Of a stretch of 64,000 nt of DNA, positions 1 through 64,000 are shown piece by piece. The position numbers and the translations under genes are program-made. This DNA is from Candidatus Margulisiibacteriota bacterium (GTDB lineage Bacteria; Margulisbacteria; WOR-1; O2-12-FULL-45-9). The first letter of the stretch is position 1. The number at the start of each line of letters is the position of its first letter. Location: contig JBAZZP010000003.1 of assembly GCA_041658745.1 (NCBI GenBank), positions 83,423-147,422 of the forward strand, given 5' to 3'. Under the pieces are notes generated by a model. The model ran no database searches and was not told where the DNA came from. It worked only from the letters and a program-made list of their open reading frames with translations.

Positions 1-142
1 AAACAATCATCCCACAAAAGATAAACTGCAAATCTTGCTCAGAGAAATCAAACCTTTGGCTGGAAAAATAAAAAGAAAATACTAGTAGTCCAAGAACAAC
101 AAAAGCATTAAAAGCGGCAAATAATTTATAGGGTATTTTCAT
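1..142 (-). CDS. hypothetical protein, N-terminal fragment (continues past left edge)
   Basis: ATG at 142-140 overlaps the stop of the upstream ORF (TAATG). The frame stays open to position 1. Translation MKIPYKLFAAFNAFVVLGLLVFSFYF.. has a hydrophobic N-terminal helix. Confidence 0.3.
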   Translation of the reverse strand, partial: MKIPYKLFAAFNAFVVLGLLVFSFYFSSQRFDFSEQDLQFIFCGMIV

Positions 143-921
143 TATGGGATCCAAGGCACCTCCACGGTAATAACGGCTCCCGTACTAGCATTAATTTCGC
201 AGCGGGCAAACTCAGATTGAGCATTATAATCAAAAATAATTTGCCATATAGCATCACCGCCTAGCGTTAATGGGGAACTTAACCGAAAAACATCAAGAAA
301 CGGTTCAGTCTTTCCACTTTCCCAGCTAGCAACCAGTGGAATATTCCTAAAAATGGCAATTGCTTGCGTGCTGTCGATCGGCCAAGTTTCTAAGCTATTG
401 GAAAACGAAGGATAAAAATTAATATAAAGTTCATTTAATTTTGCAGAGTCTGTTTCGGGATATCGATAAGCGCCTCCGTCCACTCTAATTACCTCAAAAG
501 TTACTCCATCACTATAACAAAAATCCCAGTTTTCCGCAGTGGACACGACCGTTCCGCTTCCATGTTGCTCAGAAAGCCAGGCTTTTACTCCTACCAAGTG
601 ATATCCATCTGGGACAAGCCCCCAAGGTTCGCCCATTATATAACACCATCTTAGTCCGCCTACGGCAATAGTGGAAGTAGTCATCCCAGTTGTGGTGCTC
701 GTACTAGTTGTACTCGTCGAGGTCGAAGTTGTGCTCGTTGTGGTTGAAGTGGTTGTCTCGGTTGTTGTGGAAGTGCTGGAAGTGGAGGTTTCAGTTGAGG
801 TTGTAGCTGTGCTGGTTGTAGTAGTAGAAGTAGTAGCTCCGCAACCCATCCCAAACAAAACCAACAGAATAAAAAGGAACCCAAACGAACTAAAAAAAAC
901 TAAACCATTGTTTTTATACAT
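142..921 (-). CDS. putative lipoprotein with Thr/Ser-rich linker and C-terminal domain of unknown function
   Basis: 259-aa ORF. Signal peptide ends in a lipobox-like LFGMGC. A ~55-residue T/S run is encoded at about 671-840. No catalytic motif recognised. Confidence 0.6.
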   Translation of the reverse strand: MYKNNGLVFFSSFGFLFILLVLFGMGCGATTSTTTTSTATTSTETSTSSTSTTTETTTSTTTSTTSTSTSTTSTSTTTGMTTSTIAVGGLRWCYIMGEPWGLVPDGYHLVGVKAWLSEQHGSGTVVSTAENWDFCYSDGVTFEVIRVDGGAYRYPETDSAKLNELYINFYPSFSNSLETWPIDSTQAIAIFRNIPLVASWESGKTEPFLDVFRLSSPLTLGGDAIWQIIFDYNAQSEFARCEINASTGAVITVEVPWIP

Positions 922-933
922 CTTTTATTTCCT

Positions 934-2115
934 TCAGCTGAATAGATTTTTTAAAAGCTGGCTTCCTCGCACAATCTTCAACTTCGCCTTCCTCGCCTCT
1001 TTCTCATTATACCCCTGAATGCCTTTCCTTGCCATTCCTTGCCCTCCCTTGCCATCATAAATTACGAAAGGCACATCGTCCGCCGTATGTGTCATGTATT
1101 TGATCGGGGTTGGATGATCAGGAAGAACGAGTATCCGGGTATCCGGGGATCCGGGGATCAGGGAATGGTTTAATATATTCCCCACAACATATTTATCAAA
1201 ATCCTCAATCGCTTTAATTTTATGTTTAATATTGCCTTCATGACCGGCTTCGTCGGGCGCTTCAACGTGAACAAAGACAACATCGTGCTTTTTTAGTGCT
1301 CTCAGAGCAGCCTTTGCTTTCCCCACATAATTAGTATCTAAATAGCCGGTTGCTCCTGGGACTTTGATGACTTCAAGTCCAATAATTTTGCCAATTCCTT
1401 TTAGCAAGCCAACAGCAGTTATAATTGCTCCGCTTTTCCCAAATTGTTTTTTAAAAGTCGGCATCGTTGGCGCAGTTCCCTGCCCCCACAACCAAATCAT
1501 GTTAGCTTTTGACTTTAAATCATGCAGAATAACTTCGCCTTCGTTCATCAAGCGCAAAATAGCTTCAGACCCCTTCCCTTTCGGTAAATAATCGTGGATG
1601 CATTGGCCGGTGATGTCATGAGGTGGGGTAGTACCAACATTTGACATTTGACATTTGTCATTTGTCATTATCGTCATGATATGGCGATAGCTAACTCCAG
1701 TGTAAAAGCAAACATCTTTGCTTCCCAACTTCGCATTGAGTTGACGAATTATTTTGTCCGCTTCCTTGGTAGAAATGTGTCCAGCCGTGAAATCTTTCAT
1801 CTTGCCGTCTTTAACGGTCACCAGGTTGCAGCGGAAGGCTAATTCATTGTTCCGCAGTTTAATTCCCAGACTAGCAGCTTCGAGTGGTCCTCTACCCGAA
1901 TAATACTTTTTGGGATCGTAACCAAAAATGCTCATAGCAGCAACGTCAGATCCGGGCGGCATTTTGGGCGGAACGTTATTGGTCCAACCAACAAGGCCAT
2001 TGCGGGCCATAAAATCCAAGTTGGGGGTTTTGGCAACTTCAAGGGGAGTTTTCCCTCCCAAAGCTTTGAGTGGCAGATCGGACATTCCATCGCCGATGAG
2101 AACTAAATACTTCAT
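934..2115 (-). CDS. apgM: cofactor-independent phosphoglycerate mutase, archaeal type
   Basis: 393 aa. N-terminus MKYLVLIGDGMSDLP..GGKTPLEVAKTPNLDFMA, plus PPHD and VLPDHPTP..HTADDVPF motifs typical of ApgM. Confidence 0.85.
   Translation of the reverse strand: MKYLVLIGDGMSDLPLKALGGKTPLEVAKTPNLDFMARNGLVGWTNNVPPKMPPGSDVAAMSIFGYDPKKYYSGRGPLEAASLGIKLRNNELAFRCNLVTVKDGKMKDFTAGHISTKEADKIIRQLNAKLGSKDVCFYTGVSYRHIMTIMTNDKCQMSNVGTTPPHDITGQCIHDYLPKGKGSEAILRLMNEGEVILHDLKSKANMIWLWGQGTAPTMPTFKKQFGKSGAIITAVGLLKGIGKIIGLEVIKVPGATGYLDTNYVGKAKAALRALKKHDVVFVHVEAPDEAGHEGNIKHKIKAIEDFDKYVVGNILNHSLIPGSPDTRILVLPDHPTPIKYMTHTADDVPFVIYDGKGGQGMARKGIQGYNEKEARKAKLKIVRGSQLLKNLFS
1021..1056. repeat. decamer array GCCNTTCCTT (3.6 units) inside apgM
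   Basis: Reads gcctttcctt gccattcctt gccctccctt gccatc. It encodes ..DGKGGQGMARKG.. and belongs to the same family as 47901-47946. Confidence 0.8.
1133..1164. repeat. 4 x octamer array ATCCGGGN inside apgM
   Basis: Reads atccgggt atccgggg atccgggg atcaggga. On the coding strand it encodes ..SLIPGSPDTRIL.. Confidence 0.8.
1641..1677. repeat. heptamer array TTGNCAT x4 plus TATCGTCAT inside apgM
   Basis: Reads ttgacat ttgacat ttgtcat ttgtcat tatcgtcat. It encodes ..MTIMTNDKCQMSN.. Confidence 0.8.
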
Positions 2116-2516
2116 TTTTTGTTCAACGGCAATTGCAACTCAGGCACAGCAGGGATAGCCATTTTGGGCATCATTTTTTCCACCGCCGGAATACTGGGAA
2201 GCTCTGGGGTAGAAGTCTGAGTAGACATAATTTTATCTTTTATATATGAATTTACCTTGGGTGCTCCATTTTCAATCGTCGGGTAAATGGTTTTGATGAT
2301 GTTGTATGACAGATTAACCACAAACGAATCTTTTAAATACTGTCTCCCAGCCCCCAAGATTGGCCAATCAACGATAAAACTGGTTACAATTCCAAAAATA
2401 ATCAAAGCACAGATGATGATTACAATACTTTTTAAGGTTTTAAAGATTCCACCAAAGTTCTTGACGAGGTAAATTAAAATCAGCGCCCCAATAACAATAT
2501 CGATAATGTTTATCAT
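2112..2516 (-). CDS. CvpA-like small integral membrane protein
   Basis: 134 aa. N-terminus [18 protein letters not shown].. and two or three TM helices resemble the colicin V production protein family. It is next to a pur gene, as cvpA often is. Confidence 0.45.
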   Translation of the reverse strand: MINIIDIVIGALILIYLVKNFGGIFKTLKSIVIIICALIIFGIVTSFIVDWPILGAGRQYLKDSFVVNLSYNIIKTIYPTIENGAPKVNSYIKDKIMSTQTSTPELPSIPAVEKMMPKMAIPAVPELQLPLNKK

Positions 2517-2971
2517 TATCCTTTGCGCATTTCCTGTTTAAACTTTTTTAGTTTGGCTTTTAGCTCGGGGTACTTAAGGGCTAAGATTTGAGCCGCTAAT
2601 ATCGCTGCATTCTTGGCTCCATCAATCGCAACGGTTGCAACCGGAACCCCTGGCGGCATCTGCACAATCGAAAACAAAGCGTCGTGGCCTTCTAGGCCTT
2701 TGGAGTGAATTGGAATCCCAATCACCGGCAAAATAGTGTGACCGGCAATTACGCCGGGCAGCGCCGCCGCCATCCCCGCCGCAGCGATAATTAGATCATA
2801 TTTTTTTTCGGCATTGGCTGCATACCTTGCAACTTGTTGAGGGGTGCGATGGGCCGAGGCGACCGTAATATCATAAGCAACGCCAAATTCTTTTAGCATG
2901 CTTTCAGTTTTAATTAAAATCGGCAGGTCTGACCGACTACCAGTAATGATTCCTACTTTTGGTTGTTTCAT
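2516..2971 (-). CDS. purE: N5-carboxyaminoimidazole ribonucleotide mutase
   Basis: 151 aa. Motifs [18 protein letters not shown] and [14 protein letters not shown] are PurE hallmarks. Confidence 0.92.
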
Positions 2972-2980
2972 TTTTTCTCC

Positions 2981-4219
2981 CTATTCAGGAGTAACGGTCA
3001 TTATCAGTTTGGCTTGGTCCGGATACTTGGCAATAAAAATCAATTCTTCTTTGGTGAGTGGCTTTTGGGTATGGACATTGGCATAGCGCACCAGTTCTAG
3101 AACTCGGGCTGCTTCTTTGTCATCTTTAAATTCTACTTCTAATTTTCCATAGACATTGGCAAAGCCTTTTATTCCGCTGTATTCACCTACAGTAATCATA
3201 CGGCCAGATTCAACTAGTTCGGGTTCCCCTCGGCCCAATTCTTCGTAATCATATAATTCGTAATTGCGGCGGTTTTTAAGGGCTCCGTCAGCATGAATCC
3301 CTGATTCGTGGGCAAAAGCATTCGAACCTACCCCTACCTGATTAACCGGCAAAGGAATGCCAAAAGCGTATGAAGCATATTTGGCAAACTGCCATATTTT
3401 ATTTAACTTGATATTTTCGGGGAAAAGATTTAAATCTTTAAAACCACTGGAATATTTCAAGGCTAAAAGAACAGAAAGCAAGTCGGCATTACCGGCTCTT
3501 TCTCCCATCCCATTAATGGTCGTATTAATATAAGCGTCTTGTCCGCCGTCAATAATTCCTTTGGCTCCCATCACCGAACAAGCCACTGCCATTCCCAGAT
3601 CATTATGGCAATGCGTCTCAAGTGCAATTTTAGCTTTTTGAGCTATCGTCTTTAGTTTTTCATAAATCGTGAAAGGATCATCGGCCCCCAAAGTATCGCA
3701 ATAGCGAACTCGTTTTGCACCAACTTCTTTGGCAGCTTGGGCAAATTCAACTAGAAAATTAATATCCGTCCTTGAAGCATCTTCAGCGTTAACCCCTATC
3801 GTTTCAGCTCCCATTTTATACCCGGCCTTAACGGCACGCTGCATATTGGTAATAATTTCCTGGCGCGAAAATTTGCCGCTAAACTTGGCTTCGAGCATAA
3901 TATCCGAGGTTGAAATCGACATATTTAAATGCTTTATTGTAGGCACTAATTTATAAGCCAATTCAACGTCTTTGGTAATCGCTCGGATCCAGCCTTCGAG
4001 TTTAATTGGGCTCAGAGCGCCTATCTCGGCGAGTTGTAAATTAGCATTCAGATAATTAACTTCGTGTTGGGTGAAAGGGAAACCAAATTCAGACTGGTAA
4101 ACCCCAATATCGTTGAGATACATATTAACAATGGTTTTTTCTAATTTGGCAAGGCCAATGCGTGAAGTTTGCACCCCATCGCGGTTTGTAACATCCAGAA
4201 TATGAATTTTTGGCATCAT
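2981..4219 (-). CDS. 2-isopropylmalate/homocitrate/citramalate synthase family enzyme (short form, no LeuA regulatory domain)
   Basis: 412 aa. Motifs ILDVTNRDGVQ, HCHNDLGMAVA and AFAHESGIH match the DRE-TIM aldolase HMGL-like family. Substrate specificity cannot be told from sequence by eye. Confidence 0.8.
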   Translation of the reverse strand: MMPKIHILDVTNRDGVQTSRIGLAKLEKTIVNMYLNDIGVYQSEFGFPFTQHEVNYLNANLQLAEIGALSPIKLEGWIRAITKDVELAYKLVPTIKHLNMSISTSDIMLEAKFSGKFSRQEIITNMQRAVKAGYKMGAETIGVNAEDASRTDINFLVEFAQAAKEVGAKRVRYCDTLGADDPFTIYEKLKTIAQKAKIALETHCHNDLGMAVACSVMGAKGIIDGGQDAYINTTINGMGERAGNADLLSVLLALKYSSGFKDLNLFPENIKLNKIWQFAKYASYAFGIPLPVNQVGVGSNAFAHESGIHADGALKNRRNYELYDYEELGRGEPELVESGRMITVGEYSGIKGFANVYGKLEVEFKDDKEAARVLELVRYANVHTQKPLTKEELIFIAKYPDQAKLIMTVTPE

Positions 4220-4289
4220 TTTCCTCCCGTAAAAGTAAATTATAGCTTATTTTTATTTGCGCTGCAACTATGCTATACTCGCCTTAAAG

Positions 4290-5141
4290 ATGCACAAAAT
4301 TACCGGATTATTGGGATTTCCGCTTGGACACACTCTTTCCCCCGCTATGCAAAACGCGGCCTTCAAAGAATTGGGCCTTGATTGGGAATATAAAAAGTTT
4401 GAAGTTGCGCCAGAAGATCTCAAGGCAGCTGTTGATGGATTCAAGGCCATGCATCTAGCCGGATTTAATGTTACCATCCCCCACAAAGAAAAAATTATTC
4501 CATTGCTAGATGACGTCACTAAGCTTGCCTCCTTGATTGGCGCGGTTAATACCGTAAAATATCAAAATGGCAGTTTAATTGGTTACAACACCGACGGAGA
4601 AGGATTTATCGCTTCCTTAAAGAACGATGCCAATGAAAGTCCGGCCGGAAAAAACATCGTAGTATTAGGGGCGGGAGGAGCTGGTCGCGCGGTTTGTGTG
4701 ATGCTAGCAGAAAACAAGGCCAGCAATTTAACAATATCGGATATTGACCAAACCAAATCCGCAGAATTAGCAAAACATATTCGATCAAATTTTAAAATAA
4801 CTTGCTCAAGCCTACTGCCCAACAGTCCAGCACTGCAAGCCGCCATTAATTCAGCTCATATTTTAGTCAACACAACTCCGATCGGCATGCTTCCTAAAAT
4901 TGATTTTTCTCCGATCGACGAAACCATTCTTCTTCCTTCACAATTATTAGTTTATGACTTAGTCTACAATCCGGCTGAAACCAAATTAATTAAACAAGCC
5001 AAAGCTGCCGGCTGTCGCACCTGCTCTGGTCTAGGCATGCTGGTCTATCAAGGAGCTTTTGCTTTTACCATCTGGACCGGTGAAGAGGCCCCGCTTGAAG
5101 TAATGCGAGCAGCGGCGAAAAAGGCGCTAGGCCTGTCGTAA
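4290..5141 (+). CDS. aroE: shikimate dehydrogenase
   Basis: Motifs GLLGFPLGHTLSPAMQNAAF, NVTIPHK, NTDGEGF and GAGGAGRAV. I prefer the ATG at 4290 over the track start at 4257, because a TATACT -10 lies at about 4273. Confidence 0.9.
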   Translation: MHKITGLLGFPLGHTLSPAMQNAAFKELGLDWEYKKFEVAPEDLKAAVDGFKAMHLAGFNVTIPHKEKIIPLLDDVTKLASLIGAVNTVKYQNGSLIGYNTDGEGFIASLKNDANESPAGKNIVVLGAGGAGRAVCVMLAENKASNLTISDIDQTKSAELAKHIRSNFKITCSSLLPNSPALQAAINSAHILVNTTPIGMLPKIDFSPIDETILLPSQLLVYDLVYNPAETKLIKQAKAAGCRTCSGLGMLVYQGAFAFTIWTGEEAPLEVMRAAAKKALGLS

Positions 5142-5207
5142 TTTCGACACCATTCCTCGTAATTTACCCGCAAATAGCTTGGCAATAACATTGCTGGGTT
5201 GCTAAGC

Positions 5208-6209
5208 ATGCATTCATATCGCGAAACGCCCGCTCTATTAGATGAGATTATTGCACAGGCAATTTCCCAAAATGCATCTGATATCCATTTAGAGCCGCAC
5301 GAGAATCATCTTAAAGTGCGTTATCGAGTGGACGGGCTTCTGCAAGAAGGAGCCTCTGTTCCCAAGATAAAACAAGCATCGCTTACTTCCCGCCTTAAAG
5401 TGATGGTTAACCTCGATATCGCCGAAAGCCGACAACCGCAAGACGGAAGAACCAATCTGCAAATTAACAAAACAGCCTTTGATGTTCGGGTATCCACCAT
5501 TCCAACGATACATGGCGAAAAAGTAGTTATGCGACTGCTCAACCGCCAGCATGCCGCCCTGAAAATTGACGAGTTAGGGATGGAAAAAGAGGATTTAATA
5601 AAATATGAGAGGATGTTAAAGAAAAGAAGCGGAATAATTTTGGTAACTGGCCCAACGGGATCAGGCAAAACGACCACCCTCTACGCCACACTGTCCTATC
5701 TAAATTCGAAAGAGATAAACATCACGACCATTGAAGATCCGGTAGAATACCAATTGACAGGAATCAACCAAATTCAAATTAATCCAAAGGCAGGATTAAC
5801 TTTTGCTCGCGGGTTGCGCTCTATTTTGCGCCAAGATCCTGACGTTATCATGGTTGGTGAAATTCGCGATTTGGAAACGGCCAAGATCGCCCTACAAGCA
5901 GCGCTAACTGGGCATTTAGTCTTTTCAACCCTGCATACCAATGATGCGACATCAACCATTTGTCGTCTAATCGACATAGGGATCGAAAAATATTTAATCG
6001 AGTCAACCATTGTTGGAGTAATTGCGCAAAGACTAGTGCGCAAGAGAACTAGTGAGGGATATAAGGGACGCATTGGAATCTACGAAGTAATGGAAGGCAT
6101 CCAATCAAACACTGACATGTCTTCTCTTGCACAGAACGGAGAATTAAAAGTAGCACAGGGAATAACCACTAAAGAAGAATTAGCTCGCGTGCTTTATCTC
6201 GAACATTAA
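5208..6209 (+). CDS. compact GspE/PilB-family type II/IV secretion ATPase (core only)
   Basis: Motifs SDIHLEP..LKVRYRVDGLL, Walker A GPTGSGKTT, Asp box and His box TGHLVFSTLHTND. It lacks the N-terminal domains and the C-terminal tetracysteine motif. Confidence 0.8.
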   Translation: MHSYRETPALLDEIIAQAISQNASDIHLEPHENHLKVRYRVDGLLQEGASVPKIKQASLTSRLKVMVNLDIAESRQPQDGRTNLQINKTAFDVRVSTIPTIHGEKVVMRLLNRQHAALKIDELGMEKEDLIKYERMLKKRSGIILVTGPTGSGKTTTLYATLSYLNSKEINITTIEDPVEYQLTGINQIQINPKAGLTFARGLRSILRQDPDVIMVGEIRDLETAKIALQAALTGHLVFSTLHTNDATSTICRLIDIGIEKYLIESTIVGVIAQRLVRKRTSEGYKGRIGIYEVMEGIQSNTDMSSLAQNGELKVAQGITTKEELARVLYLEH

Positions 6210-6553
6210 CCACCACCGCCACCACCACCGCCGCCTCCGCCACCGGCCCCACCTCCAGCCCCTGCTCCTCCACCAGCTCCAGCTCCACCACTAGAACCAA
6301 CTCCTGGTCCTCCTCCCATATGCGCAAGAAGCGAAATAGCCAAAGCTTTGACATGTTGAAACAGGTTTTTCATGACATTGGTTTCTTGCAAAATTTGAAC
6401 CCGTGGGCATCTTTCGCAGAATTTAAACTCGGCCTTTAGCGGATTACAGGCAGCTTCTGGATAATAAATGCACTTTTTAAACCCTTCTTTTCTACGCTTC
6501 ATTTCTTTAGGGCTAATCAGCTTATTTGCCTCATCAATCTTATTTATTTCCAT
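6206..6553 (-). CDS. small Cys4 protein with hydrophobic helix and C-terminal Gly/Ala tail ending in G12
   Basis: 115-aa ORF. Cys pattern is C-x7-C-x9-C-x2-C, followed by NVMKNLFQHVKALAISLLAHM and then GGGPGVGSSGGAGAGGGAGAGGGAGGGGGGGGGGGG. Mixed GGT/GGC/GGA codons are used. Confidence 0.5.
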   Translation of the reverse strand: MEINKIDEANKLISPKEMKRRKEGFKKCIYYPEAACNPLKAEFKFCERCPRVQILQETNVMKNLFQHVKALAISLLAHMGGGPGVGSSGGAGAGGGAGAGGGAGGGGGGGGGGGG

Positions 6554-6576
6554 GATTTCTGATATACTAGCACCAA

Positions 6577-7281
6577 ATGCTTTCTAAAGTCATCCGCACT
6601 ATCCTATTTTATTTTGTTTTAGTGGTAACTTTCTTTATTGGTACAACCATTACTTTTTTCTTCTTACCTTTCCACAGCAACAAGCACCGCCCCTTTCAAA
6701 TCGCCGCTCGCCTTTGGGCTAGGCTGCTGGTTAAAACCTCCAGGATCCCGCTCCAAATTGTTGGGCTAGAAAATATCGATAAAAATCAAACCTACTTGAT
6801 CGCGGCCAACCATCAAGGAGCAGCCGATATTCTGATTGTTTTAGCTGGATTGCCGATTAATTTCCTTTTCGCTATCAAAAAAGAATTATTTGAAATACCC
6901 GTCTTTGGCTGGTACCTTAAAAGAGCCGGTTATATTCCTGTTGACCGTGCTTTAATTCTAAGTGCCTATAAATTGGTAGAAACTTTTGCGGGACATTTGT
7001 CAGCCGGTGAATCTATTTTAGTTTTTCCGGAAGGGACCAGGACTAAGACTGGAGAACTAGGAGAATTTAAGCGCGGCAGTCTTCTCTCTGCTCCCAAAGC
7101 CAACGTGCCGGTTTTGCCGGTAGCCATTTCCGGCAGTTTTCATCTCCTGCCCAAAGGCTCCAAAATCATTGTCCCCCACCCGGTTAAAATGTCGATTGGC
7201 AAACCAATCACTTTTAGCCCAAGCGATGATTACGAAGAAAAAGTAAAAGAAGTCCACGATACAATTGCCAAGCTGCTTTAA
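6577..7281 (+). CDS. plsC: 1-acyl-sn-glycerol-3-phosphate acyltransferase
   Basis: NHQGAADILIV (NHxxxxD) and FPEGTRT motifs, with an N-terminal TM segment. Confidence 0.85.
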   Translation: MLSKVIRTILFYFVLVVTFFIGTTITFFFLPFHSNKHRPFQIAARLWARLLVKTSRIPLQIVGLENIDKNQTYLIAANHQGAADILIVLAGLPINFLFAIKKELFEIPVFGWYLKRAGYIPVDRALILSAYKLVETFAGHLSAGESILVFPEGTRTKTGELGEFKRGSLLSAPKANVPVLPVAISGSFHLLPKGSKIIVPHPVKMSIGKPITFSPSDDYEEKVKEVHDTIAKLL

Positions 7282-7303
7282 GATTTGTTATACTTAAATT
7301 AAT

Positions 7304-7807
7304 ATGCAACTAAACGGCAAAGCTCGGCGCTTTAAACAAAACGATGACATCAATACCGATTATGTAATTTCCGGTCGCTACAAATTTAAAATCCAGGATC
7401 CCCATGAATTAGCTAAACACGTGATGGAAGATTTGGATCCTAATTTCTACAATCGCATCCAACAAGGCGATTTTATCGTGGTTGGTCGCAACTTTGGCTG
7501 TGGTTCTTCGAGAGAACAAGCCCCACAATCGATTAAATATGCTGGCATTGCAGCCGTAATAGCCAAATCGTTTGCTCGTATTTTCTATCGCAATTGCTAT
7601 AATCTAGGATTATTAGCGATCGAAGCCAATACTGACGGGATTGATGATGCTGATGAATTAGAACTGGATCTTGATGCTGGAGTGCTGCGCAACAAAACCA
7701 AAAAGCAGGAAATTAAAGTTGCTCCTCTTCCCAAAACTATGCAAACTTTGCTAGCGGACGGGGGATTAATTGAACATTTCAAAAAACATGGTGGGTTTGA
7801 GGTTTAA
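7304..7807 (+). CDS. leuD: 3-isopropylmalate (or homoaconitate) dehydratase small subunit
   Basis: 167 aa. Motifs DINTDYVISGRY and GRNFGCGSSREQAP are typical of the short LeuD/HacB type. No large subunit is adjacent. Confidence 0.8.
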   Translation: MQLNGKARRFKQNDDINTDYVISGRYKFKIQDPHELAKHVMEDLDPNFYNRIQQGDFIVVGRNFGCGSSREQAPQSIKYAGIAAVIAKSFARIFYRNCYNLGLLAIEANTDGIDDADELELDLDAGVLRNKTKKQEIKVAPLPKTMQTLLADGGLIEHFKKHGGFEV

Positions 7808-7837
7808 AATCAACTTTCTTTGTAAATTTTCTGCAAA

Positions 7838-9203
7838 TTACAAATCAACAACTTCTCTTGCCATTGGAACCGTAATTGATTTTGTTGGCAACGTCCTAGC
7901 AAAACGATTCATGGCATCAAGTCTTCCATGACATATAACGTACTTTTGAGCATCTGTGTTTCTTAAAAAATGATCAAGGGGCCCGGAATAGGGATGATCA
8001 AATCCAGGAGGCATTTTAAAAGCCGCTCCTGCCTGTTCGGCGGTCATTCCTAATAGTTTAGCAATTTCAGGATCCAAACAAGTTTTGGGGGGGGAGGAGA
8101 AGCACTCCGCCATCAGCAGCAATCTCTCTAACAAATCTGGTTAACTGAAAAGTGTTTTGGGAAACCCCTGTAAAATTTCGTGTCCTCGTTAAGAATATGG
8201 CTCCTCTATAGTCTCTAGGGTTAAAATTTTTACCGGCGGGTTGCATGGAACTAAAATATTCTCTAAGTTCGGAGCTTTTTCTCCCAAATTTTGCTTTATA
8301 TTCTGGCGTAAAATAGCTGAAATATCTTAGCATTACACGCATCAATTGGTCTGTAAAAAGCTCATGACAGGTATCATTGTCAGTTCTGCCAACACGCTCA
8401 TGATCAAAACAAATAACCGGTTTGGTTGGAAAATCGCTATTTTTTGATCGCATCAAACCAATACAGTGCAAAACAAACTCAAAAGCAAGCCCCCCATAAT
8501 CAATATCAACTAGCACATTCCTCCCACCTGTCAGAGCCTGTTGTAATGATTTAGTTATCAGCCTTAATTCATTAAAATAATCTGGCTCGGGAACCCAAAG
8601 AAGGCTTGCCTCGGAGATAATAGCACGAGCACTGCGCTGTTCATCTGGCAAGTTAAAGGGAGGAAAGACTTTTCTCGCTCGATCTGACCAGTCACCAGTA
8701 AAAACGATCTTCCCGCCGGGATCATCAATCGCTATAGCCGCTGATCCCAGCATATGTCCCGCCGGGAATAAAGTAACAACTGCTGCTTCATGACGCCTTC
8801 CAACACAAGGCAGTTGCAGAATATATTCTTTTCCATAATCAAGCTCAATAATTCTATTTGATTGTAAAAGGGCTCGATCGGCAGCATTTTTACTAAAAAA
8901 TAGAGCTATTAAACGACGTGTTGCCGGAGTACATACTACCTGAGCCTCCCTGTTGGCTCGCATAGCCGAAGCCAACCCCCCCGCATGATCTGGATGGGCG
9001 TGTGAAACAAAAATCAAACGACAGTTTGAGAGAGAAGGAAATTCTTGTCTTTCTAAAGGGGTTCCGGGGTCAAGAAGATACCTATTCCCTCCACTTTCCA
9101 AAACATGCGTATTCCTTGCTGCCCCACTATGCAAACTTCCCCTGTAAGAAACAAAGGACATTGGTCTCTGTTTAACAATTGGTTTTATTCTTGGTGGTAC
9201 CAT
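7838..9203 (-). pseudogene. MBL-fold beta-CASP-like hydrolase split by a frameshift in a C8 (coding-strand) homopolymer
   Basis: ORFs 8067..9203 (VSHAHPDHAGG, FPAGHMLGS, FTGDWS) and 7838..8134 (..YVICHGRLDAM) overlap at the G8 run 8087-8094. Removing one base joins ..LLLPP to KTCLDPEIAKLL.. into one reading frame of ~455 aa. Confidence 0.6.
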
Positions 9204-9214
9204 ATCAGTAAAGT

Positions 9215-9241
9215 ATCATGAATAAATAGCAATAATTTCAC
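9215..9241 (-). promoter_or_regulatory. ECF-sigma-like promoter box GTGAAAT-N16-TGAT, 11 nt before the beta-CASP MBL ATG
   Basis: The coding strand reads AGTGAAAT-tattgctatttattca-TGAT-actttactgat-ATG. There is no SD. Confidence 0.5.
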
Positions 9242-9315
9242 TTTTTCAATTGCAGATTAATTGAATACAGGCTAAAATAGTCTCGGATAGAAGGGGCATT
9301 CTTTTAGGAGAAATT

Positions 9316-9762
9316 ATGTCAGACATAATGGTTGTAGCTAATTTATTAATTTCTTTTCTGCTGGGGGGAGCAATTGGCTGGCTGAGAGAAATAGAAGGCA
9401 AAACTGCTGGGCTCAGAACTCACATTTTGGTCGCGGTTGGTTCCACGCTATTTACCATTCTATCCATGGAAATGATGAATATTTCCGGCAGCTCAGATCC
9501 CGGCAGATTAACCGCGGGAATAGTTACCGGAATTGGTTTTATTGGCGCTGGCTGTATTATTCAAGCTGGGGGCGGAGTAAAAGGAATAACCACGGCTGCA
9601 TCAATCTGGGTTGTGTCTGCGATCGGCGTTGCAGCCGGAATGGGTTATTATGTCGCCGCTGTTGCCACCACCGTTATTTCACTTTTCACCATTCAAGTCC
9701 TCGGCCATGCCGAACATCGGGTAATGAAAAGCAAAGAAAGGGAAGAAGCAAAAAAAGGATAA
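9316..9762 (+). CDS. MgtC/SapB family membrane protein
   Basis: 148 aa. Motif LLGGAIGWLREIEGKTAGLRTHILVAVGS. SD TAGGAG lies upstream. Confidence 0.8.
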   Translation: MSDIMVVANLLISFLLGGAIGWLREIEGKTAGLRTHILVAVGSTLFTILSMEMMNISGSSDPGRLTAGIVTGIGFIGAGCIIQAGGGVKGITTAASIWVVSAIGVAAGMGYYVAAVATTVISLFTIQVLGHAEHRVMKSKEREEAKKG

Positions 9763-9765
9763 AAT

Positions 9766-10443
9766 ATGTTTTATTATGATCCAACTTTTCTATTAATCAT
9801 CCCAGCCCTCCTCTTAGCCTTGTTTGCCCAATATAGAGTTAATTCTACTTATGCCAATTATTCCAAAGTACCCGCTTCCATTGGCATAACTGGCGAAGCG
9901 CTGGCTGAAAGAATATTGGCTAATCAAAATTTACTGATAAAAGTAGAATCCGTAGCCGGCGAGCTCTCTGATCATTATGATCCAACAGCTAAGGTTTTGC
10001 GCTTATCAAAAGGAGTCTATTCTGGCAATTCGGTAGCAGCGATGGGAATTGTTGCTCACGAAATCGGCCACGCCATGCAGGATGCAAAAGCTTATATGCC
10101 CCTAAAACTGCGTAATAATTTTGTGCCAGCGGCCAATTTTGGCACCAATTTTGCCTTTCCGCTCTTTTTTGTCGGGATCATTGCCGGCTTCCCCTTTCTG
10201 ATGGATTTGGCCATTCTGCTTTTTACTTTTGCCGTTGTTTTTTCCGTTATCACCTTGCCGGTTGAATTTAATGCTAGTAAAAGAGCTATGGCATTATTGT
10301 CCGACGGACATTATTTAACCAGCCAAGAACTCCCGATGGCCAAAAGCGTCCTTTCAGCTGCGGCTTTAACCTACGTTGCTGCCACGGCTATGGCAGTGTT
10401 AAACCTCATTCGTCTCCTTATTTTGCGCCGCTCTAGAGATTAG
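9766..10443 (+). CDS. YugP-like putative neutral zinc metallopeptidase (membrane)
   Basis: 225 aa. HEIGHAMQ (HExxH) between TM segments. The N-terminus MFYYDPTFLLIIPALLLALFAQ is typical of the Zn_peptidase_2 family. Confidence 0.75.
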   Translation: MFYYDPTFLLIIPALLLALFAQYRVNSTYANYSKVPASIGITGEALAERILANQNLLIKVESVAGELSDHYDPTAKVLRLSKGVYSGNSVAAMGIVAHEIGHAMQDAKAYMPLKLRNNFVPAANFGTNFAFPLFFVGIIAGFPFLMDLAILLFTFAVVFSVITLPVEFNASKRAMALLSDGHYLTSQELPMAKSVLSAAALTYVAATAMAVLNLIRLLILRRSRD

Positions 10444-10468
10444 GCCACAAGCTTTCCTGCAAAAAAAA

Positions 10469-10495
10469 GCGAAATTTACTCTTCTATTTTTCGAT
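10469..10495 (+). promoter_or_regulatory. ECF-sigma-like promoter box (variant GCGAAAT-N16-CGAT) upstream of the NTase-fold gene
   Basis: Reads GCGAAAT-ttactcttctattttt-CGAT, then 20 nt containing a GGGAG SD before the ATG at 10516. Confidence 0.4.
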
Positions 10496-10515
10496 ATATG
10501 CTTGGGAGAAAGTTT

Positions 10516-11760
10516 ATGTCTAAAATTCGTTTAGCAAAATTTGATCAAACTTATTTACAAATTTGGCGCGGCCAAAACCGAGAAAAAGCAAGCGCAATTC
10601 GCGAAAAAGCTTTGACTAGCGCTAAAACTGGCACCTCGCTCCTACCAATAATTGCTGAACAGCATGATTTTATTGTGGGCGGGATAAATCAAGCATTAAA
10701 GGGAATAACTGAGCCATCAATTGATATTTTAGACGAGAAAGTAATGGTACTTGTTTCCGGCAGCATAGCTAGACTGAGCTGTGTCCCAGGGTCGGATATT
10801 GATCTTGATGTAACCTATCCAGATTCTGAGAGATCCCGTTTTCTCCCGCTAGAAAAGGCCCTTTTTCAGAATATTCGGTGGCTCTTTGAATTCCCCCAAG
10901 AAAGGATTGGCACCAATGTGCATTCACACATCAGCCATACGATTTTTAAAAGATTTCCGCCTAAAATGCCTATAATTGCGGGTCTCCGGAAATTTGGCTG
11001 GCGATCTGGGATTGCCCATATTATTCGGCGCAGTTTATTTCATTGCCGAGCTCTAGAAAAACGGTTACGGGGAAAAAGCGAATCATCGGCCTTTTTAGAG
11101 CGGGCTTATTTTCAGCTGTTTCAACTGGAGCGTAGACTGGCTTTTAGAGAATTTGGGACGATTTGCTCTGGCCTATTAGAACGCTACTCGGAGAAGCAGG
11201 CACTTTCCCTTTACAATTTTGACACCCCATATAATATTGAAAATATCTTTGGGCCATCAGAAAGATTTTTGGCTTACATAGAACAACGTGAGTCGGCCGT
11301 AAAAGCAATTTCACAAGGTCGATTACGCGGCATTGCCATTAACTTGCAAAGACAAGGCCATGCACATAGAAACATTGCATCATCATTACCGGCCTTAAAT
11401 GATTTATATGATTTTCATCGGCAAGTTAAACATGACATATTAATAAATTTCTATTATTTGCTCACCTTTGAAAAAATGGTTGGCATAGACCTATTAGGCG
11501 CCGACAGAGAAAAAGCTTTTGAAGCTTACCAGATGTTGTTAAGGATAAAGGCTGTAATGAATATTTTAAGCCAACCAAAGCCAACGCTTGCCCCTTGCGA
11601 TGAGAGAATGTTTCCCATTACCGACCCATTTCTGCAAAGTACTGCGGTTTTCTTCGGTTGTCATTCCAAGCTAGGGCTTTTTAATTTGATAACACAAGAA
11701 AGTGATACTCTTTTACAAATAATTGAGGCTGCCTATAATCGCTATTTGGCCATGTTATAA
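10516..11760 (+). CDS. nucleotidyltransferase-fold protein (Pol-beta superfamily, GlnD/GlnE-like NTase motif) with helical C-terminal domain
   Basis: VLVSGSIARLSCVPGSDIDLDV fits the G-S..x(n)..D-x-D NTase motif. I prefer the ATG at 10516, which has a GGGAG SD, over the track start at 10498. Confidence 0.45.
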   Translation: MSKIRLAKFDQTYLQIWRGQNREKASAIREKALTSAKTGTSLLPIIAEQHDFIVGGINQALKGITEPSIDILDEKVMVLVSGSIARLSCVPGSDIDLDVTYPDSERSRFLPLEKALFQNIRWLFEFPQERIGTNVHSHISHTIFKRFPPKMPIIAGLRKFGWRSGIAHIIRRSLFHCRALEKRLRGKSESSAFLERAYFQLFQLERRLAFREFGTICSGLLERYSEKQALSLYNFDTPYNIENIFGPSERFLAYIEQRESAVKAISQGRLRGIAINLQRQGHAHRNIASSLPALNDLYDFHRQVKHDILINFYYLLTFEKMVGIDLLGADREKAFEAYQMLLRIKAVMNILSQPKPTLAPCDERMFPITDPFLQSTAVFFGCHSKLGLFNLITQESDTLLQIIEAAYNRYLAML

Positions 11761-11768
11761 TTTAATAA

Positions 11769-12671
11769 ATGCAAACCATTATCCTTTTAGGTCCTACTGC
11801 CGTTGGAAAATCAAAAGCGGCCGTTGAGCTCGCCCTTCAAATCAACGGCGAGATAATTTCCGCCGATTCGATGCAAGTCTATCGCGGCATGGATATTGGG
11901 ACCGCCAAACCGACCAAAGAAGAACAAAAAGGCATTCCCCACCACCTAATTGATATTCGCAACCCTGAAGAAAGCTGGACAGTCTCTGATTTTGTCGAAC
12001 AATCCAACCATCTAACCATCCAACTCTCCTCAAAAGGCAAAACGCCAATCATTGTGGGAGGCACGGGACTCTATTTATGGACCCTAATTAATGGCTATAA
12101 CTTTGCCGGAATTAAATCGGATGAAGCCATCCGGAAACGATTAGAGGAGCTTCCTCCCTCTACGCTCTATGCTCAACTTTCTACGGTCGATCCCCTTTCT
12201 GCCCAAAAAATCCATCCCCACAACAAAAAAAGAGTTATGCGGGCATTGGAAGTGTTTGAATTAACCGGGGAACCGATTTCGAAGCAGCAAGAAAAATTGG
12301 CAAACGGCAAACAGCTAACAGCAACCATTATCGGATTAACTCTGCCTCGCAACCAACTTTACGAACACATCGAACAGCGAATAGAAAATATGATAAAAGC
12401 GGGACTAATTGATGAAGTCAAAGGACTTCTAGACAAGGGATATTCGAAAGGGCTTACTTCTATGCAAGCCCTGGGATATAAAGAAGTGGTTGAATTTTTA
12501 GAGGGACGATGGGATCGAGAAAAATTGATCTATGAGCTCAAAAAACGCACTCGCCACTTTGCCCGCCGGCAAATGACCTGGTTTAGACGCTTCAGAAACG
12601 TTCAATGGATCGATGCAACCCCTGAAAATTTGAATAATCTGGCAAAGTTTGCTAGAATAGAGGAATGGTAA
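11769..12671 (+). CDS. miaA: tRNA dimethylallyltransferase
   Basis: Motifs LLGPTAVGKS, ISADSMQVYRGMDIGTAKPT and RRQMTWFR. Confidence 0.92.
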   Translation: MQTIILLGPTAVGKSKAAVELALQINGEIISADSMQVYRGMDIGTAKPTKEEQKGIPHHLIDIRNPEESWTVSDFVEQSNHLTIQLSSKGKTPIIVGGTGLYLWTLINGYNFAGIKSDEAIRKRLEELPPSTLYAQLSTVDPLSAQKIHPHNKKRVMRALEVFELTGEPISKQQEKLANGKQLTATIIGLTLPRNQLYEHIEQRIENMIKAGLIDEVKGLLDKGYSKGLTSMQALGYKEVVEFLEGRWDREKLIYELKKRTRHFARRQMTWFRRFRNVQWIDATPENLNNLAKFARIEEW

Positions 12672-12749
12672 GACTTAGAAAACAAGAAATCGACCGCCGC
12701 CGCAAACGCCGCAAAGAAAGCTTACGTGCCCGTGGGCTCTGGAAAGCTA

Positions 12750-14039
12750 CTAAGAAAAGCGCACATCAATCGCACGAGCATGCGCATCCAGCCCTTCAAT
12801 CTCAGCCAGCAGCCTAATATCTTTCCAAACATTCTTTAGAGCCGGTTTAGTATAGCCAATAATGCTCTGTGTTTTAACAAAATCATACACCCCAAGTGGC
12901 GATAAAAAGCGCGCAGTTCCCCCTGTTGGCAAGACATGGCTTGGTCCGGCGATATAATCGCCGACCGGGACAGGCGAATATGGTCCCAAAAATACCGCTC
13001 CCGCATTTCTAATTTTTTCCAAGAAACGCTGAGGAGACCCAATTTGCAGTTCTAAGTGCTCTGGCGCAATCTGGTTAGTTATTTCTACAGCATCTTTGAG
13101 GTTATCAACCACAAATATTTTTATTTCGGCACTTTCAATAATTTCCTTACGGGATAATTTCACGGTTTGCTTAATAATTTCCTTGCGGGTATTTTCGGCA
13201 ACCGCCTGAGAATCAGTTAATAATACGGCAAAAGAAGAAGGATCATGTTCAACCTGCGATAATAGATCAGCTGCCATAAATTCGGGCTCAGCATCTTGGT
13301 CAGCAATAATGACCACGTTTGATGGTCCAGCTAAACTGTCAATTCCCACCATCCCAAAGACTTGTTTCTTGGCGAGTGTGACATAAATATTACCTGGCCC
13401 AACAATTTTATCCACTCTTGGAATAGTTTCGGTACCAAAAGCCAGTGCCCCAATGGCCTGGGCTCCACCGACACGATAAACCTGGGAAACCCCAGCTTCG
13501 GCTGCAGCAACCAAAACATGCGGATCAACTGGCGGCGGAGTAACCACCACAATTTCTTTTACTCCGGCAACTTTGGCAGGAATGGCCCCCATTAATACAG
13601 ATGATGGATAAATGGCCCTACCGCCCGGCACATAAACTCCCACTCTGGCTAGTGGTATTAGCCGCTGTCCCAGCACAACATCGAGCGGCAAAGTTTCAAA
13701 CCATTCATCTGGTTTTTGTTTTTGATGAAAAGCAGTAATGTTTTGAATGGCCTTTGAGAGAGCATCCGTATAATCAGAATCTACTTTTAGATAAGCATCC
13801 TTAATCTCTTCTTGAGTAACTTTTATATTTTTAGCACTAAATTGGGAGGCTGCCGGTCGGCTAGCAGAAAAATCAAATTTTTGGGTATATTCAACCAGTG
13901 CCGCATCTTTGCGCTCAATAACATCCAGCAATATTTTTCTAACACTTTCTTCCTGCTGCGATACCAGAGAAAAGCTTTGCCGTGCAACGATTTTGGCTAC
14001 TTCTTCCGCTATTTTATCTTTCTGAAATAATTCGAGCAT
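12750..14039 (-). CDS. hisD: histidinol dehydrogenase
   Basis: 429 aa. Motifs GGAQAIGALAFGTE, IVGPGNIYV and APEHLEL. Confidence 0.92.
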   Translation of the reverse strand: MLELFQKDKIAEEVAKIVARQSFSLVSQQEESVRKILLDVIERKDAALVEYTQKFDFSASRPAASQFSAKNIKVTQEEIKDAYLKVDSDYTDALSKAIQNITAFHQKQKPDEWFETLPLDVVLGQRLIPLARVGVYVPGGRAIYPSSVLMGAIPAKVAGVKEIVVVTPPPVDPHVLVAAAEAGVSQVYRVGGAQAIGALAFGTETIPRVDKIVGPGNIYVTLAKKQVFGMVGIDSLAGPSNVVIIADQDAEPEFMAADLLSQVEHDPSSFAVLLTDSQAVAENTRKEIIKQTVKLSRKEIIESAEIKIFVVDNLKDAVEITNQIAPEHLELQIGSPQRFLEKIRNAGAVFLGPYSPVPVGDYIAGPSHVLPTGGTARFLSPLGVYDFVKTQSIIGYTKPALKNVWKDIRLLAEIEGLDAHARAIDVRFS

Positions 14040-14042
14040 TTT

Positions 14043-15107
14043 TTATATTCCAACCCGTGTTCCGCGCTTAATTAACGATCCGTCAGCTAAAACCAATCCT
14101 TCGCTTATATAAGACTCATCCTCAATAGTACACCCCTTGCCAACAATACAGTTTGAAAGGTGAACATGATTCCCAATCTTTGAACCATCCCAAACAATCG
14201 TCCTGGTTAGCAGGCAATGCTCTCCCACAGTAACGTTATTGCCAAGGACAACATAATCTTTAATTTCTGTCCCCTTTCCGATCCTTACTTTTTCTCCAAT
14301 TACCGATGGGCCGCTCAACCTAACACTTGCATCGGGATATGTATCTTTGGCAATCCAGGTTTTGTTATTCACCCGCGTTCCATCGATACGCACTGCTACT
14401 TCGCCGCGCAAGATTGCCTCATGCGCTTCTTGATATTTAGCCGGGTTGCCAATATCAATCCAATAAGCACTCGAAGAATAGCCATAGACAGCCTCACCGG
14501 AGGCAAGAAGTGACGGATATAGTTCTCTTTCAAAAGAAAAGGGAACACCGGCAGGAACACTAGCAAATATTTTGGGATCTACCACGTAGATGCCTGCATT
14601 GATATTATGGGTAGTTACTCTTTCCCAGCTGGGTTTTTCAATAAATTCAGTAACCCGCCCATCTTGATCGGTTAAAACCAGGCCAAAGGGAGTTGGATCT
14701 TCTACTTCGACCAACGTTAAGGTTACCCGCGCTTTTTTATCTTGGTGGAATTTTACTACTTTCGTAATATTAATATCGGTTAAAATATCGCCATTAAAAA
14801 TAATCATGGGTCCAGCATCAAAATATTTTTCAGCGTTTTTTACCGCCCCCGCCGTTCCCAGAGGGGATTCTTCAATTGAATAATGAACCTTAATTCCCCA
14901 TTTTCGACCATCATCAATTACCCTTTTTATATCTTGAGAAAGATAATGCAAATTTAGAATAACCTCATCTACCCCATGTCGCACCAGCTGCTCAATTTGA
15001 TGGATTACAAAGGGGATATTAACTAGCGGAACAATCGGCTTGGGGGTATTATGGGTCAGAGGTCGAAGCCTTGTCCCTAATCCACCAGCAATAATTACCG
15101 CCTTCAT
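14043..15107 (-). CDS. sugar-1-phosphate nucleotidyltransferase (mannose-1-P guanylyltransferase-like) with C-terminal left-handed beta-helix
   Basis: N-terminus MKAVIIAGGLGTRLRPLTHNTPKPIVPL, with hexapeptide repeats at the C-terminus. Its start overlaps the PGI/PMI gene stop. Confidence 0.8.
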   Translation of the reverse strand: MKAVIIAGGLGTRLRPLTHNTPKPIVPLVNIPFVIHQIEQLVRHGVDEVILNLHYLSQDIKRVIDDGRKWGIKVHYSIEESPLGTAGAVKNAEKYFDAGPMIIFNGDILTDINITKVVKFHQDKKARVTLTLVEVEDPTPFGLVLTDQDGRVTEFIEKPSWERVTTHNINAGIYVVDPKIFASVPAGVPFSFERELYPSLLASGEAVYGYSSSAYWIDIGNPAKYQEAHEAILRGEVAVRIDGTRVNNKTWIAKDTYPDASVRLSGPSVIGEKVRIGKGTEIKDYVVLGNNVTVGEHCLLTRTIVWDGSKIGNHVHLSNCIVGKGCTIEDESYISEGLVLADGSLIKRGTRVGI

Positions 15108-16171
15108 CTTTTCAGTTCCTTCTTAAGCCGCGTAATCGCATCAACTGGAGTAGGATCAATTTTTGAAACCAGCGGCAAATAAACACTGAGCAAATCACCA
15201 TAATAGATTAACGACAAAATTCGAGCTAATTTGCTTTGACCTTGAGAAAAGATTTCACTAAAGCCACCGAGCTGCCTCCCCAGTAGGGACTTGGTTATTT
15301 CGATGCGCTTTTTGTTTTTTTCGAGATCTTTCTCGTCCCGCAAAAATATTGCCATAAATTTATGACTATCACGTTTTAATTCATATAGGTTAACTATTTC
15401 GTTATGGTTCATTTCAGGCAAAACATAGAGAATGGCACAAGACTTACTATTCTCATTAAACTGACATTTTAGGCGCAAGCCGGCCGCCGCAGAGCTACCA
15501 GCAACTGTAAAAATTAGAGGAATTTTACCGACTAATTGCTGGGCTAGGCGCTTGGCTGGGTTATTGCGCATAGGGCGATTAATCCCTATTTCTCCGCGAA
15601 CTTTTTCAAGGACCAAGGTAGCCTCGTTAATGGCCTTATCCAGATTGCTAACTAACCCACTTTTCTGTAGCGCCTTAAGCAGGGCGATTAAAATGTAGGG
15701 AAGCGCCGCTCTGGGCTGAAAACCTGCTGGCAACATGAACGTTGGATATTTTCGCGCAGTTGCTATTTCTTTTAATTTCCCCCCGGCTGTAATACAAACA
15801 ATCCGAGCCCCTAGAGCCTCAGCCTCTTTTAGACTGGCAAGTGTTTCTTCGGTATCTCCAGAATATGAGATTGAAAAAAAGAGGGTCTCGTCGCCAACCA
15901 TCGCCGGAATACGGTAATTTCGGCAAACCTGAATGGGGACTTTTAAATCGGCAATCAATAAATCAGCAACGATATCACCGGCAATCGCTGATCCGCCCAT
16001 TCCGGAAATCACAATATTCTTTATTTTTTTTATCTTAGGAAATTTGGTGTTTTCATATAATGCTTCAGCTTTTTGCAAATGTTCGGGCATGGCAAGAGCA
16101 ATTCCCAACATGCCACTCTTATCAATTTTATTTATTTCATCTTGATTATCAATTACATCAATTTTATTCAT
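15104..16171 (-). CDS. bifunctional phosphoglucose/phosphomannose isomerase (SIS domains)
   Basis: Motifs ISGMGGSAIAGD, SYSGDTEET and C-terminal PTPVDAI. I prefer the ATG at 16171 (MNKIDVID), which overlaps the last codons of ctpA. Confidence 0.75.
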   Translation of the reverse strand: MNKIDVIDNQDEINKIDKSGMLGIALAMPEHLQKAEALYENTKFPKIKKIKNIVISGMGGSAIAGDIVADLLIADLKVPIQVCRNYRIPAMVGDETLFFSISYSGDTEETLASLKEAEALGARIVCITAGGKLKEIATARKYPTFMLPAGFQPRAALPYILIALLKALQKSGLVSNLDKAINEATLVLEKVRGEIGINRPMRNNPAKRLAQQLVGKIPLIFTVAGSSAAAGLRLKCQFNENSKSCAILYVLPEMNHNEIVNLYELKRDSHKFMAIFLRDEKDLEKNKKRIEITKSLLGRQLGGFSEIFSQGQSKLARILSLIYYGDLLSVYLPLVSKIDPTPVDAITRLKKELKR

Positions 16172-17363
16172 GGTTATTCGACTTAGCAATTAACTCTCGC
16201 AAAACTACTATCGCTTGTTGTAATTGGAGATCCTTGGTTTCGTCAAAGTTATCGCTTTCTAACCTCGCTTGAACTTCTTTGGTTGGAACCGTTACTTCGA
16301 TATTGGGAGAAATCCCCTTTTTGCTAATATATTCACCATTTGGAGTTAAATATTTGGCAATGGTAACCAAAACAGCAGAACCGTCATCCAATTGACGCAC
16401 ATTTTGCACAGAAGCTTTTCCAAATGTTTTAGTGCCTACCAAAGTAGCAATTTTATTGTCCCGCAGGGCTCCGGCTAGTATCTCCGAAGCAGAAGCTGAT
16501 CCACCATCAATTAAAACCACCACCGGCTTTGCCCACAAGACTCGCCCATTTGAACGCATTTGATCAGTTGTCCCATTCCGGTCAACTGTTTGCACAATCA
16601 CGCCATCTTCAATAAACATACTACCAATATCAATCGCTGCAGAAAGAAGCCCTCCCCCATTCCCCCGCACATCAATAATCAATCCGTTACGATTCTTCCC
16701 TTTAGAAAGAGCAGCTTGAAATTCTTCGGCCGATTTTAAGTTTTCAAAGGTGATTAGTTTAATATAGGCAATATCTTCCCCAAACTGTTTGCTTTCGCAG
16801 CTTTTTATCACTATTTTTTGACGAACAATTTCAATTATTTTGGGGTCATGCCAGCCATTTCGTTGGATTCCAAGTTTTACTGTGGTCCCTTGCTTGCCAC
16901 GAATCATACTAACAGCTTCTTCCAAGGCCATATCCTTGGTGTTTTTACCGTCAATTGTGACAATTTTATCGCCACTTTTTAATTTCTTGTAGGAAGGGGT
17001 TCCCGGAATTGGTGAAATCACAGAAAGCATATTTTCTTTTATGCCAATATAAATCCCAATGCCAGAATATGAACCTCCCATCCTAACCTTCATTTCTTTG
17101 AAGGCCGAAGGCTCCATAAAACGAGTGTAGGGATCATCTAAAGCAGCTAGTAAACCGCGGATCGATCCATAGACCAATTTTTTATTGTCTAGTTTTTTAT
17201 CGACATATTCATTTTTTACAATATCCAGCGCCTGCAGATAAGTTTCGAGGTCTCTTTCAAGCTGTTCTTCCGCCACTACTTTGCCAATGTAAAAAAAGCC
17301 CGCAGAAACAATTATAACCCCAACAATCAAATACTTAAATTTACTTAATATTTTTAGCATCAT
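16164..17363 (-). CDS. ctpA: S41 carboxy-terminal processing protease
   Basis: N-terminal TM segment, a PDZ region, and the motifs RGNGGGLL and SASASEILAGAL. Confidence 0.85.
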   Translation of the reverse strand: MMLKILSKFKYLIVGVIIVSAGFFYIGKVVAEEQLERDLETYLQALDIVKNEYVDKKLDNKKLVYGSIRGLLAALDDPYTRFMEPSAFKEMKVRMGGSYSGIGIYIGIKENMLSVISPIPGTPSYKKLKSGDKIVTIDGKNTKDMALEEAVSMIRGKQGTTVKLGIQRNGWHDPKIIEIVRQKIVIKSCESKQFGEDIAYIKLITFENLKSAEEFQAALSKGKNRNGLIIDVRGNGGGLLSAAIDIGSMFIEDGVIVQTVDRNGTTDQMRSNGRVLWAKPVVVLIDGGSASASEILAGALRDNKIATLVGTKTFGKASVQNVRQLDDGSAVLVTIAKYLTPNGEYISKKGISPNIEVTVPTKEVQARLESDNFDETKDLQLQQAIVVLRELIAKSNNHE

Positions 17364-17400
17364 TTATCCTTTCTTCTCATCATTATACTCTCTTTTTCCC

Positions 17401-18519
17401 CTACCTCAAGTAAGGGGAGGGATTAACTGGTTTTCCATTTTTGCGGATTTCAAAATGCAAATGCGGACCGGTCGAATAGCCAGTACTGCCCTCAAGCCCA
17501 ATGGTTTGGCCCTTTTCTACCGCCAACCCCACCGTGGCATAAATTTTGGACATATGGCCATAGACAGTAGAAAAACCCTTCCCATGATCAATTACTACCG
17601 CCTTTCCATAACCATCCCACCAACCAGCAAAAATAACTTCCCCCGCGTCAGCCGCTTTAATCGGCGTCCCATACGAAGTAGCAATATCAATTCCAGTATG
17701 CATATTACGCCCACCCCAAAAAGGACTGCGCCGATAGCCAAAAACCGAAGTAATTCGGCCACGCATTGGCCAAGCAAATTGTCCACTCCCCTGTACTCCT
17801 TCGCCTTTTCGGGAAGCAACCGATTTTACAATTAATCTTTCGAGATCGGCGGAGCTCTTCTCGAGCTCTGCAATCTGAGCTTCATACTGTGCTTTTCTGT
17901 CTTCAAGTGAAGAAAATAATTTCTTTTTTTCTTCTGCCTTAATGGTATATTCTTGTTTTTGGACTTCCACCACCCTTGCCAATTGTTTAATCTCGGTAGT
18001 TTTATCTTCTAATATTTTTTTCTTCTGCTCTACAATTTGCACGTCTTCCCGCACCCCAATAACCAAACGGGCATCAGAGGCAATAATTTTTGAGAAGAAG
18101 TAGAGCCGGTTAAAAAAATCGGACATAGAACGTGAAGTGACAATTAACTCCAAATAGCTCATCCCGCTAGATTTATAGATTTCTTGTAAGCGTCTCTTGA
18201 GCTTGGTCTCTTTTGCTTTTAACACTTTTGATCTTGCAGTTATCTCCGAACCCAAAACAATGGTTTGGGTTTCATTCACCACGATCTTCTTTTGAGCCCG
18301 ATTTAAGGTTTGTTGCGTTTTTCTGATTTCTTTACGAATAACAGCTAATTTACCCAAAACATCCTGCTGCTCTGCCTTGGTTTGGTGTAATTTTCTTTTA
18401 CTCTCGATTAATTGTTTTTGGATGGCTTCAAGTTTTTGTTGGGGGGTAAGTTCGTCAGCGTATAACGCTGGCGAAAAAATAACAATTAAACAATAAAGAA
18501 TTAGCGCCGCTAATTTCAT
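17401..18519 (-). CDS. coiled-coil M23 peptidase (EnvC-like murein hydrolase activator/peptidase)
   Basis: Signal peptide MKLAALILYCLIVIFSPALYA, a long coiled coil, and HTGIDI..GSTGYSTGPHLHFEI. I prefer the internal ATG at 18519. Confidence 0.8.
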   Translation of the reverse strand: MKLAALILYCLIVIFSPALYADELTPQQKLEAIQKQLIESKRKLHQTKAEQQDVLGKLAVIRKEIRKTQQTLNRAQKKIVVNETQTIVLGSEITARSKVLKAKETKLKRRLQEIYKSSGMSYLELIVTSRSMSDFFNRLYFFSKIIASDARLVIGVREDVQIVEQKKKILEDKTTEIKQLARVVEVQKQEYTIKAEEKKKLFSSLEDRKAQYEAQIAELEKSSADLERLIVKSVASRKGEGVQGSGQFAWPMRGRITSVFGYRRSPFWGGRNMHTGIDIATSYGTPIKAADAGEVIFAGWWDGYGKAVVIDHGKGFSTVYGHMSKIYATVGLAVEKGQTIGLEGSTGYSTGPHLHFEIRKNGKPVNPSPYLR

Positions 18520-18629
18520 GAGAATATCATCATAACATAACCTAAACCTGCAAAACAAGGCTAAAGAAACAAGCCTTAGCGGGGGCGTATATGACACTCT
18601 CGTGGCCAACAATGAAGAGAAGGCTGACT

Positions 18630-20552
18630 TTAGCGGAAATCGGTGTCAAATTCTATCCCGTTTGCGTGATTCTCTTTGATATAAGTATAAATATCAATTA
18701 AGTTTTGTCGCAAAGCAGCGCGATCGGGAGTTTGACTATAAATAACTCTAAAAACACGGTTTAAAGATTCGCTCCTAAACGGTTCATTTTGTAAAGATTC
18801 TTCCATAGCTGAAGGATTAAGGGCAAATAAAGCAATGATTCTTCGGTAAGTGGCTGGAAATATTGTATAAGCCATCCCCGCGGATGCAATCCCCTCATCC
18901 GGTGCATCTTTTGGATGCCCTGCCCATGGATAATAATCCAGCAATACCGAGTCATCCAACAAATCCCACGTACCTAAACTTCGTCCTGCATAATAAAGAT
19001 TTAAATACTTTTCTTTCGTCGGGGTATAAGGGTGTTCACTGTATGGGGTATAACTGTAATCATAAAATCCGTGGCTTAGTTCGTGAGCAACAACCGTAGC
19101 CAAGACAAGCTCAAATTCCTCTGGCAAGGGAGAAAGTGGCACGCGACTGTCAATGCCTATTGCCGGACCCAATCCTACGCCACTCCCACCAAAAGGAGTT
19201 GGCATACAATCATCAATTTTAAAATAAATACCATTACGTTTGAATATCACTAATCTATCGGCCAAATTAGAAATAACCGTTGAATTAGCTAAGGGAATGG
19301 CACCTCCCAAAAAGATAAAGCTCTTTCCTTTTAAGTTAATGGTTTGTGAAGATTGCCCCTCAACGACATTAATATCCTGACATTCCTTCCCAACTGGAGG
19401 TTCCAAAGACACCCCAGCCAGGGATGATCTCCAGTTGTCACCTTGCGCCAATAAATCGATAAAACGCAGTGTTAGTTCTGTTGCCTTGGCCACAGCTTCC
19501 ATGTTTGGAACCATTATGTCTGCGGCAGTATGAGCCACAAGATTGCCAGGATAAGCACTACCGGCCGGTCCTGGTCCGCCATTTTCTGAAATCATTACTG
19601 ATGGAATACCCTTAAGATAAAATTGTCCCTGATCGCTGCTCATGGCAGCTAAAGGATCATTGATTAAATCGGTAACAACTCCAGCGCTATCGTTAACCTG
19701 ATGCAATATGTCCATGAGCCGCCCAGAAATTCCCTTTCCACCCAGAACCAGGCGATCGGTCAAGGGATTCCCTCCCAACGTATCCAGATTGATAACTCCC
19801 AAAATAGAAGGATCATTTTGCTCTAGCACAGCTGTATAAGCCTTGCTGCCAAGTTGGCCATATTCTTCACCATCAAAGGCAATCAGCTCAATGTCAAAGG
19901 GGAGCTGGTAATTCCGCAAATTCATTGCGATTTCAAGCAATGCGGCAACACCCGAAGCATTGTCATCCGCTCCGGGCGCAAATTCATTGTTTATCCCCTC
20001 TCCAATAGAATCAAAGTGAGCACAAATTATTAATCTTAGGCCTAAAGCTTCCCTCCCTGGAATTCTGGCAATCACATTGTGTAATTCACCAATATTTATA
20101 CCAGGGAGATCATACTTCAGAGACAGCCTGGCAGAATCGTCAATTGGAATCGTCACAGATTCTACTGTAGCCCTACCACCTAAGGCTCGATACAAAGTAT
20201 CATAAATAAATTGTCTTGCAGCTTCATTCCCTTCCGTAAAAATACGTCTTGGCATCAATGACAAAATACGAATGCTTTCTGCAATCCTCTGCCGATCAAC
20301 CTGGCAATGGACAACACTCCCGGCAACCCTTCCTCCCCCACAACCTCGCCGTAGCAATCTCCTTCTGGAAACGCCAACATTGTTGTCTCTTGGTTTTGGG
20401 TTTGCGTGTGATTGATTCATAGGTTGATTTTGTGTGACTAATTCTTGATTTGAATTATTAGTTTCCATGGTAGAAAAAGGGCTAATTGTCTTTAGGCAAC
20501 TGAAAAAGTTGGCACTATTGCTGTTTAAACAATATTGTATTTTATCTGTCAT
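18630..20552 (-). CDS. M28-family aminopeptidase domain fused to a C-terminal HExxH metalloprotease-like domain
   Basis: The M28 part shows ICAHFDS, GADDNASGVAALLEIA and FDGEEYGQLGS. The C-terminal third contains VAHELSHGF. The N-terminus is Q/N-rich and has no clear signal peptide. Confidence 0.65.
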   Translation of the reverse strand: MTDKIQYCLNSNSANFFSCLKTISPFSTMETNNSNQELVTQNQPMNQSHANPKPRDNNVGVSRRRLLRRGCGGGRVAGSVVHCQVDRQRIAESIRILSLMPRRIFTEGNEAARQFIYDTLYRALGGRATVESVTIPIDDSARLSLKYDLPGINIGELHNVIARIPGREALGLRLIICAHFDSIGEGINNEFAPGADDNASGVAALLEIAMNLRNYQLPFDIELIAFDGEEYGQLGSKAYTAVLEQNDPSILGVINLDTLGGNPLTDRLVLGGKGISGRLMDILHQVNDSAGVVTDLINDPLAAMSSDQGQFYLKGIPSVMISENGGPGPAGSAYPGNLVAHTAADIMVPNMEAVAKATELTLRFIDLLAQGDNWRSSLAGVSLEPPVGKECQDINVVEGQSSQTINLKGKSFIFLGGAIPLANSTVISNLADRLVIFKRNGIYFKIDDCMPTPFGGSGVGLGPAIGIDSRVPLSPLPEEFELVLATVVAHELSHGFYDYSYTPYSEHPYTPTKEKYLNLYYAGRSLGTWDLLDDSVLLDYYPWAGHPKDAPDEGIASAGMAYTIFPATYRRIIALFALNPSAMEESLQNEPFRSESLNRVFRVIYSQTPDRAALRQNLIDIYTYIKENHANGIEFDTDFR

Positions 20553-20679
20553 GTTTTCCTTATTTCCTTATAAACAAGTAATTAATTATTTTACTAGCTT
20601 GCCCCCATGCGTTGAATTAATCCCTTCCCTTAAAGGTTCGTGATTTTTTCACTTCCACCAACATCCTCAACAGTAATAT

Positions 20680-20706
20680 ATCGCTACTTCCTTCAGTATA
20701 TTTCAC
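20680..20706 (-). promoter_or_regulatory. ECF-sigma-like promoter box GTGAAAT-N16-CGAT, 127 nt upstream of the M28 peptidase ATG
   Basis: The coding strand reads TGTGAAAT-atactgaaggaagtag-CGAT. The leader ends with an AAGGAAA SD. Confidence 0.45.
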
Positions 20707-20810
20707 ATTATCGCATGTGACCGAGAAATGATTAGGGACATGGTTCCCCTCTGAATCTGGCAAAAATCGGGTTTTAAGACGGCAAAAGTGTGTTTAGGCT
20801 GAGTCATATT

Positions 20811-22073
20811 CTACATAAACAATCTTTGGCTGCGTTTTTGGCGATGGAAAGTAATCGCAAAACGATGGGCTTCATCACGGATCCTTTGCAGTAGCATTAG
20901 CGCAGCAGAATGTTTTTCCAAAACTAGTGAATTTCTTTTATTTGGCATAAATATTTCCTCTTCCCGCTTGGCAAGGCTAATCAACGGTAAATCTAATCTG
21001 TTTGCTACGGATAGAGCTTTTAGCGCCGCTCCAAGCTGAGGCTTTCCCCCATCAATTAAGATTAAATCAGGCCAAGGAAGCTTTTTAGTTAGAGAATTAG
21101 AGTACCGCCGTTTAACAATTTCATAAATAGCAGCGGCATCGTTTGGATCAGGTCCAACTGTTTTAAGATTAAAACGGCGATAATCCCTTTTTAAAGGAAT
21201 TCCTCCCTGAAAAACCACCATAGATCCGACCATGTTGGATCCTTGAATATTTGAAACATCAAAGGCTTCAATCCGCATAGGAATTTTTGAAAGCCCTAAT
21301 GCTTTTTGTAGATCGTTTAATACGCTTACTCGCTGGCCTCCAGCTGGCCTTTCCAAATCTTTTGCTTCTAGCAACTTTTCCAATTGTTCCACTCGATCCC
21401 TTAACATACCTGCCCGCTCATAGTTTTGCTCTTGTGCTGCCTTTTTCATTTCATCATTGAGTTTAACAATTGCTTTATCACTCTTTCCTTCCAACAGCAG
21501 AATAATGCTCTGTATTAACTGCCTGTAGGCGGCATGACTTATCTGTTGCAAACATGGAGCAGCACAACTGCCAATCCGGCCAAACAAACAAGGTTGCGTT
21601 CTTGGTTTCAATGTCACTTCTTTGCACCATCTGACCGGATAAGTTTTTTTAATTAGCCCCAAAATAGTTTTTACCATCCCGCCACGATAGGGCCCAAAAT
21701 AACGAGCACCATCACTTTCTTTTCGACGAACCATAAAAACCCGCGGCCATTCTTCCTTAATAGTTATTTTGATATAGGGATAAGTTTTATCATCTTTTAA
21801 AACAATGTTATAGCGTGGTTGATATTTTTTGATTAGCTTATTTTCTAATATCAAGGCATCCATTTCGGAGGCAGTAAGGATCCAATCCAAATCATAAAGA
21901 CGGGTTAATAAAATAGCGGTTTTTAAATCATTGCCCTTTTTAAAATAGGAGAAAACTCGTTTGCGCAAAGACTTGGCTTTGCCAACATATATAATGTCAC
22001 CATTTTGGTTTTTAAAAAGATAAACACCCGCCGTTTCCGGCAAGGATTTAATTTTATCCTTCAAGGAAAACAT
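20811..22073 (-). CDS. uvrC: compact UvrC-like excinuclease subunit (GIY-YIG + UVR + RNase H-like endonuclease domain, no C-terminal HhH2)
   Basis: Motifs GVYLFKNQNGDIIYVGKAKSLRKRV, the Cys cluster, UVR motif YERAGMLRDRVEQLE, RIEAFDVSNIQGS and DEAHRFAITFHR. It ends at 420 aa. Confidence 0.75.
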   Translation of the reverse strand: MFSLKDKIKSLPETAGVYLFKNQNGDIIYVGKAKSLRKRVFSYFKKGNDLKTAILLTRLYDLDWILTASEMDALILENKLIKKYQPRYNIVLKDDKTYPYIKITIKEEWPRVFMVRRKESDGARYFGPYRGGMVKTILGLIKKTYPVRWCKEVTLKPRTQPCLFGRIGSCAAPCLQQISHAAYRQLIQSIILLLEGKSDKAIVKLNDEMKKAAQEQNYERAGMLRDRVEQLEKLLEAKDLERPAGGQRVSVLNDLQKALGLSKIPMRIEAFDVSNIQGSNMVGSMVVFQGGIPLKRDYRRFNLKTVGPDPNDAAAIYEIVKRRYSNSLTKKLPWPDLILIDGGKPQLGAALKALSVANRLDLPLISLAKREEEIFMPNKRNSLVLEKHSAALMLLQRIRDEAHRFAITFHRQKRSQRLFM

Positions 22074-22528
22074 TATTCTTTTGGAGTAGCAACCACCTTA
22101 ACACGTACTTGCGCAGAAATATCTTTGTAAATTTTAATTTTGGCGTTATAATCACCAATCATTTTGATTGGAGCACTTAGTTCAACTTTCTTCTTCTCAA
22201 CTTCTATGCCAGCAGTGGAGCTAATTGCCTCAACGATGTCTTGAGTGGTAACAGAGCCAAATAATTTGCCCTCTTCGCCAGCGTCCGCAGCAATTTCAAC
22301 GGTCACATCAGATAATTTTTTGGCCATGGCTTCAAATTCATGTCTTCTCGCTTCCAAGGCCTTTTCGCGTAGCGTTATCCGTTTGGCACCGGCAGCAACG
22401 GCACCTTTAGTTGCCCGTAAAGCAATCCCGCGAGGCAACAAATAATTGCGCGCATACCCATCAGCAACGTCCATCACACTATCAACTTCACTCAAATTAG
22501 CTAATTCTTTCTTGATAATTACTTTCAT
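22073..22528 (-). CDS. rplI: 50S ribosomal protein L9
   Basis: MKVIIKKELANL..DGYARNYLLPRGIA. I prefer the ATG at 22528, which is 1 nt after the rpsR stop. Confidence 0.9.
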   Translation of the reverse strand: MKVIIKKELANLSEVDSVMDVADGYARNYLLPRGIALRATKGAVAAGAKRITLREKALEARRHEFEAMAKKLSDVTVEIAADAGEEGKLFGSVTTQDIVEAISSTAGIEVEKKKVELSAPIKMIGDYNAKIKIYKDISAQVRVKVVATPKE

Positions 22529-22529
22529 A

Positions 22530-22787
22530 TTATTCCACCGTATATGGGACAAGCCCCATCTGCCTTGATTTTTTTACTATCGCTGACACCATCCGCTGAT
22601 GAAGAGCACAACATCCGCTCATCCGGCGAGGAGCAATTTTGCCGCGGTCAGTTACAAAGCGGCGTACAAAATTAACATCCTTATAATCTAATGTTTTTTT
22701 GTCGATACAAAACATGCACGGCTTCCTTTTCATCGGCTTCTTATACGTTTGCGGTTTACTTGGTTTTCTTCTTTCTCGATTACTCAT
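22530..22787 (-). CDS. rpsR: 30S ribosomal protein S18
   Basis: 85 aa. Motifs CMFC..IDYKDVNFVRRFVTDRGKIAPRRMSG.CA.HQR. Confidence 0.92.
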   Translation of the reverse strand: MSNRERRKPSKPQTYKKPMKRKPCMFCIDKKTLDYKDVNFVRRFVTDRGKIAPRRMSGCCALHQRMVSAIVKKSRQMGLVPYTVE

Positions 22788-22804
22788 CTATTTCTCCTTG
22801 ATAT

Positions 22805-23269
22805 TTAAAAAGGTATTTCGTCAATTTCTTTACTCTCGTCCCCTTCAATGGCCATTACGGGCCCTTTCTTCCCTTCCTCTCCCTCATGGGCCTTCACGGG
22901 CCCTTTGTCCCCCTCTTCTCTTTTTCCCAACATTTGGATATTATCCGCGATAACTTCGACCATGCTTCTTTTTTCGCCATCTCGTCCCACAAAATTACTG
23001 ACCTGCAGCCGGCCTTCTACCGCCACCGGTCGGCCTTTTTTAAGGTATTCGCCCACAATTTCGGCGGTTCTTCTCCATGCAACAATATTTATAAAATCCA
23101 CATCCTGGTTGGCAGATGAAGAATCATGCCCCGTAGCTTCTTGGGATTCTTCCTTGCGTTTAAACCGGTTTACCGCAACCGTAAAACGACAGACAGGAAT
23201 CCCCGAAGTGGTATAGCGAAGCTCCGGATCCCTCGTTAAATTCCCAATTATAAAAACTTTATTATACAT
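22805..23269 (-). CDS. ssb: single-stranded DNA-binding protein (paralogue 2, with internal 13-aa tandem duplication)
   Basis: OB fold MYNKVFIIGNLTRDPELRYT..CRFTVAVNR..FINIVAWR, with the acidic tip DEIPF. Confidence 0.85.
   Translation of the reverse strand: MYNKVFIIGNLTRDPELRYTTSGIPVCRFTVAVNRFKRKEESQEATGHDSSSANQDVDFINIVAWRRTAEIVGEYLKKGRPVAVEGRLQVSNFVGRDGEKRSMVEVIADNIQMLGKREEGDKGPVKAHEGEEGKKGPVMAIEGDESKEIDEIPF
22841..22918. repeat. 2 x 39-nt tandem duplication inside ssb paralogue 2
   Basis: It encodes EEGDKGPVKAHEG / EEGKKGPVMAIEG. An exact 14-mer, ccctcatgggcctt (22881-22894), recurs intergenically at 23298-23311. Confidence 0.7.
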
Positions 23270-23314
23270 GCCATATACCCTTAATCGCCTTTATGGGCCC
23301 TCATGGGCCTTTTA

Positions 23315-23737
23315 CTAAAAAGGCAAATCGTTATCTAAGTCAGCGTCATCCACCACATCTTCGGCGGCAGCAACACTGGCAAGCGTCGGTTTAGCAGCGT
23401 GTTGGTGATCAGCTCCCAGCAAAAAAACATCTTTCGCTACGACTTCAGTTACCCATTTCCGTTTCCCGCCTTGGTCATCAAAAGAGCGGACCTGAATTCG
23501 TCCTTCAACTAAGACCATTTGGCCGGATTTTAATTTTGCACTGCCTTCGGCAACATTGCGCCAGGCAATAATATCAATTAAATCAGAACCAGATTGGATC
23601 GGCGTTGGTTGTCCTAAAGAAGCCCGCCTCTCAACCAGCAATTTAAATTTGGTCATGGCCAAACCGTCCATCGTAGCACGCGCCTCGGCATCTGTAGCCA
23701 GTTTACCTGACAAAATAATACGGTTTAAACTAGCCAA
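23315..23737 (-). CDS. ssb: single-stranded DNA-binding protein (paralogue 1)
   Basis: OB fold NRIILSGKLATDAE..DIIAWRNVAE..VEGRIQVRSF, with the acidic tip DNDLPF. Confidence 0.85.
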   Translation of the reverse strand: MASLNRIILSGKLATDAEARATMDGLAMTKFKLLVERRASLGQPTPIQSGSDLIDIIAWRNVAEGSAKLKSGQMVLVEGRIQVRSFDDQGGKRKWVTEVVAKDVFLLGADHQHAAKPTLASVAAAEDVVDDADLDNDLPF

Positions 23738-24092
23738 TGGCCTTTACTTCCTCTTTTGGCTGTGGGACGCCTTGAATTTCGGCAAGAGCGGCTTCTTTTT
23801 CTTCTGCACGGTAGACCGAATAGCGAAAAACGTCTTCGGTAACTTTTAAGAAATATTGCAATTCGGCTGGTAAAGTGGAAGGAGCATCAAAGAATAGCAT
23901 TACATAGTAAACATATTGCATTTTTTGGGCTTTCTTAAAAAGATTAGGCAAGCGCTTACTTCCCCACTTTTCGGTCTTTTTCATCTCGCCACCCAAACTT
24001 TTGATCTTATCTTCAATCTTTTTAATCAATAAATCAATTTTTTCTTCGCCCAGCACCGGATCAAATATCAACAACGATTCATACGCATTCAA
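23730..24092 (-). CDS. rpsF: 30S ribosomal protein S6
   Basis: MNAYESLLIFDP..EKWGSKRL, in the rpsF-ssb-rpsR-rplI context. Confidence 0.9.
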   Translation of the reverse strand: MNAYESLLIFDPVLGEEKIDLLIKKIEDKIKSLGGEMKKTEKWGSKRLPNLFKKAQKMQYVYYVMLFFDAPSTLPAELQYFLKVTEDVFRYSVYRAEEKEAALAEIQGVPQPKEEVKAIG

Positions 24093-24173
24093 AGTAAAAC
24101 CCTCCTTATGGCAGATGCAGAATGGTAATTATAGCATAAAAGTGGCTATTTGGGCAAATAGGATGGTCAATCA

Positions 24174-25259
24174 CTACACATTAAACTTAACAATGATCAC
24201 ATCGCCATCTTGAATGGTATAACTCTTCCCTTCAGTGCGCAGTAAGCCTTTTTCGCGAGCCTTAGCCCAAGTAACGCAGTCAATTAAATCTTGCCAATTG
24301 ATTACTTCATCCGCAATAAAGCCTCTTTCCATATCAGAATGGATTTTGCCGGCAGCTTGGGGAGCCTTCGTCCCTTTTTGTACAGTCCAAGCCCGAGATT
24401 CTTTTTCGCCCGCCGTAAAAAAAGTGATTAAATCCAACAATTCATAGCCGGTACGGATTAATTGGTGCAAAGCCGATTCTTTTACCCCCATCTCCAACAA
24501 ATAAGCCTTGGCATCTTCATCAGACAATTCAGCAATTTCAGATTCAAGTTTGGATGAAATGCTAATCACTTTGGCATTTTCAGCTTTAGCAATTTTTTCA
24601 ACAATGGCTACTTGCTCTTTACTGCCTGACTCATCAACATTGGCTACATATAATACCGGTTTTTGGGTTAGGAGTGAAAACCCGACCAATAAAGCCCTTT
24701 CGTCTTCGGTTAAATTTGACTCACGAGCCGGCTTTCCAGCCTCTAAAACACTTTTAAGCCGATTTAAGATTTCGGTTTCTTTAGCGGTTTTCTTATCCCC
24801 GCTGCGAGCCTTGGCAGCAACGGCCGATAAACGTTTTTCTACTTGCGCTAAATCAGCCAATATCAGTTCTAGATTAATAATTTCGATATCTCTTGCGGGA
24901 TCAACATTGCCTGCCACATGAATAATTTCATCATTTTCAAAGCAACGGACAACGTGGGCAATCGCGTCTACCTCGCGGATATGGGCCAAAAATTTATTGC
25001 CTAACCCCTCCCCCTCATGCGCCCCTTTGACTAACCCCGCGATATCGTAGAACTCTATATATGTAGGGACCGTCTTCTTGGAGGCAAAGAGCTGGGACAG
25101 TTTAATCAGCCGTTCATCGGGGACTTCTACTACCCCAACATTGGGATCGATCGTGCAAAAGGGATAATTGGACGCCTCGGCCTTGGCGCGGGAGAGCGCA
25201 TTAAATAAGGTGGATTTCCCAACGTTCGGCAAACCAACAATTCCTAAAGATAAAGCCAT
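24174..25259 (-). CDS. ychF: ribosome-binding ATPase YchF
   Basis: Motifs [17 protein letters not shown] and FCTIDPNVG, plus a C-terminal TGS-like region ending in [11 protein letters not shown]. Confidence 0.92.
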
Positions 25260-25292
25260 ATTTTTAGTATAACACAGACCAGTGTCTTTGAA

Positions 25293-26597
25293 CTATGTCT
25301 GGCGAATCCCAGCACCCCAACGTGCAAGTGTCGCCGTCAGGCAGACATCTAGATTAGTATTACGGATCTCTCCCAAGCCTCTTCCTTGTAGACGGTTGGC
25401 AACACAACCCCCTTGGCATATTTCTATGACATCACAGGGTTGGCAAATGGATGACGGGTATTGCAAATGGTCTTCGATGACCCGGTTTTTAAAAATCTGC
25501 CCAGTTTTCGGGTCCCCCAAAATTAAGCCATCGGTTTTTTCTCCCACTAAGGCTAGACAAAAAACAAACTTTTCTTCTGGCAGGAGAAGGGTGTAAGACT
25601 GCGGAGAATCAAGCATAGGACAAGGTCGGCGCGAAGTAAGATAGGCATTATCCTCAAGTCCTAATTGATAGCGCCAGATCCCTTTGGAATAATAATTTGG
25701 TCCAATGGTCCCCATACTAAGCAGGATCTGCAACTTTTCCTTTGGCCAATTTTTCCGAGCTTCAATCACGGACAACAAAAAGCGATCCATGGCGTCTTCC
25801 GTGAGAGGGGAAACGCCCCCTTTAGCGTTTCCAAGCGGCCGCGTTAAACGCAAAACCACTGTTTCAACTCCCAACTCAACAGCCTCCCGCGCAACTTCTT
25901 GAATTCCTTCTAAATAATCCAAATAAACCTGACTAAATATTCCCACCGAAAATGGTCGCGGATTATGGCTGCGCGAAAACTCAACCATTTCCCCAATATT
26001 TGAAGAGACAGCAGCATGGCTGTTTCTCCCATAAGCTATTTGGTGAAGGGCAGCCGGCAGATGACTAATGCGTAAATGGCGAACCGAAGATTGAGCCAAA
26101 GCCTGCAAATTTTGCTGGGTCAGTCTTCTTTCCCCATTGGTAATGGCATAGGGATCCCCTGCCAAAGTTTTAAGACGCAGCACCTGTTCCAACAGGCGAT
26201 CATTTACATTTAATTCTTTTGGATAGGCGGTAGTTAGAAAGCCTTCAGCTTGCGCGGCACGGATTCTTGCTGAGATTAAATCTTCATCAATAACTGGGCT
26301 CTCTGGTCCTTCGGGTGTCCAAAAACAAAACTCACAGCGGCGATTGCAGGGAGTATTAAGTAGTAGATCGGCCATTGGCTTTACTGGACGCTGCAACAAC
26401 CGCTCTCCATAGCGCTTAATATTCGGCATATTTGTCGCCGCTCGTGCCCGTTGACTGGCCGAGAGGCCAAGGTAAGGAGCAATCAAAGAATACTCCGCCG
26501 GCCCCAAGGTTTTTCCAGCCACAACAATGTTTCCCGATTTACGTGGTAGTAAATGAACAACCATATTATTTTTTCTCCCAACCATTAAACTCGTCAT
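25293..26597 (-). CDS. radical SAM enzyme with C-terminal SPASM-like Cys cluster and ~70-aa N-terminal extension
   Basis: CNRRCEFC (Cx3Cx2C) lies at about residue 84. The C-terminus has CPMLD.., FCLAL.. and CQPCDVIEICQGGCVANR (CxxCx5Cx3C). Confidence 0.75.
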   Translation of the reverse strand: MTSLMVGRKNNMVVHLLPRKSGNIVVAGKTLGPAEYSLIAPYLGLSASQRARAATNMPNIKRYGERLLQRPVKPMADLLLNTPCNRRCEFCFWTPEGPESPVIDEDLISARIRAAQAEGFLTTAYPKELNVNDRLLEQVLRLKTLAGDPYAITNGERRLTQQNLQALAQSSVRHLRISHLPAALHQIAYGRNSHAAVSSNIGEMVEFSRSHNPRPFSVGIFSQVYLDYLEGIQEVAREAVELGVETVVLRLTRPLGNAKGGVSPLTEDAMDRFLLSVIEARKNWPKEKLQILLSMGTIGPNYYSKGIWRYQLGLEDNAYLTSRRPCPMLDSPQSYTLLLPEEKFVFCLALVGEKTDGLILGDPKTGQIFKNRVIEDHLQYPSSICQPCDVIEICQGGCVANRLQGRGLGEIRNTNLDVCLTATLARWGAGIRQT

Positions 26598-26604
26598 CTA
26601 GTCT

Positions 26605-26631
26605 ATCTGAGTAAATAAAAAATAATTTCAC
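26605..26631 (-). promoter_or_regulatory. ECF-sigma-like promoter box GTGAAAT-N16-AGAT, 7 nt before the radical-SAM ATG
   Basis: The coding strand reads AGTGAAAT-tattttttatttactc-AGAT-agactag-ATG. There is no SD. Confidence 0.55.
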
Positions 26632-26661
26632 TAAATAAATTAGGCAAAAGAAAAAATATTC

Positions 26662-26687
26662 TGAAATTATCCTAACTTCCTCTCGAG
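26662..26687 (+). promoter_or_regulatory. near-match to the same promoter box (TGAAAT-N16-CGAG), 8 nt before the MBL ATG
   Basis: Reads cTGAAAT-tatcctaacttcctct-CGAG-attaagtt-ATG. There is no SD. Confidence 0.35.
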
Positions 26688-26695
26688 ATTAAGTT

Positions 26696-27646
26696 ATGAT
26701 TTCGCGCATATCAAAACATGCAGCAAAACCTACACATCAAAAAAATGCTGCTCCAATGCGACCAGGCTTCGCTAAGCTCGAGAAGGTCGGCACCTTTCAA
26801 GAGTGGTTCGAGGTTTACAGGCTCACGCCGGATACATATGCAATTTATGAACCGTATCAATTCCAGGAAGCGATCTGCTATCTTGCTCTGGGCACATCGA
26901 AGGCACTGCTCATAGACACCGGTAACGGCATTGGCAACATTCGAGATGTTGCCTCCACATTAACAGGTTTGCCCATCTCAGTTGTCCTAACTCACGAGCA
27001 CGCGGATCACTACGGCGGCGCGCATTTATTTGAGCACGTTGCCGTTTACAATTTTCAGGCAGCGCTTAAGGAGCTGCGACAAGGGGTTCCGAACGCATCC
27101 GCATGCTGCTCCATCACTGGGAATAACTTATGGGGACCGCTTCCTAATGGGGTTGATCCCGCGACTTGGTCTGTGCTGCCGGTCAATCCCGATTTGCTGC
27201 TCGAAGAGGGCTCAATAGTTGATTTGGGTGGCCGTCAGCTTGAAGTGATCCACACGCCAGGGCACTCGGCTTCCGAAATCTGCCTGCTGGATAACAGCCG
27301 CCGTCTATTGTTCTCGGGAGATCATTTTTACCCCGGTCCGTTGTATTTACAATCGGCAACGGCCGACATCCTCAGCATCTTCGTGGAATCGAACAATAAA
27401 TTAGTACAACGTGTTAATGAGTACGACCATGTGCTTGGCGGTCATAACGAGCCGTGGATCGACGCCGCCGTAATTCCCCGTGTTAGCCAAGCGATGGCGA
27501 TTGTTCTCTGTGGTGGTGGCGCTTTTTCTGAAGATCAGGGAATCAGACGTTATTTCTTCGACGGGTTCGATATCCTGCTTCGCGCTGCGAGCATCAAGAG
27601 TTACATGGTAAAACATCTGCCTGTTAGTGAAAAAAAGATGGATTGA
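26696..27646 (+). CDS. MBL-fold metallo-hydrolase
   Basis: Motifs THEHADHYGG (HxHxDH), HTPGHS and FSGDH. Spot counts suggest it is GC-richer than most of the window. Confidence 0.8.
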   Translation: MISRISKHAAKPTHQKNAAPMRPGFAKLEKVGTFQEWFEVYRLTPDTYAIYEPYQFQEAICYLALGTSKALLIDTGNGIGNIRDVASTLTGLPISVVLTHEHADHYGGAHLFEHVAVYNFQAALKELRQGVPNASACCSITGNNLWGPLPNGVDPATWSVLPVNPDLLLEEGSIVDLGGRQLEVIHTPGHSASEICLLDNSRRLLFSGDHFYPGPLYLQSATADILSIFVESNNKLVQRVNEYDHVLGGHNEPWIDAAVIPRVSQAMAIVLCGGGAFSEDQGIRRYFFDGFDILLRAASIKSYMVKHLPVSEKKMD

Positions 27647-27692
27647 TCTAGCTTAATCCTGGGAAAGAAATAAATCTGGAATTTTAAATCGC

Positions 27693-27719
27693 GTGAAATT
27701 TATTAGAAATATAGAAGAA
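27693..27719 (+). promoter_or_regulatory. near-match promoter box GTGAAAT-N16-AGAA upstream of the FGE-like gene
   Basis: The 13-mer gtgaaatttatta is identical to 28806-28818. It is followed by a 44-nt leader with a TAGGAG SD. Confidence 0.3.
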
Positions 27720-27763
27720 AACAAAGTGAAAGATACAACGCAGAATACTTAGGAGATTAGAAC

Positions 27764-28804
27764 ATGGTTAAAACCTCTGTTGCAGGAAATGTTGGCGGGG
27801 ACAGTTTGGTTAGAGCCCTGCTATGTTCTCAAGCTTCTATAAGAGGGGACCAAAAAAGAAGCCGAAGTTGTGGCATAAGGATATTTTCACAATACTTAGG
27901 GAGAAACTCCGCAAGACAAGAGGCATGGGTGAAAAACACCCCCCTTTCACCGGAAGTGGTTTTTGCTCGTGCTAGTTTAGATAGTGCTTGGCTAAAACAA
28001 GCTGGGCAATGGCTGGAAACCTCAACTGACCCAAAACAACGGGCGGCCATGTTAAAAAGACTTGGGGCTGAAAAGCTTGAACCAGAAAATCTTTACCCCC
28101 TTCCCGAAATTGAGTTACCCATGGTGCCCCACATTCCAACAGGGCCATTCACGATGGGCAGTCAGCAATTTGATGACGCTAAACCTTTGAGAGAAATAAT
28201 CCTTGATCCTTTTAGTATAAGTATTTTCCCAGTAACCAGAGCCCAATATTTGATAGGAATGCAGCAAGCAGGTTTAATCACACCGGAATATTGGAAGCAA
28301 ACAGACGGAGAATTGATTTGCCCTTCCCATCCGGTTACCGGTGTAACTTGGGAACAGGCCAACGCGTTTGCAGAGTGGCTTGGCCGAAGATTACCTACCG
28401 AAGCTGAATGGGAATTCTCCGCTAGAGGTTATGATGAAAAACTCTATCCATGGGGAAACATATTTGATCCTTCACGGGCGGCCTTTCACCAACGGGGAAC
28501 CAGCCCCGTTGATGCCTACCCAACCGGTGTATCTTGGAATGGGATTTTTGGACTAGCTGGTAATATTTGTGAGTGGTGCGCTGATTGGTATGCTTCATAT
28601 GACCCGTCCGCATTACACAACCCTCGCGGCCCAGAAGAAGGAAGCATGCGAGTTTTACGTGGTGGGTCACATTTCTATGATGAGCCCGAATTATTGCGTA
28701 GTGATCGTCGCAACAAGCATTATCCAAGCATCGTCGGCAATAGTTATGGTTTTCGCGTAGCGGAAGGGGGCATTGTTCCCCCAAATGGCTTAGTTAAAAA
28801 ATAG
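27764..28804 (+). CDS. FGE-sulfatase domain protein (SUMF1/EgtB/PvdO family) with ~115-aa N-terminal extension
   Basis: Motifs GPFTMGS, HPVTGVTWEQANAFAEWLGRRLPTEAEWEFSARG, GNICEWCADWY and RVLRGGSHF. Confidence 0.8.
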   Translation: MVKTSVAGNVGGDSLVRALLCSQASIRGDQKRSRSCGIRIFSQYLGRNSARQEAWVKNTPLSPEVVFARASLDSAWLKQAGQWLETSTDPKQRAAMLKRLGAEKLEPENLYPLPEIELPMVPHIPTGPFTMGSQQFDDAKPLREIILDPFSISIFPVTRAQYLIGMQQAGLITPEYWKQTDGELICPSHPVTGVTWEQANAFAEWLGRRLPTEAEWEFSARGYDEKLYPWGNIFDPSRAAFHQRGTSPVDAYPTGVSWNGIFGLAGNICEWCADWYASYDPSALHNPRGPEEGSMRVLRGGSHFYDEPELLRSDRRNKHYPSIVGNSYGFRVAEGGIVPPNGLVKK

Positions 28805-28805
28805 A

Positions 28806-28832
28806 GTGAAATTTATTAAGAGAGGGGCTGAT
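28806..28832 (+). promoter_or_regulatory. ECF-sigma-like promoter box GTGAAAT-N16-TGAT, 8 nt before the M20 peptidase ATG
   Basis: Reads AGTGAAAT-ttattaagagaggggc-TGAT-ataaaggc-ATG. Confidence 0.55.
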
Positions 28833-28840
28833 ATAAAGGC

Positions 28841-30463
28841 ATGAACAAAGTAACGACTCAAGGCACTGCCGCTCAAATCAGGCAGCTATCAGCATTAACT
28901 GCCCGGCTGGTAAAAACGGGGAGCATTAGTCCCTCTCAAGGAGAAAATAGGGTCGCTAAACTAATTGTTAGAACCATGCAACGCGGAGGATTTTCTATCG
29001 CTGATCCGCTAACAAGCGATGTCCTTCTATCCGCCAGCACCGGCTTAATTCCACTGCCCGACGGAAGGGCAAATGCCTTTGCCTTCCTGCCCGCCTTAGA
29101 AAGAACCGATAAAACATTATTACTATTTGGCCACATGGATACTGTTGGGATAGATGATTTTGGCCAGCTAAAAGGTGTGGCAAACGATCCCGTAAAATTA
29201 AGAAAGGCTCTCATAGAAGAAGGAAGCGAAGCTGAGGCCATTAAGGACTTACTAACTGGGAACTGGATGTGCGGACGTGGGTCATTGGATATGAAGAGCG
29301 GTCTCGCCATTGAAATGACAACCTTAATTAATCTTCGCAGTAATCCTTCCAATGGGAATATTCTTTTTATGGGAATGCCCGACGAAGAAAACGATTCGGC
29401 CGGTATGCTGGGCGCTGTCCCATTTTTAAAACATTTTGCCGAATTACACCAGCTCAACCTAATGGGAGCCATTAATGCCGACTATACTACCGAAAGATTT
29501 CCAGGAGATAGCAACCGCTATTTGTATTTGGGAACAGTTGGTAAACTTTTACCAACTTTTTTAGTCATTGGCAGTACAACCCACGTGGGAGAGATTTTTA
29601 ACGGGATCAACCCTTCATTAATCCTTGCCCAGCTAGCTGCTCAAATGGAAACTAATCCGGCCTTTTGCGATACAATGGAAGGAGAAACGACCCTTCCCCC
29701 CACTGCATTAAAGTTTTCCGACCTAAAAGCAGGTTATAATGTGCAAACTCCGCTCTCTGCCTGGGCATATTTTAATTTATTCACCCATTCAATGACTCCG
29801 GAAAACGCCATGCAGCATATTTTGTCTATCGCTCGGGAAGCAGCACATAGGTCCCAACAAATATTGCGGGCAAGAACCAGGGATTTTAATGTGCGGACTG
29901 GCAGCAACCATCCCGATACCCAAATTAACATTTCTGTTTTGCCTTTTGACGAATTAGCTACTGGGCTTACAATTGATTCTTCGGCTGCTGCAATAGCTAC
30001 CGATCCACGGGATAAAAGCCGACTAATTGTTGAAGATTTATGGAGAAGGTCGGGAAGATCGCTTGGTAGACATGAGGCGGTGATTATCCCATTTTTGTCT
30101 CCACCTTACTATCCACATGGACATGTTTCGAAGGAAGAATCGGCCGCTTCCTCTTTTATTTCAGCAGCAACAGCTAGTGCAAAACGGGCCGGATTAGCCG
30201 TCAGGAAATTTTATCCGTATATTTCGGATGCCAGCTTTCTGCGGGCGCCCATGACCGGAGCAGACATGACCAGTCTATTGCCTTTATGGGAAAAGGGCTA
30301 TCGTCTTCCCATCGAAGACATTCGTGCATTAAATTTACCCGTAATTAATTTAGGACCTTGGGGAAAGGGGGCGCATCAGAGAATCGAAAGAATTGAAACC
30401 AGTTATTCTTTTGGAAGGCTTCCACAAATTATGGAAGATGTTATCCGTAATACCTTTAGATAA
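28841..30463 (+). CDS. M20-family metallopeptidase/amidohydrolase, RocB-like (long form)
   Basis: 540 aa. Motifs LLLFGHMDTVGIDDFG, GRGSLDMKSG and MPDEENDSAGM. The size and N-terminal block resemble the arginine-utilisation protein RocB. Confidence 0.7.
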   Translation: MNKVTTQGTAAQIRQLSALTARLVKTGSISPSQGENRVAKLIVRTMQRGGFSIADPLTSDVLLSASTGLIPLPDGRANAFAFLPALERTDKTLLLFGHMDTVGIDDFGQLKGVANDPVKLRKALIEEGSEAEAIKDLLTGNWMCGRGSLDMKSGLAIEMTTLINLRSNPSNGNILFMGMPDEENDSAGMLGAVPFLKHFAELHQLNLMGAINADYTTERFPGDSNRYLYLGTVGKLLPTFLVIGSTTHVGEIFNGINPSLILAQLAAQMETNPAFCDTMEGETTLPPTALKFSDLKAGYNVQTPLSAWAYFNLFTHSMTPENAMQHILSIAREAAHRSQQILRARTRDFNVRTGSNHPDTQINISVLPFDELATGLTIDSSAAAIATDPRDKSRLIVEDLWRRSGRSLGRHEAVIIPFLSPPYYPHGHVSKEESAASSFISAATASAKRAGLAVRKFYPYISDASFLRAPMTGADMTSLLPLWEKGYRLPIEDIRALNLPVINLGPWGKGAHQRIERIETSYSFGRLPQIMEDVIRNTFR

Positions 30464-30484
30464 AAAAACAAGGAGGAAAAGAAA

Positions 30485-31171
30485 ATGGCAGTATTAAGTA
30501 TTGGTTCAATCCACGTGCAAAAATTATACAGAGGAATGAGGACTCCTGAAAGCACAATGAAAATTGGGGGGGAACGCTTGGCCCACATCCTAGGGGTTAG
30601 GCCGGGAACAGCTTCTTTCGGGAGAATTGCTTTCGGCAATCAAGAATTAGATCTCAGGGAAATAGTAAACTTGGCTGCTCCTGCCGACATAGCCGTAAAT
30701 GGCAGGGAAGAGATTGACGCGGCAAAAGCACAAGCAATTTTAGCTGCTAGAGTAACTGGCAACTGGGAAACGGCCAATGGATTGCTTGGAACTAATTTGC
30801 ACGCAAGCCGCACGATAAGAAGATCGCTAGCTTATACTCTTTTGGAAGAAGGAGTAGCAGCCTTTAACCGTTTAAGAGAATCCTTAAGTGAAGCAACTGT
30901 TAATCTGCGCGGCGTCGAAATGCCCGAGATTGACCTTTCTGGCGCTACCCTTTCTGGTGCAGAATTAGCGTTTGCCAATTTGTCTAGGACACGTTTCTCG
31001 AGTAAGACCAGATTAGACGGTGCAGATTTAACCGGCGCAAACCTAGCTGGGGCAGATCTATCAAATGCAGATTTGTCAACGGCGCTTGTTGCAGAGGCGA
31101 CCTATTCTAGCGCTACTCGATTTCCAGCAAATTTCGATCCTGCAAATCTTGGAATGATAAAAATAGGATAA
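30485..31171 (+). CDS. pentapeptide-repeat protein (repeats only in the C-terminal ~80 aa)
   Basis: LSGATLSGAELAFANLSRTRFSSKTRLDGADLTGANLAGADLSNADLS. AAGGAGG SD lies upstream. Confidence 0.8.
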   Translation: MAVLSIGSIHVQKLYRGMRTPESTMKIGGERLAHILGVRPGTASFGRIAFGNQELDLREIVNLAAPADIAVNGREEIDAAKAQAILAARVTGNWETANGLLGTNLHASRTIRRSLAYTLLEEGVAAFNRLRESLSEATVNLRGVEMPEIDLSGATLSGAELAFANLSRTRFSSKTRLDGADLTGANLAGADLSNADLSTALVAEATYSSATRFPANFDPANLGMIKIG

Positions 31172-31187
31172 TAAAGGAGGAAATAAT

Positions 31188-32447
31188 ATGACAACTTTAA
31201 TCGGGACAGCGCTTAGGAATTATTCTCATCTCAAAATGGACACAATTAGAGCCTCAATTCAAGAATCAGTTGGCTCATTAAGGTCAAGATTGAGAGAAAG
31301 ACATCGAGGGACATTGGTTCAACAGGCAACAGAGGTTGCCAGAAAGGGGGCAGCTCTCAGCATTTATTGCCCAATCAACGTAGCACTTGCCCACACCGCC
31401 GCACCAAGATTGGAAGCGGTCGCTAAACCGGACTCACAGTCAAGGATTTTGTCCAGAAGGCCAATGACAATTGTAACTGTTAACTCCGGTTTTTGTGCCG
31501 GAAAATCTACCGATCCCAACCTGCAAACCCCCAACATGGTTGTAAGCAGATTGCGGGAAATGCTTTTAACTTTAGGCGACCAATGGAAATCCATTGGTAA
31601 AAATTTAAAATGGGTGCATGCCCCTACCGTATTTTACCCAAGCAAACCGATTGAATTAGCAAGGGTGGATGATCGCAATCCCAATTCGTTTAAGTATATA
31701 CGAGAAGCTGTTCTAAATTACTACTTTTCTTATTCAACAACTATTAATGGGGTGCTAGAGAGAGGATTTTCTCCATTACTCGTCGGAGGAGATCATTCTT
31801 TGGCTTTTGCGAGCGTCTCTACCGTAAGCAACCACTATTTTAGAAAAACTGGAAAAACCGCCGGATTGGTTTGGGTTGATGCCCATGGAGATATAAACAC
31901 TAGAGCTACTTCGCCGTCAGGAAATTTCCATGGCGGACCAGTTGCTGCCCTGCTTGGGATATCCAACACAGTTATGGATCTTTTCATGGAAAAACCATTA
32001 AACCCCAGAAACATCGTATATATTGCCATTAGAGATTTGGATCCAGGAGAAATTGCAACTATTGCCCGTCTTGGCATAAAAGTTTTTAGCGCCAAGGACA
32101 TTGAAAAAGATGGATTGGAATCGGTAATGCAACAAGCCAGAGCCATTGCCGGCCAAGGAACCTCTGGTATTTGTGTTTCATTTGATATTGATGGAGTTGA
32201 AGGAACCCATGTCCCCGGAACAGGAACTCCGGTTAGTGTTGGAGAAAATATGGACAAGAGGGGCCTTACTCCTCAAGAAGCCAAAGATATGGCAACCATT
32301 TTCGGGAGCTGGAGGAACCTTATTTCTTTTGACATGGTAGAAGTAAATCCCGAAATTGATCAAAAACCGGGGTTTCCAACAGTCCAACTCGCCAGTGAAA
32401 TTCTTACAAACTTTATTGTCAGCCGTAACGACACTTCCATAACATAG
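31188..32447 (+). CDS. arginase/agmatinase/formiminoglutamase-family ureohydrolase with ~90-aa N-terminal extension
   Basis: Motifs VGGDHSLA, VWVDAHGDINT and SFDIDGVEGTHVPGTGTP, so the metal ligands are intact. AAGGAGG SD lies upstream. Confidence 0.8.
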   Translation: MTTLIGTALRNYSHLKMDTIRASIQESVGSLRSRLRERHRGTLVQQATEVARKGAALSIYCPINVALAHTAAPRLEAVAKPDSQSRILSRRPMTIVTVNSGFCAGKSTDPNLQTPNMVVSRLREMLLTLGDQWKSIGKNLKWVHAPTVFYPSKPIELARVDDRNPNSFKYIREAVLNYYFSYSTTINGVLERGFSPLLVGGDHSLAFASVSTVSNHYFRKTGKTAGLVWVDAHGDINTRATSPSGNFHGGPVAALLGISNTVMDLFMEKPLNPRNIVYIAIRDLDPGEIATIARLGIKVFSAKDIEKDGLESVMQQARAIAGQGTSGICVSFDIDGVEGTHVPGTGTPVSVGENMDKRGLTPQEAKDMATIFGSWRNLISFDMVEVNPEIDQKPGFPTVQLASEILTNFIVSRNDTSIT

Positions 32448-32484
32448 CAACAATTTGGCGAATAGTCCAAATAAGGGGGAAAAC

Positions 32485-34344
32485 ATGGCAATCGATAGAG
32501 AAATGGGCCTGCAGAGATTAAGATTTATTCTGCCCGGAAGGCATACACAGCCGATGCTGGCAACCCATCCTGCTCCAAGGACGGAAGGAGTTCCAACCAT
32601 TGCCGGCTTAGGCAGTCCTTTGCGGATTGCTACCCGTCCCCCTCTCTTTAAACCTTTATTGCAGAGAGAGTTTTTTGCAGCTTTAGCCACAGCTTTCCCT
32701 GCCTACCAATTAACCCCTGAAGTAGAAAAACAGCTAGGAGTTACTTATCCAAAACTAGCCGATCATGGCGATTATGCTATCCCCGTTTTTGCTCTGTCCA
32801 AAGCGATAAGACAAGCTCCTGCAACTATCGCCGAAAAAATTGCCTCCGAAATGCGCGCCAATCCGGACATTAACCGTTATTTCGATATTAATGTGATTAA
32901 TGGTTATATTAATTTCCGCTTTAGTGATGCTTTTTTGATGGCCTCTGCCACTTCCCTAGATTCAACTTTTGGGAATAACGATACTTTGGCGGGACAAACC
33001 ATTCAGGTTGAATGGGTCTCGGCTAATCCAACCGGACCGTTACACATTGGCCATGCTCGCTGGGCGGTGATGGGAGATTTACTTTGCAAAATGCTCGAAG
33101 CCTGTGGCGCAACTGTGCAACGCGAATTTTATGTTAATGACGCCGGCGCCCAGATTGAGCGCTTTAGGAAATCCGTCCAAGCCGCCAAAGAAGGAAGCGC
33201 CATCCCGGAAGATGGCTATCATGGACAATATATCTATGAAATTGCCAAACAAGGGGGAGACCCTGTTTTGCTTATGATGGAATATCAACGTCTTTCACTG
33301 GAAGCCATCGGTGTCCATTTTGATCGTTGGTTTTCGGAAAAAACCCTCTACATTCCCGATGCAGAAGGCAGAACGATGGTAGATAAGGGCTTAGCCATTT
33401 TAGAAGCTGCCCACTTAACCTACCGCGCCGCCGAAGGAGAACAGGTTGACGAAGAAATAAACGCTCCCGTAAACAGAAAAGGACAAGCCCAAACCGGAGA
33501 AGCCTTATGGTTTCGTTCTACCCAATTTGGTGACACTAAGGACAGAGTACTCATCAAGGCAAATGGCGCTGCAACCTACTTTTTAGGAGACATTGCTTAT
33601 CACTTAGATAAAGTTGGGCGTGGCTTTGATTTCTTGTTCAATATTTTAGGGGCCGACCACGGCGGTTATGTCGCCCGTCTTTCAGCTGCGATCCAGGCTT
33701 TATCTGACGGAAAACAAGGCCACCACATAATCATTGGCCAATTAGTTAAATTACTAAAGGAAGACCCCGATTCACACCAACTAGTAGAGGCCCGCATGTC
33801 AAAACGCACCGGCGAAATGGTCTCTTTGGGAGATATAACCGAAGCTATTGGGGCAGATGCGGTACGCGTTTTTATGGGGAGCGCCGGATTTGATACCGCC
33901 GTAAATATCAATTTGGATGTTGCTACCAAAAAGTCTTCTGATAATCCAGTATTTTACATCCAGTACGCCCACGCCCGCATTGCCCAGTTATTAAAAAAAG
34001 CACAGGAACAAGGCATCACTCCAGCCACAACCATTCCTGCCGATTATAGACTAAATACCGAAGAGAGAGCGCTATTAGCAGCTATCTACAAAATACCGGA
34101 TGAAATATTAGAGGCTGCTGATGCTCAGGCCACCCAGAGGATCCTTCAATTTACGATGGATCTGGCAACCCGCTTCCATGCTTTTTATCATGCGCACCAT
34201 ATTGTTAACGAACATGATTTGCCTACCAGCCAAGCAAGATTGGCTCTCTGCCAGGCAACTGCGCAAGTTCTTAAAAACGTTTTTGCTCTTATGGGGATTT
34301 CTGCACCAGAAGAAATGGCAGCCAGAGAAGAAGCACCAGTTTAA
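32485..34344 (+). CDS. argS: arginyl-tRNA synthetase with ~55-aa N-terminal extension
   Basis: Motifs SANPTGPLHIGHAR (HIGH) and MSKRTG (KMSK-like), plus the DALR anticodon-binding region. The ATG at 32485 has a strong AAGGGGGA SD. The track start at 32455 is also possible. Confidence 0.88.
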   Translation: MAIDREMGLQRLRFILPGRHTQPMLATHPAPRTEGVPTIAGLGSPLRIATRPPLFKPLLQREFFAALATAFPAYQLTPEVEKQLGVTYPKLADHGDYAIPVFALSKAIRQAPATIAEKIASEMRANPDINRYFDINVINGYINFRFSDAFLMASATSLDSTFGNNDTLAGQTIQVEWVSANPTGPLHIGHARWAVMGDLLCKMLEACGATVQREFYVNDAGAQIERFRKSVQAAKEGSAIPEDGYHGQYIYEIAKQGGDPVLLMMEYQRLSLEAIGVHFDRWFSEKTLYIPDAEGRTMVDKGLAILEAAHLTYRAAEGEQVDEEINAPVNRKGQAQTGEALWFRSTQFGDTKDRVLIKANGAATYFLGDIAYHLDKVGRGFDFLFNILGADHGGYVARLSAAIQALSDGKQGHHIIIGQLVKLLKEDPDSHQLVEARMSKRTGEMVSLGDITEAIGADAVRVFMGSAGFDTAVNINLDVATKKSSDNPVFYIQYAHARIAQLLKKAQEQGITPATTIPADYRLNTEERALLAAIYKIPDEILEAADAQATQRILQFTMDLATRFHAFYHAHHIVNEHDLPTSQARLALCQATAQVLKNVFALMGISAPEEMAAREEAPV

Positions 34345-34350
34345 TTATAT

Positions 34351-34962
34351 TTATCCAGCTTGAATATGCCGGACAAGCTCAATAATGCCATCGCTGATGA
34401 ACTGCACGGCGATGGCGGCAATGATAATAACCATAACCCTTGAAATGGCCTTAAAAAAAGGTCCACCAAGTTTGTTGTAGAAAACTTCTCCCCAATAGAG
34501 GGTCATGAAGCTTAAAAAGAAGTTAATTACTACCGCTATAGCTGTAGCAACAAAACCAACCGTCCCAATTAACACCATCGTAGTCGTAATTGCTCCCGGT
34601 CCAACCAGCAGCGGACAACCCATCGGCATTACACCAACATCTTGCGCCCCTTCTGGCTTGTGGTGTCCACGCACCAACAGCATAATGGCAATTGCCAAAA
34701 GTAAAATCCCACCAGCAATTTTAAAATCGCGAAGAGTAATATGAAAAATGTTGAGGATTAATGATCCAAAAAGGGCAAAGATGCTTAACAGGATAAAACC
34801 AAAGACCACCGCACTAATAAACTGCTTCAATCTTTCTTTTTCGTCCAGGTCGTCGGTAAGTCCCATAAAAATAGGCAAATTGCCCAGTGGGTCAGTGATC
34901 ACAAACAAAGCCGTGACCGCCTGCAATAAACCATACCAATTAAAATCCATCACGCCCAGCAT
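34351..34962 (-). CDS. MarC family (UPF0056) integral membrane protein
   Basis: 203 aa. Motif ITDPLGNLPIFMGLT, with six TM segments. Confidence 0.8.
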   Translation of the reverse strand: MLGVMDFNWYGLLQAVTALFVITDPLGNLPIFMGLTDDLDEKERLKQFISAVVFGFILLSIFALFGSLILNIFHITLRDFKIAGGILLLAIAIMLLVRGHHKPEGAQDVGVMPMGCPLLVGPGAITTTMVLIGTVGFVATAIAVVINFFLSFMTLYWGEVFYNKLGGPFFKAISRVMVIIIAAIAVQFISDGIIELVRHIQAG

Positions 34963-35015
34963 TATAACAGATGCGGACGCTAGTATGCTAGAATATCAAA
35001 GAAAGCAGGCAAAAT

Positions 35016-35474
35016 ATGATTTTTGATTCGCTAGAAAACCTAAAGAAATACAAAGGGATCCCCAATCTAGAAGATCTCCTTGAGTTTATTCAAAACCACT
35101 ACTTAGCTTCTCTGCCAGAAGGCGACATCGCCATCAAAGGCAAGGAATTATATGTAAAAGTTTTGCATTATTTACCAAAGGAAGTAAAAGAAAAGAAATT
35201 TGAAACCCATAAACTTTATGCTGACATACAGGTGATCATAAAAGGCTCTGAAAAAATATTACTGACAAACGAGAAAAACCTACACAAAATTACCGATTAT
35301 GATTCCAAAGATGATTATCAGCTTTTTTCATCCCAAAATGATATTTCCGAACTTATCATCGGCGAAAAGGAATTTGTTGTTTTTTTCCCGGGGGAAGCAC
35401 ATATGCCTGGCTGTCTTAATACTGACTTGAGTGCGCCTGTCATAAAGTTGGTTTTTAAATCTCAGTGCGGATAA
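35016..35474 (+). CDS. YhcH/YjgK/YiaL family (DUF386) protein
   Basis: 152 aa. N-terminus MIFDSLENLKKYKGI.., plus ..HKLYADIQVIIKGSE and FFPGEAHMPG. Confidence 0.7.
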   Translation: MIFDSLENLKKYKGIPNLEDLLEFIQNHYLASLPEGDIAIKGKELYVKVLHYLPKEVKEKKFETHKLYADIQVIIKGSEKILLTNEKNLHKITDYDSKDDYQLFSSQNDISELIIGEKEFVVFFPGEAHMPGCLNTDLSAPVIKLVFKSQCG

Positions 35475-35525
35475 AACAAACCTGACCGATTTACCTCTTC
35501 TTCCTTTTGGGTTAGAATTACAAAT

Positions 35526-37154
35526 ATGCAGCCAGAGCCAACCATTAAAATCCTCACCGAAGAACTAATCAACAAAATCGCTGCCGGAGAAGTGGTTGAG
35601 AGACCAGCCGCTGCGGTTAAAGAATTGGTTGAGAACTCGATTGACGCCGGCGCATCCAAAGTAAGCGTTGAAATTCAAGCAGCTGGCAGTAAACTAATCC
35701 GCGTTGCCGATAACGGCCGGGGAATGAGCCAAGAAGATTTAACTCTTGCGGTCCAACGCCATGCCACTTCCAAAATTAGCACCTTGGAAGACTTATTTAA
35801 CATTCAAACCCTGGGCTTTCGCGGAGAAGCGCTCTCCTCCATTGCCGCGGTTTCAAAATTTGATATCGAACAAAATCCTTCAGGACAAGGCGTTACCGTT
35901 ACGGCCAAAGACTTATTTTACAACACTCCCGCCCGCAAAAAGTTTTTAAAATCACCCTCGACCGAAATGGGACACATTGGCGACGTAGTTTCCAAATACG
36001 CCATGGCCTACCCAGAAATTGCCTTTGAATTAATTGTGGATGGAAAACCCCTCTTGCAATCCCCTGGATCAGGAAAACTAAAAGATGCCGTCTTGTCGGT
36101 TTACGGCTTAGAACTAGTTAAAGACTTGATTGCAATCGAAGGTAAAATTAACAACATTAAGGTCTCGGGCCTCATTAGTTTGCCCACTCTAACCCGGGTG
36201 GATAAAAATTATGAGAATTTTTTTGTCAACCGTCGTTTTGTAAAAAACTTCTTACTCAACCGGGCACTTGAAGACGCTTATCGTACTTTAATTCCCAATA
36301 ATCGTTATCCTGCAGCTATTGTCTTTATCGATGTCGATCCCAAACAAATCGATGTTAACGTCCACCCCACTAAACGCGAAATAAAGTTTGCCAATAATCA
36401 GGCCGTAATGGAAGCTGTTCGCACGGTTGTTCAGCAAGCCTTAGGCAACAAAACTCCCATACTCCATACTCCAAACTCCAATCTCCATACTCATTCCCAC
36501 TGGGATCCTCCGTGCCAGAAATGGGAACCAAGCATGGCTGACGTTCTCTTTCCGGTAGAGTGTGCGACTGGTGAAAATCTTCCTTTAAGGCCTGTTAGCA
36601 CTTACAAAGATACCTACATTATTACCACTGATGGAGAAGACCTGGTAATGATCGATCAGCACGCGGCTCACGAACGAGTGTTATACGACCGGCTCACAGC
36701 TCACAGCTCACAGCAAGCCCACGTTGAACAACAAACTTTGTTATTGCCCGAAAATATTGAGTTGGATACAAAAAGTTATTCAACAACCAAGGCAAATTTA
36801 GATTTACTGCGTGAGCTAGGCTTTGATTTGGAAGAGTTTGGCGGAAATGCCTTAATTTTACGCGCTGTTCCATCAATCTCGTCCAAGCTTAACCCTAAAC
36901 AACTCTTACTAGATATCGTGGCCGAATTAGACAATCTCGGCAAAAGCGTTCAAACCGAAACCAAACAAGAAAATATCCGCAAATTAATCGCTTGCCATAG
37001 TGCAGTCAAAGCAGGGGATAAATTATCCGCTCTCGAAATTAACCAACTGATCAAAGACCTTTATGCAACCCAAAACCCCATGACCTGCCCACACGGTCGA
37101 CCAATCATGTTTCGGATGACCGAAAACGAAATTAAAAAGAAATTTGCCCGCTAG
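35526..37154 (+). CDS. mutL: DNA mismatch repair protein MutL
   Basis: Motifs INKIAAGEVVERPAAAVKELVENSIDAG, DNGRGM, GFRGEAL, and C-terminal DQHAAHER and CPHGRP. Confidence 0.92.
   Translation: MQPEPTIKILTEELINKIAAGEVVERPAAAVKELVENSIDAGASKVSVEIQAAGSKLIRVADNGRGMSQEDLTLAVQRHATSKISTLEDLFNIQTLGFRGEALSSIAAVSKFDIEQNPSGQGVTVTAKDLFYNTPARKKFLKSPSTEMGHIGDVVSKYAMAYPEIAFELIVDGKPLLQSPGSGKLKDAVLSVYGLELVKDLIAIEGKINNIKVSGLISLPTLTRVDKNYENFFVNRRFVKNFLLNRALEDAYRTLIPNNRYPAAIVFIDVDPKQIDVNVHPTKREIKFANNQAVMEAVRTVVQQALGNKTPILHTPNSNLHTHSHWDPPCQKWEPSMADVLFPVECATGENLPLRPVSTYKDTYIITTDGEDLVMIDQHAAHERVLYDRLTAHSSQQAHVEQQTLLLPENIELDTKSYSTTKANLDLLRELGFDLEEFGGNALILRAVPSISSKLNPKQLLLDIVAELDNLGKSVQTETKQENIRKLIACHSAVKAGDKLSALEINQLIKDLYATQNPMTCPHGRPIMFRMTENEIKKKFAR
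36453..36500. repeat. degenerate heptamer array (ACTCCAN x6) in the mutL linker
   Basis: Reads actcccat actccat actccaa actccaa tctccat actcatt, encoding ..TPILHTPNSNLHTHSH.. Confidence 0.75.
36692..36712. repeat. perfect (GCTCACA)x3 tandem heptamer in the mutL C-terminal domain
   Basis: Reads gctcaca gctcaca gctcaca. The 21 nt stay in frame and encode LTAHSSQ. Confidence 0.9.
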
Positions 37155-37253
37155 TGTAGGGGATCTCGACACTGCTGCTGTCTAAAAATCGTCGTTTTTG
37201 TTTTACTTAGCCTTGACCAGAGCTGATTAGGCTTGGCAATACAATTGCTAGGG

Positions 37254-37448
37254 ATTGAATATCTGGTGATCAGGAAATCTGGGAAGGGAGATCGGGGAAT
37301 CAGGATATCTGGATAGGGAAATCAAGACAGTAGAAAATTATAGATTTGAATAATTATTATGAAAATACGGTCTTAAAGGTTTATTTCCCCCTAATTTCCA
37401 GATGCCCGGATTCCCCTTTCCTGATTCCCCGATCCCCAGATACCCAAT
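37254..37448. repeat. 195-bp imperfect inverted repeat built from ATCNGGRN octamer arrays (MITE-like or cruciform-prone element)
   Basis: The left arm 37254-37322 and the reverse complement of the right arm 37383-37448 both read attgRRt-atctggNg-atcNggRa-..-agggRR-..-gggaaat. A 60-nt AT-rich spacer separates them. Confidence 0.7.
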
Positions 37449-37455
37449 AGCATAT

Positions 37456-37485
37456 TTGACAGCTCAACCCATGCTCTGTTACCAT
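37456..37485 (+). promoter_or_regulatory. sigma-70-like promoter candidate for topA
   Basis: TTGACA (37456-37461), then 17-18 nt, then TTACCAT. This is about 25 nt upstream of the ATG at 37509. Confidence 0.35.
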
Positions 37486-37508
37486 CTTATCAGAAGCGCA
37501 AATAATTT

Positions 37509-39668
37509 ATGGCTAAGAAACAAACAAAATTAGTGATCGTTGAGTCTCCTTCTAAGGCCAACACCTTAAAGAAGTTCTTGGGGAGCGAATATACAGTAGA
37601 GGCCTCTGCCGGACATGTTATTGATCTTCCGCCAAAGTCGCTGGGAGTTAATGTTGAAAAAGACTTTACGCCAACCTACAAAACCATTAAAGGCAAAGAG
37701 AAAATCATCAAGCACTTGCAGGAAGCCGCCAAAAACGCCAGCGTAATTCTACTGGCTCCCGATCCGGATCGCGAAGGGGAAGCAATCGCATGGCACCTTT
37801 CAACAGCTCTGGGCAAAAACAAAAACATCAAACGAATAGAATTTCACGAAATCACCAAAGATGCCGTTCTATTTGCCGTTAAACATCCTAGAGAAATCGA
37901 TATGGATCGGGTCAATGCCCAGCAAGCCCGGCGAATACTGGATCGTTTGGTCGGTTACAAAATTAGCCCCCTCCTCTGGCGTAAAGTCCGCAAGGGTCTT
38001 TCGGCTGGCAGAGTCCAATCGGTGGCCGTCCGCTTAATTTGTGAACGCGAAGACCTAATCAATGCCTTTAAAGCTCAAGAATATTGGACTATTATTGCCA
38101 ATTTAGCAAACAATAGTAAAGTCGAGTTTTCTGCTCGTCTAATTTCCAAAGACGGGGAAGCCCTCGGTGGCCGCCCACAAGAAAAAACCAAAATTGTCGT
38201 TTCAGAGGCGGAAGCCAAACAAATTTTAAGTGAATTAGATGGGGCACAATATACTATTTCCCAAATTACCAAAAAAGAATCTCGCCGTTATCCCACCCCA
38301 CCCTTTATCACCAGTACGCTCCAGCAAGAAGCATCTCGCAAACTGGGCTTTTCAGCCAAAAGAACTATGATGCTGGCTCAGAAACTGTACGAAGGGATGG
38401 ATTTAAAAGACGAAGGCAGGCACGGCTTAATCACCTATATGCGTACCGACTCAGTCCGTATTGCCACCGAGGCCGAAACAGCCGTCCGCAAATATATTGT
38501 TGAAAATTTTGGCAAAGAATTTATTCCCGCTCAACCCCTTCACTACAAAAAAAAGAAACAGGCCCAAGATGCCCACGAAGCTATTCGCCCAACCTCTGTC
38601 CTGCGCTCTCCGGAGAAAATCAAAGAAAGCTTAGGGCCAGATGAATATAAACTATACGATTTGATTTGGAAAAGGTTTGTCGCCTGTCAGATGGAAGCCG
38701 CAATTTTTGATCAAACCGCCGCCGACATTGCGGCCAAAAACTATTTATTCCGCGCCAATGGATCAGTCATCAAATTTGAAGGATTTTTAAAAGTTTACAT
38801 GGAAAGCACCGATGAGGACACCCCACAAGAAACTGAAGGACTTTTACCCGAATTAAACGAAAAAGAATTACTAACATTATTAAAATTATTACCAGAACAA
38901 CATTTTACCGAACCGCCTGCCCGCTACAACGAAGCCTCCCTCGTCAAAGAACTGGAAAAAAGAGGGATTGGACGACCATCAACCTACGCCCCCATTATTG
39001 CTACTATCCAAGATCGCGGCTATGTTGAAAAAGAAGGGAAAGCTCTAAAGCCAACCGAAATTGGAGTAACAACCAACACCTTATTGGTGAAACATTTTCC
39101 ACAAATCCTGGACATCAAATTTACCGCCCAAATGGAAGATGAACTGGATGACGTGGCAGAAGCAAAAATTAACTGGGTTAAGGCCTTAAAAGACTTCTAT
39201 GAGCCATTTGCCGCTGCCCTTTCACTAGCTGAAGTAAAAATGGAGAAGGTAAAAAAAGAAATTGCCACTGACGAGGTTTGCCCTACCTGTGGCAAACCCC
39301 TTATTATCCGTGAAGGGCGCTATGGCAATTTTATTGCTTGCTCCGGCTACCCTAAATGCAAATATACAAAGCCCACCAAAGAGGACGAAGTAAAAGTAAC
39401 TGAGGTCTGTGAAAAATGCGGGAAACCGATGGTCATGAAGCATAGTCGTTTTGGCAGTTTTCTAGCTTGCTCTGGATATCCAAACTGCAAAAACACCAAA
39501 AATATCATAAAAAAGATAGACGCCAAATGTCCCAAGTGCGGTGGAGATATATCCGAAAGAAGGACTCGGCGCGGCAAGATCTTTTATGGCTGCAGCAACT
39601 GGCCCAAATGCGACTTTGCCACTTGGCAGCGGCCAGCTCCAGAAAAGAAAGAAGGGGAAAATGCTTAA
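37509..39668 (+). CDS. topA: DNA topoisomerase I
   Basis: Toprim N-terminus KLVIVESPSKA, active-site region YMRTDS, and three C-terminal C4 zinc ribbons (CPTCGKPL.., CEKCGKPM.., CPKCGG..). Confidence 0.93.
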   Translation: MAKKQTKLVIVESPSKANTLKKFLGSEYTVEASAGHVIDLPPKSLGVNVEKDFTPTYKTIKGKEKIIKHLQEAAKNASVILLAPDPDREGEAIAWHLSTALGKNKNIKRIEFHEITKDAVLFAVKHPREIDMDRVNAQQARRILDRLVGYKISPLLWRKVRKGLSAGRVQSVAVRLICEREDLINAFKAQEYWTIIANLANNSKVEFSARLISKDGEALGGRPQEKTKIVVSEAEAKQILSELDGAQYTISQITKKESRRYPTPPFITSTLQQEASRKLGFSAKRTMMLAQKLYEGMDLKDEGRHGLITYMRTDSVRIATEAETAVRKYIVENFGKEFIPAQPLHYKKKKQAQDAHEAIRPTSVLRSPEKIKESLGPDEYKLYDLIWKRFVACQMEAAIFDQTAADIAAKNYLFRANGSVIKFEGFLKVYMESTDEDTPQETEGLLPELNEKELLTLLKLLPEQHFTEPPARYNEASLVKELEKRGIGRPSTYAPIIATIQDRGYVEKEGKALKPTEIGVTTNTLLVKHFPQILDIKFTAQMEDELDDVAEAKINWVKALKDFYEPFAAALSLAEVKMEKVKKEIATDEVCPTCGKPLIIREGRYGNFIACSGYPKCKYTKPTKEDEVKVTEVCEKCGKPMVMKHSRFGSFLACSGYPNCKNTKNIIKKIDAKCPKCGGDISERRTRRGKIFYGCSNWPKCDFATWQRPAPEKKEGENA

Positions 39669-39766
39669 AACTTTTTTTACCCGTAACTTAAACATAAAGT
39701 TCTTGGCCGTTTTCCTATCAATATTACTTTGGTCAATTGCCCGTTTTTGGGGAATAAGATAAATAG

Positions 39767-40615
39767 ATGCGCACAATCAAAGACCCAAAAGAAATGTTTG
39801 CTTTTTCCCAGCGAGCCAAAAACCATGGCAAGACAATTGGCTTTGTGCCAACTATGGGTTCCTTACACGAAGGGCATCTTTCCTTGGTTGCCGAAGCCAA
39901 AAAGAGAGCGGATCTTGTAGTTGTTAGCATCTTTGTTAATCCATTACAGTTTTCGCAAAATGAGGACTTCAAACAATACCCCCGCAACCAAAAACATGAT
40001 AGCAAATTACTGGACAATTTCGCCGTAGACGCCCTTTTTATTCCTGAAGCGTCCAAAATGTATGCGGACAAGTTTACCACCACCGTGGACGTTGGCGATC
40101 TCGGCAAGAAAATGTGCGGCAAATCGCGCCCCCATCACTTCAAGGGCGTAGCCACAATTGTTACCAAACTATTTAATATAGTATGCCCCAATTTTGTTTT
40201 CTTTGGTGAAAAAGACTACCAACAATTTATTATCATAAAACAATTAGTTCAAGACCTAAATCTGCCGATAGAGGTTATTGGCCTGCCAATTGTGCGTGAT
40301 TTCGATGGGCTAGCTCTTTCCTCCCGCAATAAAAATTTAAATGATAAAGAAAGAAAATCGGCAACCATAATTAGCAAGGCCCTTTCCACTGCCCGCGCTG
40401 AGATAGAGGCCGGGGAAAGAGACCCCAACAAAATCCTCTTCCGCATGCGCTCCCTGATTGGCAGTGAACCGGTAGTGCGAATCGATTATATTACGATTGC
40501 TAATCCTATTACCTTAGAAGAAACCAAAACCATAAAAGGCAAATTATTGATAGCGATTGCCGCCCATGTTGGCAACACTCGCTTGATAGACAATATTCAG
40601 CTCTATATAAAATGA
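39767..40615 (+). CDS. panC: pantoate--beta-alanine ligase
   Basis: Motifs GFVPTMGSLHEGHLSLV, VSIFVNPLQF and GEKDYQQ. Confidence 0.92.
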   Translation: MRTIKDPKEMFAFSQRAKNHGKTIGFVPTMGSLHEGHLSLVAEAKKRADLVVVSIFVNPLQFSQNEDFKQYPRNQKHDSKLLDNFAVDALFIPEASKMYADKFTTTVDVGDLGKKMCGKSRPHHFKGVATIVTKLFNIVCPNFVFFGEKDYQQFIIIKQLVQDLNLPIEVIGLPIVRDFDGLALSSRNKNLNDKERKSATIISKALSTARAEIEAGERDPNKILFRMRSLIGSEPVVRIDYITIANPITLEETKTIKGKLLIAIAAHVGNTRLIDNIQLYIK

Positions 40616-40992
40616 CCTCCTCTGCGAAAAAAGGGTTCAGTTTATTAGAGTGCTTAATTGTTGTTGGAATTTTGGGGATTCTCCTTACAATTAGCCTTCC
40701 GACCTTAAAGCAATATCGCGAATCGGTTATTCTGAATGCCTCTGCAATAGCCTTAGCCAGCGACCTTCGAGCGCTGCAAAACCAGGCAATGTTAAACCAT
40801 GGAATTGCCAGGCTTTCTTTGTCAGCTTTAAAGCCCCCTGCTCCAATAAAGATTTTATCTTTCTCATCCATTGCATTTTCTCCGTCCGGACTTCCCATCG
40901 TTGGCGGCAGCGGGACAATTGTATTGGGTAGCTCAGCCAGCATAAGCAAAAAGATAATTGTTTCTTCCCTGGGGAGGATCCGCATTGAATAA
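40612..40992 (+). CDS. prepilin-type N-terminal cleavage/methylation domain protein (GspH/FimT-like pseudopilin)
   Basis: KKGFSLLECLIVVGILGILL. Its ATG overlaps the panC stop (ATGA). Confidence 0.75.
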   Translation: MTSSAKKGFSLLECLIVVGILGILLTISLPTLKQYRESVILNASAIALASDLRALQNQAMLNHGIARLSLSALKPPAPIKILSFSSIAFSPSGLPIVGGSGTIVLGSSASISKKIIVSSLGRIRIE

Positions 40993-41329
40993 CCAAAAAG
41001 GCTTTACTCTAATTGAGATGTTAACTGCTTTTGCCCTGCTTATTTGTATCAGCATGGGTCTCAACTATTTACTAAAAAGCGGCAAATGCGCCATTTCATC
41101 TGCCACGAAACAGCGTCAGGCAATATATGCCGCTCAATCAAAGATGGAAGAAATAAGAGCTGTCCCCTTTTCTAGTTTGGCAGCATTCAACAAAAATTCT
41201 TTTGCCGATGGAAAGGGGAGAATTAGCATTAATTCAGTTGCTTCAAATCTTATGCTAATAACCCTTGAAATGCAGTGGTCAGCCAATAAAAGACCCCTGC
41301 GATTAACTACCTTAAGGAGCAATTTGTGA
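40985..41329 (+). CDS. prepilin-type pseudopilin
   Basis: A TTG start at 40985 gives (M)NNQKGFTLIEMLTAFALLI and overlaps the previous stop. Confidence 0.7.
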   Translation: MNNQKGFTLIEMLTAFALLICISMGLNYLLKSGKCAISSATKQRQAIYAAQSKMEEIRAVPFSSLAAFNKNSFADGKGRISINSVASNLMLITLEMQWSANKRPLRLTTLRSNL

Positions 41330-41754
41330 TGCGCAAAGGCTTTAGCTTGGTAGAAATGATTATCGCCCTTAGTCTTTTTGCGTGCTTATTTTGCAGTTTA
41401 TATTATTTTACTGGCCAATCTATCCGTTTTTGGCAACGAGCGGCAGATAATTGCTCCCACCAGCAGACCGAAAACTTTGTTTTGGAGCAAATCATAACAG
41501 CAGTCCGCCAATCCGATCAAATTATGCCAACTTCAAGCACCTCGACATTAATTCTTTCCAGCGAAGGGGAAAACCTGCAATATTCATTAACAAACCACAA
41601 AGTCCAACGCAAAAAAAACGGATCCATTGGTTATCTGACGGATGAAAATGAAATTAACCAATTGTCGTTTGCCTATCCTTCCGCCAAGCGAGTTCAAATT
41701 TCCCTTGAAACAGTTTCAGCAGAAGCATATATGAGAAATGGCAATGAAAACTAA
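41326..41754 (+). CDS. prepilin-type pseudopilin
   Basis: MMRKGFSLVEMIIALSLFACLF. AAGGAG SD lies at 41314-41319. Confidence 0.7.
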   Translation: MMRKGFSLVEMIIALSLFACLFCSLYYFTGQSIRFWQRAADNCSHQQTENFVLEQIITAVRQSDQIMPTSSTSTLILSSEGENLQYSLTNHKVQRKKNGSIGYLTDENEINQLSFAYPSAKRVQISLETVSAEAYMRNGNEN

Positions 41755-42166
41755 ACATGCCGGGTTTGCTCTGCTGAGCGTAATATTGCTTTGTACTCTT
41801 TTGTTTATAGTAGCTGGCTTATTTGCCAAAATAGTCTATAATTATTCTTTGGGGAACAACGGGTTGCAACAAAGAGCCCAAGCTTATTATCTGGCAGAGG
41901 CAGGAATTGAAAAAGGAAAGACAGAAATTGCCGAAAATCCCGCCTGGTACACCGACCTCCCCAATCATGCCGAAGATGACACTGAGTGGCTTATCAATTC
42001 TGCCGCCGGTCAAACAAACAGCCTAGATTCTGGAAAATTTAAAATTATACGGGAACAAGGCAAAAGCATTCTATATGCGGTTGGTTTTCAGGGAGAAGGG
42101 GTTAATGTCCAAAAAATTGAATTTGCCCCCTTTCCTTTTAAGGAGAAAAAATGGGAAATTATCTAA
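41738..42166 (+). CDS. pseudopilin-like protein lacking Glu5 (GspK/PilX-like)
   Basis: HAGFALLSVILLCTLLFIVAG. Its start overlaps the previous gene. Confidence 0.55.
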   Translation: MAMKTKHAGFALLSVILLCTLLFIVAGLFAKIVYNYSLGNNGLQQRAQAYYLAEAGIEKGKTEIAENPAWYTDLPNHAEDDTEWLINSAAGQTNSLDSGKFKIIREQGKSILYAVGFQGEGVNVQKIEFAPFPFKEKKWEII

Positions 42167-42510
42167 TAGCGGCAACTTCGATTATATTAGCGATCACAGG
42201 TCAATTACTAATGAAAAAAGGGATGATGGTTTTTGGAACCTTTCAAATTTCAGATTTACTCACTAAAATTGTCCCCATGTTTCTTAACCCCTACGTCTTC
42301 CTTGGCTTTTTTTGTTTTGGGCTAAGCTCAATTTTCTGGTTAGTGGTCCTATCTCGTCTCGAAATTAGTTTGGTTTATCCCATGGTAAGTGTGGCATATG
42401 TTATCGTCGCCATTTTTTCCTGGTATGTCTTTAAAGAAAATTTATCGGTTATTCGCTGGGCGGGGATTCTGGTTATTCTTCTCGGGGTATTCTTGATTTC
42501 GCGCAGTTAA
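42151..42510 (+). CDS. small DMT/EamA-half membrane protein (ArnE/ArnF-like, 4 TM)
   Basis: 119 aa with four hydrophobic segments and the C-terminus GILVILLGVFLISRS. Confidence 0.5.
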   Translation: MGNYLIAATSIILAITGQLLMKKGMMVFGTFQISDLLTKIVPMFLNPYVFLGFFCFGLSSIFWLVVLSRLEISLVYPMVSVAYVIVAIFSWYVFKENLSVIRWAGILVILLGVFLISRS

Positions 42511-42512
42511 TT

Positions 42513-43001
42513 TTAACTTTTTCCGTAAAATTTGGTAAAGTCTTCGGGTTTCATATTGTCAATAAAGTCTTTGAATTTTTTAGTTTCTTCCTCGTCCTTC
42601 TCGGCATTTACCAATTTGGCCTGAACCATTACTGTTTCAGAAACTAATATTGGAATGTGAGCACGGACGGCGATGGCAATAGCATCCGAAGGTCTTGAAT
42701 CGAGCAGAATTTTTTTTCCTTCCTTCTCAACTTCAATCGTGGCAAAGAAGGTCCCCTCTTTTATATCACTAATAATTATTCTCTGGATGCTCCCTCCCAT
42801 TTTCTCGACCGCGCTTTTTAGCAAATCATGGGTCATAGGCCGAGGGGGCTTAACGCCTTGCAGCTCCATGGCAATGGCTGCAGCTTCAAATATACCAATC
42901 CAGATAGGAAGAAAATTTATTTCGGCAGCATCACGCAACAATACCAGAGGAGACATGTTTTTGGGATCAAATCCCAATCCACCAATCTGCAGTTCGATCA
43001 T
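42513..43001 (-). CDS. bifunctional nuclease family protein (DUF151/BFN domain)
   Basis: Motifs LPIWIG..EA.AIA, PRPMTHDLL and SRPSDAIAIAVR. Confidence 0.75.
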   Translation of the reverse strand: MIELQIGGLGFDPKNMSPLVLLRDAAEINFLPIWIGIFEAAAIAMELQGVKPPRPMTHDLLKSAVEKMGGSIQRIIISDIKEGTFFATIEVEKEGKKILLDSRPSDAIAIAVRAHIPILVSETVMVQAKLVNAEKDEEETKKFKDFIDNMKPEDFTKFYGKS

Positions 43002-43348
43002 TTTGCGCTTATTTTAGCGATCAACTTCTTCAAATCATCAGCATGATTAATGGCCATGTCGGCAAGCATTTTTCGATCAATTATAATGTTCTGTTTTTTT
43101 AGTAAATGAATAAAGGAGCTATATTTCATCCCTGCTTCTTTTAAGAAAGCATTGATTCTGATAATCCAAAGACCTCGCATGGTCCTCTTTTTAGTTTTGC
43201 GATCAACCGTGGCATGTCGTTGAGCCTTATAGACCGCTTGCTTAGAACGCCTAAACTGGACTCTTAGTGAACCACGAAAACCCTTTGCCCTGGCGCGAAC
43301 CTTCTTGCGGCGGCGACGAGCAACAAATCCACGTTTTACCCTAACCAT
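42998..43348 (-). CDS. rplT: 50S ribosomal protein L20
   Basis: MVRVKRGFVARRRRKKV..DRK.LADMAI. Confidence 0.93.
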   Translation of the reverse strand: MVRVKRGFVARRRRKKVRARAKGFRGSLRVQFRRSKQAVYKAQRHATVDRKTKKRTMRGLWIIRINAFLKEAGMKYSSFIHLLKKQNIIIDRKMLADMAINHADDLKKLIAKISAK

Positions 43349-43349
43349 T

Positions 43350-43550
43350 TTAAAAACCTCCCGGCAGCATGAGTTTTACTCGAGCCCTATCAGAATCAGA
43401 CACCATGCCTGCTTTTCCAAGGCCCCTCTTTGATTTTGATCGCTTCGTGGCTAAAAGATGTCTCATGCCCGAATGATGACGCTTTACTTTGCCGGAACTT
43501 GTAACATGAAATCGTTTTGCGGCTGCTTTTCTGGTCTTTATTTTTGGCAT
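43350..43550 (-). CDS. rpmI: 50S ribosomal protein L35
   Basis: MPKIKTRKAAAKRF..SGKVKR. Confidence 0.92.
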   Translation of the reverse strand: MPKIKTRKAAAKRFHVTSSGKVKRHHSGMRHLLATKRSKSKRGLGKAGMVSDSDRARVKLMLPGGF

Positions 43551-43559
43551 TTTTTTACC

Positions 43560-44063
43560 TTACTTTGGGACAATAATTGCAATTAGCAACTTCCCGAACA
43601 TTTTGGGCGGTGATTCAACCTTTGCAACATCCGTCACCGCATCAATTAATCTTTCCATTATCTTTTTCCCCAATTCCGAATGCATCATTTCTCTTCCCCG
43701 GAATTGGAGAGTTGCTTTTACTTTATTCTTTTTCTCAATACACTCGCGTACCTTTTGGACGCGGACTTCAAAATCGTGTTGGGCAATTTTGGCAGAAAGC
43801 TTAACTTCTTTTAAGACGCCGGCTTTTTGAGCCTTACGAGCTTCTTTGTCGCGCTTGCTTTCTTCATATTTCAATTTTCCGATATCACTGATCCGGCAAA
43901 CTGGAGGGTTGGCATCTGGTGCAATTAAAACTAAGTCCAAACCTCTCTCGCGGGCGGCACTCAAGGCATTCGGCAGAGGCATAACCCCCAACTGCCCACC
44001 AGCTTCATCCACAACTCGAACCTCTCGAGCGCGAATCCTATCGTTTATGATGAAATACTTAAT
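43560..44063 (-). CDS. infC: translation initiation factor IF-3 (ATT start codon)
   Basis: The frame is open back to a TAA at 44072-44070. The only plausible initiator is ATT at 44063-44061, giving IKYFIINDRIRAREVRVVDEAGGQLGV.., which matches the conserved IF-3 N-terminus. Confidence 0.85.
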   Translation of the reverse strand: MKYFIINDRIRAREVRVVDEAGGQLGVMPLPNALSAARERGLDLVLIAPDANPPVCRISDIGKLKYEESKRDKEARKAQKAGVLKEVKLSAKIAQHDFEVRVQKVRECIEKKNKVKATLQFRGREMMHSELGKKIMERLIDAVTDVAKVESPPKMFGKLLIAIIVPK

Positions 44064-44099
44064 ACCTAATTAACCCCCGATGTCTCTATTATATACGAT

Positions 44100-45818
44100 T
44101 TAGCTTTTCTTGTCTATCTCTAAGCGCAGAAGGGCAACAAAATCGATAAGACTGATTGAGCCCATATCGCCAGTTGTTCGGTGTCGCAAAGACAATACGC
44201 CGGCTTGTTCTTCTTTATCGCCCAAGATTAGCATATAAGGCACTTTTTGCATTTGGGCATCACGGATCTTGGCCCCAATTTTCTCGCGCCGCGCGTCAAG
44301 CTCAACACGAAACCCATTATTTTTTAATTCATCCGCCATTTTTTGGGCATAAGCATTGTGGCGATCGGCAATCGGAAGAAGAATGGCTTGTACCGGCGCT
44401 AACCAGAGCGGGAAATTGCCCGCATAATGTTCTATCAGCGCACCAAAAAAGCGCTCAATGCTCCCCAATACCGCCCGATGAACCATTACTGGAACCTGTT
44501 TGGTTCCATCTTCGGCAGTATAAGACAGATTAAAGCGCTGCGGCAAATTAAAATCAACCTGAACAGTTGGCCCCTGCCAAAGACGACCAAGGGCGTCTTT
44601 TAATTTAACGTCAATTTTGGGCCCATAAAATACGCCAGCTCCGGGATCAATTTGAAACGGAATATTCCGATCTTGCAGCGTTTTTTCTAAAACTGAGGTT
44701 GCGTGATCCCAGTTTTCAATTGTTCCCGCATAGCTTTCGGGGCGAGTAGAAAGATTAACTTCATATTCAAACTTGAAGACTTGCATCACATAATTAATGA
44801 ACTCCAATACAGCTAAAATCTCATCTTCTAATTGTTCCGGTCGGCAAAAGATATGGGCATCGTCTTGCGTAAAACCACGAACTCGAAGCAGGCCGTGTAA
44901 GACCCCCGATTTTTCATAGCGATAAACCGTCCCTAATTCAAAAAAACGCATGGGTAAATCTCGGTAGCTGACCGGTTTGCGCTGATAAATTAAAATATGA
45001 CCCGGGCAATTCATCGGCTTGATGACATAATCCTGCTCATCGATCTGCATAAAATACATGTTTTCTTTGTAATAATTGGTATGGCCAGAGGTGTTCCACA
45101 AATCCACTTTGGCGATGTGGGGAATATTAACTAATTCATAGCCTCTTTTTAAATTTTCGTCCTTTAAAAAAGTTTCAATAATGTTGCGAATAATCGCGCC
45201 TTTGGGATGATAATAGACGAAGCCCGCCCCTGCTTCTTCGTGGATAGAAAACAAATCCAGGTCTTTGCCTAATTTACGATGATCCCGCTTTTTTGCTTCT
45301 TCCAGATTTTTTAAATACTCATCTAATTCTTTTTGTGAAAAGAAGGCAATTCCATAAATTCGTTGCATGACCGGATTAGTTTCAATCCCATGCCAATAGG
45401 CTCCGGCAATAGAGGTCAATTTAAAAGCTTTGATGTGACTAGTGGATTCCAGATGAGGGCCGCGGCACAAATCGATAAAATCTCCATTGCGGTAAATAGT
45501 TACATTGTCGCCTTCTATTTCCCGAATCAGTTCAACTTTAAATTTTTGTTGTTTTTCTTCAAATAACTTAGTCGCTTCCGCTTTTGAGAGTAATTGTTGT
45601 TCAAACTTTTGGTTGACTTTAACAATTTCTGCCATTTTATCTTCAATTTTGGGCAAATCTTCGGGGGTTAATTGCTGAGGGATTTCAAAGTCATAATAAA
45701 ACCCGTCTTCAATCGCCGGGCCAATCCCTAATTTCGCTTCAGGAAAGAGAGAAAGCACCGCTTGCGCCATGACATGGGCCGTCGAATGTCGAAGAGTTTC
45801 GAGATCAGGGTGAGACAT
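44100..45818 (-). CDS. thrS: threonyl-tRNA synthetase lacking the N-terminal TGS domain
   Basis: 572 aa. It starts directly at the editing-domain motif LRHSTAHVMAQAV..GPAIEDGFYYDF. Class II motifs and the anticodon-binding domain are present. Confidence 0.92.
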   Translation of the reverse strand: MSHPDLETLRHSTAHVMAQAVLSLFPEAKLGIGPAIEDGFYYDFEIPQQLTPEDLPKIEDKMAEIVKVNQKFEQQLLSKAEATKLFEEKQQKFKVELIREIEGDNVTIYRNGDFIDLCRGPHLESTSHIKAFKLTSIAGAYWHGIETNPVMQRIYGIAFFSQKELDEYLKNLEEAKKRDHRKLGKDLDLFSIHEEAGAGFVYYHPKGAIIRNIIETFLKDENLKRGYELVNIPHIAKVDLWNTSGHTNYYKENMYFMQIDEQDYVIKPMNCPGHILIYQRKPVSYRDLPMRFFELGTVYRYEKSGVLHGLLRVRGFTQDDAHIFCRPEQLEDEILAVLEFINYVMQVFKFEYEVNLSTRPESYAGTIENWDHATSVLEKTLQDRNIPFQIDPGAGVFYGPKIDVKLKDALGRLWQGPTVQVDFNLPQRFNLSYTAEDGTKQVPVMVHRAVLGSIERFFGALIEHYAGNFPLWLAPVQAILLPIADRHNAYAQKMADELKNNGFRVELDARREKIGAKIRDAQMQKVPYMLILGDKEEQAGVLSLRHRTTGDMGSISLIDFVALLRLEIDKKS

Positions 45819-45874
45819 ATAAAATCAGTATAGCACGGGGTGAAAAGCACTGTAAAGAAGGGAAAATGGGACAA

Positions 45875-46432
45875 TCAGCGATATATACGAAGATTGATCT
45901 CTGGTTTCCCCAGCCAATTTTCGCTGTTGAGGTTATATAAAGCGCGCGGAGAAAGCGTCCCACGCATACTAAGCATGGCCTGCGCAATACGCAAACCCAG
46001 AAAAGCGAAAACCCAACTTCTTATTTCTTCAAAATCCATACCAAGCTTATCAGCCATATGATAATGAAAGAGCTGAAAGATGCCCATCGCCATCATTGGC
46101 CATTTTTCTATTCGCTTAAAGCCATTATCTTTATTGGTTTCATAACACAAATCTAGGTCGGCTTGATCGACCGACAAAAACTGGTCAATTAAGGATAGAT
46201 AATGCCCCTGCATCGCACGGGCAGCTGCTTTTCCGTAACTTTTTTCGGAGAGATGCAGAAAAAAGGCCGTAAACTCAGCATCCCACTCTCCGAAAGTGAG
46301 CGGACCAAGCAGTAGTTTGCGGGGGATATCGGCCGCGTTTATAACTGGCGAAGAATTTTGTTCAGAATTTATAATCGCAATTACTTCTTGAGGAACAAGC
46401 TGCTTAGTCTCAATATTGTTTTCCATGTGCAT
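45875..46432 (-). CDS. hypothetical protein
   Basis: 185-aa ORF. TAATAT lies 7 nt upstream of the ATG. No motif recognised. Confidence 0.5.
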   Translation of the reverse strand: MHMENNIETKQLVPQEVIAIINSEQNSSPVINAADIPRKLLLGPLTFGEWDAEFTAFFLHLSEKSYGKAAARAMQGHYLSLIDQFLSVDQADLDLCYETNKDNGFKRIEKWPMMAMGIFQLFHYHMADKLGMDFEEIRSWVFAFLGLRIAQAMLSMRGTLSPRALYNLNSENWLGKPEINLRIYR

Positions 46433-46477
46433 TTCATAAATATTATCGGAGGAAAACCAGAAAAACTTGCGTGAAAG

Positions 46478-47620
46478 CTATGCCGGGGAGTTTTCTCTTG
46501 CCCATTTGTCGGCGGCTAGAATATCTTCCAATGTTGGGTTTTCAATGTTTTGGTGCTGATCCATCGCCGCTTTAATCTTCTCTGCAATCTGGCCAAAATT
46601 AATTTTCCCTTTGAGGAACAACTTTATCGCTTCTTCGTTGGCTGCATTAACCACGGCTGGCATGGTTCCCTTTTTCTGCCCAGCTTCATAGGCAAAGCCA
46701 AGGCAAGGGAATTTAATTTTATCGGGTGGAAGAAAGCTCATTTCCATAGTTTTTGCAAAGCTTAAACGACTCCACATGTTAGGAAAGCGCGTTTCTTCTA
46801 GCAAAGCGTACTGGATCGGAATGCGCATGTCCGGCGCCCCTAGCTGGGCTTTAACCGAACCATCCGCAAACTCAACCATCGAATGAATAATGCTTTGCGG
46901 ATGGACAACAACTTCAATTTGGGAATAATCTAGACCAAATAAATAATGGGCCTCGATTACTTCAAAACCCTTATTCATTAATGTGGCTGAATCAATGGTA
47001 ATTTTGGGCCCCATTTTCCAGGTTGGGTGCTGGAGCGCTTCTTTTGCGGTCATCAAAGCCATCTTTTCAGACGGGGTTTTTAAAAATGGGCCACCTGAAG
47101 CGGTTAGAATTAACTTTTTGATGCTTTTTGGGTCCTCGCCTTTTAAGCATTGGGCAATAGCGCTGTGTTCCGAATCAATGGGAAAGATTTTTATTCCAGC
47201 TGCCTTGGCCTCGCGCATAAAAATTTCGCCGGCTGCCACCAAAACTTCTTTGGTCGCTAAAGCAATATCCTTTTTGAGTTTGACCGCCTCAAGCACCGCC
47301 GTTAAAGCTAAAGATCCGGGGATAGCTACAACCAGCATTTTGGCTTCAGGAATAGTCGCAACTTTCAAAAGGCCTTCGGCACCAAACACAATTTGAACTT
47401 TTGAAGTTCCTAGTTTTTCTTCAACTTTAGCTTTTACAGCTTCGTTTTCAACCGAAACCAACTTGGGAGCAAACTTTTTAATTTGTCCAACGATTAAATC
47501 AACTTCGTCTTTGGCAGCTAGGGCGACAACAGTTAAGCTACTGGGGAAAATTGAGACGACTTCCAAGGTTTGTTTGCCGATGGAGCCAGTGGAACCAAGA
47601 ATTGATAGCCCTTTTTTCAT
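46478..47620 (-). CDS. dxr: 1-deoxy-D-xylulose 5-phosphate reductoisomerase
   Basis: Motifs ILGSTGSIGKQTL, DSEHSAI and NAANEEA. Confidence 0.93.
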   Translation of the reverse strand: MKKGLSILGSTGSIGKQTLEVVSIFPSSLTVVALAAKDEVDLIVGQIKKFAPKLVSVENEAVKAKVEEKLGTSKVQIVFGAEGLLKVATIPEAKMLVVAIPGSLALTAVLEAVKLKKDIALATKEVLVAAGEIFMREAKAAGIKIFPIDSEHSAIAQCLKGEDPKSIKKLILTASGGPFLKTPSEKMALMTAKEALQHPTWKMGPKITIDSATLMNKGFEVIEAHYLFGLDYSQIEVVVHPQSIIHSMVEFADGSVKAQLGAPDMRIPIQYALLEETRFPNMWSRLSFAKTMEMSFLPPDKIKFPCLGFAYEAGQKKGTMPAVVNAANEEAIKLFLKGKINFGQIAEKIKAAMDQHQNIENPTLEDILAADKWARENSPA

Positions 47621-47631
47621 GATAATTGATT

Positions 47632-48486
47632 TTATACCAGCTTCAAATTTATATCCAGTGCCTTAGAGGAATGCGTTAGCTCGCCAATCGAAATAAAATC
47701 CACGCCAGTAGCGGCAATTTTCGCAACTGTTTTTAAATTTACTCCGCCAGACGCTTCGGTTTTTATCCCAGCCTCTTTGCATAATTTAACCGCTTGCCTT
47801 AGAGTTTTAATCTCCATATTATCTAAAAGTATCCTCCCAGCCCCCACTTCAATTGCTTCTTTGACTTCCCCTATTGTCTTTGCTTCAATTTCCGCCCTAA
47901 GCCCTCTCCATCTTCCCTTGCCCTTCCTTGCCTTTCCTTGCCCCTCAACTGCTTCAATCGCTTCTTTCACGCCTCCCGCCAAAGCAATGTGATTATCTTT
48001 AATTAACACAGCATCGTAAAGCCCCATCCGATGGTTAGTTCCGCCACCACACTTGACCGCGTACTTTTCCAAGGAACGTAATCCTGGGATCGTTTTTCGA
48101 GTATCTAGCACTTTGACCATCGACAATGGACCCTGGACTTTTGCAACGAATTTTGCCGTCAGCGTAGAAACCCCAGAAAGATGTTGCAGAAAATTTAACG
48201 CTACGCGCTCGCCCGTTAGTATCCCGCGAGCTGGCCCAGACAGTTCAGCTAAAATTGTCCCCGCCTTAACTAATTGGCCATCTCGGCATTTTGGAATAAA
48301 TTTAATTCTACAATCGATCTGCCGAAAAACCTCACGGGCAATGTCTATCCCCGCAATAACTCCGGCTTCTTTAGCGCGAATAACCGCTTTGGCAATTTTA
48401 TCTCTTGCCACAATCGCATTGGTCGTGATATCTCCCGTGCCAACGTCTTCTTTTAGCGCCGCTTTAATTATTTCAATATAACCCAT
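47632..48486 (-). CDS. nadC: nicotinate-nucleotide pyrophosphorylase (carboxylating)
   Basis: Motifs DVGTGDITT, LDTRKTIPGLR, GGG.NHR.GLYDAVLIKDNH and LLDNM. Confidence 0.9.
   Translation of the reverse strand: MGYIEIIKAALKEDVGTGDITTNAIVARDKIAKAVIRAKEAGVIAGIDIAREVFRQIDCRIKFIPKCRDGQLVKAGTILAELSGPARGILTGERVALNFLQHLSGVSTLTAKFVAKVQGPLSMVKVLDTRKTIPGLRSLEKYAVKCGGGTNHRMGLYDAVLIKDNHIALAGGVKEAIEAVEGQGKARKGKGRWRGLRAEIEAKTIGEVKEAIEVGAGRILLDNMEIKTLRQAVKLCKEAGIKTEASGGVNLKTVAKIAATGVDFISIGELTHSSKALDINLKLV
47901..47946. repeat. decamer array GCCYTTCCTT (about 4.5 units) inside nadC
   Basis: Reads gccctctcca tcttccctt gcccttcctt gcctttcctt gcccctc. It encodes ..EGQGKARKGKGRWRG.. and belongs to the same family as 1021-1056. 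Confidence 0.75.
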
Positions 48487-49274
48487 ACTAGATAATAGTA
48501 GACGATCGGTGCAGCCAAAATAAAGCTGTCCATCCGATCCAACATCCCTCCGTGTCCTGGAACTAATTGGGAAGAATCCTTAACTCCAGCATCCCGCTTA
48601 ATTAAAGACTCCACCAAATCACTGAACTGGGCCACGATGCCAATAATTGCCCCTAAGATCAAAGAATGTACCATTTCAAACCCAGCGTAATAACCAAACA
48701 CTCCTGCCGCAATAATACAAAAAACAAAACCGGCAGCGGCCCCCTCAATGCTTTTCTTAGGAGAAACCGAAGGCCAAAGCTTATGTCGGCCAAACTTTTT
48801 TCCCACAAAATAGGCAATGGTATCTAGCGCCCAAATCGTTACCATCATAAACAATAAATAACCACCACGTTCGGTTAGCGCTCGAATGTATAAAAAATAA
48901 CTAAAAAACCACCCAATATAAATCATGCCTAGCAAAGTTACCGCAATATCGACAATTGCTTCCTTGGGTCGTTGTTTTAAAAAGAGAGTGGCAATCATCG
49001 TTGCCAAAGCTGCTCCCGTAAAAATGGCCGATTGAGCAGGTTCCCAGTTTTTCTTTAGAGCAAGATATGCGAAAACAATAAAAAAGATGGTAAAAAAATT
49101 ACCCACCCAATAGGCCGGGTGAAAATCTTTATTGCGCATCATATTGTAAAATTCATTGATAGCAATAATGGCTAGAAAAAGCACCATGGCCAAAAAGGGA
49201 ATCCCGCCCCAATAGACACACAAGACCAAAAGAGGGACAGAGATTAAAGCCGTAATAATTCTAAGCCACATCAC
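48468..49274 (-). CDS. cdsA: phosphatidate cytidylyltransferase
   Basis: 268 aa, multi-TM, with C-terminal motif SLIKRDAGVKDSSQLVPGHGGMLDRMDS. Confidence 0.9.
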   Translation of the reverse strand: MMWLRIITALISVPLLVLCVYWGGIPFLAMVLFLAIIAINEFYNMMRNKDFHPAYWVGNFFTIFFIVFAYLALKKNWEPAQSAIFTGAALATMIATLFLKQRPKEAIVDIAVTLLGMIYIGWFFSYFLYIRALTERGGYLLFMMVTIWALDTIAYFVGKKFGRHKLWPSVSPKKSIEGAAAGFVFCIIAAGVFGYYAGFEMVHSLILGAIIGIVAQFSDLVESLIKRDAGVKDSSQLVPGHGGMLDRMDSFILAAPIVYYYLVWVILK

Positions 49275-49980
49275 TCACCTGCTCTTTAGTTTTACCAAAT
49301 TTGCGTGTACGTTTCTGAAAATCTTCGATGGCAGCAATTAGTTGTTCCCGGCGAAAATCGGGCCAATAAGTAGGAGTCACATAAATTTCGGCATAGGCTA
49401 TTTGCCATAACAGAAAATTGGACACTCGCATCTCATTAGCAGTACGAATCAGCAGGTCAGGGTCAGGCATGTTTTTTGTGTATAGATATTGGGAAATTGT
49501 TTCCTCGTTTATTTCGTCATTTTTTAATTCGTCATTCGTCATTCGTTTACATGCATCTACTAGTTCGGCTCGCCCCCCATAATTAACCATTACATTTAAA
49601 GTGATGCGAGAATTGTTTTTGGTGGTTTCCATTGAGTTCTTCATTCTTTGTTGCAAGGCCAAAGAAAATTGTTCGAGCCGACCTAAGAAGTTAAGCTTAA
49701 CACTATTGGCCATCAAATCATCGATTTCACTATCAATGGTTTGCATAAAAAGATCCATTAAAAAATCAACTTCTTCTTGTGGTCTCCTCCAATTTTCGGT
49801 AGAAAAAGCATAGACGGTTAAATATTTTACGCCAAACTCAGCACAAGCCTTGAGGATTGCTCGAACAGATTCTGCTCCTTCTTTGTGGCCAGCAATGCGC
49901 GGCAGACCCTTTGCCTGCGCCCAACGCCCGTTCCCATCCATGATAATTGCAATGTGTTGAGGAATGTTATTGCGATCCAT
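49261..49980 (-). CDS. uppS: di-trans,poly-cis-undecaprenyl-diphosphate synthase
   Basis: Motifs HIAIIMDGNGRWA, AFSTENW.RP and RVSNFLLWQIAYAE. Confidence 0.92.
   Translation of the reverse strand: MDRNNIPQHIAIIMDGNGRWAQAKGLPRIAGHKEGAESVRAILKACAEFGVKYLTVYAFSTENWRRPQEEVDFLMDLFMQTIDSEIDDLMANSVKLNFLGRLEQFSLALQQRMKNSMETTKNNSRITLNVMVNYGGRAELVDACKRMTNDELKNDEINEETISQYLYTKNMPDPDLLIRTANEMRVSNFLLWQIAYAEIYVTPTYWPDFRREQLIAAIEDFQKRTRKFGKTKEQVSDVA
49513..49548. repeat. heptamer repeats TTCGTCA (1 + 3 tandem) inside uppS
   Basis: Reads ttcgtca(49513-19) .. ttcgtca ttcgtca ttcgttt(49528-48). It encodes KRMTNDELKNDEI. Confidence 0.75.
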
Positions 49981-49995
49981 TTGCCCATCCTAAAA

Positions 49996-50550
49996 CTAAA
50001 CCTCGAGAATTTCTTTTTCCTTAGAATGTAATATTTTGTCAATGTCGGCAGAATATTTGTCGGTTAGTTCCTGGACTTTTTTGTCCTGGGTTTTTTCTTC
50101 ATCCTCGGTGATTTGTTTTTCGTTTTTCTTTTTTTTGAGAGCTTCCACTGCTTCGCGACGAATATTACGCAACGCTACCTTGCTTTCTTCCGATTCCTTT
50201 TTAACCGTTTTTACGAGTTCTTTGCGCCGTTCCTCGGAAGGGGAAGGGAGGGAAAGGCGAATAACGTTAGCATCTCTCCGCGGATTAAGTCCCAAATCAG
50301 ACGACATCAAGGCCCTTTCAATATCGGCAGAAGCATTTTTATCGAACGGGGTGATCACCAAACTGCGTGGCTCTGGAGCGGAAACCTGGGCAATTTGTTT
50401 TAGAGGCACATCCGACCCATAATATGAAACCTTAATGTGATCAAGCAAGGAGGGATTGGCGCGACCAGTCCTAACCCCCGACAGGTTCTTCTTTAATGCT
50501 TCCAGTGCTTTTTGCATTTTAATTTCGCTTTCTTTAATTACATCTTGCAT
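49996..50550 (-). CDS. frr: ribosome recycling factor
   Basis: 184 aa. Motifs VRTGRANPSLLD, LGLNP and EERRKELVK. Confidence 0.93.
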   Translation of the reverse strand: MQDVIKESEIKMQKALEALKKNLSGVRTGRANPSLLDHIKVSYYGSDVPLKQIAQVSAPEPRSLVITPFDKNASADIERALMSSDLGLNPRRDANVIRLSLPSPSEERRKELVKTVKKESEESKVALRNIRREAVEALKKKKNEKQITEDEEKTQDKKVQELTDKYSADIDKILHSKEKEILEV

Positions 50551-50559
50551 AGTTCCCTC

Positions 50560-51282
50560 CTAGTTTTCTTCGCTAACCAAAGTTCCAACGTCTTTACCAA
50601 GAATTGCTTTTTTAATATTCCCGCGCTCGGTTAAATTGAGAACTAAAATGGGGATTTTGTTTTCCATACACAGAGAAGCCGCTGTTGTATCCATAACTTT
50701 TAACCGGCGCTGAATAACTTCCATGTGACTAATATTTTTATACTTTTTGGCATCGGGATATTGCATGGGGTCTTTATCATAAACACCGCCAACTTTAGTG
50801 GCTTTTAGGATAATGTCAACGTCTAATTCGGCAGCTCGCAAGGCCGCAGCTGTGTCAGTTGAGAAATATGGGTTGCCTGTTCCTGCCGCCAGAATAATGA
50901 CGCGACCTTTTTCCATGTGGCGAATCGCCCGCCGCCGAATAAACGGTTCGGCAATTGATTGCATAGGAATCGCGCTTTGCACACGAGAAGGAACCCCAAT
51001 TCGCTCCAAAGCATCTTGCAGGGCCAATGAATTGATGACTGTAGCCAACATTCCCATATAGTCGCCGGTGGCACGATCAATCCCTTTAACAGCCCCCGCC
51101 ACCCCACGAAAAATATTACCCCCACCCACTATGATGGCAATATCTACCCCTAACTTGCGAATTGCTTTTATCTCTTCGGCTACAACGTTTAAGATTTCGA
51201 GGTCAATGCCATATTTTTGTTTGCCGCCGAAGACTTCACCTGAGAGTTTTAAGAGGATACGTTTGTATCTAACCCTAGCCAT
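50560..51282 (-). CDS. pyrH: uridylate kinase
   Basis: Motifs [20 protein letters not shown] and [17 protein letters not shown]. Confidence 0.93.
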
Positions 51283-51313
51283 GTTACAGCGATTATAACA
51301 TAAGCCAAATCGC

Positions 51314-51342
51314 TTGTCACAAGCCGTTTGCTATACTATAAT
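51314..51342 (+). promoter_or_regulatory. sigma-70-like promoter giving a leaderless transcript of the PAS sensor gene
   Basis: TTGTCA (51314-19), then 17 nt, then TATAAT (51337-42), then 7 nt to the ATG at 51350. There is no SD. Confidence 0.5.
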
Positions 51343-51349
51343 TCGAAGC

Positions 51350-52387
51350 ATGATCCTTTATCCATATTTTGAGTTGGCCGCTTCGCTTTTTATTTTGCTC
51401 TTTGCCCTCGAACTCCATCTTTGGCATCACGAGAACCGCGCAGCTCGCTTCTTTGTCCGCTGCGCTGTGGTTTCTTTTTTAGCCTGTATTATGGTTTATT
51501 CGCTCCGCATTGCCTTCACTCTTGAGCTAGCCGCTTTTATCGATCGAATTGCCACCTGCTTAACAACTTTTAGTTTTGCTATGTATTTGCATTTTGCCAT
51601 AATTTTTACCCGCCGAGAAAGCTTCTTCGACAAAAAATGGGCACTGCCATTATTTTATACTCCTCCCGCAATTGTGGCTTTATTAGCGTTATGTACTAAT
51701 TTGATTTACAACCGCTATGACATCTTTGCTTATGGTATTATTGGGCAACCTTCGTCATTGTATTTTGTTTATGCCCTGCAAACCATGCTTTACACTTTTT
51801 GGGGAATCGTTTTGTTTTTTATTTACTCTCGGCAGGCAATCCAACCATCTGTTCGCAATCAATCTTTGGCCATTGCCATTGGGACATTGATTCCAGTCTC
51901 TATTGGTGTGGTGTTTGATCAAATTTTGCCAATTATTTTTGGATTTCACGTTTTTCCTCCCACGGTTATTTTTGATTACGCCCTGATGATATTTTTTATT
52001 TATCTAGCCATGCGGCGCTACAGCCTATTTGCTATTTCTCCATCTCTAGCCGCCAAACAAATCATTGAGACCATGCCTGATTCTCTTTTGGTAACTGATT
52101 TGGATGGGAGAATTATTTTTGTTAATAACGAGGCCCACAAATTTTTCCATGTTGACAAGGCCGAAATCCACGGCCGCAACATAAAAGACTTATTTACTGA
52201 GAAAGAAAATTACGAAAAACTTTACGATGAAGTGGTCAACAAAAAGCTGAAGATTGAACGTTTTGGGGCCCGTCTCTGTGATCCTCGGGGAGAATGCATC
52301 CCTTCTTTAATTAATTCTTCCCTCTTCCGCGACGACTTTGGTGCTCTGCTCGGCATCATCTTCATTTGTCGGGATGTAAGGGGATAA
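51350..52387 (+). CDS. polytopic membrane protein (about 7 TM) with a single C-terminal PAS domain and no output domain
   Basis: Hydrophobic N-terminal ~230 aa, then IIETMPDSLLVTDLDGRIIFVNNEAHKFF..GRNIKDLF.. (PAS). I prefer the ATG at 51350 because of the promoter geometry. Confidence 0.65.
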   Translation: MILYPYFELAASLFILLFALELHLWHHENRAARFFVRCAVVSFLACIMVYSLRIAFTLELAAFIDRIATCLTTFSFAMYLHFAIIFTRRESFFDKKWALPLFYTPPAIVALLALCTNLIYNRYDIFAYGIIGQPSSLYFVYALQTMLYTFWGIVLFFIYSRQAIQPSVRNQSLAIAIGTLIPVSIGVVFDQILPIIFGFHVFPPTVIFDYALMIFFIYLAMRRYSLFAISPSLAAKQIIETMPDSLLVTDLDGRIIFVNNEAHKFFHVDKAEIHGRNIKDLFTEKENYEKLYDEVVNKKLKIERFGARLCDPRGECIPSLINSSLFRDDFGALLGIIFICRDVRG

Positions 52388-52427
52388 TCTTCCGTTTTTG
52401 CCATAATTCTGGTAAAATATAACTACT

Positions 52428-54254
52428 GTGCCTCTCGAAACCACCCATTATCCTAAAGAATATGATGTAATCGTCATTGGCGCTGGGCATGCAGGAATTG
52501 AAGCTGCCTTGGCGGCAGCTCGCATGGGTTGTCAGACCTTACTCTTAACTATCAACCTTGATACGATTGCTTTTATGGCCTGTAATCCCGCCGTGGGGGG
52601 GCCGGCAAAAAGCCAATTAGTACGCGAAGTTGACGCTTTAGGCGGACAAATGGGAGTATCGACCGATTTAACTTTCTTGCAGATGAAAATGCTCAACACC
52701 ACCAAAGGCCCAGCGGTTCAAGCTTTGAGAGCCCAGTCTGACCGCAATTCCTATCACGTCACTATGAAACAGGTCCTCGAAGAACAAACCAATCTTGATC
52801 TAAAACAAGGGATTGTCGAAGAACTTCTTTCCGACTCACGCCCCCATACGCCCACCGATTCACCCGACGCAACCACCACCGCTAGACGCATTACGGGAGT
52901 CCGCACAAATCTCAACATGGTTTACTCAAGCAAAACCGTTGTGGTAACAACAGGAACGTTCCTCAATGGCATCGTTCACGTTGGAATGACCCACATGGAA
53001 GCCGGCCGAGCAGGAGAATTGCCCGCTAAAGGTATGTCTGAAAGTTTGGTAGCACTGGGATTAGAACTTGGAAGATTAAAAACCGGGACTCCAGCCCGAT
53101 TAAATAAACGCTCGATCGATTTTTCTAAAATGATCCCGCAGCCTGGCGACGAACCACCAAAAATGTTTTCATTTGTCTGGGAATATCAACAATACGGGTT
53201 ATCGGGGAATCCGATGATCGGGGGATCTGGGACAAATCAAATTCCTTGTCATTTAACCTGGACTACTCCTCAAACTCACGCAATTATCCGAGCAAATCTT
53301 GATCGTTCACCGTTATTTCAGGGGAAAATTAAAGGAACGGGGCCTCGCTATTGTCCGTCGATTGAAGATAAAGTTGTTCGCTTCCCTGAAAAAGATCGAC
53401 ATCAATGTTTCATTGAACCGTGCGGGAGAGACACGCTGGAAATGTACGCCCAAGGCATGAGCACCAGCCTTCCCGCCGATGTACAACTAGAAATGCTAAG
53501 AACTATGCCAGGGCTTGAAAATGTAGAAATGCTGCGGCCGGGATACGCCGTTGAGTATGATTACGTCAAGCCCTCTCAACTCTTGCCCACCTTAGAAACC
53601 AAACAGATTACTGGGTTGTTTTGTGCTGGACAAATTAACGGGACTTCGGGCTACGAAGAAGCGGCCGCGCAAGGAATTGTAGCGGGGATAAACGCCGCAC
53701 TTAAAGTTAAAGAGAAAGAGCCGCTCGTGCTGGGGAGAGAAAACTCATATATTGGAACTTTAATTGACGACCTAATCACCAAAGATATTGACGAGCCTTA
53801 TCGCATGTTAACTTCACGCTCCGAATATCGCTTGCTTCTGCGACAAGATAATGCCGACCTGCGGTTGACAGAAAAAGGTTATCAGGTTGGTTTAATTTCT
53901 AAAGAACGTTTTTCTAGTTTTCAGAAAAAGAAAGCGGCAGTTGAATCTGAAACAGTTATTTCCCCGGAAACAGAAGAACAAATCGCCATAACCAAAAAAT
54001 ATGCAGGCTATATAATGCGCCAATTGCAACAAATCGAGCGTTTTAAAAAACTGGAACACAAAAAATTGCCCTCGGATTTTGATTACTCGGAACTACGAGG
54101 ATTATCTAATGAGGCTCGAATTAAACTGGCCAAAATTCAACCCCTTTCCATCGGACAAGCCACCAGAATTGCGGGAGTTTCTCCAGCCGACATTTCTGTT
54201 TTGCTAATTCACCTTGAAACCCGTGGACGCTCAAAAGAATCTATGCTAAAATAA
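52428..54254 (+). CDS. mnmG: tRNA uridine 5-carboxymethylaminomethyl modification enzyme MnmG/GidA
   Basis: Motifs [35 protein letters not shown] and [16 protein letters not shown]. The start codon is non-ATG (GTG). Confidence 0.92.
53201..53232. repeat. 4 x octamer array ATCNGRNN inside mnmG
   Basis: Reads atcgggga atccgatg atcggggg atctggga. It encodes ..[12 protein letters not shown].. and belongs to the same family as 1133-1164 and the arms of 37254-37448. Confidence 0.75.
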
Positions 54255-54282
54255 TGCCCGATTGATTGTTTAGGAGGGAAAA

Positions 54283-54738
54283 ATGAAAAAGATAATTGGA
54301 ATTCTTCTCGGGGTTACGTTTCTAGCTACAATTGCCTCAGCCGCTTCGGTTTCTTCGATTGGTTTTATCGATGTTCAGAGAGTATTTAAAGAATACAAGG
54401 CCACCTCTAAGGCCCAGGATGAATTAAAAAAACAAGAAGAATCATTTAAAAAAGAATTTGAAGAAAGCCAGGCAAAACTAGAGAAGGCCGAGAAAGACGG
54501 AAAAAGCAAGGAAGTTTTGGAAAAAATGAAAGCTGAGCTGGAAGAAAAGCTGGCCCCTAAAAGAGAGACTTTGTTAAAGCTTAATGAACAATTAACCGGC
54601 AAACTACAACAAGATATCCTTGCCGCAGTAAAAAGTGTCGGCAAAAAAGTGGGAATCGACTTAATCCTCGACAAACAAGTGGTTATTACTGGCGGCACCG
54701 ACCTTTCGGAATTGGTAGTTAACGAACTCAATAAATGA
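54283..54738 (+). CDS. skp: OmpH/Skp family periplasmic chaperone
   Basis: Signal peptide, then K/E-rich coiled coil starting IGFIDVQRVFKEYK. It lies immediately upstream of lpxD. Confidence 0.85.
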   Translation: MKKIIGILLGVTFLATIASAASVSSIGFIDVQRVFKEYKATSKAQDELKKQEESFKKEFEESQAKLEKAEKDGKSKEVLEKMKAELEEKLAPKRETLLKLNEQLTGKLQQDILAAVKSVGKKVGIDLILDKQVVITGGTDLSELVVNELNK

Positions 54739-55652
54739 AATTAAAGGCCCTTGCCAAACTTGTAGCCGGACAGCTAGTGGGTGACGGCGAAGTAGAGATT
54801 GCGCATGTTGCCCAGATCGAAAACGCCCAAAAGGGCGATCTGGTTTTTGTTCTCGAGGAAAAGCTACTTGCTAAGGCCATCAACTCCAAAGCGTCTGCTT
54901 GTATTGCTAGCAAAAAAAGTGGGAATTTAAACAAGCCAGCAATCTTGGTTGATAGTCCGCGGCTTGCCATGGTGACTCTTCTCCCTCTCTTTGCCCCCCA
55001 ACCACGCAAAAAACCAAGTATCCATAAAACTGCCCTTATTCCAAAGTCCTGTCGGATAGGCAAAAAAGTCTCGATTGGCGCCTATGCCGTCCTAGGAGAA
55101 AACGTAAAAATTGGAGATGGCTCACAAATTTATCCCAACGTAACAATTTATGACAACACCATTATTGGCAAAAGAGTAACGATCCACGCCGGAGCAAGGA
55201 TTGGAGTGGATGGCTATGGCTACGTTCAACAAGATGGAAAACACATAAAAATTCCCCAAATCGGCACAGTTGTTATTGAAAATGATGTTGAAATCTACGC
55301 CAACGTATGCGTTTCAAGAGGGACTATGGGACCAACGGTCATTGGCGCTGGGACAAAAATTGACAGCCTTACCCATGTTGCACACAATTGTAAAATTGGT
55401 CAAGACTGTGCCATTGTCAGTCTAGTGGGAGTTGCTGGCTCGGTTACTTTGGGCGACCGTGTTTTCGTGGGTGGCCAAGCGGGGTTTAATGGCCATATTT
55501 CAATTGGAGAAAACACCATTATCATGGCCCGCTCGGGAGTAACTAAAGATATCCCCGCCAATTCAATTGTTTCTGGGTTTCCCGCTATGAACCATCGCGA
55601 AGATATGGCTAATCAAGCTGCCCTGCGCCGTTTTGCTAAAAAAGCAAAATGA
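54735..55652 (+). CDS. lpxD: UDP-3-O-acylglucosamine N-acyltransferase
   Basis: N-terminal uridine-binding domain, hexapeptide repeats, and GVDGYGYV..KIPQIGTVVIENDVEI..HVAHNCKIG. Confidence 0.88.
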   Translation: MKLKALAKLVAGQLVGDGEVEIAHVAQIENAQKGDLVFVLEEKLLAKAINSKASACIASKKSGNLNKPAILVDSPRLAMVTLLPLFAPQPRKKPSIHKTALIPKSCRIGKKVSIGAYAVLGENVKIGDGSQIYPNVTIYDNTIIGKRVTIHAGARIGVDGYGYVQQDGKHIKIPQIGTVVIENDVEIYANVCVSRGTMGPTVIGAGTKIDSLTHVAHNCKIGQDCAIVSLVGVAGSVTLGDRVFVGGQAGFNGHISIGENTIIMARSGVTKDIPANSIVSGFPAMNHREDMANQAALRRFAKKAK

Positions 55653-56818
55653 AAATTGCCTTCTTTTCTAATTGCTACCTGCCCTATCTTAGCGGAATAA
55701 CGATTTCCATTAAGACTCTGCGAGAAAGCTTAGAAGCTCTAGGACACGAAGTTTTTGTGGTTGGACCAGAATATCCTAATTTTAAAGAAACCGATCGGCA
55801 CGTTTTACGCTTGCCTTCCATCCCAGCCCCCTACCCAGGCTATCGTTTTGTTTTTCCGTTTTCGGCCAAAGTTTTTAAGCAGCTGAAAGAAGAAAAGATC
55901 GATATTATCCATGCTCATCAGCCATTTGGAATCGGTCTTTCTGCTCTATATTTATCACGCAAATTACAAATCCCTTTAGTGTATACTTTTCACACTCTTT
56001 TCCCCCGTTATGTCCACAACGTTCCGTTCGTTCCGTCGGTAATTTCTAAAGCGATCACTGTTCGTTATCTCCGTTTCTTCTGCAATCAAGTAAATGCGGT
56101 GATCGCTCCGTCGACGATGGTTAAAAGATATTTAAAGATCTTAGGTGTAAAAAAACCAATCGAGGTTGTGCCAACGGGGGTTAATGTCGGAAAGATACAA
56201 GACACAAGGGACAAGGCACAAATATTATCCAAACATCAAATTCCAAATAATTCAAAAATACTCCTCTTTAGCGGGAGGATTTCGGAAGAGAAAAACATCT
56301 TGTTTCTTATAAAAGCATTCCCTTCTATTTTAGAAAAAGCTCCCGGCACATATCTTGTCCTGTGCGGTGGGGGACCAAAAGAGGCTGAATACCGAAAATT
56401 TGCTAAACAATTTACCGATCGGATTATTTTTGCCGGCCAAATCCCGCACACAGAATTAACCGCTTATTATCAGGCAGCCGATCTATTTGTTTATTCTTCA
56501 ATCTCAGAAACCCAAGGGCTGGTTTTATGCGAAGCTAAGGCTAATGGACTCCCCATTGTTGCCCTTTTTGGCGGAGGATTAACCGATGTGGTAGAAAGCG
56601 GGATTGACGGATATCTTGTTCCGCGCAATCCAGCCATTTTTGTTGAGCATGTGGTCCGTTTATTAAACGACGATCAATTACGCGCTAAAATGGCCACAAG
56701 GGCCAAAGAAGATGCACTAGCCCGCTTTTCACCAAAAACAGTCGCCAATAAAATGATTTCTGTTTACCAGAATTTAGCCGGCATACAGATTTGCATATCA
56801 AAAGATAGTGCTTTATAA
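55649..56818 (+). CDS. GT4-family (GT-B fold) glycosyltransferase
   Basis: N-terminus MKIAFFSNCYLPYLSGITISI and the C-terminal E-x7-E region SISETQGLVLCEAKANGLP. Confidence 0.8.
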   Translation: MKIAFFSNCYLPYLSGITISIKTLRESLEALGHEVFVVGPEYPNFKETDRHVLRLPSIPAPYPGYRFVFPFSAKVFKQLKEEKIDIIHAHQPFGIGLSALYLSRKLQIPLVYTFHTLFPRYVHNVPFVPSVISKAITVRYLRFFCNQVNAVIAPSTMVKRYLKILGVKKPIEVVPTGVNVGKIQDTRDKAQILSKHQIPNNSKILLFSGRISEEKNILFLIKAFPSILEKAPGTYLVLCGGGPKEAEYRKFAKQFTDRIIFAGQIPHTELTAYYQAADLFVYSSISETQGLVLCEAKANGLPIVALFGGGLTDVVESGIDGYLVPRNPAIFVEHVVRLLNDDQLRAKMATRAKEDALARFSPKTVANKMISVYQNLAGIQICISKDSAL

Positions 56819-56851
56819 TGGCAAACAACTAATTGTCAGGGGGGGGTTATT

Positions 56852-57571
56852 ATGAAATCGTTTAGTTTAATTATTATTGGATTGGTATTGTGCTTCTCTC
56901 TTCTCAGCCCTGCCGGAGCCATCACAAATGTTTTTCCGTCTCCTTGTATCGGCGGTGAAACGGGTTTAGTTAGAATTCCTTCAGCCGATATTGTCCCTTA
57001 CAAAAACTTTAATATTGGTGCAAATTTCGGCACAAAAATCACCAGCGATTCTGCTTCGGTTACCAGCGCCACCTACATGATGAATATCGGGATCTTCAAC
57101 GGAATGGAGCTTGGGATTGTAGGGGGGACGGAGCTAGACACTAATCAATTGCGCGATGGAGTCTATGTTAACTCCAAGCTTTCCCTTTCTTCGGGCGATG
57201 AACCTTACCCTATGCATTTAGCCATTGGGGTTGAAAATCTGTTTTCCAGAACCCAAGCCGATGTGTATATGGTTGCTACCAAACACTTCAAGCAAGGCTT
57301 TAAATTAACTTTTGGATTCATGGGTGATTTTCCTGATTCCCGCTTTCGTCCGCTGGGAATGTTAGGCGCAGAAACCAACCTAGGCTCAACCCTTTTTGTT
57401 GCGGGAGATATGCTCCTTGGCGAAACGCTATCGCAAGTTAATGCTGGAGTAAAATTGTATTTTACCCCCGTTTTTTCCCTCAACCTTTATGGTTTAAATT
57501 TATTAAACAGTACTGTTTGCAAAGACAATCGCTCAGCCTTGCTCGGGTTTAGCTGGGCCAATCCGTTTTAG
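56852..57571 (+). CDS. putative outer-membrane beta-barrel protein (possibly YjbH/DUF940-like)
   Basis: Signal peptide ..LLSPAGA, alternating beta-strand pattern, GETGLVRIPSADIV, and a C-terminal ..FSWANPF ending in aromatic Phe. Confidence 0.55.
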   Translation: MKSFSLIIIGLVLCFSLLSPAGAITNVFPSPCIGGETGLVRIPSADIVPYKNFNIGANFGTKITSDSASVTSATYMMNIGIFNGMELGIVGGTELDTNQLRDGVYVNSKLSLSSGDEPYPMHLAIGVENLFSRTQADVYMVATKHFKQGFKLTFGFMGDFPDSRFRPLGMLGAETNLGSTLFVAGDMLLGETLSQVNAGVKLYFTPVFSLNLYGLNLLNSTVCKDNRSALLGFSWANPF

Positions 57572-57576
57572 GTGAC

Positions 57577-58644
57577 ATGGAAGAATCTTTATTGCGCCCA
57601 CTGGTGAAAGAGATAAAAGACTACGTGCCTGGAAAAAACACTACCGAACCCGGCATGATCAAATTGGCGTCCAACGAAAATCCCTTTGGCCCTTCCCCTA
57701 AAGCCCTAGAGGCTATCGCCAAAGAAGCCTCGAAGTTACATGTTTATCCTGACCAAAAAGCTGTCCTGCTTCGAGACTCCCTTTCAAAAACTTTGGGAAT
57801 TGAAAGCGAAAAGATAATTGTTGGCAACGGCTCCGATGAAATCATGCAAATAGCAATTGCAACCTGCCTCAAGCCCGGCGAGGAAGTAATTATTTCTAGC
57901 AACACCTTTAGTGTTTATGAGTTTGTTACTCGCTTATTTGACGGCTTCCCGGTTTTTGTCCCACTTAATAATTACGAACAAGACTTGGACTCAATTCTCA
58001 AGGCAATTTCTCCTAAGACAAAGGCCATTTTTCTGTGCAACCCCCACAATCCGACCGGGACATATATCATCAATCAAAAACTAAACGCTTTTTTAACCAG
58101 TGTTCCAGACAATATTTTAGTGGTTGTCGACGAAGCCTATGCCGAGTTTGCAGAAGCAGCGGATTTTCCTTCTTCCCTAGAGCAAACCAAAAAGCATGGA
58201 CATGTTTTAATTTTGCGAACCTTTTCCAAATATTATGGTTTAGCCGGGTTACGAGTTGGCTACGGGGTTGCTTGTCCAGAATTGATTCACTATATGTTCC
58301 GTACCAAGTTGCCCTTTAATGTTGGCCGACTAGCTCAAGTTGGAGCCACTGCTGCCTTAGAGGATAAAGAATTCTTGGCTAAAACATTTCAAAACAATAG
58401 CTTAGGAAAAAAATATTTGTACGCCGAGCTAGATAAATTGGGATTGGACTACAAAAAAACTGAATCTAATTTTATTTTTATAAACATCAAAAAGTCGGCC
58501 GACGAAATGTTTATGGAATTAATGCGGGCGGGAATAATCATTCGCCCCCTTACTTCTTTTGGTTTGCCAGAAGCCATTCGGGTTTCAATTGGAACCCCGG
58601 AACAGAACGAAAAGCTAGTTTTTGCTTTCTCGCAAGCCTTTTGA
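57577..58644 (+). CDS. hisC: histidinol-phosphate aminotransferase
   Basis: Motifs KLASNENPFGPSP, NPHNPTG, DEAYAEF and RTFSKYYGLAGLRVGY. Confidence 0.92.
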   Translation: MEESLLRPLVKEIKDYVPGKNTTEPGMIKLASNENPFGPSPKALEAIAKEASKLHVYPDQKAVLLRDSLSKTLGIESEKIIVGNGSDEIMQIAIATCLKPGEEVIISSNTFSVYEFVTRLFDGFPVFVPLNNYEQDLDSILKAISPKTKAIFLCNPHNPTGTYIINQKLNAFLTSVPDNILVVVDEAYAEFAEAADFPSSLEQTKKHGHVLILRTFSKYYGLAGLRVGYGVACPELIHYMFRTKLPFNVGRLAQVGATAALEDKEFLAKTFQNNSLGKKYLYAELDKLGLDYKKTESNFIFINIKKSADEMFMELMRAGIIIRPLTSFGLPEAIRVSIGTPEQNEKLVFAFSQAF

Positions 58645-59298
58645 TGGCATTGGACTAGAAGGAGCTCCCGTACTTGCGGTTTCTTTTTTTTTGTTTTCTT
58701 TTGTTTTCATTGTTTCATATTTTGCCTTAACTGCTAATATTTCAGTCCGCGACTCAAAGGGCTTTTGGACTAATTTGTCTAAAGCAGGATATATTATTCT
58801 GTTCTCAACACTTTCACAACCAGGCGAAGCAGGCAATTTTTTGGCAGTTGTCGCCAAGGCTATTAATAGATTCCCCGCTTCCGCTAAAAAGCTTGGGGAA
58901 AAAGAGTTGTCCATGGCCACAATCAAATAACTAGCTACCTCCTCAACTGCGGACAGGATCAAATAGCTCTCATCTGCGGCCCCTTCTTTATAAGCAGCAT
59001 TGGCACATTCTGTCGCAATCTCCGACGCCAACAGAAGCAACGCCCTCTCTTGGCTCCTCTGCCGCACTGGGTTTGCATAAAAAGGAAAGTTGTTTTTCCC
59101 TTTTAATGCTGCTGAAGCGTAAAGTTCTAGCCGTTGATTTTCGCTTAGGTTCGTTGCTTTGTGGACATCATGCACAACTTCCAATAATTCCGTGGGGGAT
59201 TGTTTATGGCATATTCTACGGGCAAAAGAGTATTCGTTTTGTTGGCACCCAGAAAACGCCATCATTCCCAACATTACCGGCAAAAACCTAATTCTCAT
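58615..59298 (-). CDS. hypothetical lipoprotein
   Basis: Lipobox MLGMMAFSGC. 227 aa. Its 3' end overlaps the hisC 3' end by 30 nt (convergent). Confidence 0.55.
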   Translation of the reverse strand: MRIRFLPVMLGMMAFSGCQQNEYSFARRICHKQSPTELLEVVHDVHKATNLSENQRLELYASAALKGKNNFPFYANPVRQRSQERALLLLASEIATECANAAYKEGAADESYLILSAVEEVASYLIVAMDNSFSPSFLAEAGNLLIALATTAKKLPASPGCESVENRIIYPALDKLVQKPFESRTEILAVKAKYETMKTKENKKKETASTGAPSSPMPSKGLRESKN

Positions 59299-59963
59299 TG
59301 TGTCTTCCTTTCAGTAGAAAAAAGGGCCGCATACTGAATTGTTGTTTCTCTTCTGGTGTTTTCTAAGAACTGCATATCACTAGCAAGCAAACGGCCCAAG
59401 CTCGTTCTTACAATGACCTCTTTAGCAAACAATTCATCGTCGACACAATATACGACATTGCTTTTCCAGCTAGCGAACTTTGCCCTTGCCCCTTCCATCT
59501 TTGTCCCTGCACAGGGATGATCCTCGTTGTTGAGCGGATCTACCGCCAAGTACACTGTAATGTTTGGGTTCTGTATTCTTACAAAACCGAAGAAGATCCG
59601 ATTGATTTCGTCATCTGAGAATCGGCCCACCGTTTTGTTTTCCATAAATTCAGCTTTGGCCGAAAAAGCAAGTCTATTCACAATAAGCTTAGCTAATTCC
59701 TGTGGTGTTTGCTTTTCCTCCGGCAAATTAAAAAATGCGCTCAGCAATTCTATCGGCAGCTCATACTCGAGTTTTGGCAAAAGAGCCCTTTTGGCTTCCA
59801 CTATCTGCTTGCCTTCAGCTCCCATTTTTTCAGCAGTTATTTGTCCAATCAGGGCATCAAGCTCGGCAGCAATCTCGGCATCGGTTTGCCCAGCCCTTGG
59901 TTGAGCGGCTCCCCTGCCTTCCGCTTGAAAATATTTCAATGGACTAACGAATTGAATGGCCAT
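59295..59963 (-). CDS. hypothetical protein
   Basis: 222-aa ORF with an AGGAAGGAG SD. It is coupled to the downstream lipoprotein gene by a 4-nt overlap. Confidence 0.55.
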   Translation of the reverse strand: MAIQFVSPLKYFQAEGRGAAQPRAGQTDAEIAAELDALIGQITAEKMGAEGKQIVEAKRALLPKLEYELPIELLSAFFNLPEEKQTPQELAKLIVNRLAFSAKAEFMENKTVGRFSDDEINRIFFGFVRIQNPNITVYLAVDPLNNEDHPCAGTKMEGARAKFASWKSNVVYCVDDELFAKEVIVRTSLGRLLASDMQFLENTRRETTIQYAALFSTERKTQ

Positions 59964-60007
59964 TTGTTCTCCTTCCTATAATGAAACACGAAATCGGACA
60001 TAATATT

Positions 60008-60034
60008 ATCTGCATAAAAATAAAATAATTTCAG
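60008..60034 (-). promoter_or_regulatory. ECF-sigma-like promoter box (cTGAAAT-N16-AGAT) upstream of the hypothetical gene pair
   Basis: The coding strand reads ACTGAAAT-tattttatttttatgc-AGAT. It is 44 nt from the ATG at 59963. Confidence 0.45.
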
Positions 60035-60046
60035 TTTGGTGGGATT

Positions 60047-61144
60047 TTATTTTTCCGAATCTTCTCCCCGAGAAAGCCATAAAGCAAAAAGATGGGAGAC
60101 AGGATCATTTTGAGGAACCGCAAGAAAAGGGGTGGCAATCCCAAAGGCTTGCCCCAAGGCACTCAAAGCAAACTCTTTTCTTCTCCCCTTAGAGATTACG
60201 GCTCCACAAAGAGAAAAGAAGACCTCGCCTAAAAGACTTCTTTCGGTTAATATAAAGTCCCGACCTTGCGACGGGCCTGTCAAAGAAAGCAGCTTTATTG
60301 GCCTATATGCCGACTGTATGCCTGCCTTGAAAGAACCTGGCCTCCCCCCTTCGGCAGGATGATGCCAAAAACGTGAAAGAGGCATAAAAACTAATTGCCA
60401 CTCTTTTGCCACTCGATTAGCAAATTCAGAATCCTCCGCTTTAGTATACCCGGGGAAATTTACTTCATCATAATGCTCTTTCTCAAAAACTTCCTTTCTA
60501 AAAGCGGCCACTCCCCCAAACACATTTGTCCTTGTTGGATGGTTGGTCCAATTAACTTTTGCTAAATAACCATTGGGCAACAATAGCCCATCATATTCTT
60601 CCCCAAATGGTTGGAATAGGTGAAATATTGTAGCTTTTACGCCTCCTCTCCTCGGCTTGTTCACCCAAAAGCCATCAACTCCCCCTATTTTTTTCTCTTT
60701 ATCTGCTACAAATATCCTTAAGGTTTGTTCTAGGTACTCTTTATCAAAAAAAATGTCATCATCTGCAAAAAAGACAATTTCGCCAAGAGCTCTTCTTTCT
60801 CCTCTGTTCCTGGAGGCCGAAATCCCACTTATTACTTCATTTGAAACAATCGAACAGGTTATCCCAGCGGATTCGATTTTTTGTTTAAGCCCGTTATGCA
60901 AAAAGTGTCCGTCGTCAACAATGATAATTTCAAATGGTTTTATGGTCTGGGCAATTAACGAATCAACACAGGCATCAAGAACCTTGCGGCGATTACGCGT
61001 CGGGATAACAACTGAAACCCTTGGGAGATTAATCCCCGCCAAAGAACTTGGCAGGACAGACGTATATCTCCGCTCTTCTGCCGTTTTGAGTCGAGAAGAA
61101 TAGTTTTTGACAAACATTCTCTTTATTGCCGCTCCAACTTTCAT
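60047..61144 (-). CDS. GT2-family glycosyltransferase
   Basis: VSVVIPTRNRRKVLDACVDSL.., IIVDDG and FADDD (DxD). Confidence 0.8.
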   Translation of the reverse strand: MKVGAAIKRMFVKNYSSRLKTAEERRYTSVLPSSLAGINLPRVSVVIPTRNRRKVLDACVDSLIAQTIKPFEIIIVDDGHFLHNGLKQKIESAGITCSIVSNEVISGISASRNRGERRALGEIVFFADDDIFFDKEYLEQTLRIFVADKEKKIGGVDGFWVNKPRRGGVKATIFHLFQPFGEEYDGLLLPNGYLAKVNWTNHPTRTNVFGGVAAFRKEVFEKEHYDEVNFPGYTKAEDSEFANRVAKEWQLVFMPLSRFWHHPAEGGRPGSFKAGIQSAYRPIKLLSLTGPSQGRDFILTERSLLGEVFFSLCGAVISKGRRKEFALSALGQAFGIATPFLAVPQNDPVSHLFALWLSRGEDSEK

Positions 61145-61152
61145 ATTTAATA

Positions 61153-61179
61153 ATCGTTCTGTCTCATAGTAAATTTCAC
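61153..61179 (-). promoter_or_regulatory. ECF-sigma-like promoter box GTGAAAT-N16-CGAT, 8 nt before the GT2 ATG
   Basis: The coding strand reads TGTGAAAT-ttactatgagacagaa-CGAT-tattaaat-ATG. There is no SD. Confidence 0.5.
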
Positions 61180-61209
61180 AATTTAGCCAAAAAGTTATAT
61201 AATATTTTT

Positions 61210-62286
61210 ATGTCCAAACAAACTCCCCTTTATTCCCAACATATAAAGCTTGGTGCCAAAATGGTTCCCTTTGGCGGCTGGGATATGCCGGTTTCGTATA
61301 AGGGCATCATTGAAGAGCACAATGCTACCCGCAAGGCGGCGGGACTGTTTGATATTGGCCATATGGGACTGATTAAAATTGAAGGCAAAGACGATCTGAC
61401 TTTTATCCAAAGTGTTGCTACCAATGATGCTTCCCTTTTGGCACTAAACGAATGCCAATATTCTATTCTTTGTACTCCTAGCGGTGGAGCAATTGACGAT
61501 ATTTTGGTTTACCGTTTACCGATGTTTTATATGATTATTTGCAATGCCTCTAATTTTGATAAAGTCATGGCATGGCTAACCGAAAAAGCAAAAGATTATT
61601 CTTCTTTAATTGTCGCGCCCTATGAAAATTATTGCGCTATCGCCCTGCAGGGCCCAAAAGCAATTTCGCTGACCGAAAAAACCCTAAAGGTTCCGCTTTC
61701 TTCTCTCAAACGCAACCATACGCTTTGGTGGCGCGATATTATTATCTCCCGCACCGGCTATACCGGCGAGGACGGGGTTGAAATGGTTATCGCCAAAAAT
61801 GAAGTGGCAAAGATTTGGGAAATGTTTATCGCAGCGGGAGCACAACCCTGCGGCCTGGGCGCACGCGACACCCTGCGGCTTGAAGCGGGGCTTCCACTTT
61901 ACGGACATGAATATAATGATCAGACCTCTCCGCTTGAAGTTGGTTATAGTTGGGCGGTAAAGTTGAACAAGGGAGAATTTGTTGGGCGAGAAGCATTGCT
62001 TAAACAAAAAGAGCAAGGATTAACAAAAAAGCTGGTTGGATTGGAAGTTGAGGGAAGGGCAATTGCAAGACAAGGGGGCGAAGTGTATGGTCAAGAGAAA
62101 GTAGAAAATGGAAAATTGAAAATAGGAACTGTATCGAGTGGAACGTTCTCCCCAACCCTGCAAAAACCAATTGCTTTGGCCTTCTTGGATCCAACACATG
62201 CCAAGATTGGAAACCTGGTCCAAGTTAAAATCCGCGAAAATTTCGCAAACGCTAAGATTGTTGCTAAATCGTTCTATAAGCGATAA
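61210..62286 (+). CDS. gcvT: glycine cleavage system aminomethyltransferase T
   Basis: MSKQTPLYSQHIKLGAKMVPFGGWDMPVSY.., with GYTGEDG. I prefer the ATG at 61210, because TATAAT lies at 61198-61203, 6 nt upstream. Confidence 0.92.
   Translation: MSKQTPLYSQHIKLGAKMVPFGGWDMPVSYKGIIEEHNATRKAAGLFDIGHMGLIKIEGKDDLTFIQSVATNDASLLALNECQYSILCTPSGGAIDDILVYRLPMFYMIICNASNFDKVMAWLTEKAKDYSSLIVAPYENYCAIALQGPKAISLTEKTLKVPLSSLKRNHTLWWRDIIISRTGYTGEDGVEMVIAKNEVAKIWEMFIAAGAQPCGLGARDTLRLEAGLPLYGHEYNDQTSPLEVGYSWAVKLNKGEFVGREALLKQKEQGLTKKLVGLEVEGRAIARQGGEVYGQEKVENGKLKIGTVSSGTFSPTLQKPIALAFLDPTHAKIGNLVQVKIRENFANAKIVAKSFYKR
62103..62123. repeat. 3 x tandem heptamer NGAAAAT inside gcvT
   Basis: Reads agaaaat ggaaaat tgaaaat. 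The 21 nt stay in frame and encode ..VENGKLKI.. Confidence 0.7.
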
Positions 62287-62294
62287 AATAGGAA

Positions 62295-62624
62295 TTGGAA
62301 ATGAACCTCGACGTAAAAAAATTTTATTATTACGCTCTGTGCGGAATGGCCTTTTTTGCCTTAATGTGGGGGGCGATTGATTTCGCCAGCTCCTCTCTCG
62401 GGTTAGCCTTGGCAGGGCCTTCAGAACCCAGCAACTCGCAACCTGTCCTGCCTGAAGAGATTAATCCTCAAGCCGAAAAAAACGGAGAACAAACCTTGGA
62501 TGTTTACTATCAAAAGAAAATGCTGGGCGACCGACTTTGGGATAGCTTTGCACGGGTAGTTGTTTCCGGCGCAATTTTTGCCTACTGTCGCGTCCAAGCC
62601 AAGAAAACGGAGGGAAAAGCATGA
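62295..62624 (+). CDS. small hypothetical membrane protein inserted between gcvT and gcvH
   Basis: 109-aa ORF with two hydrophobic segments. Its stop overlaps the gcvH ATG (ATGA). Confidence 0.45.
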   Translation: MEMNLDVKKFYYYALCGMAFFALMWGAIDFASSSLGLALAGPSEPSNSQPVLPEEINPQAEKNGEQTLDVYYQKKMLGDRLWDSFARVVVSGAIFAYCRVQAKKTEGKA

Positions 62625-63001
62625 GCAATTATCCAGAAGATTTGAAATATAGCAAAGAGCACGAGTGGGTTAAGGCGGAAGGCAAAATCGCCACAATTGG
62701 CATTAGCTATCATGCTCAAGACGCTTTGGGAGACGTAGTTTACGTTGAGCTCCCTTCGGTTGGAAAAGAATTGAAAGCGATGGAAGAGTTTGGGGTAGTT
62801 GAATCAGTTAAATCCGTTTCTTCTCTGTTCTGTCCCATCAGTGGCAAAGTTGTCGAAGTTAATTCCGCGTTAAATGATGCTCCTCAGGCAGTCAACGAAG
62901 ATCCTTATGGCAAGGGATGGATAATTAAAGTAGAAATGGCCAATCCAGCCGAAATCAACACACTTTTGTCTTCGGCAGATTATCAGAAAACTTTTGCTTA
63001 G
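62621..63001 (+). CDS. gcvH: glycine cleavage system H protein
   Basis: YSKEHEWV.., with the lipoyl-lysine motif ESVKSVS. Confidence 0.93.
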   Translation: MSNYPEDLKYSKEHEWVKAEGKIATIGISYHAQDALGDVVYVELPSVGKELKAMEEFGVVESVKSVSSLFCPISGKVVEVNSALNDAPQAVNEDPYGKGWIIKVEMANPAEINTLLSSADYQKTFA

Positions 63002-64000
63002 ATGGGAAATTATATCCCCAATACCGCCAAGGATCAAAAAGAGCTCCTAAAAACGGTCGGACAAGCTTCTCTTGAAAATCTTTTGGCTGACATTCCAGCA
63101 AAAGCACGCTTTAAGGGTGAATTAAGCCTTCCCTCCCCCCTTTCCGAGCCAGAATTATTAGATGAATTAACCGCCTTAAGCAAACAAAATAAGCCCTCTT
63201 CTTCGTTTTTGGGAGGCGGAAGTTACAACCATTTTATTCCAAGCGTGGTGAAGCATTTAGTTAGCCGTTCAGAATTTTATACAGCCTACACCCCCTATCA
63301 AGCTGAGATGAGCCAGGGAATGTTGCAAGCCATCTATGAGTATCAAAGTTTAATTTGTGCCTTAACGGGCATGGAAGCCGCCAATGCGTCGATGTATGAC
63401 GGGGCAACTGCCCTAGCAGAAGCTGCGTTTCTTGCGTGCCATGCCAAAGGCAAAAACGAAATTGTTATTTCAAATAGCGTGCATCCCGAATATCGCAAAG
63501 TACTTAAGACCTATGCCAAGGCGGCCGGTTTAATAATAAAAGAAGCCCCCTATCGTCCCTTGCTTCTACAAGCCATGGACAATAAGACTGCTTGTGTGAT
63601 TATTCAACAACCAAACTTTTTTGGTTGCATTGAAGAGGTTGCTGGTTTAGCCGAAAAAATCCATGCCGCTGGCGCATTGTTTATTGTAAGCGTTGACCCC
63701 ATTTCGCTTGGTATCTTAAAATCCCCCGGAGAATACGGAGCCGATATTGTAACCGGCGAAGGCCAATCTCTGGGGAATCCTCGCTCATTTGGCGGGCCGG
63801 GTCTTGGAATTATGGCCGTAAAAAAAGAATTGATTCGTCACTTGCCCGGCAGAGTGGTTGGGCAAACAGTTGATCACGATGGCAAAAGAGGTTTCTGTTT
63901 AACCCTACAGACCCGGGAACAACATATCCGCCGCGAAAAAGCATCCTCAAATATTTGCAGCAACGAAGCTCTTGCCGCACTTGCCGCCTGCATATATCTT
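63002..64000 (+). CDS. gcvPA: glycine dehydrogenase (decarboxylating) subunit 1, partial (runs off right edge)
   Basis: ATG at 63002. Translation MGNYIPNTAKDQKELLKTVG.., with YTPYQAEMSQGMLQAIYEYQ and ASSNICSNEAL. Confidence 0.9.
   Translation, partial: MGNYIPNTAKDQKELLKTVGQASLENLLADIPAKARFKGELSLPSPLSEPELLDELTALSKQNKPSSSFLGGGSYNHFIPSVVKHLVSRSEFYTAYTPYQAEMSQGMLQAIYEYQSLICALTGMEAANASMYDGATALAEAAFLACHAKGKNEIVISNSVHPEYRKVLKTYAKAAGLIIKEAPYRPLLLQAMDNKTACVIIQQPNFFGCIEEVAGLAEKIHAAGALFIVSVDPISLGILKSPGEYGADIVTGEGQSLGNPRSFGGPGLGIMAVKKELIRHLPGRVVGQTVDHDGKRGFCLTLQTREQHIRREKASSNICSNEALAALAACIYL

Follow-up and report, generated by a model that had tools for sequence, protein, structure and literature searches.

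A decamer tandem array in an expanded NadC loop of a Candidatus Margulisiibacteriota bacterium is one case of a clade-wide pattern of non-triplet repeats

Introduction

How does an array of tandem 10-nt units come to lie in frame within the gene of a core metabolic enzyme, and where do the residues that it encodes originate? The question is raised by nadC in a 64,000-nucleotide stretch of DNA from a Candidatus Margulisiibacteriota bacterium (assembly GCA_041658745.1, contig JBAZZP010000003.1), hereafter the window. A preliminary description of this locus had proposed that a decamer array was inserted into an otherwise intact gene, thereby lengthening one loop of the quinolinate phosphoribosyltransferase (QPRTase) that it encodes. 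The longer NadC loop alone is a minor curiosity and its cause is of greater interest: coding regions of this clade keep non-triplet microsatellites, which encode variable loops of essential enzymes at positions shared by many genomes, with units that turn over in concert. If general, this would represent a different bacterial mode of protein-loop evolution, namely concerted turnover at the DNA level with compensated frame changes, as well as a lineage marker trait and a hint that polymerases or repair behave unusually in the sister phyla of Cyanobacteria.

Results

The nadC gene is probably functional, as had been suggested, judging from its sequence and predicted structure. Its product scores 305.1 bits against the TIGR00078 equivalog HMM (cut-off 198.4; profile positions 2-268 of 269), and its best PDB homologues are found at E=2e-71. 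The AF2 model (pLDDT 90.2) adopts a two-domain fold, an N-terminal alpha/beta sandwich and an open alpha/beta barrel, which Foldseek matches to the T. thermophilus QPRTase 1x1o (TM 0.92, rmsd 1.8) and to 1qpr (TM 0.91). In an alignment of 58 sequences, the window protein is intact at all 68 invariant columns, a count that includes the window's own residue by construction. Invariant in the 58 homologues are R130, K131, N151, H152, R153, K163, D164, N165, E199, E201, D222 and N223 (window numbering), and the R/K of TRKT together with the NHR, KDNH, ExE and DN motifs are what we take to be substrate- and PRPP-binding residues with catalytic roles. The closest relatives found share 75-78% identity; an identical sequence is on record from four sources, and its 90% cluster has a single member.

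Table 1. Repeat arrays and associated features of the window (positions are those of the window).
Feature	Position	Strand	Basis or comparison
nadC, quinolinate phosphoribosyltransferase, 284 aa, intact ORF	47632..48486	minus	ORF, TIGR00078, PDB homologues, AF2/Foldseek
Expanded NadC loop, codons 181-198, EGQGKARKGKGRWRGLRA: end of helix 173-186 and loop 187-197	47893..47946	minus	Codon map, DSSP, pLDDT, length comparisons
Decamer array of nadC, coding strand GTTGAGGGGC AAGGAAAGGC AAGGAAGGGC AAGGGAAGAT	47910..47949	minus	TRF, exact pattern matches
Degenerate G-rich tail GGAGAGGGCTTAGGGCG, encodes (W)RGLRA	47893..47909	minus	Codon alignments with P0002, P0003, P0004, P0006, P0008, P0017
Second nadC array site, aa 117-126, degenerate heptamers GTCCAGG GTCCATT GTCGATG GTCAAAG	48111..48138	minus	Orthologue arrays, 7-aa periodicity
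Second GGCAAGG + GAG/AAT/AAA decamer array, in apgM (934-2115), encodes GKGGQGMARKG	1020..1055	minus	Pattern matches, TRF
Octamer array CCCCGGAT x3.9 in apgM	1133..1163	minus	Orthologues: heptamers GARCACA, GAAATCA/GAATGWC at site
Heptamer array AATGACA/AATGTCA x4.7 in apgM	1637..1669	minus	
Heptamer array AATGACG, about 5 units, in uppS (49261-49980)	49510..49546 (TRF 49527-49546)	minus	Orthologues: CGACCAR, AGAAAGT, CGCGGGT
Octamer array AACCATCY x3.4 in miaA (11769-12671)	11998..12024	plus	L146 orthologue: AAAAAACY x4, same site

The codon map confirms that 17 residues, EGQGKARKGKGRWRGLR, lie between AIEAV and AEIEAK (aa 181-197; 47896-47946), where the preliminary description gave about 8 for E. 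coli NadC and the Vibrio enzyme 3paj has 8 (KQLNPGKP). HMMER alignments to 1x1o, 3paj and 5hup leave 8-9 residues of the window protein unmatched at this point. Among 120 close homologues, the segment from GGV to EAK is most often 25 residues long (58/120) and varies from 20 to 34, against 33 in the window, 22 in the nearest relatives P0002, P0003 and P0017, and 23 in P0006, which puts the excess at 8-9 residues over solved QPRTases, 8 over the homologue mode and 11 over the nearest relatives. Loops of the same length are not common among homologues that lack the repeat, since only 15 of the 120 have a segment of at least 30 residues, and in P0049, the sole long-loop homologue examined at the DNA level, the loop is likewise encoded by a decamer array. 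In a neighbour-joining tree built with the loop masked, the window NadC is nested in a subclade with four other lineages that have 22-23-residue loops, while outgroups further away mostly have 24-25; the extra length is thus derived rather than ancestral, as the preliminary description had held.

DSSP places the expanded loop between helix 173-186 and strand 198-202, and the strand that directly follows (AEIEA) carries the invariant E199 and E201. Helix-to-strand loops of (beta/alpha) barrels are found on the side away from the catalytic strand ends; the expanded loop is of this type, and the site would tolerate expansion for that reason. The segment is strongly basic (7 K/R in 16 residues) and is modelled at a pLDDT of 61 for residues 181-190 and 66 for 191-200, compared with 90 overall; it is probably flexible and without a function of its own.

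At the DNA level, the loop is encoded by about 3-4 imperfect units consisting of a GGCAAGG core and a 3-nt spacer AAR (GGCAAGGAAR). The two central units are near-perfect, with perfect GCCYTTCCTT matches at 47920-29 and 47930-39, and are flanked on either side by degenerate copies (47910-19 and 47940-49). TRF reports the array at 47916-47943 with a period of 10, 2.8 copies, 88% matches and a score of 49, or, when run on the gene alone, at nt 545-575 with 3.1 copies of the consensus GGCAAGGAAA. The proposal that the extra residues coincide exactly with the array holds only approximately: the array spans approximately codons 181-193, but codons 194-198 (AGA GGG CTT AGG GCG) are degenerate, G-rich and beyond its TRF-defined limit. 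This tail, in which the periodicity is lost, supplies the remainder of the 33 nt gained relative to the nearest relatives.

Seven nadC orthologues were examined at the DNA level (P0002, P0003, P0004, P0006, P0008, P0017 and P0049), and four of them bear a non-triplet tandem array at the site of the expanded loop: GGCAAGG x4 in P0004, GGGTCAA x3.3 in P0006, GGGGCAA x4 in P0008 and a decamer x3.7 in P0049. The decamer at this site in relatives has the unit AGAAGGCCTC. The GGCAAGG core is common to the arrays of the window, P0004 and P0008, and P0017 has a single copy of GGGCAAGGGAAG, identical to the third unit of the window but in a different reading frame. The notion of a repeat inserted into non-repetitive ancestral sequence is contradicted by these relatives, whose arrays and core indicate that the nadC feature arose in situ, as an older micro-repeat was expanded and rewritten. 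The decamer loop of nadC is therefore one case of a clade-wide pattern.

A second site in nadC, at the junction of the long helix 86-117 and strand 125-128, follows the same pattern, with heptamer arrays in the window and in 7 of 7 orthologues (CGTATTA, GGGTCAA, GGGTCGC, TCAAAAG, GAGTCAC and GGTGCCA). Among the 120 homologues, repeated dipeptides at this site give 246 matches at an offset of 7 residues, compared with 49-121 at other offsets, and copies co-vary (SRV..SRV, SKV..SKV, LRV..LRV); the count was restricted to the site, its whole-protein version being confounded by positions conserved in all homologues. Unit identity is 0.66 within arrays against 0.47 between orthologues at equal positions. 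These observations suggest concerted evolution of array units, with lineage-specific units, in nadC, apgM, uppS and miaA.

Most of the listed arrays of the window lie inside ORFs, and by ORF tiling the window is about 96% coding. At the decamer site of apgM, orthologues have other units, and P0122 differs from the window by exactly 30 nt; the window array lies only 2 residues above the modal length, and GQG-type loops are common at the site. Length classes differing by 7 residues occur among orthologues at heptamer sites. In all three AATGACR arrays (3/3), the in-frame TGA expected from a perfect array is replaced by TGT. Units of AAGGCCCRTG are found both in the apgM of P0122 and in the tail of ssb in the window (22884-22902), and arrays in glycosyltransferase genes are at sites that are not orthologous. 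Two TRF matches in frr (50115-50134 and 50239-50257, scores 31-33) were rejected as members of the pattern: the protein is conserved there across orthologues, and the repeats were taken as chance or low complexity.

Taken alone, the score of the nadC array is marginal, as 19 of 200 shuffles that preserve the dinucleotides of the window also contain a non-triplet array with a TRF score of at least 48, and the GCCYTTCCTT motif by itself is not enriched (16 matches against 14.2 expected). The window as a whole contains six non-triplet arrays of that score against 0.095 expected, and 8 arrays against 0.33 in shuffles. Eight nadC genes of the clade hold 15 arrays in 6,750 nt, whereas 80 control nadC genes, which encode NadCs of 46-54% identity among the matches listed from metagenome contigs, hold 5 in 64,533 nt (approximately 29-fold). 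Similarly, the window and three long clade loci have 12-29 arrays per 100 kb and control loci 3.0, and strict heptamer arrays number 9 in 114 kb of Margulis-clade loci against 2 in 681 kb of controls (approximately 27-fold). As one of a class, the nadC array is far beyond chance.

Discussion

In this work we consider it reasonably probable that the NadC loop results from the in-frame, lineage-specific and probably neutral expansion of a purine-rich micro-repeat that already encoded the loop in an ancestor. Units of 10 nt (GGCAAGG plus 3 nt) would have been added by slipped-strand mispairing or by template switching, while DNA was being replicated or repaired, for a net gain of 33 nt over the nearest relatives. 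Selection would then have retained only products whose total length keeps the frame, which are free of stop codons in all three frames of the unit, and whose residues (G, K, R, Q and A) are compatible with a loop. Frame-preserving steps of this kind are seen in the exact 30-nt difference at the apgM decamer site and in the 7-residue length classes, and the TGA-to-TGT changes fit such a filter. The same process may operate clade-wide, in Margulisbacteria and Saganbacteria, re-homogenising, at permissive loops in housekeeping proteins, arrays of about 28-35 nt with units of 7, 8 or 10 nt. Counting against expansion by slippage is that 33 nt is not an integer number of decamers. Moreover, a single 10-nt slippage would shift the frame of nadC, so that a multi-unit or compensated event must be assumed, and the individual mutational steps are not reconstructable because no relative is closer than 75-78% identity.

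Alternatively, the arrays could be selected for a function, with position and periodicity conserved while units drift: the basic Gly/Lys/Arg loop might contact a partner or nucleic acid, or the repeat itself might act in DNA or RNA, for instance by forming a G-quadruplex, by binding a protein through its heptamers or by pausing translation between structural elements. Many orthologues keep the array sites and periods, arrays are internally homogeneous, and their size is uniform (approximately 3.5-5 units or 28-35 nt). Some are also canonical quadruplex motifs: a PQS scan recovers the apgM octamer array (1137-1163), the GGGTCAA and GGGTCGC arrays by eye show four G3 tracts with 4-nt loops, and published heptamer quadruplex repeats favour four units (PMC4692102). 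At nadC, however, the same scan finds no canonical quadruplex (four G3+ tracts with 1-7-nt loops). ViennaRNA with quadruplex energies does predict a weak non-canonical one in the array (-9.1 vs -7.0 kcal/mol), which requires a 10-nt loop. No RNA structure is predicted, the mRNA being less structured than its shuffles (z=+1.9), and there is no Rfam match. Units at one site are unrelated between genomes (e.g. CGTATTA, TCAAAAG and GGGTCGC), such that no shared motif, quadruplex or binding site is possible, while the peptides of orthologues are wholly different and the modelled confidence of the loop is low. On balance we regard a selected function as unlikely.

It is rather less likely still that nadC and apgM each received a ready-made block of GGCAAGGNNN units, about 30 nt long, as a tiny mobile or dispersed repeat, which would resemble the small dispersed repeats reportedly present in Nostoc. 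Such an origin could account for the presence, in two genes of the window that are not related, of the same architecture, GGCAAGG followed by a 3-nt spacer, and other unit families also recur across loci and genomes (AATGACR in apgM and uppS; AAGGCCCRTG as above). However, P0004, P0008 and P0017 already have the GGCAAGG core at the corresponding place in nadC, and GQG-type loops are common in apgM; the unit therefore looks ancestral in both genes. The apgM array, as noted, adds only 2 residues over the mode. Within the 64 kb of the window the unit forms two arrays, which lack terminal inverted repeats and target duplications, in contrast to MITEs and small dispersed repeats. A scan of 185,579 reference genomes (from which the source genome is evidently absent, as the window's own two matches are not among the results) for two tandem decamers, GCCNTTCCTTGCCNTTCCTT, returned 59 scattered matches in unrelated phyla, compared with a chance expectation estimated at about 17, and none in Margulisbacteria, and so offers no evidence that the element is widespread.

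We consider it very unlikely that the long loop is ancestral and that close relatives lost it by deletion: loop length is labile in the family, as shown by its range and by the minority of long-loop homologues, but the nested position of the window would require several independent deletions, and the central units are close enough to perfect to indicate that they were duplicated recently. A chance resemblance or an artefact of assembly is scarcely credible, for although about 10% of shuffled 64-kb windows contain an array of the nadC score and the decamer motif is not enriched, the excess of such arrays is large, the phenomenon recurs at orthologous sites in independent NCBI, JGI, ENA and Logan assemblies, and the nadC array is in frame, shorter than a sequencing read and part of a protein recovered identically from four sources.

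Relative to canonical QPRTases (1x1o, 1qpr and 3paj), the window enzyme shares the fold (TM 0.86-0.92) and keeps the catalytic motifs, and differs in its strongly basic loop, 8-9 residues longer, before the E-x-E strand. Two later papers describe prokaryotic long simple sequence repeats with units of 5-11 nt as non-triplet, dominated by heptamers and over-represented only in certain lineages, with polymerase slippage as the proposed origin (Mrazek, Guo & Shah 2007 via PMC4679880, PMC4692102). Such repeats are described as sporadic and mostly intergenic or regulatory, and coding sequence is said generally to suppress them (Lin & Kussell 2012 via PMC4692102). In this clade, by contrast, the arrays lie in frame within essential housekeeping genes, at orthologous loop positions, with a uniform size of 28-35 nt and concerted unit turnover. 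It is as a class that they belong with the 5-11-nt repeats, the nadC array by itself having 2.8-3.1 copies and a score of 48-49 that shuffled sequence also attains.

Cyanobacteria usually have Margulisbacteria and Saganbacteria placed beside them as sister lineages, and some of the clade arrays (CCCCGGAT x4, GGGTCAA x4) are of quadruplex type, like cyanobacterial heptamer repeats. The STRR heptamers and the GGGGA(C/T)T or GGGNATC quadruplex repeats of Cyanobacteria have one fixed unit per family, often in about 4 copies (Rehm et al. 2015, PMC4692102), and are located mainly in intergenic regions near start or stop codons, with under-representation on coding strands (PMC4692102); TAACTGA repeats occur in Beggiatoaceae and Cyanobacteria (PMC4679880). 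The nadC array falls outside these families, as its unit is the decamer GGCAAGGAAR and the units of the clade are many, lineage-specific and translated. Phase-variable contingency loci in surface and restriction genes of pathogens resemble it in having slippage-prone tandem repeats in or beside genes, but there long perfect tracts switch the frame through copy number, whereas nadC has about 3 imperfect units, mid-gene and in frame, in a core metabolic enzyme, and is not such a locus. In cryptic simplicity, as Tautz, Trick and Dover are said to have proposed in 1986, slippage reshapes unconstrained coding stretches, with examples mainly from genes of eukaryotes and from expansion segments of rRNA; here too a slippage-like process would yield hypervariable protein segments of variable length. 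We found no documentation of cryptic simplicity with non-triplet units at conserved sites of housekeeping enzymes in bacteria, and in the literature searched no published account of tandem repeats in Margulisbacteria or of coding-region heptamer repeats of this pattern.

We put forward more tentatively that an ongoing lineage-specific process may write and re-homogenise arrays of about 28-35 nt at fixed permissive loops of NadC, ApgM, UppS, MiaA, MutL and SSB, which would then evolve by concerted turnover at the DNA level rather than by point substitution, with the frame kept by multi-unit or compensated events and the decamer loop of nadC as a recent product. If true, this points to distinctive replication or repair behaviour, or to a function at the nucleic-acid level, in the clade. 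Array-encoded loops will mislead alignment, estimates of dN/dS and phylogenetic markers based on indels, and offer natural places at which to engineer loops. Loss of mismatch repair was considered as a simple cause and set aside, a full-length mutL being present in the window; MutS is in any case not known to correct loops of 7-10 nt.

Two further observations on the arrays also weigh against expansion by slippage. Array homogeneity is kept at conserved positions across orthologues of approximately 60-80% identity, for which selection acting on DNA or RNA is another possible cause. In addition, the occurrence of the same decamer in the unrelated nadC and apgM is not predicted by purely local slippage, unless the unit is a favoured 'attractor' of the process.

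Repeat array in the nadC loop

The main value of the nadC finding lies in the clade-wide pattern that it exposes: tandem repeats of non-triplet units (7, 8 or 10 nt) are enriched, occupy orthologous positions and turn over in unit sequence between lineages, and the nadC loop of the window has a derived length. The window belongs to a MAG of Candidatus Margulisiibacteriota, and its NadC is identical to the protein of a record on a 221,995-bp contig. The nadC gene is intact, its product scoring 305 bits against TIGR00078 (cut-off 198) and retaining every invariant family position in the homologue alignment. The 17 residues counted between AIEAV and AEIEAK in the preliminary description are matched exactly by aa 181-197. 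TRF places a period of 10 nt at 47916-47943 (2.8 copies, score 49), with perfect plus-strand GCCYTTCCTT matches at 47920-29 and 47930-39. The coding-strand sequence of the array is GTTGAGGGGC AAGGAAAGGC AAGGAAGGGC AAGGGAAGAT, a GGCAAGG core followed by the 3-nt spacer AAR, and a G-rich tail (GGAGAGGGCTTAGGGCG) lies 3' of the decamers, where the 10-nt periodicity is lost.

That description had also held the loop to be unusually long, which is borne out: 8-9 residues are unmatched in alignments to the solved QPRTases 1x1o, 3paj and 5hup, and the GGV-to-EAK segment measures 33 residues against a mode of 25 (58/120; range 20-34) in the 120 closest NadC homologues, 15 of which have at least 30. The segment corresponding to the loop comprises 8 residues in the aligned Vibrio QPRTase, where the preliminary description gives about 8 for E. 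coli NadC. An AF2 model of the window protein (pLDDT 90.2, pTM 0.86), which superposes on T. thermophilus QPRTase 1x1o with a TM of 0.92, has a helix at 173-186, a loop at 187-197 and a strand at 198-202, with low pLDDT at the loop (61 for block 181-190, 66 for block 191-200). The strand directly after this modelled loop bears E199 and E201, both invariant in the alignment. The general topology of (beta/alpha) barrels puts helix-to-strand loops away from the catalytic strand ends, on the opposite face of the barrel, where this loop of the window protein would be expected too.

Arrays at orthologous sites

DNA of nadC was retrieved from eight loci of relatives (L001-L003 and L147-L151). Arrays occupy the same loop in the homologues P0004 (GGCAAGG x4.0), P0006 (GGGTCAA x3.3), P0008 (GGGGCAA x4) and P0049, which has the longest loop of the set and carries the decamer AGAAGGCCTC x3.7. 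Of the earlier interpretation, the lineage-specific gain in an intact gene stands; an insertion into non-repetitive sequence is not supported, the event being best read as an in-situ expansion of an older micro-repeat. P0017 has one copy of GGGCAAGGGAAG, coding GQGK, that is identical to the third unit of the window, which reads it in another frame as KGKG(R). As a tentative reconstruction at 66% protein identity, the additional 33 nt may comprise 20 nt upstream (two decamers) and 13 nt downstream, the sequence enclosed by them being shifted in frame over a short distance.

At a second nadC site (aa 113-127) a heptamer array is present in 8/8 genes read, the window and seven orthologues, with units including CGTATTA, GGGTCAA, GGGTCGC, TCAAAAG, GAGTCAC and GGTGCCA. 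Unit identity averages 0.66 within an array versus 0.47 between orthologues at the same positions. Across the 120 homologues, residues at this site match 246 times at an offset of 7 aa, compared with 49-121 times at offsets 5, 6, 8, 9 and 10, and the two copies co-vary (SRV..SRV, SKV..SKV, LRV..LRV). Both observations are signs of concerted evolution. Elsewhere in P0004 (aa 67-76; L003 729-756), an octamer array (AAGATGGA x3.5) surrounds the conserved R-D-G codons with length unchanged, its flanking codons being converted towards the unit and five substitutions falling within one unit. This array apparently grew in place, a pattern that points to templated conversion and not to simple insertion.

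Arrays in other genes of the window (see table) follow a similar layout. The uppS arrays, of about five heptamers, share one orthologous site in five genomes (L001 87-117, L002 1222-1255, L148 7999-8035 and L150 besides the window), with the lineage-specific units AATGACG, CGACCAR, AGAAAGT and CGCGGGT. The miaA octamer site is shared by two genomes, the relative having AAAAAACY (L146 1082-1112); a second, weaker heptamer array (GCAAACR, 12300-12324) lies farther downstream in the window gene. In apgM, orthologues have their own distinct unit at each of the three sites while site length is nearly constant, and P0122 differs from the window at the decamer site by exactly 30 nt. Were an AATGACR array perfect, it would contain TGA in frame; the three orthologues (window, L145, L146) all have TGT at this codon, producing the alternation of AATGACA and AATGTCA, which shows that selection filters the array. 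In two genomes the seventh base of every unit is A, and in the third it is G in most units, a mark of concerted change. The AAGGCCCRTG unit and encoded peptide of the window ssb recur in the apgM loop of P0122 and P0123. The window MutL is full length, and simple loss of mismatch repair is therefore an unlikely cause of the repeats.

Coding features and non-triplet arrays of the window
Feature	Position	Strand	Unit or sequence	Remark
nadC ORF	47632..48486	minus		carboxylating nicotinate-nucleotide diphosphorylase, 284 aa
nadC loop segment	47896-47946	minus	EGQGKARKGKGRWRGLR	17 residues, aa 181-197, between AIEAV and AEIEAK
nadC second site	48111-48138		GTCCAGG GTCCATT GTCGATG GTCAAAG	degenerate
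apgM	934-2115			cofactor-independent phosphoglycerate mutase; three in-frame non-triplet arrays
apgM decamer	1020-1055		GGCAAGG+NNN
apgM octamer	1133-1163		CCCCGGAT
apgM heptamer	1637-1669		AATGACA/AATGTCA
miaA (11769-12671) octamer	11998-12024		AACCATCY
ssb (22805-23269) decamer-like	22884-22902		GGCCCGTGAAGGCCCATGA	C-terminal tail; codes GPVKAHEG
mutL (35526-37154) heptamer	36457-36492		CCATACT x5	linker between N- and C-terminal domains
mutL, second	36692-36714		GCTCACA x3.3	within C-terminal domain
uppS (49261-49980) heptamer	49510-49546		AATGACG	~5 units

Origin of the arrays

The best-supported mechanism, as we infer it, is that slipped-strand or template-switch events would create and re-homogenise short non-triplet arrays, of which selection would keep only in-frame products that are free of stops in all three unit frames and code for loop-compatible residues. 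Because only tolerated products would pass this filter, arrays would build up in loops whose structure permits them. In the window, the nadC loop is best read as a recent, probably neutral expansion by this route. Long SSRs with 5-11-nt units, dominated by heptamers, occur in some prokaryotes and have been ascribed to slippage (Mrazek 2007, as cited in PMC4679880 and PMC4692102). The cyanobacterial STRR and GGGGA(C/T)T families and the TAACTGA repeats, all heptamers, are mainly intergenic and reportedly under-represented in coding regions (PMC4692102). A search of an incomplete library turned up no account of non-triplet arrays being translated in conserved loops of housekeeping enzymes, and nothing on repeats in Margulisbacteria.

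Selection might alternatively act on the arrays themselves, whether as DNA, as RNA or through the encoded protein; the nadC array has no stable RNA fold (z=+1.9), no Rfam family was found there, and nadC holds no canonical G4, only a possible non-canonical one. A further rival reading, to which the same decamer in both nadC and apgM points, is insertion of a tiny mobile repeat. As for an ancestral long loop lost by relatives, the window protein nests, in an NJ tree of NadC built with both array sites masked, among P0002, P0003 and P0017, whose segments have 22 residues, and P0006, with 23; the 10-11 additional codons are therefore derived, arising on the branch leading to the window.

Chance or assembly artefact would have to account for 8 window arrays at a TRF score of at least 36 and at least 2.5 copies versus 0.33 per dinucleotide shuffle, and for 6 versus 0.095 at a score of at least 48 (one present in 19/200 shuffles); by itself, the nadC loop array is only marginally beyond chance. 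Array density is 12-29 per 100 kb in the window and three long clade loci, against 3.0 in the control. Non-triplet arrays in nadC genes number 15 in 6,750 nt (8 clade genes) versus 5 in 64,533 nt (80 genes, other lineages), an excess of ~29-fold. For strict heptamer arrays of four units the counts are 9 (114 kb) and, in the control, 2 (681 kb), an excess of ~27-fold.

Other repeats in the window

Weak TRF hits in frr (50115-50134 and 50239-50257; scores 31-33) fall where the protein is conserved among all orthologues and are probably chance or low complexity, a caution that some listed repeats fall outside the phenomenon. The mnmG gene (52428-54254) has, at ~aa 130-160, a 13-residue insertion in the window and L148 relative to L150, coded by degenerate ~8-nt repeats (CACGCCCC CATACGCC CACCGATT CACCCGAC). 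The minus-strand ORF at 142-921, which lacks a Pfam hit, encodes an N-terminal hydrophobic segment and then a long Thr/Ser-rich tract, whose repeats (706-836) have 21-24-nt and 3-nt units, triplet multiples unlike the other arrays. Where ORFs 5199-6209 and 6206-6553 meet, a repeat rich in CCA/CCG (6209-6291; periods 3, 9, 12, 18 and 30) codes, according to the strand, for a stretch rich in Gly or in Pro. Among the few arrays outside ORFs is a C-rich ~22-nt repeat between mutL and the next ORF (37395-37437; CCAGATGCCCGGATTCCCC..), related to the apgM octamer. Canonical G-quadruplex motifs (G3+N1-7 x4) number just two in the window, at 57682-57706 (-) and at 1137-1163 (+); the latter is the octamer array of apgM and lies antisense to that gene.

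Follow-up and report, generated by a model that had tools for sequence, protein, structure and literature searches.

The mnmG gene of this Candidatus Margulisiibacteriota genome carries four G-rich octamers in a stretch where its protein is longer than that of E. coli, which raises the question of whether the repeat supplied the additional residues and, if it did not, of what kind of element it is. Our analysis covered a window of 64,000 nucleotides, the whole stretch of DNA in which the gene lies. The gene, its long loop, and the repeat within that loop are located as follows.

52428 to 54254, plus strand: mnmG (gidA), a 608-residue open reading frame with a GTG start.
53175 to 53240, plus strand: clade-specific long loop of insertion domain 2, residues V250-Q271, equivalent to E. 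coli residues 230-239 in the HMMER alignment.
53178 to 53198, plus strand: conserved loop half W251-G257 (WEYQQYG), not encoded by octamers and modelled as a short helix (DSSP H250-255).
53193 to 53200, plus strand: degenerate fifth unit TACGGGTT, a two-mismatch match that adds a G-tract and encodes the conserved Y256-G257-(L).
53201 to 53232, plus strand: four octamers ATCGGGGA ATCCGATG ATCGGGGG ATCTGGGA, with the G-rich strand as the sense strand, encoding the hypervariable loop half.

We take the product of mnmG to be the enzyme of tRNA uridine-5-carboxymethylaminomethyl(34) synthesis. The initial annotation had named the gene mnmG, and the 608-residue protein bears this out, with strong matches in a PDB search over residues 7-604 to the MnmG of Aquifex (2zxh, E = 5e-189) and of E. 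coli (9hip/3ces, E = 7e-177). The precomputed Pfam domains are PF01134 and PF13932, and by homology the protein has the GIDA FAD-binding fold and a C-terminal helical domain. A Candidatus Margulisiibacteriota MAG contains a 100% identical protein under the name MnmG, and after the 100% entries the next homologue is 82% identical. The dinucleotide-binding GxGxxG motif is present as GAGHAG (residues 18-23), while C52 (ACNPA) and C309 (GPRYCPS) align with the catalytic C47 and C277 of E. coli, and the motif and both cysteines are invariant in alignment A1. The importance of the two catalytic cysteines has been described for the E. coli enzyme (PMC12397908). The genes around mnmG are arranged as frr, pyrH, a 7TM-PAS sensor, mnmG, a skp-like gene, lpxD, and a GT4 glycosyltransferase, and the order is the same in relatives.

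The span from FSF to (I)PC is 22 residues long in the window, compared with 10 in E. coli (MGNASQHPQQ), a segment that the initial annotation had given correctly; the Aquifex loop has 16 residues, about six fewer than the loop in the window. In the HMMER alignment with 9hip_C/3ces_A, the difference from E. coli appears as a 12-residue gap that falls exactly over the octamer-encoded peptide. The coincidence of surplus and octamers that had been claimed therefore holds in the pairwise comparison with E. coli, but WEYxQYG, which makes up the first half of the extra residues and is invariant in the clade, is not encoded by octamers. The further claim, that the octamers were inserted and so produced these extra residues, fails in the alignment of orthologues that had been set beforehand as its test. 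The closest relatives compared at the DNA level, L001 (82% identical, loop LQFPHSYPSFLSLPQ) and L002 (77% identical, loop LEAPENPCLSLPQ), lack the octamers, and their loops are longer and shorter, respectively, by a single residue. A comparison of 71 metagenomic mnmG loci gave an FSF..PCH span of 28-36 aa (once 55) wherever identity was at least 59%, and of 16-18 aa wherever it was 46-56%. The long loop is present in every one of the 120 closest homologues (70-82% identical; Margulisbacteria, Saganbacteria, and WOR-1), and the length seen in the window is the mode, being shared by 56 of the 120, with another 32 shorter by one residue. As judged from these alignments, Margulisbacteria and Saganbacteria share the long loop in insertion domain 2 as a clade character (synapomorphy).

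The two halves of the loop differ in how they are conserved. W251, E252, Y253, and Y256 are invariant in alignment A1, and WEY occurs in 118 of 118 other homologues; the loop ends in PQ in 108 of 118 homologues, compared with NQ in the window, which is an outlier. An AlphaFold2 model of MnmG, built from 54 clade sequences, has a mean pLDDT of 75.6 and a pTM of 0.79, and in it a short helix at residues 250-255 precedes a segment, residues 257-268 (nucleotides 53196-53231), with pLDDT below 50, one of seven such segments in the model and exactly the 12-residue peptide of the tract. Because pLDDT is this low over residues 257-268, the octamer-encoded half of the loop is most likely a disordered surface spacer in the predicted structure. 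Insertion domain 2 of E. coli MnmG comprises residues 161-174 and 193-348, and its flexible region at residues 255-292 carries MnmG-specific motif 1 (PMC12397908). The position of the loop (E. coli residues 230-239) falls upstream of this flexible region and outside both motif 1 and the MnmE-contact residues listed in that paper.

As DNA, the tract at 53201-53232 reads atcgggga atccgatg atcggggg atctggga, exactly as had been noted, and encodes 12 residues within MnmG. No two of the four octamers are identical, and in unit 2 (ATCCGATG) the G-tract is gone. Tandem Repeats Finder, run on mnmG with a minimum score of 30, reported nothing, owing to this degeneracy and to the G-tract missing from unit 2. 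The segment 53196-53243 matches itself at 0.47 with a lag of 8 and at 0.32 with a lag of 7, and the tract is absent from the results of a lag-7 scan. The pattern ATCNGRNN repeated four times, with at most two mismatches, has four matches in the 64-kb window and 0.00 in 100 dinucleotide shuffles. As this pattern was taken from the mnmG locus itself, we added two independent tests. The other window matches define a stricter consensus, ATCNGGGR (equivalent to GGGRATCN), and when the 17-residue peptide was held fixed and synonymous codons were drawn according to the usage of 45 long ORFs in the window, at least three strict units appeared in a fraction of only 2.1e-4 of 200,000 redraws. Because the redraws keep the peptide fixed and still give so small a value, the octamer periodicity in mnmG is a property of the DNA and not a by-product of the peptide. 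Across the window, 10 of the 21 strict ATCNGGGR units sit in three clusters, at 1141-1164, 37277-37441, and 53201-53232. We also considered whether the tract is a simple sequence repeat of a phase-variable contingency locus, but its units are degenerate, Tandem Repeats Finder is silent, and the host is a housekeeping tRNA-modification gene, and this candidate was set aside.

The reading that we favour, and that we regard as reasonably probable, is that the tract is a neutral, degenerate G-rich GGGRATCN repeat of four to five units in an unconstrained segment of the MnmG loop, most likely without function. The array would overlie a segment that is conserved in length (to within one residue) and free in sequence, and would add no residues. 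It may have arisen, and may stay homogeneous, through slippage during replication or through copying from a nearby template, its units evolving in concert, with only frame- and length-preserving variants being tolerated, and it would play no role in MnmG catalysis. Neutrality for MnmG function is suggested by the structural model together with the published contact lists. Since 32 nt is not divisible by three, a unit simply gained or lost would put the gene out of frame, and the length can stay neutral only through compensating changes or overwriting from a template.

Other short-period DNA repeats occur at the same site in relatives, which makes the MnmG loop a repeat hot spot in this clade. 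The loop contains three copies of CACACCC in L142, with seven additional residues, 3.5 copies of CCCTCACGGG in L163, and two copies of a 13-mer in L001, while four copies of CCTAACAA in L128 and four of CYAGCYAC in L141 leave its length unchanged. Five G-tracts are found in the loop of L140. In L162, the loop holds an in-frame palindromic insertion of 26 aa with a predicted fold of -56.9 kcal/mol, and at the protein level large in-frame insertions are seen in P0019, P0029, P0095, P0086, and P0111. The outer octamer units of the window encode residues that are common to relatives (YGLSG, and NPMIG as in P0034), which argues for evolution in situ over the arrival of foreign DNA. The loop peptide aligns with LSGLPDNPVIG---LPQ about equally well without gaps or with a deletion of three residues and an insertion of three residues, so that the mutational path may have involved either no indel or a 9-nt deletion together with a 9-nt insertion.

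In situ evolution of this kind has to be weighed against the possibility that the tract came from elsewhere. Rickettsia palindromic elements (RPEs) and PARCELs are repeats that have been inserted in-frame in protein genes, and RPEs, palindromes of 100-150 nt, make their host proteins longer than the orthologues. By the same token, the mnmG tract could be the remnant or one half of a mobile hairpin of octamer arrays that landed in-frame and replaced older loop sequence. The likeness is that surface loops of housekeeping proteins tolerate selfish or neutral repeats in-frame, and the L162 insertion fits this picture. Large in-frame insertions in the same loop of at least six clade homologues, with L162 being the one seen as DNA, also speak for a mobile origin. 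A full inverted version of the array is also present elsewhere in the window, between mutL and topA.

37254 to 37325, plus strand: G-rich arm of the mutL-topA intergenic octamer arrays, with a 30-nt super-period of three octamers plus AGGGRR (family D1).
37388 to 37448, minus strand: partner arm of the mutL-topA arrays, G-rich on the minus strand, just upstream of a topA promoter-like site.

The two arms form inverted pair I1, with arms of 55 nt that are 76% complementary, and the RNA fold of 37240-37460 has a predicted energy of -75.5 kcal/mol (z = -4.0). The topA promoter-like site is TTGACA-18-TACCAT at 37456-37485, and no intrinsic-terminator-like site was found at the element. A gathering-threshold Rfam scan of the whole window gave 0 matches, so the hairpin belongs to no described RNA family. 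An intergenic array in L132 has the same layout of three octamers plus a hexamer. The GGA-rich arm was also considered as a CsrA sponge, a candidate that was dropped because the arm is predicted to be paired with its complement. In other phyla, hairpins of the form (GGAGAAAC)n ... (GATTCCCC)n lie within long ORFs (L075, L080, and L106), which by eye only resemble a 2-oxoacid dehydrogenase E1, CbiD, and FolC. Against an origin from such a hairpin, no C-rich partner arm was found in the sequence around the mnmG loop, where the only local hairpin is small (ATCGG..CCGAT; the 87-nt segment 53165-53251 folds at -23.3 kcal/mol), and the net length of the loop is unchanged. Unlike an RPE, the tract, at 32-40 nt, is no palindrome and does not lengthen the protein relative to close orthologues, and the shared residues encoded by its outer units fit in situ evolution better. 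We therefore consider a mobile origin unlikely.

A functional role is another alternative to neutrality, with the tract acting as a nucleic-acid element, either a G-quadruplex (G4) or a protein-binding array, that is selected for regulating the translation or transcription of mnmG. There are four G-tracts on the sense strand, although this count is reached only when the degenerate unit at 53193 is included, and unit 2 has no tract, which leaves a loop of 12 nt in the putative G4. A relaxed G4 motif spans 53196-53231 with the G-tract of the degenerate unit included. The G4Hunter score of 1.28-1.36 is ordinary in the window, where dozens of other sites reach that level, and for this reason we downgraded a strong G4 function; the G4 potential of the tract is modest. 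The five G-tracts in the same loop of L140 would fit a functional element, but the closest relatives lack the tract. A further point in favour of such an element comes from another gene of the window.

1133 to 1164, plus strand: second array ATCCGGGT ATCCGGGG ATCCGGGG ATCAGGGA, a zero-mismatch match that lies antisense to apgM (934 to 2115, minus strand).

This array lies within apgM, encodes ..LIPGSPDTRI.., and supplies one of the window's two canonical G3+N1-7 G4 motifs. Its periodicity has a probability of 1.5e-4 given the peptide, and ApgM has the same length at this site as 36 of 120 homologues. Octamer periodicity occurs at the same apgM site in two relatives, L205 and L206, and four ATCCGGNN units are kept there by two genomes whose proteins are only 69% identical. 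All six Arg codons at the apgM octamer site are CGG, a codon with 13% usage in the window. The conservation of the apgM array at the DNA level hints at maintenance of DNA or RNA, which a purely neutral model does not predict.

The tract resembles a better studied class of repeats. Rehm et al. (2015) described G-rich repeats of the GGGNATC type, including GGGAATC in Xanthomonas and GGGGA(C/T)T in Nostoc, in which four units are preferred, convergent inverted pairs account for 70 of 186, 89-93% lie between genes with the other 7-11% overlapping ORFs, and the coding strand is under-represented (PMC4692102). These repeats form G4 structures in vitro, which would favour a functional reading of the mnmG tract, but even for these family members no function has been established (PMC4692102). 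The arrays of the window resemble this class in combining a tract of three to four Gs with ATC, in their preference for four units, and in occurring as dispersed copies and as an inverted pair (37254-37448), with three loci in 64 kb. They differ in that the unit is an octamer (GGGRATCN) in place of the heptamer GGGNATC, and octamers go unmentioned in PMC4692102; a full-text literature search with exact octamer-array strings returned no paper. Two of the three window loci are also intragenic and in-frame, whereas GGGNATC copies are mostly intergenic, and the mnmG copy lies on the coding strand, the orientation that is under-represented among them. In contrast to repeats with intact tracts, the mnmG copy has lost one G-tract, and any G4 would need the 12-nt loop. 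By analogy, we file the mnmG tract as an 8-nt variant that may work like the GGGNATC class and not as a strict member of it. Taken with the points above, we think it decidedly unlikely that the tract is a selected regulatory element.

Other known repeats share only some of the features of the tract. The STRR heptanucleotide repeats of cyanobacteria and the TAACTGA repeats of Beggiatoaceae are intergenic and possibly regulatory (PMC4679880), and Nostoc heptamers have also been described (bioRxiv 10.1101/2022.06.06.494920). These resemble the repeats of the window clade in being short non-triplet arrays of three to eight units with several unit families per genome, but they are intergenic, whereas 28 of 35 heptamer arrays in the clade lie inside long ORFs. 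The tandem unit of STRRs is 7 nt, and the mnmG tract has a period of 8. Intragenic repeats of Borg elements have unit lengths that are divisible by three and expand the protein, unlike the mnmG array with its 8-nt unit and unchanged protein length. The likeness to Borgs is that nucleotide-level repeats in ORFs encode low-complexity or disordered segments, as tandem repeats inside Borg ORFs create disordered protein regions (PMC9879509).

The periodicity might instead be due to chance, or to a Gly/Ser-rich peptide whose S-G, I-G, and N-P dipeptides naturally yield strings similar to ATCNGG. The silence of Tandem Repeats Finder is consistent with this, as is the number of single ATCNGGGR units in the window, which is not enriched (21, compared with 15.4 +/- 3.5 in shuffles). 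The same count led us to drop the DNA-uptake-sequence and Chi-like readings. However, the codon resampling (P = 2.1e-4), the 0.00 matches in shuffles, and the independent ATCNGGGR arrays at two other loci of the window make a chance origin very improbable.

We give very little credence to a recent lineage-specific insertion of about 12 residues by the expansion of four octamers: the 12-residue gap relative to E. coli lies exactly on the tract, but the loop length matches that of 56 of 120 clade homologues, the closest relatives without octamers are within one residue of it, all homologues at least 59% identical have the long loop, and 32 nt is not a multiple of three. For method, the lesson is that when a protein differs in length from its E. 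coli counterpart, close relatives should be consulted before the difference is put down to a neighbouring repeat. That the tract is an artefact of sequencing or assembly is scarcely credible, since, even though short G-rich repeats can be error-prone and both database entries derive from the same 221,995-nt contig and thus provide no independent assembly, the ORF is intact, its loop has the length most common in the clade, and the flanking sequence is colinear with that of relatives. For MnmG itself the outcome is mostly negative, in that the extra loop did not come from a recent insertion, and the half that the repeat encodes is probably a disordered spacer.

The octamer repeat of mnmG is not an isolated case, and the unit is widespread. 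Three consecutive ATCNGGGR units were found at more than 120 loci in many phyla, mostly in high-GC genomes among the matches listed (one genome per species), where they often form long perfect arrays and sometimes inverted pairs. In MAG Yes70-34, the genome of L001, a four-unit ATCNGGGR array lies in the linker of a ComEA-like ORF and encodes VSGNQGIRGSGT (L008).

Within the clade, an unbiased period scan (self-similarity of at least 80% over four units) gave a density of heptamer arrays, per 100 kb, of 10.9 for the window and of 6.7 for clade loci totalling 449 kb. The mnmG loci of other phyla, 606 kb in all, yielded 0 heptamer arrays, and periods other than 7 were near zero. A second tally over 501 kb (the window plus clade loci) gave 35 heptamer arrays, compared with 0.1 in 60-nt block shuffles. 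The 28 that fall in long ORFs represent the same fraction as that of random windows (800 of 984). Orthologous sites at which the array units differ were seen in UppS, insertion 1 of MnmG, GcvT, GcvP, and NadC.

The intragenic non-triplet repeats of the clade are the part of these results that is worth pursuing. It is possible, although we hold this only tentatively, that Margulisbacteria and Saganbacteria leave arrays of 7-8 nt units unpurged from coding DNA, in-frame and neutral in length, at orthologous variable sites of many housekeeping genes, with units that evolve in concert within a genome. In support of this, and of the copying proposed for the mnmG array, slippage or concerted evolution operates inside genes of the clade. 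The clade would then tolerate and homogenise non-triplet tandem repeats inside conserved genes, and a lineage-specific process (templated short-range copying or gene conversion, not plain slippage) would repeatedly rewrite unconstrained protein segments into genome-specific repeats, with the mnmG octamer tract as one footprint of it. Margulisbacteria, in which an 8-nt variant of the unexplained GGGNATC repeats occurs, are the sister lineage of Cyanobacteria, and the process could relate mechanistically to the unexplained STRRs and GGGNATC repeats of that phylum. If it were genome-wide, it would offer a tractable system for studying the origin of repeats, with orthologous sites that differ in unit and with synonymous and non-synonymous positions that covary, and it could show how disordered protein loops come to be continually rewritten.

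The UppS array is concerted evolution of units in a coding region without a change in length. The array AATGACN is common to the window, L128, and L135, where N is G, A, or C and is uniform within each genome, and the synonymous Thr position covaries with an E/K/Q position. The genes that enter into the clade-wide reading are MnmG and ApgM (two sites each), MutL, UppS, GcvT, GcvP, NadC, and the GT4 glycosyltransferase.

Seven tandem heptamer arrays were found in the window, each with 4-5 units, and no unit is common to any two of them. All seven lie within long ORFs:

1634-1672, CATTTGA, inside apgM
12295-12327, AAACGGC, inside ORF 11769..12671
36454-36492, ACTCCAT, inside mutL
36686-36719, CTCACAG, inside mutL (its second array)
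49519-49546, CATTCGT, inside the UppS-like ORF 49261..49980 (- strand)
56192-56221, ACAAGGN, inside the GT4 ORF
62095-62125, GAAAATN, inside the GcvT-like ORF

Such arrays are abundant in Margulisbacteria/Saganbacteria DNA, where 35 were counted in 501 kb as opposed to 0.1 in 60-nt block shuffles, with no depletion in the coding DNA of this set; none was detected in the 606 kb scanned from other phyla.

The UppS array (49519-49546), with unit AATGACN, encodes the segment KRMTNDELKND, and the orthologous segment in two clade loci, L128 and L135, follows GGRAE(I/L)VDA. At the variable position the window has G, L128 has A and L135 has C, and each genome uses its one base throughout the array. 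Because of this uniformity, the Thr codons (ACG, ACA and ACC, in the same order) covary with the codon that follows them (GAA, AAA and CAA). The array has the same length in all three, and it is a case of intragenic concerted evolution of repeat units in which length is unaltered.

In apgM, the octamer periodicity (ATCCGGNN x4, window 1133-1164) is also present at the equivalent site of two relatives (L205 and L206), and it persists between genomes with only 69% identity at the protein level. All six Arg codons at this site are CGG, and 36 of 120 homologues have the encoded sequence (R)I(P/T)G(Y/S)P.(T/V)RI in common.

The MnmG loop of close relatives also carries short-period arrays, which differ from the octamers of the window:

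L163, 1589-1693, decamer CCCTCACGGG x3.5
L142, 5582-5689, heptamer CACACCC x3
L128, octamer CCTAACAA x4
L141, octamer CYAGCYAC x4

Some Saganbacteria-type proteins (P0019, P0029, P0095, P0086, P0111 and that of locus L162) have an additional in-frame insertion in the octamer-bearing loop. In L162 (3173-3337), the one case read as DNA, the others being known as protein, the insertion adds 26 aa. An AT-rich loop separates its G/A-rich arm from its C/T-rich arm, and it folds at -56.9 kcal/mol; it is a palindromic element tolerated within mnmG.

A second segment of MnmG without counterpart in the E. coli or Aquifex proteins spans residues about 135-151 (window 52830-52880), opposite a 15-residue gap in both. 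Its DNA is C-rich, its sequence varies across the clade, and it has a pLDDT below 50 in the predicted model. The same site in relatives bears heptamer arrays, namely GACAGAC (L002), CGCGACC (L131) and GGGGTCA (L142). At residues 506-512 (window about 53940-53970), the C-terminal helical domain is shorter than in Aquifex and E. coli, by about 45-55 residues. The gap corresponds to E. coli residues about 477-534, among them P516-E517, which contact MnmE (PMC12397908). All MnmG homologues of the clade are comparably short, at about 580-634 aa.

Between mutL and topA (window 37254-37448), inverted arrays of G-rich octamers flank an AT-rich centre; together they make up an element of about 195 nt that can form a hairpin. 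Its predicted RNA fold is -75.5 kcal/mol (z = -4.0), and the element had no match in Rfam. A search for a terminator-like site in it found none, and it is immediately followed by the promoter-like sequence TTGACA-18-TACCAT of topA.

Four MAGs carry hairpins in which (GGAGAAAC)n is combined with (GATTCCCC)n:

L075 (Bacteroidota), 3145-3168, inside a long ORF
L080 (Nitrospirae), 3801-3832, inside a long ORF
L106, 2776-2807, inside a long ORF
L042 (Deltaproteobacteria), 6471-6494, upstream of an lpxC-like ORF

The three hairpin-bearing ORFs show a likeness, by eye only, to 2-oxoacid dehydrogenase E1, CbiD and FolC, and the peptides encoded by their hairpins are of the type ..ETEKRRNGE..SPIPRFPDSPI...
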